Assembly: GCA_041577335.1 (NCBI GenBank)
Contig: JBFGJH010000034.1
Coordinates: 1 to 35,151 of the forward strand
Reading direction: 5' to 3'
DNA length: 35,151 nt
Source: Acidimicrobiia bacterium
GTDB taxonomy: Bacteria; Actinomycetota; Acidimicrobiia; Spongiisociales; JAENVV01
Of the stretch, positions 1-35,151 are shown piece by piece. The notes beneath the pieces are model-generated. The model had not been told where the DNA came from, did not search any database, and was given only the letters and a program-made list of their open reading frames with translations. A program made the position numbers and the translations under genes. Each line of letters opens with the position of its first letter. Within the stretch, counting starts at the first letter, position 1.

Positions 1-273
1 CCCCCCAGACGCCGTTGGTTTCGCCGGAGCTAGCCAGGACCATCTCCTTCTTCAGATGAGCATCGCCTTCGGGGCACCACGAACCCTTCGCTTCGCTACG
101 GTGCTCCCGGCAGAACGCTGTGCGTTCTGGTTCGAGTCTTGCGAAGCGGCCTTCACCTGAGCCGGCTTGGCCGGTACTCCCCCAACATTGCTCCTCCCGG
201 GGGACGGGGTGGAACTCACCACTCCCTCCCTTTCGAGAACGCTCAACACGAACCGAAGCGACGAGAATCCTCA

Positions 274-338
274 CGTAAAGCGCCCTTGACATAATGTCAA
301 CTGTCCTTTACGTTGATGGTTGTAAAAGAACCTTTACA
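274..338. promoter_or_regulatory. Three 18-bp imperfect palindromic operator sites (consensus about YGTMAAg-N4-CTTKACR), overlapping a TTGACA -35 box
   Basis: cgtaaagcgcccttgaca (274-291), tgtcaactgtcctttacg (295-312), tgtaaaagaacctttaca (321-338). They lie directly upstream of a membrane protein + XRE HTH operon. Confidence 0.7.
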
Positions 339-351
339 TGGGGAGTGACTG

Positions 352-783
352 ATGGGTCAGATGTGGCAGATGAAGGGGGAGACGCCCGCTGTGCGAAGCA
401 GCATGAAGCGTTACTACTGGACGTTCGCGCCGGCAATGGTCCTCTACGTGATCGGCACCGTGTTGCTGTTCGTGTCCGAGGGACGGTCGACTGGCGCACA
501 GCTGGCGATGGCCGCCGTCCCCAGTGCCGGGATCGTGTGGGTGGTCGTTGCGCTTGTGAGCTTGTATCGGAGAAGTGACGAGCTGCAGCAGGTGCAGATG
601 CTTAAGGGCGCCGCCTCCGGCTTCACCGTTGGTTTCCCGGCTCTGGCGATTTCGGGGCTGATCTTCGCCTTCCTCGACGAACCACCGGGTCGACCCTCAC
701 TGGTTGCGGTGTGGCTACCGTTCCTCATCGGCATGGCAGGGTGGTCAATCGGTTGGGCCCGGGCCCAGAAGACGGGTTTCTGA
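352..783 (+). CDS. Four-TM small membrane protein, co-transcribed with an XRE regulator
   Basis: 143 aa with 4 hydrophobic segments; GGGGAG RBS upstream; the 'DELQQVQMLKGAA' segment resembles membrane proteins often paired with small XRE regulators. Confidence 0.8.
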   Translation: MGQMWQMKGETPAVRSSMKRYYWTFAPAMVLYVIGTVLLFVSEGRSTGAQLAMAAVPSAGIVWVVVALVSLYRRSDELQQVQMLKGAASGFTVGFPALAISGLIFAFLDEPPGRPSLVAVWLPFLIGMAGWSIGWARAQKTGF

Positions 784-785
784 CG

Positions 786-977
786 GTGAAGAACCGCATT
801 CGACAGCTCAGAGCCGAACGAGAATGGACCCAAGTGGATCTCGCAGAGCGCCTCCACGTTTCGAGGCAGACGGTGCTTGCCATCGAGAAGGGCAAGTACG
901 ACCCATCGCTGCCTCTCGCGTTTTCCATCGCCGGGGTTTTTGGCCTCAAAATCGAGGACATCTTCGATCCTGCATAG
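786..977 (+). CDS. XRE-family (HTH_3) transcriptional regulator
   Basis: GTG start 2 nt after the upstream stop; MKNRIRQLRAEREWTQVDLAERLHVSRQTVLAIEKGKYDPSLPLAF is a classic small XRE signature. Confidence 0.95.
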   Translation: MKNRIRQLRAEREWTQVDLAERLHVSRQTVLAIEKGKYDPSLPLAFSIAGVFGLKIEDIFDPA

Positions 978-1033
978 GTTTCGGTCTGTACAGGACTCCT
1001 GCTTGGAGCGCCGACCCGTTACCGTTGCTCCCT

Positions 1034-1435
1034 ATGCCTCACCTCTCCGAGATCCGGGTGCGGTGGTCGGAGCTCGATCCGTATCACCACGTGAACCATG
1101 CCGTGTATTTGACCTATTTTGAGAGCGCCCGGATCGAGGCTTTGGCTGCCATTGGGTTTTCGATGGACCGCCTCACGGAGGCCGAGTGCCAGATCGTCGT
1201 CACCGAGCTCAACGCCCGATTCCTGGTCCCGGCGCTTGGTGGCGACCGTTTGGTGGTCGAAACCGAGGTGGTAGAAGTACGGCGCGCATCGTCGCGATGG
1301 CGGCAACGCATCATGCGGGGTGACGAGGCGCTGGTCACGATCGACCTGGTCGGGGCGATCACCGATCTGGCCGGCAAGCCCCGCCGGATCCCCGACGGCT
1401 TCGCCGAGGCATTGGAACAGATCGCGGTCTCATGA
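1034..1435 (+). CDS. Acyl-CoA thioesterase, hot-dog fold (YbgC/FadM/4HBT family)
   Basis: IRVRWSELDPYHHVNHAVYLTYFESAR motif; ATG at 1034 lies within ORF 704..1435. Confidence 0.9.
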   Translation: MPHLSEIRVRWSELDPYHHVNHAVYLTYFESARIEALAAIGFSMDRLTEAECQIVVTELNARFLVPALGGDRLVVETEVVEVRRASSRWRQRIMRGDEALVTIDLVGAITDLAGKPRRIPDGFAEALEQIAVS

Positions 1436-2619
1436 GGCGCACCGCGTTCGCTCTGTGTTTGACGATGCTCGCCGTATCGTGCGGGACCGAGGCGCGGTCG
1501 ACGGCGACCACCGTCATCACTCAGAACGAAGAGTATGCCTGGGAAGACTGCGAAGCCGACCTGATCTCCGATCATGTGATTCTTTCCGATGTCGGTCCGA
1601 TCGAGTGGGAGGGACAGCCGCTGGCGCTCGAGACTGTCGCGGAGGTGCCCCAGGCCATCGAAGTGGCCGCGGATCCGGTGACAGGGCGGCTGTACGTGAC
1701 CACACAGGATGGCGAGCTGTTCGAGCTGGATGGCAATGGCAACGCCACCTCGGTTCTGGACCTGCGTCGGCGTGTCTCGGTGGGAGAGGAGAGAGGCTTG
1801 CTCGGCCTCGAGTTCACCGAGAACGGCTCGCACACATATGTGAGCTTCACCGACACGGAGGGTGCAGTCGTCATTGAGGAATATGGGCAGCCAGGCTGGA
1901 CGGACCGCCGCGAGGTCTTCTTTCTCGAACAACCCGAGCGCTGGCACAACGGGGGGCACATGGAGATCGGGCCCGACGGGTACCTGTACGTCGGCCTTGG
2001 CGACGGCGGCAACATCGGAGACCCCGATCGGCTCGCGCAGGATCGCAACACGTTGTACGGCACGATCATCCGTATCGACCCCACCAGCGGTCAGACCTAC
2101 GAGGTACCGGACGGCAATCCATTTGCTGACGGCCTACCGGAGATCGTGGCATACGGTCTACGAAACCCCTGGCAGTTCTCATTCGACGCCGAGTCAGGAG
2201 ATCTGTGGTTGGGAGACGTTGGCCAGAACTGCTGGGAGGAGATCGACCGCATCCCGGCAGGGGCATTCGGTCAGAACTTCGGCTGGTCGCGAGTCGAAGG
2301 GCCCATGCGGTTCCGCCACGACATCCCGGATGACTATGTCGCACCAGTGTTGTCGTACTTTCACGACGGGGCGTGTTCGATCACCGGCGGTCTGGTGTAT
2401 CACGGCTCCGCCATCCCCGAGCTCGCCGGCCATTACCTATTCGCCGACTATTGCCGGGGCCGCTTGATGGCCTTCGCCGCCGACGGAGCTTCGCCCGATG
2501 TGGTCTGGGATTTGGGCGTCAAACAGAGCCTGCTTGTGTCGTTTGGGCTCGACGCCGATGGCGAGGTGCTGGTGGTGGGCAAGGACATCGGAGTGCTCCG
2601 CCTGGTACCGGCCGGCTAG
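1432..2619 (+). CDS. PQQ-dependent glucose/sorbosone dehydrogenase-family beta-propeller lipoprotein
   Basis: Lipobox LAVSC; motifs GEERGLLGL, HNGG, GPDGYLYVGLGDGG, AYGLRNPWQFSFD, DVGQNCWEEID, SITGG; ATGA overlap with the upstream gene. Confidence 0.92.
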   Translation: MRRTAFALCLTMLAVSCGTEARSTATTVITQNEEYAWEDCEADLISDHVILSDVGPIEWEGQPLALETVAEVPQAIEVAADPVTGRLYVTTQDGELFELDGNGNATSVLDLRRRVSVGEERGLLGLEFTENGSHTYVSFTDTEGAVVIEEYGQPGWTDRREVFFLEQPERWHNGGHMEIGPDGYLYVGLGDGGNIGDPDRLAQDRNTLYGTIIRIDPTSGQTYEVPDGNPFADGLPEIVAYGLRNPWQFSFDAESGDLWLGDVGQNCWEEIDRIPAGAFGQNFGWSRVEGPMRFRHDIPDDYVAPVLSYFHDGACSITGGLVYHGSAIPELAGHYLFADYCRGRLMAFAADGASPDVVWDLGVKQSLLVSFGLDADGEVLVVGKDIGVLRLVPAG

Positions 2620-3582
2620 TCACCCGAGCGTCTCGAGCGGCACGACCCCCGTAGGGTCGATGGCGATCGTCGTGGCTTCACCGACCGGCGGAAGTGCCCC
2701 GCGCACATGGGCCTCGAGCGCCACGCCGGAATCGAGACGAACGGTGACAGCCACGGTCGAGCCGTGGAATCTTTGCCCGATTATCACGGCGGGCAGCGTG
2801 CCGTCCCCGATGCTGATTGCATCTGCATGGATGACGACCGGCCCATCGGCCACGCCGGCGAGGCCATCGAGAACATTCTCGAATCCCAAGAAATCGGCCA
2901 CCCAGCGGTCGGCCGGTCGACGCCATACGGCGGCAGGAGTACCGGCCTGGGCAATCACCCCGTCCCTCATGACGACCAGCTGGTCGGCAAGGGCCAGCGC
3001 CTCGTCCTGGTCGTGGGTCACGTAGAGGGCGGTGATGTGCCGTTCTCGAAGGATCGTGCGCAGTTCGTCGATGAGACGGGTGCGGAGCTGGCGATCGAGG
3101 CTGCCGACTGGCTCGTCGAGCATGAGGAATCGCGGCGCGGGTGCCAGCGCTCTCGCCAAAGCGACACGCTGCTGCTCTCCACCTGAGAGCGTTGCAATGC
3201 TTCGGTTCTGATACCCGCCGAGACCAACCCAGCTGAGGACCTCAGTGACCCGTGCCGAGAGATCTCCCCCCGAGTCCCCTCGCATTCGCAGGCCGAAGCC
3301 GACATTGCCGGCGACGGTCCGGTGTGGGAAGAGTGCGTAGTCCTGGAACATGAGCCCGAAGTTGCGAAGGTGCGCCGGGACGCCGTCGAGGTCGGCTCCG
3401 TCCCATGCGATCGTTCCTTCCGTGATGGGTTGCAGGCCCGCGATCGCGCGAAGCAGGGTGGTCTTGCCTGATCCGGAAGGGCCCAACACTGCCGTCACCG
3501 ACGCGGGATCGAGTGACAAACTCACGTTGTCGAGGGCGAGGGTCCCGGGGAATCGCACACTGACGGAATCGACCGTGAGCAT
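2620..3582 (-). CDS. thiQ: ABC transporter ATP-binding subunit (thiamine transport, ThiQ-like)
   Basis: Walker A GPSGSGKT, signature LSGGEQQRVALARAL, Walker B LMLDEP, H-loop VTHD; third gene of the TPP-riboswitch operon. Confidence 0.85.
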   Translation of the reverse strand: MLTVDSVSVRFPGTLALDNVSLSLDPASVTAVLGPSGSGKTTLLRAIAGLQPITEGTIAWDGADLDGVPAHLRNFGLMFQDYALFPHRTVAGNVGFGLRMRGDSGGDLSARVTEVLSWVGLGGYQNRSIATLSGGEQQRVALARALAPAPRFLMLDEPVGSLDRQLRTRLIDELRTILRERHITALYVTHDQDEALALADQLVVMRDGVIAQAGTPAAVWRRPADRWVADFLGFENVLDGLAGVADGPVVIHADAISIGDGTLPAVIIGQRFHGSTVAVTVRLDSGVALEAHVRGALPPVGEATTIAIDPTGVVPLETLG

Positions 3583-5201
3583 CAGAATCCTCCCCGCCCG
3601 CGCCGGTGGTCGATGAGGCCAATCGAAACCGCGGTCACCACCATGAGGATCGAAGCCATGGCCATCGCCTGGCCAAAGCTGGCCTCGCCGGGACGGCCGA
3701 GAAAGCGTTCGATGGCGATCGGCAGAGTTGGATTGTCGGGACGCACGATGAACGCCGTCGCTCCGAACTCACCCAGCGAGATGGCAAACGCGAAGGCCGC
3801 TCCGACCAGCAGTGCACGGCTCACCAGGGGAAGGTCGATCTCGCGGAAGGCTCGCAAGGGTGATGCTCCCAGCATGATCGCCGCTTCGCGCAGGCGGTCT
3901 TGAACGGCGGCCATGACGGGTACCGCCGACCTCACGACGAAAGGCACTGCCACGAGTGCATGTGCAATCGGAATGATCCATATCGATGCACGCAGGTCGA
4001 TGGGGCGATCGAGAGCCACCAGGAATCCGAATCCAACCGTCACGGCTGACGTTCCCAGCGGGAGCATCAGCACTGCGTCGAACCACCTACTCGATGATCC
4101 GGTGCCGTACGCAACGACTGCCGCAGCCAGACCCCCGACGATCACGGCAATCGTGGCGGCCGCAAGGGCGAACGCAATCGAGTTCCCGATGGCCTCCGCA
4201 GGGGGAACCGCAAACGCTCGGTCTCGCTCGGCGAGCTGGCGGAAGAACGTGAAGGAGTAGGCGCCGCCGGCACGGAGAGACCGGTTGATGAGTACAACCA
4301 GTGGTGTCATCGTGAAGGCCAGCACCCCGCCGAGCGTGAGGCGCACCCACCAGCGCTGACGTCTGGTCACCGGCCTGCGCGCCGATTGAACCGGAGCGGA
4401 CAGGGAGCGCTGCAGAGCGTGGGATCGCTGGTAGTGGGCGTACCAACCGAGTGTGAGTCCTACCCCCAGCAGCTGAACGATCGACAGCAGGGCCGCGCCG
4501 CGCAGGTCGAACGCTTGCAGCGCTCGGTTGTAGATCGACACCTCGAGTGTCTCGAAAGCCAGGCCGCCCAAAATCAACACGACCCCGAACGACGTGAAGG
4601 TGAAGAGGAACACCAGTGACGAGGCTGCCATGAGACCCGGTCGGAGGAGTGGAAGCGTAACGGCTCGAAAGACACTGAACCGGGTGGCGCCGAGCATGGT
4701 GGCGGCCTCTTCCAATCGGGGGTCGATCGTTTCCCAAAGAGCTCCCACCACTCTGACGACGACGGCCACGTTGTAGAAGACGTGGGCGATGAGAATCAAA
4801 ACCAACGTGCCCTCCAGATTGATCCCGAGGATTCCGCGCGGTCCCACCAGCGCCAGGAACGCTGATGCGACCACGACCGTGGGCAGAACGAAGGGAATCG
4901 TGATGAGGGCCTTGATGGTGCGCTTGAACCGGAATTCGTATCTTGCGAACACGCCGGCGACCGGCAGACCGATCAGCAGCGTCAGCACGGTCGAGGCCAC
5001 CGCCTGGCCAACCGTGAAGGTCACGACGTCCCACAGCCCCACGTTCGTCAGCGCGTTTGCCAACCCGTCGTCGCCGGAGCTGACCCCGATCCACAGAATG
5101 CGGCCGACCGGATAGAGAAAGAACCAGCCAAGGAAGGCTGCCGGAACCACGGCCGCCCAGCGGAGCGAGCGGGCGCTCAGCGCAGTACTACTGCGGTCCA
5201 T
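3582..5201 (-). CDS. thiP: ABC transporter permease (thiamine transport, ThiP-like)
   Basis: Two EAA loops (EEAATMLGA, REAAIMLGA) and about 12 TM segments; lies between the binding protein and the ATPase. Start may be 5201 or 5213. Confidence 0.88.
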   Translation of the reverse strand: MDRSSTALSARSLRWAAVVPAAFLGWFFLYPVGRILWIGVSSGDDGLANALTNVGLWDVVTFTVGQAVASTVLTLLIGLPVAGVFARYEFRFKRTIKALITIPFVLPTVVVASAFLALVGPRGILGINLEGTLVLILIAHVFYNVAVVVRVVGALWETIDPRLEEAATMLGATRFSVFRAVTLPLLRPGLMAASSLVFLFTFTSFGVVLILGGLAFETLEVSIYNRALQAFDLRGAALLSIVQLLGVGLTLGWYAHYQRSHALQRSLSAPVQSARRPVTRRQRWWVRLTLGGVLAFTMTPLVVLINRSLRAGGAYSFTFFRQLAERDRAFAVPPAEAIGNSIAFALAAATIAVIVGGLAAAVVAYGTGSSSRWFDAVLMLPLGTSAVTVGFGFLVALDRPIDLRASIWIIPIAHALVAVPFVVRSAVPVMAAVQDRLREAAIMLGASPLRAFREIDLPLVSRALLVGAAFAFAISLGEFGATAFIVRPDNPTLPIAIERFLGRPGEASFGQAMAMASILMVVTAVSIGLIDHRRGRGGF

Positions 5202-6211
5202 TCGTCGACCCATCGTTCTCGGTTGGCTTCGATCAGCTCGGGGTCCAGCGTTGCCGGGTTCGCCGGCACATCGGCATACTCGACGAAGGCCGGCGGTAGG
5301 GACGCCTCACGGTTGGCCGGCCACACGAACATATTCAGCGGGATGTCCTCCTGGAACTCAATGCTCAGCATGAAGTCGACCAACTGGCGCGCCTCGCTGG
5401 AGTCGACGAGGACCCCGGCGTATTCGATCTGGCGGAAACAGCCGGCGGCAACGGTGGCGGAGGGAGCCTCGGAAAGTGGTTCCTCGGCGAACAAGACGCC
5501 CGCCGGTGGTGATGACGCGTAGCTGACCACGAGCGGGCGGTCACCTCCGCCCCCCACGGTGAAGTCGGAGAAATAGGCAGTTTCCCAGTCAGGCGCGACT
5601 TTGACGTCGTTGTCGACGAGCCCTTGCCAGTAGTCCAGCCAGCCCCTTTCCCCGAATTCGGCGATGGTGGCCAACATGAAGGCGAGCCCGGGTGAAGAAG
5701 TCGCGGGATTCTGGACGACGAGCGTCCCGGCATATTCGGGCTCCAGGAGATCATCGAGGCTCTCCGGCGCCGGAATGGTCGCCGCCTTGTCGTAATTGAG
5801 ACAGACGTCGCCGAAATCTATGGGAGTGACCGACGGGCCGGCCCGCAGGCTTTCGGGGACGGTGGAGAGCGCAGGGCTCTCGTAGTCCACAAACAGGTCG
5901 GCGTCGAGCGCCCTGCTCAGGAACGTGTTGTCGATCCCATACAGGACATCGGCGGTGGGATTGTCCTTGGTGAGGATTGCCTGGTTGGTGAGTAGGCCGG
6001 CATCTCCGGCTGTGAGAACTTCGACCTCGATGCCCGTCGAAGTCGTGAATGTTTGGAGTGTGGACTCGGAGATGGCGAACGAGTCGTGCGTCACCAATGT
6101 CACCGTTCCGTCACCTCGAACGGGGCCGGACGGATCGGCGCCCGAGCAAGCAGCTGCGATCAGGGCGGCGCCGAGCAACATGCCAATCAGTCGAACAGTG
6201 ATTCGGTCCAC
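5177..6211 (-). CDS. thiB: Thiamine ABC transporter substrate-binding lipoprotein (ThiB/TbpA)
   Basis: Lipobox AAAC; motifs VTHDSF, ADVLYGIDNTFL, PATSSPGLAF, VVSYASSP, CFRQIEYAG, QEDIPLNMFV; downstream of a TPP riboswitch. Confidence 0.93.
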   Translation of the reverse strand: MDRITVRLIGMLLGAALIAAACSGADPSGPVRGDGTVTLVTHDSFAISESTLQTFTTSTGIEVEVLTAGDAGLLTNQAILTKDNPTADVLYGIDNTFLSRALDADLFVDYESPALSTVPESLRAGPSVTPIDFGDVCLNYDKAATIPAPESLDDLLEPEYAGTLVVQNPATSSPGLAFMLATIAEFGERGWLDYWQGLVDNDVKVAPDWETAYFSDFTVGGGGDRPLVVSYASSPPAGVLFAEEPLSEAPSATVAAGCFRQIEYAGVLVDSSEARQLVDFMLSIEFQEDIPLNMFVWPANREASLPPAFVEYADVPANPATLDPELIEANRERWVDEWTAVVLR

Positions 6212-6316
6212 TCGCTTCCTCCGCTGGTATTGCCCAGATCAGGTTCCGCGGGTCGATGGCGAGTGGCCGGAGCCAGAAGCCACCCTCTCAGTCCGTAGCT
6301 CCGAACTCCCCGGGGT
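6212..6316 (-). ncRNA. TPP (thi-box) riboswitch
   Basis: Minus strand reads GGGGAG...GGACTGAGAGGG...GACCCGCGGAACCTGATCTGGGCAATACCAGCGGAGGAAG, matching the TPP aptamer consensus (CTGAGA, ACCTGATC, AAT-CC-GCG-AGG) immediately before the thiB start. Confidence 0.95.
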
Positions 6317-6413
6317 GGGTTGTGTCTTGGTGCGATGGTAGCCGGGCCGACGATCTGCGCGGCCGTTGGCCTCGAGATCAATGACTGCGTTGGTGCGCCG
6401 GGGCGGCCGGAGG

Positions 6414-6854
6414 TTACGAAGCTCCTGAGTCAAGCTCGCGTTTGAGGCCCGCCACGCCGTCCTTACCGATCTTGTCGAGGCGCCCGCCCATGAATTTCGT
6501 GACGATCGACATGATGCCGCTGAAAGTCAGCTCGGCGGTGTAGTGGATGCGAGTGGCATCGCCCGTTGTCTCGAACTCGATGGTGTCGACGACGGTGACC
6601 ATGTTGCCGGTTCCCTCCAGAACGATCCGATTGGGAGCCGAAAGGTCGGTGATGACGTACTCCATCGGCGTCTGGCGCGAGCCGAATTGGAGCACCAGGT
6701 CATATACCGATCCTACTTTGGGTTCGCCGGCCTGCTTGGCCGTTGAACTGGCCACGCCCGGGTCCCACCTCTCGGTGTTTTCCCAAGCGGCGGTGTAGGC
6801 GAATGCCTGGTCGATGGGACGATTGACGGTGATGGTTTCTCTCAAAGTGACCAC
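6414..6854 (-). CDS. SRPBCC (polyketide cyclase/START-like) family protein
   Basis: ETITVNRPIDQAFAY...WDPGV and TRIHYTAEL patterns; AGGAG RBS before GTG. Confidence 0.88.
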   Translation of the reverse strand: MVTLRETITVNRPIDQAFAYTAAWENTERWDPGVASSTAKQAGEPKVGSVYDLVLQFGSRQTPMEYVITDLSAPNRIVLEGTGNMVTVVDTIEFETTGDATRIHYTAELTFSGIMSIVTKFMGGRLDKIGKDGVAGLKRELDSGAS

Positions 6855-6910
6855 GGGCTTCTCCTGGCGTTGGTCCTAGTTATACGGAACCGGATTCACG
6901 CCGGATGAGC

Positions 6911-7108
6911 TCAGTGCTCCTCTGGCGTTTGTATCAATATCGCTGCCGTCGGACATTCATGAGCAGCTTCCCGGACTCGTTCGTGAATCCGCTCGTGGGG
7001 GGACGGATCGGTGACAACGGCGACGTCCTCGACACGAAATACCTCAGGGCACACTCGCTCGCAACAGCCGCTCCCTGCACAGATGGCTTCGTCGACGGCT
7101 ACGTACAT
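6911..7108 (-). CDS. Small single-cluster ferredoxin (probably [3Fe-4S] type)
   Basis: VDEAICAGSGCCERVCPEVF...AAHECPTAAI: a CxxSxxC-x3-CP motif plus a distal CP. Confidence 0.9.
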   Translation of the reverse strand: MYVAVDEAICAGSGCCERVCPEVFRVEDVAVVTDPSPHERIHERVREAAHECPTAAILIQTPEEH

Positions 7109-7190
7109 GGCGCAAGACTATCGGGAACGGGTCGACACAGGGCCGGCGTTCTCGCCTGCTTTGGCGGGCGAGTTGCTATAGCCTGAGGTC

Positions 7191-8189
7191 ATGGATCTGT
7201 ATACGCGCGTCAATATTCTCGGGGGTCGGTCGGTGAGGCTTCCTCGGGGGGCTCTGGAAGATGCCATAACCCTCGACAACGACCCGATCGCACGTGCTCG
7301 GAACTGGGTGACGCAGGGGGTCGACTATATCCATGTAGTCGATCTCGATGCCGCTGCTCACCGTGATTACCGAAATCGTGACCTGATCGATGAGCTGGTG
7401 AAGAACGTCGATGTTCCGGTGCAGGTGGCCGGCGGGATCCGCTCAGAAGCGGAGGCCGACCGGCTCATCTCGGTGGGAGCTTGGCGGGTGGTGATGGGCA
7501 CGGCCGCCATCGAACACCAGAATATGGTGTGGGATCTTTGCCGCGAGCATCCCGGCAAAATCGTCGTAGGCCTCGATGTGCGACCAAATGAGGAATTGGC
7601 GACGCGAGGCTGGACGCAGAACTCCGGCCGCTACCTCGAAGAGGTCCTGTTGGAGTTGGAGTCGGCAGGCGTCGCGGCGGTGCTGGTGGCGGCTGCCGGC
7701 CGGGACGCATTGATGGAGCCGCCTGAGACGCGCATCCTCTCGAATACTCTCGAGGCAGTCGACGTGCCCGTGATTGCCTCCGGCGGGGTACGCAGCCTCG
7801 ACGACCTCCGAGAGTTGCTGGATCTGCAGGTCGATTCCAAGAGATTGGCGGGTGTCATCGTCGGACGGGAGGTGACGCACGGTCGTTTCACGATCGAGGA
7901 AGCGAAGGCGGTCATCGCCGAAGGGCCGCGAGAGAGCTCCGAACCTCGTGCTCCGTTGAAACCGACCGTGCCTCCTCTCATCAAGGAGACCGCCGACCGA
8001 TTCCGGCGTCTCGCGGAAGAGTTGGAAACTGCCGTGGCACACGCGCGGACCGCCGCAAGCAGGTACATGGAAGGTGAGCAGGCCCGAGGCGCCGCCCATG
8101 GGTTTGGCGTCGCCGGCCACCTCGAGAAGGCAGGGGACATGCTGGCCGAGATCGCTCGGCTGCACGCCGACAAGGGCACTCCGGACTAG
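7191..8189 (+). CDS. HisA/PriA-like TIM-barrel protein with C-terminal helical extension
   Basis: HVVDLDAA, VQVAGGIRS, RVVMGTAA, VVGLDV, TRGW and VIASGGV motifs of the HisA family; N-terminal catalytic Asp replaced by Asn; about 85 extra C-terminal residues. Confidence 0.85.
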   Translation: MDLYTRVNILGGRSVRLPRGALEDAITLDNDPIARARNWVTQGVDYIHVVDLDAAAHRDYRNRDLIDELVKNVDVPVQVAGGIRSEAEADRLISVGAWRVVMGTAAIEHQNMVWDLCREHPGKIVVGLDVRPNEELATRGWTQNSGRYLEEVLLELESAGVAAVLVAAAGRDALMEPPETRILSNTLEAVDVPVIASGGVRSLDDLRELLDLQVDSKRLAGVIVGREVTHGRFTIEEAKAVIAEGPRESSEPRAPLKPTVPPLIKETADRFRRLAEELETAVAHARTAASRYMEGEQARGAAHGFGVAGHLEKAGDMLAEIARLHADKGTPD

Positions 8190-8383
8190 CGGTCCTCGGC
8201 GTCGCGAACGGGTCGCGTGACAGCCGCCTGGGCATGTGGCCAATGACGAGCCGCGCTGGTCGCAAGCACGAGAAGTCGGGATCGTTGAGGGTTCTGGTTG
8301 TTTTCGCGTTCTCGATACTGGCTCATCCGCCTGCCTTGTTGTCTCCGAATGACCCTCAACCGAGACCTTTGAGGAGGTACACA

Positions 8384-8983
8384 ATGCGCAGATGGATGCT
8401 CGCCATGATGGCGGCCCTGATGGCAGTCGTACTCGTGGTTCCCGCCGCGGGAGCCGACGGACACATTCCGTCGATCGTCGATGTTCTCAGCGCCGACGGT
8501 GACCAGTTCGACAACGATTGGAACGATTTCGACATTCTCACCGAAGCTGTGATTGCGGCAGGTTTGGCAGGAGCCCTCGACGACGGCGGCCTCCCGTTCG
8601 ACGTCACGGTGTTTGCCCCGAACGATGCCGCGTTCCGGAAGCTCGCTCAGGACATGTCCGGCGTGCGACCCACCAGTGAGGCTCAGACCTTCGATATCGT
8701 GGCCAGCGTCGGCATCGCCACGGTGGCCGATGTGCTGCTGTACCACGTGGTCGAGGGTGAGGTCTTCTACTCGACGGCATTGACGCTCGATGGCGCCGAC
8801 GTCCCCACCCTGTTGGGTCCGACCTTCCAGATCGGAGTCATGAACAACACGCGGATCATGCTCATCGACCAGGATGCCAACGACCGGAACGCAGTGGTGA
8901 ACCGTCGTGCGGCTGACATCGATGTCTCGAACGGTGTCATCCATGGCATCGACCGGGTGATGCGCCCGATCGACCTTCCGTAA
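8384..8983 (+). CDS. Secreted fasciclin (FAS1) domain protein
   Basis: GAGGAGG RBS, signal peptide, VTVFAPNDAAF, VLLYHVV, DIDVSNGVIHGIDRVM. Confidence 0.93.
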   Translation: MRRWMLAMMAALMAVVLVVPAAGADGHIPSIVDVLSADGDQFDNDWNDFDILTEAVIAAGLAGALDDGGLPFDVTVFAPNDAAFRKLAQDMSGVRPTSEAQTFDIVASVGIATVADVLLYHVVEGEVFYSTALTLDGADVPTLLGPTFQIGVMNNTRIMLIDQDANDRNAVVNRRAADIDVSNGVIHGIDRVMRPIDLP

Positions 8984-9002
8984 CCATCAGCCATCGACTA
9001 TT

Positions 9003-9036
9003 CAGAAAGGGTGCGGCTTGGGCCGCACCCTTTCTG
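9003..9036. terminator. Perfect 15-bp hairpin, probable (bidirectional) terminator
   Basis: cagaaagggtgcggc-ttgg-gccgcaccctttctg between the convergent FAS1 and pirin genes. Confidence 0.8.
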
Positions 9037-9120
9037 GATTTCCATGTCGGTCGGCGGGACGATCTCGGTCATCCGCGTATCTGACCTGACTGCTGGCTGG
9101 TTGCGGGTTGGCTGTCGCTC

Positions 9121-9160
9121 ATGGTCCCCCCAGCTTGTCTGGGGGAAGGTACCGCCGCCC
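9121..9160 (+). repeat. REP-like palindromic element (copy 1)
   Basis: atggtccccccagcttgtctgggggaaggtaccgccgccc; nearly identical to the reverse complement of 31233-31266 and similar to 31112-31146. Confidence 0.7.
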
Positions 9161-9216
9161 TATCTTCGGCGAGCCGGCGGCACGAGGTTTGGGATTGGCT
9201 CGCCTCTGAGCGGCGT

Positions 9217-10239
9217 CTAGGTGGTTTGTTGCATCTCCCGGTGCTCCACGGTTCCGTCGGCGTGAAGCGCGAACCGGCCCTCCGTTCGATCGTGAACAGG
9301 GCTGCGGGTCGACCAAGGCCAGCCCCCGAACTGGGTGCGGCGGTAGTCGTCGACCGCCTGCTGCAACTCCTCCGGCGTGTTCATCACAAAAGGGCCCAAC
9401 TGAAAGACAGGGGCTCCGATCGGCTCTCCTTGCAGAAGAAGGAATTCGGCAGGTTCACCGTGGTTGACGAAAGTCGTCTCGACATCCGCCCGGAGTCGGA
9501 CGCCGGTGCTCACGCCGACGCGGGCGGTGCCCACGGATACGTCGGATCCCTGGAAGCAGTGCACCATCCGATTCACACTGCCGGGCGACGTCGGAAGAGT
9601 CCACTGGGAGCCGTTGTCGAGGCGGATGAGCCAGATGCCGAAATGTGAGGTCGCCCGTGACGCCCACGAATCGGGGGGAGGGGCAGGGGGTGCGTGACCG
9701 TCAATCGCCCCCGCTATCACGTCCACGCTCACTCCTGGTGCGGGTTGGATTGTCGGTATGTCCTCGCTCCACAACATGCCGAAATAGGCGGGCACCATCT
9801 TCGATTCCGGCGGCAGATTGAGCCAGATCTGAAAGAGTTCCAGCGGGTTGTCGCCATCCGGCCGAAGGAGCGGAAACATCTCCGAATGCATGATCCCTGA
9901 CCCCGTGGTCAACCACTGCACGTCGCCGCCTCCGTATCGAGCAGTAGCACCGAGGGAGTCGGAGTGGTCCACATAACCGCGCCGAACGACCGTGACCGTC
10001 TCGAATCCGCGATGAGGATGCTGTGGGAATCCGGGTACCACGTCGCCGTGATACATCGACCAGCCGTCCTCGTAGGAGAAGTCCGATCCGATGTTGCGAC
10101 CCAGCAGAGATGCGACAGGCCCGAGATCGTCGTCGCCGGCCGGGTAGTGGTCAACGTGGTGAACGGTGAAGATGAATGGATCGAGTCCTTCCCAGGGGAA
10201 CCCCAGCGGGACGATCTCGAGGACAGGGTCAGTAGCCAT
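9217..10239 (-). CDS. Pirin family protein (bicupin)
   Basis: GFPQHPHRGFETVT, DHSDSLG, GDVQWLTTGSGIMHSE, FQIWLNLP, GPFVMNT. Confidence 0.95.
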   Translation of the reverse strand: MATDPVLEIVPLGFPWEGLDPFIFTVHHVDHYPAGDDDLGPVASLLGRNIGSDFSYEDGWSMYHGDVVPGFPQHPHRGFETVTVVRRGYVDHSDSLGATARYGGGDVQWLTTGSGIMHSEMFPLLRPDGDNPLELFQIWLNLPPESKMVPAYFGMLWSEDIPTIQPAPGVSVDVIAGAIDGHAPPAPPPDSWASRATSHFGIWLIRLDNGSQWTLPTSPGSVNRMVHCFQGSDVSVGTARVGVSTGVRLRADVETTFVNHGEPAEFLLLQGEPIGAPVFQLGPFVMNTPEELQQAVDDYRRTQFGGWPWSTRSPVHDRTEGRFALHADGTVEHREMQQTT

Positions 10240-10356
10240 GCCGGTAGGGTAGGCACCACCAGGTCGTAGCGGGAGCGAACCCATCTGTTCGGCCCCAGCC
10301 AGCCCCGGGGCGGCGCCAGGGTCCCTCAGGCAACTGCCCGATCGTGCCGACTTCTC

Positions 10357-10617
10357 CTACGCAGTCATCAGTTCGTGGTCCCTGGCATCGACTGTCCGGT
10401 AGGCGTCGATGGCAAACGCCACATTCATCACCAGGACACTGATGAACATGATGGTGTACAAGGTGGGCTCGGGATCGCGGATCCCAAACTCGACGTAGGT
10501 GAGACCAAGCACGCCGACGAGCCAGAGAACAGCCAGACCTCGTTTGACGCCTGCGATCAGGTAGCCGAGGCCGGGGAAGAAGAAGTTCGCGATCGCTGCG
10601 ATCCAGGGATTGTTCAT
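10357..10617 (-). CDS. Small 3-TM membrane protein
   Basis: GGAGG RBS; MNNPWIAAIANFFFPGLGYLIAG start (NP..AA...PGLG motif); divergent from the AraC regulator. Confidence 0.8.
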   Translation of the reverse strand: MNNPWIAAIANFFFPGLGYLIAGVKRGLAVLWLVGVLGLTYVEFGIRDPEPTLYTIMFISVLVMNVAFAIDAYRTVDARDHELMTA

Positions 10618-10667
10618 GATGGCCTCCGGTATTGACGTTGCGTGTTGGGAAGCGTACTGTGGGCTTG

Positions 10668-10714
10668 TGGACGTGTGAATAGTGAAATGTCCACTATTGG
10701 TATCGAAACGTCCA
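10668..10714. promoter_or_regulatory. Putative AraC-family binding sites
   Basis: Direct repeat gaaatgtcca (10684-10693) / gaaacgtcca (10705-10714) spaced 21 bp, plus an inverted tggacgt (10668-10674), in the divergent intergenic region. Confidence 0.5.
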
Positions 10715-10723
10715 AGGATCGCC

Positions 10724-11644
10724 ATGACTGATGCACTGGCTGATGTTCTCAGCTCGGTCCGTATGGAAGGGTCCGTCTTCTCGCGGGCCGCCCTGCAGGC
10801 GCCGTGGGGGGTGGAGGCGGGTGATATGTCCGCCGGCGTCTTCCATGCAGTCGTGAGCGGCGCCGCCTGGGTGCGTCTTGCTTCCGGCGGCCCGCCGGTG
10901 GCCTTGCAAGCAGGTGACGTCGTGATGATGCCCTTCGGCGACAACCACCTCATGACCGACGTACCGGAGACGCCCACGAGGCCGATTGCGGATCTCACCA
11001 CCGTCGACGGGCGCGGCATGGGCCATCTTGTCGTTGAGGGGAGTGGGCCGGCGACCTCTCTGATATGCGGCACGGTTGCCTTCGACGACCCTGACGCCCA
11101 TCCGGTCTTCTCTGTACTACCGCCACTCATTCATGCGCGTGACCACGACGGCCGGATGTCGGCTGTGGTGGAAACCATGATCGAGCTGATTGCCGCCGAG
11201 ATCGACGAGCCGATTCCGGGATCCGAGACGGTGGTGGCTCGCCTCACAGATGTCCTGGTCATCCTCGTCTTGCGGGACTTCATCCGTCAGCTTCCTCATG
11301 GCCACGGCGGGTGGTTGGGTGGTCTCGCCGACCCGGTCATCGCCGAAGCTCTCGGTCTGATTCATCGGAGCCCCGATCGAGCCTGGACCGCCCGAGACCT
11401 GGCCCAAGCAGTGGGGATGTCGCGGTCTGCGTTCTACGACCGTTTTCGCGCGGCTACCGGAAGCACCCCTGCCGACTACCTCACCCGTTGGCGCATTCAC
11501 CTGGGCGCCCGCCTGTTGCGTGAGGAAGGTCGCTCGGTTGCGTCTGCGGGACGGGCGGTCGGCTACCGAACGGAGGCGGCCTTCAGCAATGCGTTCCTGC
11601 GTGTGATGGGAGTCCGGCCGGGCGCCTATCGACAGGTCGCCTGA
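10724..11644 (+). CDS. AraC-family transcriptional regulator with N-terminal cupin (Cupin_6, RclR-like)
   Basis: DALADVL, APWG, FHAVVSG, LQAGDVVMMPFG, TSLICG, GWLGGLADP; C-terminal double HTH (GMSRSAF...VGYRTEAAFSNAF). Confidence 0.95.
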   Translation: MTDALADVLSSVRMEGSVFSRAALQAPWGVEAGDMSAGVFHAVVSGAAWVRLASGGPPVALQAGDVVMMPFGDNHLMTDVPETPTRPIADLTTVDGRGMGHLVVEGSGPATSLICGTVAFDDPDAHPVFSVLPPLIHARDHDGRMSAVVETMIELIAAEIDEPIPGSETVVARLTDVLVILVLRDFIRQLPHGHGGWLGGLADPVIAEALGLIHRSPDRAWTARDLAQAVGMSRSAFYDRFRAATGSTPADYLTRWRIHLGARLLREEGRSVASAGRAVGYRTEAAFSNAFLRVMGVRPGAYRQVA

Positions 11645-11715
11645 CATAGCCCGGCTGGGTGCTGCCCTCCTCGGAGCTGCCGATAGCCGACAAGACCGTG
11701 TTCTGGTGTGAGAAC

Positions 11716-14142
11716 ATGCGGCTTCGATCCAACCAGAGGACGATAGATTTGGCCGAGCAACGATCAGCTCAATCGGGCGTGCTGGCCCGCATCCCGCACT
11801 CCGGGTTCTTCGTATCCGCTCGCGATGAACCACGGGTGCGGCGCGCCGGTGACGCTGTGGTCGTCCTGCTTGGCATCTTGACGCTGTTCGTCGCCACCGT
11901 GCAGTCAGAGCGGAGCGGCCCATTCGATAGGGCAGTCGTCGACCTGGTCGACTCTCTGCCATCGTGGTCGCAAGACGCGTTTGCGATTGGCTACGGGTTG
12001 TCGGCCATCTATGCCCTCGGCGTCATCGGTGCCGCTCTGGTGGGCGGCCGCAAGCGCCTCTATGTCACGAGAGATCTTGTACTGGCTGCCGCTATCGCGG
12101 TGGGACTGGTACTGATTCTCGTGAGGTCGATCGAGGGAGAATGGCCCGTACTGCTTCCAGAGCTCGGCGGCGCCACGACGCCACAGATCCCGGTTGCGCG
12201 GGTGGCCACCGTCACGGCCGTTGTTGTCGCGGCGGCTCCTCACGTGCTGAGACCAATGCGACGGCTGGGATGGGCTGTGGTGTTCATCGTGGCGTTGTCA
12301 GGAATGGGTATCGGGTTGGCCGTGGCTACGGATGCGCTGGGCTCGGTGGGGTTGGGAATGGCGGCCGGAGGCGCTGTGATGTTGCTGTTCGGCTCTCCGG
12401 CGGCCTATCCGGACAGGGATCAGATCCTGGCCGAGCTGGCACAGCTGGGACTCCCTGTCACCGATATGGAGCCAATGGCCGACCAGCCATGGGGTGCCCG
12501 CCATCTGACAGCTCAGGACCTCGACGGCAATCGGCTGTTGCTTAAGGTGTATGGCCGCGACGCACGCGACGCCCAAGTGTTCTCGAAGATGTGGCGCTAC
12601 CTCTGGTATCGAGATACCGGCCCGTCCTTCACCCTCTCGAGGTTGCAGCAGGTCGAGCACGAGGCGCTGGTTTCCCTGCTCGCCGATCGGGCCGGCGTCG
12701 CCACGCCGGCAGTGCTCGTTGCGGCCAAAGCGGCCGACGACAGCGCCGTGCTCGTTGTAGAACGACGCGGCGAATGCCTTGCCGATATCGATCCATCAGC
12801 GGTCACAGACGAGGCGCTGATCGAGCTATGGAAAGCGGTAGGTGCACTACACGAGGCCTCGATCTCCCATGGCTCGCTCAACGTGGAGCATGTGTTCTTG
12901 GATTCGGGCTCCGCTGTTCTCGGCGATTTCCACAACGGATCCTTGTCAGCCGGCACGGACCGTACAGCCACTGACGTTGCCGAGCTGGCAGTCTCGCTCG
13001 CGGCCAGGGTGGGAGTGGAGCGTACGGTGCGTTCGGCGATAGCAGCTCTCGGCAATTCGGCGATGATCGCCGCCCTCCCTTATGTCCAGGTCGCCGCGAT
13101 CAGCCCCGCCACACGGAAGAGCGCCGGCGACGTGAAGGACGTCGTCAAGGCTCTGCAGGACGAGATATCTACGGCGACTGGAACGGAACTGCCCGAACCG
13201 GTGAAGCTGCGCAGGGTCAACGTCCGTGACCTGGTCTTCACGGGTCTCATGGTGTTCGCCGCCTATTTCTTGATCAAACAGATCGCCGGGCTGGACATCG
13301 CCCAGATCTGGGACTCCATGAAGACTGCCGAATGGGCGTGGGTGTTTGCCGCATTTATCGCCGCCCAAGTCTTGCTGGTCCCCAACGCGACCGGAATGAT
13401 GGCCGCGGTGAGCGCACCGATACCACTGAAACCGACGGTGATCCTCCAGTCCGCTATCCAGTTCATCGGTCTGGCTGTGCCGAGCGCGGCAGGCCGTATC
13501 GTCACCAATATCGCCTACTTGCGGAAGTTTGGCGTGTCTTCTGTGACGGCCCTCACGCAAGGTGCGCTCGACAGCTTCACTGGTTTCCTCACTCAGGCAA
13601 CCATCCTGGTGCTCGCCCTGGTGTTCGGCAATGTCACCTTTGGCGGGGGCGGCGATTTCAACCTCAACTGGGTGCTCATTCTCAGCCTGGTTGGCGCTGT
13701 CATATTGATCGGCTTCGTCGTGCTCTGGTTCGTGAAGTCGTTGCGAGAGAGGGTGCTTGCCCCCCTGCGCGAAGCCGGCAAGGCCTTATCGGGTCTGTTC
13801 AAACAACCGCAGCGGGCGATGGCGCTCTTTGGAAGCAACCTCGCCTCAAACGTCGTTCTCGGAATCGCTCTATGGCTCACCGTGGAGGCGTACGGCCAAT
13901 CGATCGGCCTCGCCACGGCGATCGTCATCGTTGTCGCAACACTGCTTCTGGGCGGCATGGCGCCGACGCCAGGTGGAGTCGGCGTCGCCGAGGCGACTCT
14001 CGCGGCAGGGATGGTGGCGGCTGGACTCTCCCAAGATGTGGCTTTTGCGGCGGCGATCACCTACCGTCTCGTCACATTCTTCCTGCCACCCATCTGGGGC
14101 TTCTTCAGCCTCAGGTGGCTCCAGCGAAACGACTTCGTGTAG
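11716..14142 (+). CDS. Large membrane protein: N-terminal TM region, central kinase-like domain, C-terminal lysylphosphatidylglycerol-synthase TM (UPF0104)/flippase-like domain
   Basis: LLKVYGRDARDAQ, QQVEHEAL, LHEASISHGSL in the kinase-like part; PTPGGVGVAE and YRLVTFFLP in the UPF0104-like part. Start uncertain (11716 ATG or 11749 TTG). Confidence 0.85.
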   Translation: MRLRSNQRTIDLAEQRSAQSGVLARIPHSGFFVSARDEPRVRRAGDAVVVLLGILTLFVATVQSERSGPFDRAVVDLVDSLPSWSQDAFAIGYGLSAIYALGVIGAALVGGRKRLYVTRDLVLAAAIAVGLVLILVRSIEGEWPVLLPELGGATTPQIPVARVATVTAVVVAAAPHVLRPMRRLGWAVVFIVALSGMGIGLAVATDALGSVGLGMAAGGAVMLLFGSPAAYPDRDQILAELAQLGLPVTDMEPMADQPWGARHLTAQDLDGNRLLLKVYGRDARDAQVFSKMWRYLWYRDTGPSFTLSRLQQVEHEALVSLLADRAGVATPAVLVAAKAADDSAVLVVERRGECLADIDPSAVTDEALIELWKAVGALHEASISHGSLNVEHVFLDSGSAVLGDFHNGSLSAGTDRTATDVAELAVSLAARVGVERTVRSAIAALGNSAMIAALPYVQVAAISPATRKSAGDVKDVVKALQDEISTATGTELPEPVKLRRVNVRDLVFTGLMVFAAYFLIKQIAGLDIAQIWDSMKTAEWAWVFAAFIAAQVLLVPNATGMMAAVSAPIPLKPTVILQSAIQFIGLAVPSAAGRIVTNIAYLRKFGVSSVTALTQGALDSFTGFLTQATILVLALVFGNVTFGGGGDFNLNWVLILSLVGAVILIGFVVLWFVKSLRERVLAPLREAGKALSGLFKQPQRAMALFGSNLASNVVLGIALWLTVEAYGQSIGLATAIVIVVATLLLGGMAPTPGGVGVAEATLAAGMVAAGLSQDVAFAAAITYRLVTFFLPPIWGFFSLRWLQRNDFV

Positions 14143-14144
14143 CG

Positions 14145-15797
14145 ATGACCGGACCGGAACAGCCAACAGCGGGGCAACCATCTGCCAGCAATGAGCCCGA
14201 CCGGTCCGACGCTCAGTTTGCCGACTACGACGGTCCGCTCACACCACCGCCCAACCTGCTCAGTGCGCCCTACCTGCTCACACCGGCGACGCTCCGAGGC
14301 GTGGCGGCCTTCATCGCCGGAATCGTCCTGTTGGCGCGGGATGCGTCGCCGAGCGCCTTTGCGTTCGCGGTCGGCGCAGTCGTCATCGTGTGGGCTCTGG
14401 CCGAGGTGCGTGAGTCGTGGAAAACGGCACGGCGCCGAAGGGCGCTCTTGCGATCGGCAGGCTTGGTCGTTCTAGGGGTGGTCATGATGGCCTGGCCTGC
14501 AGTGACGGCTGTGGCGTTGGGCCGGATCGTCGGTGGAGCGTTCGTCGTTGGCGCCGTTGTCCGTGCCTATCGGGCGATCAAGGGGACAGACGACGCAGCA
14601 AACCGTCCCTGGGGGCTGGTCGCATCGGTATTCATCCTTGCCGTAGGCCTCGCTGTCCTGGCTGTGCCCGAAACCATTCTCGAGCTCGTGCTCGCCATCC
14701 TGGCGGTGTACTTCGTCGTTTCGGGATTGGTAACGGTCATCACGAACCTCCATTCGGACGCAGACCATCAGATCACCCTGACCGAGACCTGGCCCGAGTT
14801 CTTCGAGTGGCTTCAGGGCCGCGCCCACACGGCCGACGACCGGCGTCAGCTGTACGACAAGCTTTTCTTCGAGGGTGAACAGGCCGCCAGGCGACTTTCT
14901 CGTTTCTTCATACTGATGGGTTTCGCCACCACGATCGCGGCGTACGGTGTGATCTCAGACTCGACGGCTGTCGTGATTGGTGCCATGTTGATTGCCCCAC
15001 TCATGACGCCACTCATGGCCACGTCGGTGTCGATGACCATGGGCTGGCCAAAGCGGGCAACGATGTCGGCGATCGTTGCCCTTGGCGGCATCCTGTTTGC
15101 AATAGGGCTTTCGGTCCTGTTTGGAGCGAGTCTTCCCTTCGATATCGACCCGGTCACGAACTCCCAGGTCGCCTCGCGAGTATCTCCGACGCTCGTCGAC
15201 TTGATCATCGCCATCGCCGCCGGCGGCGCGGGAGCGTTCGCGTTGTCGAGGCCGGACGTTTCCGATGCGCTGCCGGGGGTTGCCGTGGCCATCGCCCTGG
15301 TGCCTCCGCTGGCGGTTGTCGGATTGATGCTCTCCGAAGGACAGTTCGATGATGCGTTCGGGGCGCTCTTGCTGTTCACCACGAACCTCATCGCCATATT
15401 GTTGGTCGGCGGTGTGGTGTTCATCCTGACGGGCGTCGCGCCCGTCCGGCGTTTATCGCAGAACGCCCAGTGGGAGCGCACCGTGGTCACGCTGCTCGGC
15501 ATCGCCGCGTTGGTGGTGATTGCCCTGCTGAGCATCGCCGGCGAGAGCATTCGATCGCAGGCTTTCGACAAGACCGAAGTGGGCGCAGTCGTGGATGAAT
15601 GGCTCAGCGACAGTGAGCTTCGGGTCTTCTCCGTGTCGGTGGCACGCTCTGATGTCAGTGTGGTGGTCGTGGGGCCGCAGCGGCCACCATCGATCGACAC
15701 ACTTGGCAATGATTTGGCCGAGGCTCTCGGCAAGCCAGTCGACGTGGTGGTCGACTGGGTGCCCGAGGAACGTCTGACGTTTACCGCTGACGACTGA
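14145..15797 (+). CDS. DUF389/TIGR00341-family membrane protein with N-terminal HdeD/DUF308-like TM region
   Basis: DSTAVVIGAMLIAPLMTP, LIIAIAAGGAGA, LPGVAVAIALVPPL, LLFTTNL; ATG at 14145, 2 nt after the upstream stop. Confidence 0.9.
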   Translation: MTGPEQPTAGQPSASNEPDRSDAQFADYDGPLTPPPNLLSAPYLLTPATLRGVAAFIAGIVLLARDASPSAFAFAVGAVVIVWALAEVRESWKTARRRRALLRSAGLVVLGVVMMAWPAVTAVALGRIVGGAFVVGAVVRAYRAIKGTDDAANRPWGLVASVFILAVGLAVLAVPETILELVLAILAVYFVVSGLVTVITNLHSDADHQITLTETWPEFFEWLQGRAHTADDRRQLYDKLFFEGEQAARRLSRFFILMGFATTIAAYGVISDSTAVVIGAMLIAPLMTPLMATSVSMTMGWPKRATMSAIVALGGILFAIGLSVLFGASLPFDIDPVTNSQVASRVSPTLVDLIIAIAAGGAGAFALSRPDVSDALPGVAVAIALVPPLAVVGLMLSEGQFDDAFGALLLFTTNLIAILLVGGVVFILTGVAPVRRLSQNAQWERTVVTLLGIAALVVIALLSIAGESIRSQAFDKTEVGAVVDEWLSDSELRVFSVSVARSDVSVVVVGPQRPPSIDTLGNDLAEALGKPVDVVVDWVPEERLTFTADD

Positions 15798-15927
15798 TCT
15801 TCGCCGACTGTGCCCAGGCGGGCATCGCTTCGCCTGCCCCAGTCAATCGACTCAGTCCTTGCGCAACCGGCGCATGCCGCCATGGCTTCCGCTCATGCGG
15901 CGATCGATGGATCGGCGTGTTCGAGTC

Positions 15928-16842
15928 CTAGAGGAACACGCCATTCCTTTCGTACCCGAGTTCGGCGAAGAACCCCGAAGCGGTCAAGCTGCCGGTAGTG
16001 AAACTGAAGCCGGTCTCGCGACCTCCTCCAGTACCGCGAGCCGAAGCGTCGGAGAACTCGCCCAAGAACGCTCCGAAATCGTCTGGCGGCACGGTGTTGC
16101 CGAAGCCCCGCGTCACTGGTGCCGCCGTAGCTCTCCATCGCACATCGAGATCGATCTCCGCCGCAACCGAGACATTATTGGAGAAGAAGAAGGTATCCGG
16201 GATCGGGAGATCGTTCACCCGCAGCCTGGCCCCGCTTCCATCACCATTGACGGTGAACGAATCATCGGGGATTTCCATCGTCCAGAAGAGTCCGCTTTGC
16301 AAAATGCCGGGGTTGAAATCGTGGACCTGACCTGCTGCTCCCGCACCGGGAACAAAGAGATCGAATCAGAAGAAGCCGAAGGTCCCGTAATGGGTCCCGC
16401 CATCTTCTCCGATGTATTCGCCTTGCATCACCCGGAGATCGAGCTCGGTGTCGTACATCGCTCCGGTGGTGTCACGTGCTGATCCTGCCAGGACCGCGTA
16501 GGCGGTGAATCCGTGATAATCGGTGATCAAGCTGGGATCGACATCCAGGCCGAATCCGGGAAGGCCAAGAATCTGAGTCGCCGAACCTTCTGGCCCGGGC
16601 AGCAGCCAGTGGATGAAGCGAAATGGGTCGGGCGGCACAAACCCAGGTTCGGCCGTGTCGATTACCTGTGGGATGGGCTTGGGGGCGGGCTTACCGCCGA
16701 AATTGGAGGCCCCGTTGGTTGCCCCCACAGGTGCCGCCACGCCGACGGCAGCGACTGACCCGGCCGCTGCGGCGGCCCCGACACCAGTCAGAAAGGTCCT
16801 CCGATTCATGGAGAGATCGAAGGCGGATTCGCGTGCAGGCAC
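15928..16842 (-). CDS. Tat-exported protein with one in-frame UGA (16368-16366); candidate selenoprotein, 304 aa with Sec at residue 159
   Basis: ORFs 16366..16941 and 15928..16302 are in the same frame, separated only by TGA and 21 sense codons; Tat motif MNRRTFL; GAAAGGGG RBS before GTG 16842; SECIS-like hairpin right after the UGA. Confidence 0.7.
16323..16368 (-). promoter_or_regulatory. Bacterial SECIS-like stem-loop
   Basis: UGA UUC [GAUCU] CU [UUGUUCCC] GGUGC [GGGAGCAG] C [AGGUC]; the apical loop starts with G, 18 nt after the UGA. Confidence 0.6.
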
Positions 16843-17069
16843 TGCTGCCCCTTTCCACACGACTCCTGGCTCGACCATACAGCTCAGGCTTCCTGCTGTT
16901 AACCCCCCAATTTTGAGAAGTGCCGAGTGTGGGCCGATCAACTACGAATTGACCCCGTGTGATCAAATCTATGCCAAAAGGGCGGCAGGCATTTGGCGGA
17001 GGACATCGCTCACGAATCCTCCGTTGCATGAACGGTTTTCGTTCTCTGTGGCGGTTGGAGCGCCCCGAC

Positions 17070-17276
17070 TTAGTCCTCGAACTTGAAGGACACGGCCAAC
17101 TTCACTCGATACGACTCCACGGTGCCGTCGTCGGCAATCGTGAGGTCGAACTGGGTGGCTTCGCCAACCCGCAAATCGCGCAACGACCCGGATGCTTTGG
17201 CAATCGCGGCCGCGGCCGCGGCTTCCCATGAATCGGGGCTCGTACCGACGATTTCAATGACCTTGTACACCGACAT
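17070..17276 (-). CDS. Dodecin family flavin-binding protein
   Basis: MSVYKVIEIVGTSPDSWEAAA...SLRDLR...YRVKLAVSFK; GAGGAG RBS. Confidence 0.93.
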   Translation of the reverse strand: MSVYKVIEIVGTSPDSWEAAAAAAIAKASGSLRDLRVGEATQFDLTIADDGTVESYRVKLAVSFKFED

Positions 17277-17410
17277 GACCGCTCCTCTCAGCGCCTTTGG
17301 TCCAACCCTACGGGTCCTGGCAAGACTGCGGCCGTCAAAACGACGCCCATTTCCGTTTCCGGCGAGGCGGAAGCCCTCTCGGTCTGTTGCTGGAGCAAAA
17401 AGCCGAGCAT

Positions 17411-17666
17411 CTCCTCCTTCAGCGAACGCCGGGTTTGAGGGTTCGGCAGGGCGAAACTACTCCTCCTCCAGCGAGCGAACGCTGGGTTTGAGGGTTTCGG
17501 CAGGGTGAAACAACTCCGTTTCCCCCTCCGGGAGGCGAAGCCGACGTTGGCGGCGGAAGGGGCGGAGGCAACGACGTGAGGTCCCAGTTTCCTCCCCTCG
17601 CGACGCCGACGCTGGCGAGATCAAGAGTTTCCTCCTCTATGAGGCGAAGCCGACGTTGGGGCGAGA
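17411..17666. repeat. Intergenic cluster of degenerate direct repeats (2 x about 50 bp unit A; 3 x about 35-40 bp unit B)
   Basis: Unit A: agcgaacgcYgggtttgagggtt(t)cggcagggYgaaac within 17411-17459 and 17460-17513. Unit B: gtttcc..c..-gcgaMgccgacgYtgg at 17518, 17587 and 17627. Confidence 0.75.
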
Positions 17667-17829
17667 ACGCGCAGCGTTTTCGAGGGCAGTTGCTCCACGA
17701 CTGCACCGAGGTTTGGCGCCGGCGGAGCCGGCGGCGGCGTGTGGTCCCCGCCGATGAGCATGACACGGCTTTCACCCAACGAGCCGCGGCGGTTGGGGCC
17801 GTGGCCATTAGCATCTTGCGACTGTGGTC

Positions 17830-18975
17830 ATGACCCAGTTCCCTAACGTGACATCCGAGTTGCGGGCTGCCCTCGACGTTGATGAAGGACGCCTTGTCGA
17901 TCTCGTTTTGAGTCGAGGCGGTACTCCTCTGGTTGACGGCTCGTCGGCCACCTTCGTGTTCGTGGGGGAGGCCGAAGAGGTCATGCTTCGTCATTGGATG
18001 GACACATTCCCGCCGATCGGACCTTTTGAACGGATGGAGCATTCGAACGTTTGGCTACTCACCATCGGATTGCCGGCAACGGCCCGCTTCGAATACAAGG
18101 TGGCGATCCGTCGGCACGGGCGACGGCGCCTCTACCTCGACTCCATGAATCCATCAAAGGTCGAAGAACCAATGGGATTCAACTCCCGCGCCGCCGGCGC
18201 TGCCTACCTTCGTCCGATCTGGTCGGTTCCCGACCCCGAGATTCCCCAAGGCGCCGTCGAGACGATTGAAATCTGGTCCGACGTATTCGAACAATCTCGA
18301 CGCGTCGGCATCTATCGACCCAACCTGGCGACCGATGGGCCTTTGCCCCTCCTCGTAGTTCACGACGGCTCGGACTACCGGGACTATGCAGACCTCACAA
18401 CGGTGCTCGACAATCTGATCGCCTCTGGAGACATCCCTCCCTTGATTGCGGTCCTCATCGACCCGGGCGAACGAAACGTGGAATACGCCGCCGATCGACG
18501 ACACGCCGATCACGTCTTCACAGAATTGATTCCCGGTTTGGCCGCTTCCATCGACGTCGATCACGATCGGGTATATGCGCTCGGTGCCAGCTTGGGAGGC
18601 GTTGCCTCTCTACATGCTGCCTGGCGTTATCCGGGAGCGTACGCCGGGTTGGTCCTTCAGTCGGGTTCGTTCGTTACCGCTCTCGGCGGTCCGTTTCACC
18701 GAGGCCCGGTTTTCAAACCGGTGGCCGCGTTTCTCCACGAGATGGGAGCCGAGCCGGGAGGGCTTCCGTCGGTGATGCACCTCTCGTGCGGAAAATACGA
18801 TGGCCTCCATGCCGATTGCCTCGCTTTGGCCCATCGTCTCAGTGACGGAGGTGTCGACATTGGCTGGGAGGACGCTCTCGATGGGCATCATTGGGAGAAT
18901 TGGCGCGATCGCCTCCGGTCTGGTCTCGTCCATGTGCTCGCTGCAGAGCGGCGGACGCCAAGCCCGTCTCAGTAG
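17830..18975 (+). CDS. Fes/enterochelin-esterase-like alpha/beta hydrolase with N-terminal beta-sandwich domain
   Basis: ARFEYK and YLDSMNP in the N-domain; PLLVVHDG; nucleophile GASLGG; LQSGSF; DGHHWENWRDRL. Confidence 0.88.
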   Translation: MTQFPNVTSELRAALDVDEGRLVDLVLSRGGTPLVDGSSATFVFVGEAEEVMLRHWMDTFPPIGPFERMEHSNVWLLTIGLPATARFEYKVAIRRHGRRRLYLDSMNPSKVEEPMGFNSRAAGAAYLRPIWSVPDPEIPQGAVETIEIWSDVFEQSRRVGIYRPNLATDGPLPLLVVHDGSDYRDYADLTTVLDNLIASGDIPPLIAVLIDPGERNVEYAADRRHADHVFTELIPGLAASIDVDHDRVYALGASLGGVASLHAAWRYPGAYAGLVLQSGSFVTALGGPFHRGPVFKPVAAFLHEMGAEPGGLPSVMHLSCGKYDGLHADCLALAHRLSDGGVDIGWEDALDGHHWENWRDRLRSGLVHVLAAERRTPSPSQ

Positions 18976-19000
18976 GCTCGGCTGAAAACGAGGAGGAACC

Positions 19001-20254
19001 CTGGCAGACATCACTCGACGTATTGGGCTTTCGCTCGGTGCCGATTTGTGCTGGCCGACCTTCTACGAAGACATCATCGGCACTCTTCAACCGCAGATCC
19101 GGCAGGGTAAGGACACCATCCGGTTCGATATCGATCGTCTGACCATCGAGCCATACGACCTCGCCCAACCAGACGAGCACGACGTCGGGCTCGACCGGCT
19201 CACCCACTGGTATCACACGAGCCGAGAGTGGATCAAGAAGGCGGTTGTCAAAGACGGTCTCTATGTTCTCAACAACCCCTTCTCGATTCAGGCGATGGAG
19301 AAGCACACGTCATACGCGGCGATGATGCGGCTGGGAATGCCCATCCCCACGACTTGGATGGTGCCTCCCAAGCACTACGAGCCGAGCGCCGATCTCCAGA
19401 TCACGTTGGAGAGTTATGCCCAACACTTCGACATCGGCGCGGTCGGCCGGGCCGTCGGCTATCCGATGTTCATGAAACCGTTCGACGGGGGAGCGTGGGT
19501 AGGAGTGTCGCGAGCGGGCGATGAAGACGAGCTGCGCAGGGCGTACGAAGAATCTGGAACCCGGCTCATGCATCTCCAGGAGGCGATCGAACCCTTCGAT
19601 CTGTTCGTACGCGCGCTGGCGGTTGGCCCCCAGGTGAACGTGCTGCGATACGACCCCGGGGCGGCGCTGCACGACAGGTACAAGGTCGATTTCAACTTCG
19701 TCGACGGCGACGAGTGGTCGTTGCTGTCGGACATGGTGCTCACCATCAATACCTTCTTTGGATGGGACTTCAACTCATGTGAGGCCCTGCGCCGCCAAGG
19801 GGTGTTCCACCCGATCGATTTCGCCAACCCGTGCCCCGATTCGCAGGTGACATCGCTGCACTATCACATTCCGTGGCTCGTCAAGGCCAAGATCCGCTGG
19901 TCGCTGTTCTGCGCCGCGACCAACCGTCCGATGCGTGTGAATCTCGACTGGACGCCCTATTTCGAGGTTGCCGACACCGACGCGCCCTACCGCGAGAAGC
20001 TGGCGGCGTATGGAGCGATTGCCAGGGAGCGCCTCGACGCCGAACGGTTCGACGAATTCTGTGCTGAGCATCTCGGGGATCTCGACGAGATCACCTACGA
20101 GTACTTTGGAACGGAGCGCGCCCGGCGGATCGTTGAGCACAAGGTTGTGACGATGTTCCCTGCCGACGAGGTTGCGTCGTTCACCGACCACTTCTGGGGT
20201 CTCATCCAGTTCTGGCGCAAGACTGAATCCGACCGCTTGGCCGGATCGAAGTGA
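19001..20254 (+). CDS. ATP-grasp (RimK-like) domain protein, probable CTG start
   Basis: LNNPF, MEKH, GMPIPTT, GYPMFMKPFDGGAWVGVS, MHLQE, WDFNSCE, IDFANPCPD; AGGAGG RBS 4 nt before CTG 19001 and an in-frame stop at 18983. Confidence 0.85.
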   Translation: MADITRRIGLSLGADLCWPTFYEDIIGTLQPQIRQGKDTIRFDIDRLTIEPYDLAQPDEHDVGLDRLTHWYHTSREWIKKAVVKDGLYVLNNPFSIQAMEKHTSYAAMMRLGMPIPTTWMVPPKHYEPSADLQITLESYAQHFDIGAVGRAVGYPMFMKPFDGGAWVGVSRAGDEDELRRAYEESGTRLMHLQEAIEPFDLFVRALAVGPQVNVLRYDPGAALHDRYKVDFNFVDGDEWSLLSDMVLTINTFFGWDFNSCEALRRQGVFHPIDFANPCPDSQVTSLHYHIPWLVKAKIRWSLFCAATNRPMRVNLDWTPYFEVADTDAPYREKLAAYGAIARERLDAERFDEFCAEHLGDLDEITYEYFGTERARRIVEHKVVTMFPADEVASFTDHFWGLIQFWRKTESDRLAGSK

Positions 20255-20976
20255 GCCTCGAACAAGCCTGGTACTCCGACCGGGTTGAGCAGAGGGTTCG
20301 GCTGATCCGGTGGGGCGAGACCGGAGCGCCCGTGTTGCTTTTTCCCACTGCAGGTGGCGATGCCTACGAGGTCGAGCGGATGGGCCTGGTTGGTTCGCTG
20401 CACGCCTTGCTCGAAGCAGGTCGGATCAAGGTGTACTCGGTGGACAGCATCCCGGGGCGATCGTGGATGGAAGGACACGACCCCCGGCATTCCATGTGGC
20501 TGCAAGACCAATTCGACGCGACAATCTATTACGAAGTCGTGCCGGCGATCCGTGCCGATTGTCACGATGATCGCATCGAGGTTGTGACGGCGGGAGCCTC
20601 GATCGGGGCGTTCAACGCGGTGGCGTCTTTGTGCCGCCACCCCGATGTGTTCCGGGCGGCCATCGGCATGAGCGGCACATACGACCTCAGCGACCGGCTC
20701 GGGGGCCACTGGAACGAGAATTTCTACTACTCGTCGCCCCTCCACTGGCTGCCCGGGCTGGGCGAGGGCACCGCCCTCGATAAATTGCGAACCCGGTTTG
20801 TGGTGCTGGCAGCAGGCCAGGGCAGGTGGGAGGACCCCAGCGAGTCATGGGCCGTGGCGCATGCGCTCGGCGAGAAGGGCATACCCAATCGAGTCGATCT
20901 GTGGTCGGAGAGCCATGACCACGACTGGCCGACCTGGCGGGAGATGCTCCCGCTCTACCTGGACGACCTGGCGTAA
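20251..20976 (+). CDS. Esterase-family alpha/beta hydrolase
   Basis: PVLLFPTAGG, GASIGAFNA, MSGTYD, HDHDWPTWREML; GTGA overlap with the ATP-grasp gene. Confidence 0.9.
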   Translation: MSLEQAWYSDRVEQRVRLIRWGETGAPVLLFPTAGGDAYEVERMGLVGSLHALLEAGRIKVYSVDSIPGRSWMEGHDPRHSMWLQDQFDATIYYEVVPAIRADCHDDRIEVVTAGASIGAFNAVASLCRHPDVFRAAIGMSGTYDLSDRLGGHWNENFYYSSPLHWLPGLGEGTALDKLRTRFVVLAAGQGRWEDPSESWAVAHALGEKGIPNRVDLWSESHDHDWPTWREMLPLYLDDLA

Positions 20977-21021
20977 CAGCTCCAGCGTCGGGTCCGACCC
21001 GCTTGCCGGTGGCGCGTCGAG

Positions 21022-22806
21022 TTATCGGGCCGGCGTCACCACCCCCGCGTCTCCGCCGCCGCGGCGGATCGGCTCCGCCGCTCCGAGCACTGTGCCGTCG
21101 GGCAGGAACTCGAGACCAGTGGCTGCGCCAATCTCGAACCGGTCGCTGAAGGCATGGCCCAATGCGGCGAGCTCGGTCTCATAGAGAGCTCGATAGGCAG
21201 CCTCAGCTCCTACGGTCGATGTGTTCCGCTGCGTCGCCCTGGGGGCGGCGATTGCCTCAGGCAACGTCATCCCTCGATCGATCCGGTTGAACAGGATCTC
21301 CGCCACCGTGGTGATGATGGTGGATCCTCCGGGGGTGCCTATTGCCAGCCACGGCTGTCCGTTGTCCAGGACGATCGTCGGGCTCATCGAGCTCCGCGGG
21401 CGCTTGCCCGGGGCCGGCAGGTTGGGGCCGTCCCCTGTGGAGTTGAAGTCGGTGAGCTCATTGTTCAGCAAGAAACCCCGACCCGGCACAGTGATAGCGC
21501 TCCCGCCAGTCGACTCGATTGTGAGTGTGTACGAAACGACGTTGCCCCACCGGTCCGACGTGACCAGATGGGTGGTCGATGTTCCGCCGCTGGCATCGAG
21601 AGCTGCGGCATCTGGCACACACTGCGGGTCACCGTCGAAGGGACATGGATTGCCAGGAGCCACGGGTTTCGCGGCGGCGGCAACCGGGTCGATCAGGGCG
21701 GCGCGCACGTCGGCGAATCCCTGCGAAAGCAGCCCCGTCACTGGCACATAGTTGTACTGCGGCCGGTCGTCGCCGATGTAGGCGTTTCGGTCGGCGAACG
21801 CCAACGCTGTTGCCTCGAGCACGTGGTGCTGGAATTCGATGTCGCTCGCGACGTCGAGCGGGAAGGGGGCTCCGATGTTGAGGCTCTCGCCAACTGTGAT
21901 GCCGCCGCTCGACGGAGGGCCCATGCCGAACACTTCGTAGCCGCGATAGTCGACGACGGTCGGGTCAGGGTGCAGCACCTCGTATTGGGCCAAGTCGTTG
22001 GCGACCATCAGCCCAGGGCGCACCTCGAACGGGGGGTTGTCGATGACCGGTGGGTTCTGGACCGTGTCGACGATCTCATCGGCCAGAGGTCCTTGGTAGA
22101 AGTAGTCGGGTCCGTTCCTTTGTAGCAGTCGATAGGTGCGAGCCAGGTCTTGATTTCGGAACACGGAACCGACGGCGGGCACCTCACCGTTGACAAGGAA
22201 TGTCTCGGCAGTTGACGTAATCGCCTCGAACCGCGAAAGGTTCCCGGCAGTCTGGTCGGCGAAGGTCTGGTCGACGACGAAGCCGGACTGAGCAACCACC
22301 CGGCCGGGCTGGAGTGCCTGGGCCAGAGTGATCGTGCCGTAGTGGTCGAGAGCGTCCACCCACGTGGCCAGAGTTCCGGGCACGCCGACGGCAAGGCCGC
22401 TCGTGATCCGCTCAGGGAAGAAGGGGATGGGGACGCCGTCCTCGAGGAATACATCCGAGTCGAATGCGGGATCGCTCGGTGCTTCCTCGCGTCCGTCGAT
22501 CGTGACGACTTCACCTGTGTCGGCCAGGTAGATGACCATGAAGCCACCACCGCCGATGCCCGCAGAATATGGTTCGGTTACCCCGAGAACGGCGGCTGCT
22601 GCCACCGCGGCGTCGACGGCGTTGCCGCCTCTTCGCAAGATATCCACGCCGGCGTCCGTAGCCAGAGGGTCCACTGTGGAAACCGCTCCGCCGGTTCCAA
22701 CGGCGACTGGATGTTTGGTGGGAAGATCGGGTGCGGCTCCGACGGGGAGCGCGACGAGCGCTGCCGCCAGCACCGCTGCCATGACGATCGGCAGTCGTCT
22801 ACGCAT
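21022..22806 (-). CDS. ggt: Gamma-glutamyltransferase (secreted)
   Basis: Signal peptide; GGNAVDAAVAAAAVLGVTEPYSAGIGGGGF, IDGRE, autocleavage site STTHLVTSD, LLNNELTDF, KRPRSSMSP, GTPGGSTI; AGGAG RBS. Confidence 0.95.
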   Translation of the reverse strand: MRRRLPIVMAAVLAAALVALPVGAAPDLPTKHPVAVGTGGAVSTVDPLATDAGVDILRRGGNAVDAAVAAAAVLGVTEPYSAGIGGGGFMVIYLADTGEVVTIDGREEAPSDPAFDSDVFLEDGVPIPFFPERITSGLAVGVPGTLATWVDALDHYGTITLAQALQPGRVVAQSGFVVDQTFADQTAGNLSRFEAITSTAETFLVNGEVPAVGSVFRNQDLARTYRLLQRNGPDYFYQGPLADEIVDTVQNPPVIDNPPFEVRPGLMVANDLAQYEVLHPDPTVVDYRGYEVFGMGPPSSGGITVGESLNIGAPFPLDVASDIEFQHHVLEATALAFADRNAYIGDDRPQYNYVPVTGLLSQGFADVRAALIDPVAAAAKPVAPGNPCPFDGDPQCVPDAAALDASGGTSTTHLVTSDRWGNVVSYTLTIESTGGSAITVPGRGFLLNNELTDFNSTGDGPNLPAPGKRPRSSMSPTIVLDNGQPWLAIGTPGGSTIITTVAEILFNRIDRGMTLPEAIAAPRATQRNTSTVGAEAAYRALYETELAALGHAFSDRFEIGAATGLEFLPDGTVLGAAEPIRRGGGDAGVVTPAR

Positions 22807-22939
22807 TGGGTACTCCTGACTGGGTAGGAGACCAAACATACGGGGCCCAACCACAACGTAGGGTTAAACAACGCACGGCGAGAGCTACCGACTGCAAGCC
22901 CACCGAAGGAGATGTTCCCTTATCGGTAGTGTCACGGAC

Positions 22940-24397
22940 ATGAAGATTCTCGTAACCGGGGCGACGGGTTATATCGGCGGCCGATTGGTGCCGCGTCTCT
23001 TGGAGTCAGGATTCCAGGTCCGATGTATGACGCGCGACCCAGAGCGGCTCCGGCTCGACCCCTGGCGTGATCAGGTCGAGGTGGTTGCCGCCGACGCGAG
23101 GGATCCAGCGAGTCTCGGCCCGGCCGTCCAAGGATGCGACGCTGCGTTCTACCTGATCCACGCCATGGAACGATCCGGGGGCTCGTTCGTCGACGACGAT
23201 CGGCTCGCCGCCAAACTCTTTGCGGCCGCGGCCGAAGCGGCTGGGCTACGTCGCATCGTGTATCTCGGTGGGCTGGGCGAAGAGCGGTCCGACCTCTCAG
23301 AGCACCTCGTGAGCAGGCACGAAGTGGGTCACATCCTCAGGGCAGGTGGCACCCCGGTCACCGAGCTTCGGGCGGCCGTGATCATCGGATCGGGCTCCAT
23401 ATCCTTCGAAATGATCCGCCATCTCACCGAGGTGCTCCCCATCATGATGCGGCCCCGATGGGTCCGTACCCGATGCCAGCCGATTGCGATCCGCGATGTG
23501 CTTGCCATTCTCGAGTCGGTCATAACGGTGGACGACGGGCAGGATCAGACGTACGCCATCGGCGGCCCGGACATCCTCACCTACGAGCAGATGATGCAGA
23601 CCTATGCCGATGTTGCCGGCCTGCCACGCCGTCTGGTGATCCCCCTTCCGTTGTTCAGCGCCCGTCTCTCCCCAGTCTTCGTAGGTCTCATCACGCCCCT
23701 CCCTCGGACGATGGCTCGTGCCCTCATCTCCAGCTTGCTTTACGACGTGGTGGTGGACGGGCCAACTCCGCCCGGATTCGATCCGGTGAGCCTGCACAGC
23801 TACCGCCGTGCCTTGGAGCTGGCGCTCACCAAGGTAGCCCACCACGAGGTGGAGACGCGTTGGTCGGATGCGGTGCCAATGCCGGCGGCACCCATGCCGA
23901 GCGACCCGATGTGGGCAGGCGCCGCCATGATGTCCGATCTTCAGGTGGCTGAGTCGGCAGCGTCGGCGGACGACCTGTTCTGGGCCGTCACGAGGATTGG
24001 AGGCGACGTCGGGTACTACTCGATGAATTGGGCATGGCGGGCTCGGGGCTGGCTGGACCAGTTGCTGGGCGGGGTTGGCCTCCGGCGAGGCCGGAGACAT
24101 CCCGAGGAGCTGCGCACCGGCGAGGCAGTCGACTTCTTCCGGGTCGCCGCCTTCGATCCGACCGAACGCCTCCTCGTGTTGCAAGCTGAAATGAAGGTGC
24201 CGGGCACTGCCTGGCTGGGCTGGAGTGTGGCTGAGACCCCGCGCGGCTCCCGTCTCGTTCAATCGGCGAGATTCGCTCCGCGGGGACTCCTGGGCCGCCT
24301 CTACTGGTATGCATTGCTCCCCTTTCATGCAACGATTTGGAAGCGCATGACCGCCCGCATGGCTCGTGTGGCCGAACGCCGCCGATGGATCGATTAG
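22940..24397 (+). CDS. Atypical SDR (YbjT-like) with C-terminal DUF2867-like domain
   Basis: [48 protein letters not shown]-terminal AEMKVPG..WL and [13 protein letters not shown]. Confidence 0.92.
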
Positions 24398-24636
24398 GCG
24401 AGGGCCTGATCAGCTATCTCGCTGACGCGCGAATGGAGATGCCACCCGTAGGCCGCACCGCGCCCGACAGGCGACCGTCGGCCTAGGGTTGGGGACGCAC
24501 CGGAGCTTCAGAGGCTGTGGAATGAGTCCGACAAGTCAGACACCCGGAAACACTTTGCAGGTATCGCTGCGGTGGCGCGCCAAATCCGGGAGCCCTGCGC
24601 CGGCCTGCCTTCTCGGCGCCGGCGCCTGACCAGATC

Positions 24637-25218
24637 ATGGCGTATTTCCTTCTCGTCCTCGCCCTCGTCAACGATGTGCTGTTTGCGGTGCTCGGAATCC
24701 AATCGTTGAGCCTCGCGCAGCGAGTTCCGACGCCGCGAGCGCGTACGCAGGCCTACCTTGTTGCGCTCGTTTGCGGCGCCTTCGTCGTCGCTTCCACTCA
24801 GAGGGTGGGATTGCAGCTCGTCGAGATCGGGATCCTCGATCCGAGCCGCCGCGAGCTGCTCACGGGCTCCCTCCAGCTGGTGACCGGCGTCGGTGCGCTG
24901 GTCCTCGTTGTCCCTGCCCTGTGGATGCTGCGCCGGCTCACCGCCATGTTCGCCCGATCGGATCGGTTCGTCACGGTGCTCATGGGCCAGGTAGCGCTCG
25001 ACGCCTCGGTCTCCGACGCCGGCCTGACCGCTCGCGAGCTAGAAGTCCTGCAGCACGTCGCCGAAGGCGTGCTCACCGACAGCGACCTGGCCGAGGCGCT
25101 GTACGTGTCGCCTTCCACGGCAGCGACGCACGTCCGCAACATCATGAAGAAGACCGGAGTGCGCCGACGTCACGAATTGATGCTGCTTGCCCCGGATGGG
25201 ATCGTCGACACGGGCTGA
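24637..25218 (+). CDS. Membrane-anchored LuxR-family (one-component) regulator
   Basis: Three N-terminal hydrophobic helices; C-terminal LTARELEVLQHVAEG...LAEALYVSPSTAATHVRNIMKK. Confidence 0.85.
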   Translation: MAYFLLVLALVNDVLFAVLGIQSLSLAQRVPTPRARTQAYLVALVCGAFVVASTQRVGLQLVEIGILDPSRRELLTGSLQLVTGVGALVLVVPALWMLRRLTAMFARSDRFVTVLMGQVALDASVSDAGLTARELEVLQHVAEGVLTDSDLAEALYVSPSTAATHVRNIMKKTGVRRRHELMLLAPDGIVDTG

Positions 25219-25706
25219 GCCCTGAACAGCGCTCCGCCAGCCCCTCAGCCCGAATTCAGGGTTGTATCCCAGGGTTCGGCCATACAGAAGTGAATGTCTC
25301 AGCTCACAGAACGGACATCGCGCCCGCATTCGGGCAGCCGAGACTCCCGGGAGAGCCTAAGGGGGGCAAAACTCTCACCGAGAGTCTGGCTGCCATGCCC
25401 GATCCGGCTGGGACAATCGGATCGGGACGCGGCGCTCCGCACGATCACGCCAGGGAATGTGATGCGTGCGATGTAGCGCCACAGTCAGCATTCACCATTC
25501 GGTCTTCCTCCGCCATACCGGATGGCAGGTAGATCGATACCGTGGGCGGGGTGTTGCGGCAGGACGACCGGATCCATCGCACCAGGAGCGAGCGCCAGGA
25601 CACGGAGGGTGGCGGACATCGTATTCATGGCCCGGGAAGCGCCGACCGCGCTTCTGATGCCCGCCGGGGCCTCGAGCAAGGATTGGTGGCGGGTAGGCTC
25701 CAACGG

Positions 25707-26090
25707 GTGGCTGTTCTCGACGCATTTGGCATGGTCGTGGAAGACATGGCCGAGTCCATCAGGTTCTATTCACTTCTCGGCCTCGACTTCCCCGCCGACG
25801 CAGCCGGCGAAGGCCACGCCGAAGCCGAGCTGGGCGGCGGGTTACGTCTGATGCTCGACACAATCGAGGTCGTGAAGTCATTCTCGGAGTGGGAACCAGC
25901 CAGCGGTGGCCATCGTATCGGCTTGGCCTTTCGGTGCCAGAGCCCATCGACCGTGGACGAGACCTACGCCGAGATCGTCAGAGCCGGCTATCGGTCGTCT
26001 GTCGAACCGTTCGACGCGTTCTGGGGCCAGCGCTACGCCACCGTTCTGGATCCTGATGGCAACCCTGTGGACCTCTACGCAACGTTGTAG
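25707..26090 (+). CDS. VOC/glyoxalase family protein
   Basis: LDAFGMVVEDMAESIRFYSLLG, EPFDAFWGQRYATVLDPDGNPVDL; GTG start 7 nt after a TAGGCT -10 box. Confidence 0.92.
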   Translation: MAVLDAFGMVVEDMAESIRFYSLLGLDFPADAAGEGHAEAELGGGLRLMLDTIEVVKSFSEWEPASGGHRIGLAFRCQSPSTVDETYAEIVRAGYRSSVEPFDAFWGQRYATVLDPDGNPVDLYATL

Positions 26091-26330
26091 GTACCGACCC
26101 GATGCGAACGCGGATCTCGGCGCATCGCCGTCTGGGTCGCATTCCTAGATCGGCTTAGCCAGCGTCAGGAGTGCTCGTGAGTTCTCGCCGCGACCCGTGG
26201 GGTGTGCCCTCCAGAGCGTGAATCGAGATCGTCTTCACCGGGGAAAGGCGCGGCTACACAGAAGGTGGGTGTCCTCTCGGCGACTCGTGGGGCCGCATGC
26301 GAGTAGCAAGCCTCTGGTCGACTTCGTCCG

Positions 26331-26816
26331 CTAGCCGGCGAACGCCTCGTCGAAGGCGCTGCGCAATTCGGGGGTGGCGGGACCCGTGAAACCGCAGTAG
26401 TTCACGTTGCCGTCGGTGGCGGTGATCAGGTATTGGTCTCCTTCGGCGAATGCGATGCCGCCGATGAGAGCTTCCATCCCCTGAGGAGCCGAGAGCTGCA
26501 CCGCGGCTGCGTCGCCGCCGCGGAACCAGTGGTCGACGGCCACCGTGATGGCGTCGCCATCTACCGCGGTCGCGGTCCCTGCAAAGGCCACCGGCATCTG
26601 GGCGAGGGCGGCGACATCGAACTGAATGCAGGAGGCGAGCGAGTCGCCGGCTCCCAGGGACAGTTCGAGCGCGGGAGCCTCGGCCATCGATGGGCTGGAC
26701 GAAAACCAGTCGTTCGAGACGGCCAGTATTCCCAGTGCTGCGGCGACCGAAACAAGAGCTGCGATCACGTACGTGCGGATGCGCATCGGTCGTGGTCGGG
26801 TGGACGTGGATGTCAT
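26331..26816 (-). CDS. Membrane-anchored extracytoplasmic protein with a two-Cys domain (TIMP/NTR-like pattern)
   Basis: GGAGG RBS before ATG 26816 (alternative start 26849); single TM; ASC...VAFAGTATAV...VDHWFRGG...F..GDQYLITA...NYCG. Confidence 0.75.
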   Translation of the reverse strand: MTSTSTRPRPMRIRTYVIAALVSVAAALGILAVSNDWFSSSPSMAEAPALELSLGAGDSLASCIQFDVAALAQMPVAFAGTATAVDGDAITVAVDHWFRGGDAAAVQLSAPQGMEALIGGIAFAEGDQYLITATDGNVNYCGFTGPATPELRSAFDEAFAG

Positions 26817-27283
26817 GAGTTCCTCCAGGCTTGGCAGCGTTGTGTTCATCGGAGTCCGACGGATTCGGGTCCGTGCTGCGTGACGGATACGACGCGTTCC
26901 CAACCGATTCGGTTCCCGGAGATTCGCGGGACGACCCAGCCTGATGCTGCCCACACTTCGTCGATCTCCCTGTGCCGTTCCCTCGGTCGGCAACTTGCCG
27001 TGATGTCACCGGTCTCGTTCGAGCTGGAGTGGTGTCTTTGCGCCTCGCCTGTGAAGACTCTCGAGGCGGGAGAGTCGCCAGTACCCGGGCACGCTCTCGT
27101 CGGAGGACGTCTGGTTGAATCAGTTCCCTCCGAAGAGTCGTCTGACTTCGGATAGCTGGCAGGGAGAAACCTCCGAAAACCCGGCTGGTACCCGACAGGG
27201 GCGCCCGAGCAGATTCACCCAAATCCCAGTCGCCAGGAGGGAACACACCCTTCGAGCCCATCGGCAAGGCGGTGGCTCAGCCC

Positions 27284-27562
27284 TTACTGGTCGAGATAGC
27301 GGTTGCGGAATTCGCCTGCCGACATCGTCCCGAGGTCGGCCTTCATGTCCTCGATCATGCCCGTCAAGGCCGCAACGGTTCCTTTGACGACCTTCCCAGT
27401 CGCCTTCTCGACGACCACCGGATGGGTGCCGGCGGGGATCAACTGGCCGCTGAACGGGGCCATGAATTTGTGAAGGATCGTCCGGATCGGTCCCATCTGA
27501 GCCGTCGGCTCCTCGATGATTGCGAACACCTCGGCTGCGGGAAGTTCATCGTGGCTCGACAT
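27284..27562 (-). CDS. Hypothetical protein (92 aa)
   Basis: AGGAGG RBS before ATG; plausible GC3-rich codon usage; no family recognised. Confidence 0.7.
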   Translation of the reverse strand: MSSHDELPAAEVFAIIEEPTAQMGPIRTILHKFMAPFSGQLIPAGTHPVVVEKATGKVVKGTVAALTGMIEDMKADLGTMSAGEFRNRYLDQ

Positions 27563-27686
27563 TTGAGGTCCTCCTGAGCTCACAATCCTAGAGGTTCGAA
27601 TCCGGCCTGGAACGCGCTGCGCCGTCTCCAACATGCGTCGGCGGGCGGTGACGCTGCGGATCCGCCGGAGGCGCAAAGGACAGCGG

Positions 27687-27946
27687 TCAATCCCTGGATG
27701 GACCGGAAAGGCCGGTGTGATCTCCGACGATGTCGCTCACGGTGACCGGTGCACGACCGAACGCGTCCGTCGAAGGCGGCCGGCCCTCATCGTTGAGGAT
27801 GACCTCCAGCATCTCGTCGGCGGAGAGATCAAGTTCGCCGTGCTTCACCATCGGCTCGGCCAAGAGCACGTCATCGGATGCCGGATCGGCAAGTCAGGTT
27901 CTCTCCGGGCCGCAACTTCAATGAGTATGATCTTCAGAACCGTCAT
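27687..27946 (-). pseudogene. Possible frameshifted gene remnant
   Basis: Coding-like segment LADPASDDVLLAEPMVKHGELDLSADEMLEVILNDEGRP... is bounded upstream by an in-frame TGA, while another frame upstream reads MTVLKIILIEVAARRE. Confidence 0.25.
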
Positions 27947-28102
27947 CAGCGCCGGCTGCGCCGCCGGGCAGGTCGAGGTTGACCGCGACTCTGCAAGCCG
28001 AGTACGAGGGTGCGAAATCGACCTACCAGCGCCGGGGGCGGTCGATACGTTGCGCAGTTACTGTCACGTTTCGTAGATCATCTCACCCGAGGAGCCGGCC
28101 AT

Positions 28103-28459
28103 ATGAGCAGCAGCATTCGAGTCAACGCGGTCCATTCGATCCTGGAAGGACACGTAGACGAAGTCAAGAAGATGAGCGTTGCGTTCGTAGACAAGGTCCA
28201 GGCAGGTGAACCCGGGTATCTGAGCTACGAGTGGTTTCTGAGCGATGACGAGAGCAAGTTGTACATCGTTGGACTTCTCGAAGACTCGGCGGCGGTGATG
28301 CACCATCTCACCAGCATGGGCGACATGATCGGTCCCTTCTCGGAGATCGCGCCCACATCCAGGCTCGAGATCTACGGTGATGTGTCGCATGAATTGAGGG
28401 AATTCGTCGCGCCATTCGGCCCCGAGATCGCCGGGCACTTGAACGGTTTCACCCGCTGA
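28103..28459 (+). CDS. Antibiotic biosynthesis monooxygenase (ABM)-like dimeric alpha/beta barrel protein
   Basis: GAGGAG RBS; EPGYLSYEWF, DSAAVMHHL, RLEIYGDVS, HLNGFTR. Confidence 0.85.
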   Translation: MSSSIRVNAVHSILEGHVDEVKKMSVAFVDKVQAGEPGYLSYEWFLSDDESKLYIVGLLEDSAAVMHHLTSMGDMIGPFSEIAPTSRLEIYGDVSHELREFVAPFGPEIAGHLNGFTR

Positions 28460-28631
28460 AGCGTCGTCGAATGATTCCGGCCGATGCAGGTATCACACCT
28501 CGTCGCTGATCTCGACTACTGCGCAAGTCGACTCCGTGCTGTTGTCATAGTGACAACGCAGTGGGCCCAACTGGACAGTTCCTGAACCGCAATTCGGTCT
28601 GGTTCGAGAGTTTGCGGAGCGAACTCCGTTA

Positions 28632-28649
28632 GGTCGCCAGCGGCGACCG
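28632..28649 (-). terminator. Hairpin just downstream of the tRNA 3' end
   Basis: ggtcgcc-agc-ggcgacc. Confidence 0.5.
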
Positions 28650-28652
28650 GCG

Positions 28653-28725
28653 TGGGCCCCGTGGGACTCGAACCCACAACCAACGGGTTAAAAGCCCGGT
28701 GCTCTGCCAATTGAGCTAGGGGCCC
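28653..28725 (-). tRNA. tRNA-Lys (anticodon UUU), CCA not encoded
   Basis: GGGCCCC acceptor stem, D arm GCTC-AATTGGCA-GAGC, anticodon loop CTTTTAA, T arm GTGGG-TTCGAGT-CCCAC, discriminator A; TACCGT -10 box 6 nt upstream. Confidence 0.97.
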
Positions 28726-28783
28726 GCCGAAACGGTAGCAGCGGGCGGCCTTGGCAAGATCTCCGGTTTTCAACCCTGAGTGC

Positions 28784-29170
28784 CTAGACGAACTCGACTG
28801 CTGCAGTGGCGTCGTTGATGACGAAGACCCGGTCGTTGTTGCTGGTCGGGTCGGCAGGGAAGACGAAGAAGGCTGGTCGATCGGCTGAGTAGCCCGACGT
28901 ATAGCCGTGCAGCGTCTCACCGTCTTTGAATGTCACCTGGACTTTCCGTCCTAGACCGTGGCGCTCGGCATCGTCGCGCCCGCGATTCTCGGCGTCCCCG
29001 TCGTAGCTGTGGACAAAGAACAGCGCCTTGAGGTCGGCAACGGCCACCGCGGCAATACCTCCTTGGTCGGTGCGCTGGATGTGGAACATCTCTCTCTGTG
29101 GCGCGAAATCGTTGCTCACACCCTTGGCTACCGAACTGTCCTTGAAATGCGCGACGACCATCTGGCCCAT
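28784..29170 (-). CDS. Conserved hypothetical protein with duplicated small beta domain (DUF6982-like, from recall)
   Basis: GGGAGG RBS; internal repeat VVAHFKD..VAKG / VQVTFKDGETLHG; LKALFFV; FFVFPADPTSNNDRVFV. Confidence 0.85.
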   Translation of the reverse strand: MGQMVVAHFKDSSVAKGVSNDFAPQREMFHIQRTDQGGIAAVAVADLKALFFVHSYDGDAENRGRDDAERHGLGRKVQVTFKDGETLHGYTSGYSADRPAFFVFPADPTSNNDRVFVINDATAAVEFV

Positions 29171-29294
29171 GGAACCTCCCTTTTCCGCAGACAAAGCATA
29201 CCGTGGCGGATCGACCACGCAAAGTGGTATTTCGTAAACGGTGGTACGTGCCGCGAAGGCAAATCTGTTGATGTCACCGCCTAACCTCCCTCGC

Positions 29295-31112
29295 ATGATT
29301 CGGTTTGGAATCTCCGGCCTGCCCAGCGATACCGATGACGATGGCGCCTGGCTCGACAGGGTTATCGAGCAGGGCTACCGGGCAGTCGAGCTGAGCTTCA
29401 CGAAGGGTTTCCCCTGGAAAGAGCGGCGCTGTGCTGCATTTGGGAAATCAGCTGCCGAGCGTGATATCGCAGTGTCGGTGCATGCCCCGTTTTTCGCGGT
29501 GCTCACGGTGCAGGACGAGGACAACGCCAAGAAGTGTCGGGCAGCGCTCGAGCACACCATGAAGCTCGGCAAAGAGCTGGGAGCGCGAGTGGTCGTTGCC
29601 CATCTGGGAAGTACGCACGACGAGCCCCCCGAAGACCTCCTGGCCCGGATCCGCAGCCATCTCGACTGGATGGAGCCCAAAGTTCGCCATCTCGGTGTGG
29701 CGCTGGGCCTCGAAACGGGTGGGAAGACGAGCCAGTTTGGCAGCCTCGGTGATATCGCCCTTCTGGCCGGCGAGTATTCGTTCGTGCGGCCGGTCATCGA
29801 CTGGGCGCATGTGCATGCGATGTCGGGAGGCGCCCTCACCACCAAGGAGTCGTTCGTAGCGGTGATCGAGTTTCTGCGAGCTCAATTCCCAGGCTGGATG
29901 ATCGACCCACTCCACTGCCAGTTCACTGACAACGTGTTCGGGCCGGCGGGAGAGATCAAACACGTGCCATACGGCGAAGGATCGTTGCGGATCGGGCCCC
30001 TGGTCGAGGCAGCAAGAGAGCTCGGCTTGCGGATGAACATGATCTCCGAGGCCAGGGAGCCGGCCAGCCACCGGGCGATGCTCGAGGAAATCAACGCCAC
30101 CCTCGCCGCAGGCGAACGACCGGACCGCCCGGGAAGGGAAGTCTCGTCTGGGGCTATCCCCTTTCCGGATCCCGTCTCGGTGATCACTGAAGGCAATCAT
30201 GCGACCCCGATCGGTCTCGATCGGCCGCTGCGCCTCTCGAACATCGACAAGCCCTTCTTCCCGGAGGGGTATACCAAAGGCGACCTCATTCAGTACTACG
30301 CCTCCATAGCTCCAATCCTCGTGCCCCACTTGCAGGATCGTGCCATCGTGATGGCACGATTTCCCGACGGAGCCGACGGGGAGAGCTTCTACGAGAAGCA
30401 AGCGCCGGGTCACCAGCCGGAGTGGATGCCGTTGGCGCCGATTCACTCGTCGGTGCGAGGAGAGGCCATCGAGTTCGTCACTGCCTCGGATCGCGAGTCG
30501 CTGATGTGGTTGGCCAACATGGGTTGTATCGAAATCCACCCGTGGCTCTCCAAGGTTCAGGACGTCGTCCACCCCAGTTACGCCATTTTCGACCTCGACC
30601 CTGCCGAGGGAGCCGTATGGCGGCAGGTAGTTGATGCTGCCCGACTGGTGAAGACGTTGCTCGATGGTCTTGGCTTAGAGGGTTATCCCAAGACCACCGG
30701 GTCCAAGGGCATCCACATCTACGTGCCGCTCGAACCCGTCTACACCTACGAACGAACTCGCCGTTGGGTTTCGACCGTGGGGCACCTTCTCTCCAAAGCC
30801 AATCCCGAAGACATCACCATGGAGCCAAACATCCCCCGGCGCGTTGGGAAGGTGTTCGTTGATGCGAACCAGAACGTGGGCGGCAAGACCATTGCCTCGG
30901 TGTACTCCGTTCGCCCGTTCGCGGGCGCTCCGGTCTCGGCGCCCGTGCTCTGGGACGAGCTCGATGACGTCGAAGCTCGTTCGTTCACCATTGCCAACAT
31001 CTGGGAACGCTTGCAACGGTACGGCGACCTGTTCACGCCGGTTCTCGAAGGTGGGCAGCGCCTAGAGAAGGCTGAAGCGGCGGTGGGCATGGCGGCGGAG
31101 GACCCGCAATAG
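29295..31112 (+). CDS. Fusion: endonuclease IV-like (AP endonuclease 2) TIM barrel + LigD-type primase-polymerase (PolDom)
   Basis: N-half: IRFG, SVHAP, VAHLG, LETGGKTSQFGSL, IDWAHVHA, GEIKH, ISE. C-half: LSNIDK, TKGDLIQYY, RFPDG, FYEKQAP, EIHPW, FDLDP, KTTGSKGIHIY, VFVDANQN, KTIASVYSVR, PVSAPVLWDEL. Confidence 0.92.
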   Translation: MIRFGISGLPSDTDDDGAWLDRVIEQGYRAVELSFTKGFPWKERRCAAFGKSAAERDIAVSVHAPFFAVLTVQDEDNAKKCRAALEHTMKLGKELGARVVVAHLGSTHDEPPEDLLARIRSHLDWMEPKVRHLGVALGLETGGKTSQFGSLGDIALLAGEYSFVRPVIDWAHVHAMSGGALTTKESFVAVIEFLRAQFPGWMIDPLHCQFTDNVFGPAGEIKHVPYGEGSLRIGPLVEAARELGLRMNMISEAREPASHRAMLEEINATLAAGERPDRPGREVSSGAIPFPDPVSVITEGNHATPIGLDRPLRLSNIDKPFFPEGYTKGDLIQYYASIAPILVPHLQDRAIVMARFPDGADGESFYEKQAPGHQPEWMPLAPIHSSVRGEAIEFVTASDRESLMWLANMGCIEIHPWLSKVQDVVHPSYAIFDLDPAEGAVWRQVVDAARLVKTLLDGLGLEGYPKTTGSKGIHIYVPLEPVYTYERTRRWVSTVGHLLSKANPEDITMEPNIPRRVGKVFVDANQNVGGKTIASVYSVRPFAGAPVSAPVLWDELDDVEARSFTIANIWERLQRYGDLFTPVLEGGQRLEKAEAAVGMAAEDPQ

Positions 31113-31266
31113 TCCCCCCGTTCACGGGGGGAAAGTACCGCCGCCCGACAGGGCGGGGGTAGGGGGGCGGCCCTGCCCGATAGGGCAGGGGCACTGAATG
31201 AGCAGGGTCACCCCTCCACTCCGTTCCGTGACCGGTACCTTCCCCCAGCCAGGCTGGGCGGACCAT
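31112..31266. repeat. Inverted pair of REP-like palindromes (REPIN-like), likely also a terminator between convergent genes
   Basis: gtccccccgttcacggggggaaagtaccgccgccc (31112-31146), internal hairpins, and cggtaccttcccccagccaggctgggcggaccat (31233-31266) in the opposite orientation. Confidence 0.7.
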
Positions 31267-31324
31267 CGCGTGTGCGTAGGCGAGGCGCAGCTCGCCCGTT
31301 TCAGGATCCGGGCGACTACTTCCG

Positions 31325-32302
31325 CTACTTGGCGTCGGCGGCGTTGAGGACCCATGCGTAGTTGGCCTCGGGGTCTTCGATGGCGAGGCGGCATGCCCAG
31401 CCGGTGGCCGGATAAAGATCGGACCACCAGAACCATCGAAGCTCGGCGATCGCCTCGCCCAGCATTGCCGAGTCCACTGGCCACTCGTCTGCCAAGTCGG
31501 TGACGGTGGCAGCGGTCCACCACGCGGCAAGACGGCCGTTGGCCGCGCCGCTTCGTTGGCCGAACGCCCCGCCGTCTGCCGCAGTCCACGCCATGATCGC
31601 CATGGCTTGTGATGGGTCGAGGGCAGCCACCCGGGCCTCACGTAGCCCAAGCGAGCCGATCGCATGGAGAGCAGTGCCCTCCACGACCTTCGCCTCGCCC
31701 GTTCCATTCGACGAATCGGTCCAGGTTGACACCAGGCCCAGGAGAGCATCGATTGAGGCCCGGTCGTTGACAGGCTCTGCCGACTCGAGTTCGACCCGTT
31801 CGAGTCTTTCCGGGTGTGGCGGGTGCGACTCCAATCGATCCGCCTTGTACTCGGGTACTGAGTATTGGGGCTCCCAATCGGCCAAAGTGAGGGGCACCTC
31901 GATCAAGGCCGAATCGAGTTCGGCGACGTTCCGGAGGTCCTCGCCACGAACCACCCGTTCTTGGGCAACCACGGAACGGCTCGGCCCGGTAGGCAGGTGC
32001 GGAGCCAGCTCGGCCCAGGTATGGGTGGACGCAGCAACCTCGGTAAGTGGTCCCAGCGTGAACCGACTCGCAGGGGAATCCACGACAGGTCCAGCAAATG
32101 CGGGTGGGCCCTCCAATGCCAACCGGTAGTCGATGTGGTGGGCGATCGCCCAGAGCTGTTTGCCTCGTTCGACAGCCTCTCGACACAGTTCCTTCATGTC
32201 GATCAAGGCGTCCCATTGGCGGTCGTCGCACAGGGCGTCGACTCGCTGCAGCAGCTCGTCATGCTTGGCACGCTCGACCAGCTCGGCAATGGTGAGGCTC
32301 AT
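31325..32302 (-). CDS. Conserved hypothetical protein (resembles an Acidimicrobiia-associated family, possibly DUF6183)
   Basis: 325 aa with good codon usage; translationally coupled to the sulfurtransferase gene. Family assignment is from recall only. Confidence 0.8.
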   Translation of the reverse strand: MSLTIAELVERAKHDELLQRVDALCDDRQWDALIDMKELCREAVERGKQLWAIAHHIDYRLALEGPPAFAGPVVDSPASRFTLGPLTEVAASTHTWAELAPHLPTGPSRSVVAQERVVRGEDLRNVAELDSALIEVPLTLADWEPQYSVPEYKADRLESHPPHPERLERVELESAEPVNDRASIDALLGLVSTWTDSSNGTGEAKVVEGTALHAIGSLGLREARVAALDPSQAMAIMAWTAADGGAFGQRSGAANGRLAAWWTAATVTDLADEWPVDSAMLGEAIAELRWFWWSDLYPATGWACRLAIEDPEANYAWVLNAADAK

Positions 32303-33117
32303 CAGCTGGTTGGCCCGGCAGCGATCGGGAGGTCCATCGAAGCCCAGTCACTCCACGAGCCGTCGTACAGTCGGGGGAGGGGGAGGCCGGCTTGGGCGGC
32401 CGCCAGGATGAGATGACAGGCGGTCACGCCACTTCCGCAGTAGACCACCATGTCGGAGGTGTCGCCGAGGCGAGCTCTCAGCTCCGTCGAGGATCGGAGC
32501 ACCCCCTCCGAGGCGCTCTCCTCGAAGGGAAGGTTTTCGGCACCGGGGATGTGTCCCGGCTTTGGGTCCACCGGTTCGGTATCGCCTCGGTAGCGCTCCG
32601 GGGCGCGCGCATCGATCAACCGAATCGAACCCGCACCGTCAACAACGTCGTGTAGAGATGCCATGTCGTCCGAGCGTTCAACGGCCGTGAACACGGCTGG
32701 GTCAATGTGGGGGTGTTGGTTGTCGAGGTCCAAGCCGGCCGCCACCCATGCTGCATATCCACCGTCGAGCACCGCGGCGTTCTCATGACCGAAATGGCGC
32801 AGCAGCCACCAGAGTCGCGACGCCACGGCTCCGATGCTTTGGTCGTAGGCAACCACAGGTGTGTCGTCGCCAACGCCGGCCGAAGCCATCGCCGCTTCAA
32901 ACTCTGTCGCAGTCGGCATGGGATGACGGCCGCGCCCGCCAGTCCCCGACAGGTCGGTCTCGAGATCGAGGAAGACGGCGCCCGGGATGTGACCGCGCTG
33001 GTACTCACGCCGGCCCTGTTGCAGGTCGGCGAGGTACCAGCGAGTGTCGATCACTCGAAGGGTGTGGACTCGATCGGCCAGCCAGTCGACCGTTACCAAA
33101 GGCCCAGGGAGGTTCAC
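32302..33117 (-). CDS. sseA: Tandem-rhodanese sulfurtransferase (SseA/3-mercaptopyruvate type)
   Basis: GHIPGAVF, GRHPMP, ASRLWWLL, LDGG, IDARAPERYRG, active loop YCGSGVTAC, LYDGSWSDW. Confidence 0.93.
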   Translation of the reverse strand: MNLPGPLVTVDWLADRVHTLRVIDTRWYLADLQQGRREYQRGHIPGAVFLDLETDLSGTGGRGRHPMPTATEFEAAMASAGVGDDTPVVAYDQSIGAVASRLWWLLRHFGHENAAVLDGGYAAWVAAGLDLDNQHPHIDPAVFTAVERSDDMASLHDVVDGAGSIRLIDARAPERYRGDTEPVDPKPGHIPGAENLPFEESASEGVLRSSTELRARLGDTSDMVVYCGSGVTACHLILAAAQAGLPLPRLYDGSWSDWASMDLPIAAGPTS

Positions 33118-33533
33118 CCGTCGGTGACGTCGTCCCGGAGGTCGTCGACGGCCTGGTTGGCCTCTTCTGCGGCGTCGGCAGCGTCTGCCACCGGATCACC
33201 AGCCTCGGCAGATTCGGTGACCGCTTCGGCATCGCTGTCTCGCTTGACGGCCTTGCGAATGTCCTCGCTCAGGCCCTCAAACGTCGAGCCGATGGCGTCG
33301 ATCAGCGAGGTGGCGGCCGCCTTGGCGTCTGCTTTCACCGTATCGTCGCGCACTGCTTTGCCGACACTGGAGAACATCCGCTCCAAGCCTTCGGTGACCT
33401 TCTCGAACGCTTCTTTGACTTCCTCGGAATCGGGGGCTTCCGGTTCTGCCGCCTGGTAGTGCTCCTTGAAGCGCCCTCCCAGCGTCGAGAACTTCTCGCC
33501 CACGTTCTTCCAGGTTTCTTCGTTGTCGCTCAT
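33114..33533 (-). CDS. Acidic helical hypothetical protein
   Basis: GGAGG RBS; 139 aa; GTGA overlap with the sulfurtransferase start. Confidence 0.8.
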   Translation of the reverse strand: MSDNEETWKNVGEKFSTLGGRFKEHYQAAEPEAPDSEEVKEAFEKVTEGLERMFSSVGKAVRDDTVKADAKAAATSLIDAIGSTFEGLSEDIRKAVKRDSDAEAVTESAEAGDPVADAADAAEEANQAVDDLRDDVTDG

Positions 33534-33557
33534 CTTTCCTCCGATAGCATCCGGCAC

Positions 33558-34424
33558 ATGCTCCTTCACCTGGTCGATGGTACCTATGAGTTGTTCCGGG
33601 CGTATTTCGGTCGGCCGCCGCGATCCAACCCGCACGGCCATCCCGTTGGTGCGGTGCATGGGCTCTTGGACTCGATGATCTCATTGTTGCGCGAATCGGG
33701 AGTTACACACGTGGCTGTGGCGTTCGACACGGTCATCGAGTCGTTCCGCAACGAGCTGTTCGACGGATACAAGACCGGGGAGGGCATCGAACCCGACTTG
33801 TGGGCTCAGTTTCCCATCGCCGAAGAGGGCCTCCGGGCCCTCGGTCTGACGGTGTGGAGCATGGTTGATTTCGAAGCCGACGACGCCATGGCCACCGCCG
33901 CGCTGCGCTGGGTCGACGACGTTGACCAGATCATGATTTGTTCGCCCGACAAGGACATGACTCAGGCCGTCATCGCCGACCGGGTCGTGACGTACGACCG
34001 TATGCGTCAGGTGCTTCTCGATGAAGACGGCGTTCGTGGGAAATTCGGGGTGGCTCCGGATTCGATTCCCGATTATCTCGCTCTCGTCGGCGACACGGCG
34101 GACGGCGTGCCGGGCGTGCCGTCGTGGGGGGCGAAATCTGCGTCGGCCGTGCTGGCCGAATACCACCGGCTCGACCGTATCCCTCTCGATGAAAACGAGT
34201 GGACAATCAAGGTTCGGGGAGCCGGCCGCCTCGCCGAAAACCTTCGGACTCACCTCGCCGACGCCAAGCTCTATCGAACCCTGACGACACTCCGGAGAGA
34301 CGTGCCAATCGAGGAATCCCTGGAAGACTTGGAGTGGCAGGGCGTCCCGCGGACGACCTTTGAGGCGTTCTGCGAAAAGCACGGCTTCGACACGATTCGG
34401 GACCGAGTTCCCCGCTGGGCCTGA
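33558..34424 (+). CDS. Stand-alone 5'-3' exonuclease / flap endonuclease (Pol I N-terminal domain family)
   Basis: LHLVDGTYELFRAY, VAFD, FRNELFDGYK, FEADD, SPDKDM, H3TH motif DYLALVGDTADGVPGVPSWGAKSA. Confidence 0.95.
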   Translation: MLLHLVDGTYELFRAYFGRPPRSNPHGHPVGAVHGLLDSMISLLRESGVTHVAVAFDTVIESFRNELFDGYKTGEGIEPDLWAQFPIAEEGLRALGLTVWSMVDFEADDAMATAALRWVDDVDQIMICSPDKDMTQAVIADRVVTYDRMRQVLLDEDGVRGKFGVAPDSIPDYLALVGDTADGVPGVPSWGAKSASAVLAEYHRLDRIPLDENEWTIKVRGAGRLAENLRTHLADAKLYRTLTTLRRDVPIEESLEDLEWQGVPRTTFEAFCEKHGFDTIRDRVPRWA

Positions 34425-34678
34425 ACCTCGAGTCTGTGTCGTTGACCTCAGTTCGTAGGTCATGAGTCTCGAATGGTCGGTGGGCGAGAGCGAGATGCTC
34501 GGGCCTACCGGCACGAAGCCCGCCCCTGGGCAGCATGAGACCTCGCCTCCGGCTCGATTCCCTTCGTACTCGCCCTACCGGGCGAATTCGCCTCCGTGCA
34601 GGTGCTCAACAACTTGCTACGTTCGCTGGAAAGGAGATTGCTCGTGTCGTGAGTCGGCGCGAGCCGAAGGCTCGAGCC

Positions 34679-35050
34679 TCACCCGGCGTGCTGGGCGAGC
34701 ACCTTCTTGAGTGCGTCCTTCTTGACCAACCCGGAGGCTCTCCAGCGACTGCGGAGAATGCCCTTGGCGGCCGCCTGTTCGGAGGGAGGCGCCAGCAGCA
34801 TGAATGTCGGCGTCGACCGGATGTTGAATTCCGATATGGCCCACGGCGCCGTGCCCACATTCACCTTGACCACGGTCACCTCCGGCACTTCGTCGGCAAT
34901 CTCGTCGACGATGCCGTCCATCACCTTGCATGGTGCGCAGCCGAACTGATAGAAGTCCACGAGGATCGGCTTTCCGTATTCAGCCAAGTCTTGGAGCTGG
35001 TCGAAGGATCCGATCTGGCGGGCCTTCTCTCGTTTGCTTCGTTTGAACAT
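34679..35050 (-). CDS. Thioredoxin family protein
   Basis: KPILVDFYQFGCAPCK active site; FNIRSTPTF cis-Pro loop. Confidence 0.9.
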   Translation of the reverse strand: MFKRSKREKARQIGSFDQLQDLAEYGKPILVDFYQFGCAPCKVMDGIVDEIADEVPEVTVVKVNVGTAPWAISEFNIRSTPTFMLLAPPSEQAAAKGILRSRWRASGLVKKDALKKVLAQHAG

Positions 35051-35151
35051 CTGCTGTGTCAACGTCCTTGTTTGCGAATCGATTCCCGGCGGTCGTGTCG
35101 GCGGCAAGCCGCCCGCACATTAGTAGTCCTATGGCACCCATACCACGTACC

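Follow-up and report, generated by a model that had tools for sequence, protein, structure and literature searches.

The gene studied here lies on the forward strand of the window, the whole stretch of 35,151 nucleotides that was analysed, and encodes a single polypeptide in which an Endonuclease IV (Endo IV)-like barrel is joined through a linker to a LigD-type polymerase domain (PolDom; Table 1). Translation yields 605 residues with zero internal stops, bearing out the uninterrupted reading frame described in an earlier sequence-only reading of this DNA. The longest open reading frame starts at a GTG codon at 29241, 18 codons upstream, and we favour the MIRFG start over it because homologues begin there in the consensus of the family alignment. 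Pfam places AP_endonuc_2 at residues 21-257 (88.3 bits, E 8.6e-25, cut-off 31.1) and LigD_Prim-Pol (PF21686) at residues 327-580 (289.7 bits, E 2.7e-86, cut-off 27.4), and gives no PF01068, PF04679 or PF13298 match, that is, no ligase or phosphoesterase (PE) domain in the fusion protein.

Table 1. Features of the fusion gene and its 3' flank (window coordinates)
Feature	Position	Strand	Detail
Whole coding sequence: Endo IV-like barrel, linker, LigD-type polymerase	29295..31112	+	605 aa, TAG stop
N-terminal Endo IV-like TIM barrel	29295..30107	+	residues 1-271
Variable linker	30108..30224	+	residues 272-310
LigD-type archaeo-eukaryotic primase-polymerase (AEP) domain	30225..31034	+	residues 311-580
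Short conserved C-terminal tail, consensus PVLxGGQxLxxAExALG	31035..31109	+	residues 581-605
Three G+C-rich hairpins	31113..31200		direct reading of sequence

The linker stands out in three measures: pLDDT of the predicted structure drops to 64 and 50 past residue 270, column entropy in the family alignment of the whole protein peaks over residues 261-310, and mean identity to the window protein across 99 fused proteins is 0.37 for the linker, as against 0.65 for the barrel and 0.68 for the polymerase. Judged from these alignments, barrel and PolDom are both under purifying selection. Within the tail, conservation reaches 90% or more at V583, L584, G586, G587, Q588, A593, E594 and G598. The hairpins downstream lie between the convergent ends of the fusion gene and a DUF6183 gene and are possibly a terminator region; they are absent from the output of the consensus terminator scan because they have no T tail. 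That scan returned three terminator-like sites, all on the minus strand and with no excess over shuffles, a promoter scan found 0 sigma-70-like sites, and a tRNA was the sole match in an Rfam search of 27500-31500.

Conservation of the fusion

The fusion gene is real and widely conserved in uncultured Acidimicrobiia-type bacteria. First, a search recovered AP_endonuc_2 together with the LigD PolDom in at least 120 cluster representatives of ~600 aa from many contigs and several sources, and full-length orthologues are present in 55/77 sampled genomes of the window's order, which disposes of the concern, raised with the sequence-only reading, that the fusion might be unique to this assembly. 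Second, the open reading frame is free of indels in four sequencing runs; one contig from run X1 covers positions 29000-31360, and with them the whole gene, with 4 differences and 0 gaps, and a second contig, from a different study, covers the barrel, the linker and the start of the polymerase. On the basis of these representatives, genomes and independent contigs across the junction, the artefact reading, in which loss of a stop codon, frameshifting or misassembly merged two adjacent genes, is refuted and retains a negligible probability, even though 345- and 255-aa members on one contig fall into the 90%-identity cluster of a reversed-order 600-aa fusion and one protein (P0126) is apparently frameshifted past the barrel. 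Length is at most 607 aa in all of the best 150 representatives, and a search for larger architectures found no protein of 1060-3025 aa that matches the N-terminal domain at E ≤1e-10. The same two domains are also fused in the opposite order in another actinobacterial lineage.

Barrel and polymerase domains

The N-terminal domain is a divergent relative of Endo IV. It scores 32.6 bits (E 4.9e-8) against the NCBIfam nfo model TIGR00587, below the cut-off of 129.65, and its closest stand-alone relatives score 21-81 bits against the same model. When the family profile was compared with solved structures, Endo IV accounted for 15 of the best 16 matches (E 3.5e-18 to 4.7e-9), with UvdE next, and the predicted TIM-barrel fold is nearest to solved Endo IV structures, although sugar epimerases trail Endo IV by only ~3 Z units in the fold comparison. 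The Nfo-type motifs recognized in the sequence-only reading are all present: HAP (H63), AHLG (H103), LET (E140), IDWAH (D169/H172), GEIKH (E220/H223) and ISE (E252). Together with H207, these residues are the ligand candidates obtained by alignment to Mtb End/Endo IV chains, and all nine metal-ligand positions of the trinuclear Nfo site, which we take to be H69, H109, E145, D179, H182, H216, D229, H231 and E261 in E. coli numbering, carry a His, Glu or Asp in the window protein. E220 aligns one residue ahead of the Nfo Asp, giving E-x-x-H in the fusion where Nfo has D-x-H.

Eight of the nine candidates (H63, H103, E140, D169, H172, E220, H223 and E252) are invariant in the 99 fused proteins. 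Site 207, by contrast, is relaxed across the fused family, because H207 (70/99) is replaced by Gln in 29/99. The HxH motif occurs as HxH in 13, HxQ in 57 and QxQ in 29 of the 99, and a His at position 218 is confined to the QxQ class (10/29 versus 0/70). The stand-alone relatives have the consensus LHxHF where the window protein has LHCQF, so the earlier observation of a departure from LHIHF was correct; its interpretation as a changed Zn ligand was right only in part, since in the window protein H207 stands opposite the Nfo ligand His and the substituted residue, Q209, falls opposite an Asn that is no ligand in Nfo. These relatives, annotated as 'TIM barrel protein', are uncharacterised and mostly archaeal proteins from metagenome-assembled genomes (MAGs); M. 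jannaschii MJ1311 (PDB 3wqo) also counts among the closest known systems. Endo IV (Nfo/End/APN1), the stand-alone relatives and the fused barrel, the last of which differs from Endo IV in carrying a polymerase, have in common the TIM-barrel fold, the HAPY/F wedge motif and an ETxG...G loop.

These data bear on whether the barrel acts on DNA at all. The domain could have degenerated or play a structural part, or its substrate could be a different one, for instance a sugar or sugar phosphate (compare barrels of the MJ1311 and epimerase types) or nucleic-acid ends with a different chemistry; the protein's sole activity would then be that of a polymerase, with the barrel as an accessory domain. 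The nfo score far under the cut-off and the drift of the HxH motif are in keeping with this, but eight ligand positions are invariant, the fused proteins retain an aromatic side chain where Nfo has its Tyr/Leu DNA wedge (F66/F67 in the window protein), as Y in 93/99 and F in 6/99, Endo IV and then UV-damage endonucleases head the structural matches, the barrel is as conserved as the polymerase, and it is joined in both orders to a DNA repair polymerase. We consider a barrel without DNA nuclease activity quite improbable.

The polymerase half was identified as a complete PolDom in the sequence-only reading, and the detailed comparison upholds this. It exceeds the cut-off of the NCBIfam ligD_pol model TIGR02778 (237.7 versus 214.7 bits) and matches the solved structures 5dmu (184 bits), 6sa0 (167) and 2iru (154), of which 5dmu, the best, is the Methanocella NHEJ polymerase and 2iru the Mtb PolDom. 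The catalytic Asp triad (D433 and D435 in FDLDP, D523 in VDANQN, which also holds N527) is invariant in the 99 fused proteins, and the nucleotide site, which runs from K466 to H474 in KTTGSKGIH, is invariant or nearly so. In the 5'-phosphate pocket, K319 and K328 are invariant and N316 occurs in 98/99; these residues were mapped through the 6sa0 alignment onto N20, K23 and K35 as named in the excerpted text of PMC5663958.

The sequence-only reading had likened the fusion to Prim-PolC, an analogy that proved weaker than stated. Prim-PolC has at its C terminus a strictly conserved extension of helix 8 and Loop 3 (aa 294-336 in M. smegmatis) according to the same excerpts, whereas the 6sa0 alignment of the fused PolDom reaches no further than chain residue 282, and the tail beyond the core, at only 25 residues, is by alignment too short for such an extension. 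In addition, a PolDom on contig C16 of the same genome matches 6sa0 over chain residues 7-337 with 290.9 bits and is a true Prim-PolC. The fusion is thus ruled out as Prim-PolC on the absence of the Loop 3 extension and the presence of the separate orthologue. A LigC-type operon was likewise not seen: the flanking genes that were scanned, in the window and at 17 related loci, include no ligase. In a PolDom tree the fused proteins form a clade apart from the Ku-adjacent LigD polymerases; the deep forks, which would have to show whether the three fused lineages are monophyletic, are without support in this tree. The Ku-adjacent polymerases group with the stand-alone PolDom on contig C35 of the same genome, which could be the real NHEJ polymerase of this organism.

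Genomic context and co-occurrence

The host genome, 90.75% complete, has one Ku match and three ATP-ligase matches, located on other contigs (C7, C11 and C28), and neither Ku nor ligase occurs among the 18 ORFs scanned between 21 and 35 kb of the window, as the sequence-only reading had supposed in noting no ligase domain and no adjacent Ku. Similarly, Ku, ligase and glycosylase genes number 0 among 56 flanking genes at 14 orthologous loci and are absent from the flanking genes scanned in the window and at three further loci (L014, L015 and L018), on which grounds we rejected a conserved repair operon. An actinobacterial locus with a stand-alone barrel (L016) has no adjoining AEP, Ku or ligase gene. 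The window and 6/14 same-order loci have a gene for a FEN-type 5'-3' exonuclease at a distance of 2-4 kb, encoded on the strand of the fusion; this is weak evidence because the intervening genes are conserved too, and the proximity may be plain inherited gene order. The genome also encodes an Nfo-like protein (123.4 bits) and two ExoIII-family proteins.

Across the order, Ku is found in 32/35 fusion genomes versus 7/19 fusion-less genomes, counts that come from related genomes and represent few independent events. In the window's own genome and in 14/20 further fusion genomes, Ku has a ligase-only gene within ~2.5 kb, and no PolDom, PE or barrel/fusion gene occurs at the 21 Ku loci of these genomes. 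By contrast, the fusion-less relatives have a PE-Lig-Pol LigD beside Ku in 3/3 genomes examined, and PE (PF13298) is present in 6/35 fusion genomes versus 5/7 genomes with Ku and no fusion, the PE-bearing ones among the latter belonging to two genera; a PF13298 search of the window's own genome gave no match. Two other actinobacterial fusion lineages place Ku beside a ligase-only gene in 5/5 genomes, and in the reversed-order lineage the fusion is the sole PolDom (2/2 genomes). The link to Ku is not universal: in all three genomes of one genus (95-100% complete) an intact 601-aa fusion is the only PolDom, and neither Ku nor PF01068 ligases were found in them.

A proposed role in end cleaning and gap filling

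From the observed architecture, conservation, fold, catalytic residues and distribution we infer activities, substrates and partners as follows. We propose, with a probability of about one half, that the fusion is a two-step 'clean and fill' repair enzyme, which as one half of a split LigD contributes nuclease and polymerase and which is also usable without Ku. The Endo IV-like barrel would act as a metal-dependent phosphodiesterase that generates or regenerates a 3'-OH, either taking off 3' blocks (3'-phosphate, 3'-phosphoglycolate or 3'-unsaturated aldehyde) or cutting 5' of abasic sites, or both. The tethered polymerase would then bind that same break or gap at its 5'-phosphate and add the few missing nucleotides, and a separate ligase would seal the nick. 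In most hosts, Ku and a ligase-only gene would be provided from one locus, and the fusion, encoded elsewhere, would supply the PE and POL functions of a classical LigD. Because the fusion persists in a genus that has neither Ku nor any ATP-dependent ligase, Ku would not be required, and the fusion probably also serves single-strand-break or base-excision gaps that are sealed by LigA.

Bacterial ligase D has the order POL-PE-LIG, as in M. tuberculosis Rv0938 and P. aeruginosa LigD, and a split NHEJ set is exemplified by Ku, Lig, Pol and PE of Methanocella paludicola. With these the fusion has in common the polymerase family (TIGR02778; 5dmu at 184 bits, 2iru at 154), the retained catalytic triad and 5'-phosphate pocket, hosts in which Ku mostly adjoins a ligase and, as in LigD, a polymerase joined to a 3'-end-processing nuclease, predicted as such for the fusion. 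Unlike LigD, it has no ligase or PE domain, its nuclease would be an unrelated Endo IV-like TIM barrel, its gene is never beside Ku and its polymerases form their own clade. The split-LigD part of our proposal draws on the Ku co-occurrence, the ligase-only Ku loci, the PE contrast and the reversed-order lineage with its sole PolDom. Against it stand the scanned loci, where no Ku, ligase or glycosylase gene shares an operon with the fusion, the position of the fused clade apart from Ku-adjacent LigD polymerases, with which the C35 PolDom groups instead, and the presence of PE in six fusion genomes as well; against the clean-and-fill part stand the nfo score (32.6 versus 129.65), Gln at position 207 in 29/99 proteins and the epimerase fold gap of ~3 Z units.

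A narrower alternative is close to what the sequence-only reading had advanced, namely a single-chain enzyme dedicated to base excision or single-strand-break repair, in which the barrel cuts at abasic sites or cleans up 3' ends that glycosylase-lyases leave behind, the polymerase fills the short gap in the manner of Prim-PolC and sealing falls to LigA or a LigC-type ligase, with no part for Ku. The coupling of incision or cleaning to filling remains plausible, but a dedication to base excision does not follow, as the distribution fits Ku-linked end joining at least equally. The Ku-free, ATP-ligase-free genus (3/3 genomes), the 0/56 flanking genes, the Endo IV-like fold and ligands, the distinct PolDom clade and, weakly, the nearby FEN-type gene speak for such an enzyme, as does a mycobacterial precedent on which the clean-and-fill proposal draws too: in the excerpted text of PMC5663958, EndoIV, Prim-PolC and LigC1 reconstitute excision repair, EndoIV is the best 3'-processing nuclease there, and the contacts of EndoIV were with LigC. 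As in that set, Endo IV-type 3' processing would precede AEP filling of a 5'-phosphorylated gap, with both proposed activities here in one polypeptide. However, the fused polymerase lacks helix 8 and Loop 3 and a LigC operon, its host has a separate Prim-PolC orthologue (290.9 bits) besides the Nfo-like gene (123.4 bits) and two ExoIII-family genes, and the barrel is a divergent relative and no orthologue of Nfo/End. The strong Ku co-occurrence (32/35 versus 7/19), the ligase-only Ku loci and the fusion as sole PolDom of a Ku-bearing lineage also count against a Ku-independent specialist, and we hold it to be possible but doubtful.

A more specific form of the clean-and-fill, split-LigD reading can be offered tentatively, although we think it unlikely as a whole: the barrel could be a third, unrelated class of 3'-end-healing nuclease in NHEJ that replaces the LigD phosphoesterase in a two-locus split LigD, with HxQ or QxQ and His218 marking a remodelled metal site. 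If true, such a site could give a new end specificity, for example the resection of 3'-ribonucleotides added by the fusion's own polymerase.

Papers found by full-text literature search hold no description of the fusion. The excerpted texts of Kazlauskas 2018 (PMC5862659) and Williamson and Leiros 2020 (PMC7470946) contain no mention of TIM barrel, xylose, AP endonuclease or Nfo. Sharda 2020 (PMC7719229) tabulates extra domains, 20 in all, of Ku and LigD proteins, and its whole supplementary file has no entry for PF01261, AP_endonuc, xylose isomerase or endonuclease. Among the papers found, the only experimental support for coupling Endo IV to an AEP is the mycobacterial LigC complex, as excerpted from PMC5663958. 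Source databases name the fusion proteins 'non-homologous end-joining DNA ligase' or 'bifunctional ... LigD'; these names are, by domain content, misnomers because the proteins have no ligase domain, and the family corrects the widespread database name 'NHEJ DNA ligase'.

Bacterial end joining and LigC-type excision each depend on an AEP polymerase, a ligase and a nuclease that leaves a clean 3'-OH, and to our knowledge the nuclease joined to the polymerase has so far always been the LigD phosphoesterase. In comparative terms, the natural fusion of an Endo IV-type barrel to the polymerase in both orders speaks strongly for Endo IV-type cleaning and AEP fill-in as coupled steps, and it offers a compact, testable enzyme in which to study this coupling. 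It may also account for the processing of dirty ends in many Actinomycetota that have Ku together with a ligase-only gene.

Gene structure and taxonomic range of the fusion

Translation of the fusion ORF yielded 605 residues without a stop (see table), in which every motif named by the sequence-only reading was recovered. Although the longest in-frame ORF opens 18 codons further upstream (GTG 29241), ATG 29295 is the likely start codon, because 99 homologues begin at the alignment consensus MIRFG. Pfam placed AP_endonuc_2 at residues 21-257 (E 8.6e-25) and LigD_Prim-Pol at residues 327-580 (E 2.7e-86); the NCBIfam ligD_pol model scored 237.7, above its cut-off of 214.7, and the nfo model matched weakly (32.6 versus a cut-off of 129.65). 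The start codon shares one CATG (29294-29297) with the start of the longest divergent DUF6982 ORF, whose real start probably lies further inside since the Pfam DUF6982 match begins only at residue 46. No Shine-Dalgarno-like sequence was found upstream of the fusion, and its mRNA may be leaderless. At the hairpins behind the stop codon, metagenome contig depth rose to 224 and 101 versus ~5, with many loose ends, which implies that many further contigs of the same samples contain similar G/C-run elements.

That the fusion is an assembly artefact is ruled out by homologues in many genomes and by gap-free contigs from metagenome runs. First, among 5.8 billion protein clusters searched, at least 120 have a representative of ~600 aa and 60-94% identity; all of these contain both Pfam domains, and they stem from many contigs and several sources. 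Second, 31-mers of the fusion gene were present at a share of at least 0.83 in five DNA runs of two studies: one run (X1) gave a single gap-free contig over 29000-31360 that had 4 differences, and a run of the other study (X2) a single contig over 29000-30500 with 0 differences. No insertions or deletions inside the ORF were reported for four runs aligned to 29000-31400, and the assembly itself may derive from one of them. Where the homologues carry database names, these read 'non-homologous end-joining DNA ligase' or 'bifunctional ... LigD' (Acidimicrobiia or Actinomycetota MAGs); judged by domain content, the 'ligase' names are wrong because the fusion has no ligase domain.

Among 301 genomes of the class, the full-length fusion (query residues 1 or 2 to ~600, except 1-552 in genome G279) was present in 55, all of the same order as the window's. 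This amounts to 55/77 sampled genomes of the order (54/76 without the unpublished genome G254) across all eight families sampled (f1, 6/7 plus the window's own genome; f2, 32/35; f3, 4/9; f4, 3/16; f5, 3/3; f6, 3/3; f7, 2/2; f8, 1/1), and genomes of other orders gave matches to the polymerase part alone. The architecture is widely conserved in the order, contradicting the idea that it might be unique to this assembly. Across the phylum, 19 of 401 sampled genomes gave a match to the barrel, those of the window's own order included. Outside that order, family f102 (four genomes, one unpublished) carries the fusion in the same N-to-C order (loci L014 and L018), whereas family f88 (three genomes; small, 45% G+C) encodes a reversed fusion of 600 aa with the polymerase first and the barrel last (protein P0132, locus L015); the domain pair is therefore joined in both orders. 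Another family has a stand-alone barrel of 270 aa (locus L016), and of three further matches one lies in an unpublished genome and two are weak. The 90%-identity cluster of the reversed fusion also holds 345- and 255-aa members on one contig, which may reflect a split gene or a frameshift. No description of the barrel-PolDom architecture was found in the literature searched, including the supplement of PMC7719229.

Features in the window and at related loci
Feature	Position	Strand	Remarks
Fusion (Endo IV-like barrel + PolDom)	window 29295-31112	plus	605 residues
Longest DUF6982 ORF	window 28784-29296	minus	divergent from fusion
tRNA-Lys (anticodon UUU)	window 28652-28725	minus	ARAGORN; Rfam 71.5 bits; ~570 bp upstream of fusion
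Three consecutive G+C-rich hairpins	window 31113-31200		directly after fusion stop codon; e.g. CCCCCC-GTTCAC-GGGGGG
FEN-type 5'-3' exonuclease, stand-alone (5_3_exonuc_N + 5_3_exonuc)	window ~33564-34424	plus	2.4 kb downstream of fusion, same strand
Reversed-order fusion	L015:6193-7995	minus	actinobacterial genomes of 1.4-1.5 Mb, 45% G+C
Prim-PolC orthologue	contig C16 of own genome, L007:1318-3141	minus	607-aa ORF
Unfused polymerase orthologue	L042 (G086:C32) ~3269-4126	minus	336-aa frame, 50-53% identity

Affinities of the barrel and the polymerase domain

HMMER searches of 1.84 billion representatives with the N-domain retrieved 689 relatives, comprising fused proteins, fragments and many stand-alone barrels of about 260-290 aa and 23-37% identity, the named ones being 'TIM barrel protein' (DPANN-type archaeal MAGs) or 'deoxyribonuclease-4'. 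For 17 of the 18 relatives scanned, the best NCBIfam match was the deoxyribonuclease IV (nfo-type) model, always below cut-off; the exception, P0170, matched only CbiR phosphodiesterase, also below cut-off, and weaker CbiR matches recurred among the others, along with UvdE/UvsE matches for some. In an alignment with 67 stand-alone relatives, H63, H103, E140, G149, D169, H172, E220, H223 and E252 are invariant and H207 and H209 nearly so (consensus LHxHF). The profile of this alignment hit 15 Endo IV sequences of solved structure (E 3.5e-18 to 4.7e-9) and MJ1311 (E 8.1e-18), followed by UV-damage endonucleases at ~6e-7. An AlphaFold2 model of residues 1-290 (mean pLDDT 94.3) brought the Endo IV of T. 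maritima and E. coli to the top in Foldseek (TM 0.77-0.80), with sugar epimerases at 0.58-0.71; as this margin is modest, the predicted fold would not be decisive by itself. Together, profile and predicted model place the barrel on the nuclease branch of the superfamily.

In alignments with Endo IV chains, M. tuberculosis End among them, all nine metal-ligand positions of Nfo are occupied in the window protein, with a single shift: the acidic residue that precedes the last His is displaced by one position towards the N-terminus (E-x-x-H). The sequence-only reading had seen an apparently changed Zn ligand in LHCQF. As far as the window protein goes this did not hold, the His aligned with the Nfo ligand being present (H207) and Q209 aligning with a non-ligand Asn of Nfo; what survives is that the H207 position is relaxed within the fused family. 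The 207-209 motif reads HxH in 13, HxQ (the window's state) in 57 and QxQ in 29 of 99 fused proteins, and a His at position 218 is confined to the QxQ class (10/29 versus 0/70). The position of the DNA-wedge Tyr of Nfo is always aromatic (Y in 93, F in 6), and the solved entries listed by Foldseek include a Y72A mutant.

The closest solved polymerase is the Methanocella NHEJ polymerase (5dmu, 184 bits), ahead of M. smegmatis Prim-PolC (6sa0/5op0, 167 bits) and M. tuberculosis PolDom (2iru, 154 bits). All 99 fused proteins have D433, D435, D523, K466, N527, K319 and K328, and 98 of them have N316. The 5'-phosphate pocket given for Prim-PolC by Plocinski et al. (PMC5663958), N20, K23 and K35, corresponds via the 6sa0 alignment to N316, K319 and K328. 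The fused polymerase is nevertheless not a Prim-PolC, because its alignment with 6sa0 reaches no further than chain residue 282, short of the Prim-PolC Loop 3 extension, with just 25 residues of the fusion remaining, and because a separate PolDom on contig C16 of the same genome matches 6sa0 over chain residues 7-337 (290.9 bits) and is, by its sequence, a true Prim-PolC including the C-terminal Loop 3 extension. The C16 ORF is probably over-extended at its 5' end, since the match spans residues 279-600 only and an opposite-strand ORF overlaps the rest; no ligase was found beside it in the 3.7 kb examined. A third, stand-alone PolDom lies on contig C35.

In a maximum-likelihood tree of 26 PolDoms, chosen by hand from the loci examined, the fused polymerases of the order form a supported clade (96/99), apart from the Ku-adjacent LigD polymerases, which cluster with polymerases of the C35 type (86/90). 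Resolution is lacking at the deep forks, and the long C16 and C35 branches are placed with little certainty. An unfused polymerase of genome G086 nests beside a fused one inside the clade (100/93), which points to a secondary loss of its barrel; no barrel was found in 8 kb around that polymerase.

Genomic neighbourhood, Ku and ligases

In the window the fusion is flanked by DUF6982 (divergent), DUF6183 (convergent), rhodanese and other genes, and no repair operon was found around it. In 14 orthologous loci of the order, the two genes on either side of the fusion (56 in all) include no Ku, ligase or glycosylase gene, and nor do the scanned flanking genes of L014, L015 and L018. A block of fusion, DUF6183, rhodanese, small ORF and exonuclease recurs, whole or in part, in 6/14 same-order loci (f1, f3, f4, f5), and may reflect either mere inheritance of gene order or a loose clustering of repair genes. 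The tRNA-Lys stretch recurs as a conserved tblastn match of 25-55 codons near the fusion start in five related loci and elsewhere in five more; one locus (L028) has a phage-type integrase gene at this spot, and such a site may be why the upstream neighbours vary. The own genome (3.38 Mb, 128 contigs, 90.75% complete) has one Ku match, on contig C7, and three ATP-dependent ligase matches, on C7, C11 and C28, with neither on the window's contig, bearing out the earlier statement that the protein has no ligase domain and no adjacent Ku.

Across 121 genomes of the order (two unpublished), Ku was found in 95, the LigD phosphoesterase domain (PE, PF13298) in 24 and an ATP-dependent ligase in 113. 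For the 54 genomes with both states determined, Ku was found in 32 and not found in 3 of the 35 with the fusion, versus 7 found and 12 not found among the 19 without it; sample membership of three of the Ku-negative genomes was taken from the PE and ligase tallies. PE occurs in 6/35 fusion genomes versus 5/7 genomes with Ku but no fusion. Relatedness among the genomes means that few independent events underlie these counts, which should not be taken as statistics. In the own genome and in 14/20 further fusion genomes, Ku has an orthologous ligase-only gene within ~2.5 kb (one of the six remaining Ku loci is a 3.9-kb contig), and no PolDom, PE or barrel was found in these 21 loci. The three fusion-less genomes examined (two genera of f4) have PE, ligase and polymerase in a row adjoining Ku. 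In f88 and f102, Ku is present in 5/5 genomes with a ligase 0.6-1.8 kb off each; the reversed fusion is the sole PolDom (2/2 genomes), and in f102 a second PolDom sits beside another ligase in at least 2/3 genomes, a LigC/Prim-PolC-like pair. A sister genome of the same genus as the window's (G028, 98% complete) encodes a fusion of 82% identity and gave only one ATP-ligase match and no Ku, versus Ku and three ligase matches in the window's genome, through either recent loss or an assembly gap.

Putative role of the fusion

Mean identity to the window protein across the fused family is 0.65 and 0.68 for the two domains and 0.37 for the linker, as would fit two active modules on a flexible tether. 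We read the fusion as a clean-and-fill enzyme, in which the barrel would create or restore a 3'-OH, the polymerase would dock at the 5'-phosphate and fill in, and a separate ligase would seal. The best-supported setting is that it would provide the nuclease and the polymerase of a split LigD, as suggested by three lineages in which Ku accompanies a ligase-only gene, by the rarity of PE and by a polymerase that is Prim-PolD-like, not Prim-PolC-like. A serious rival is the dedicated base excision repair enzyme proposed by the sequence-only reading. In one genus, an intact 601-aa fusion is the sole PolDom match in all three genomes (95, 99 and 100% complete), in which neither Ku nor PF01068 ligases were found. 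The fusion must therefore also be useful without Ku, the simplest assumption being that it acts there on single-strand breaks or excision gaps, and this genus speaks against a strictly Ku-dependent role. Whether as half of a split LigD or in excision repair, the fusion is directly testable, and we conclude that it is a genuine and common variant within the LigD/AEP repair toolkit, one that has been mis-annotated and is so far uncharacterised.
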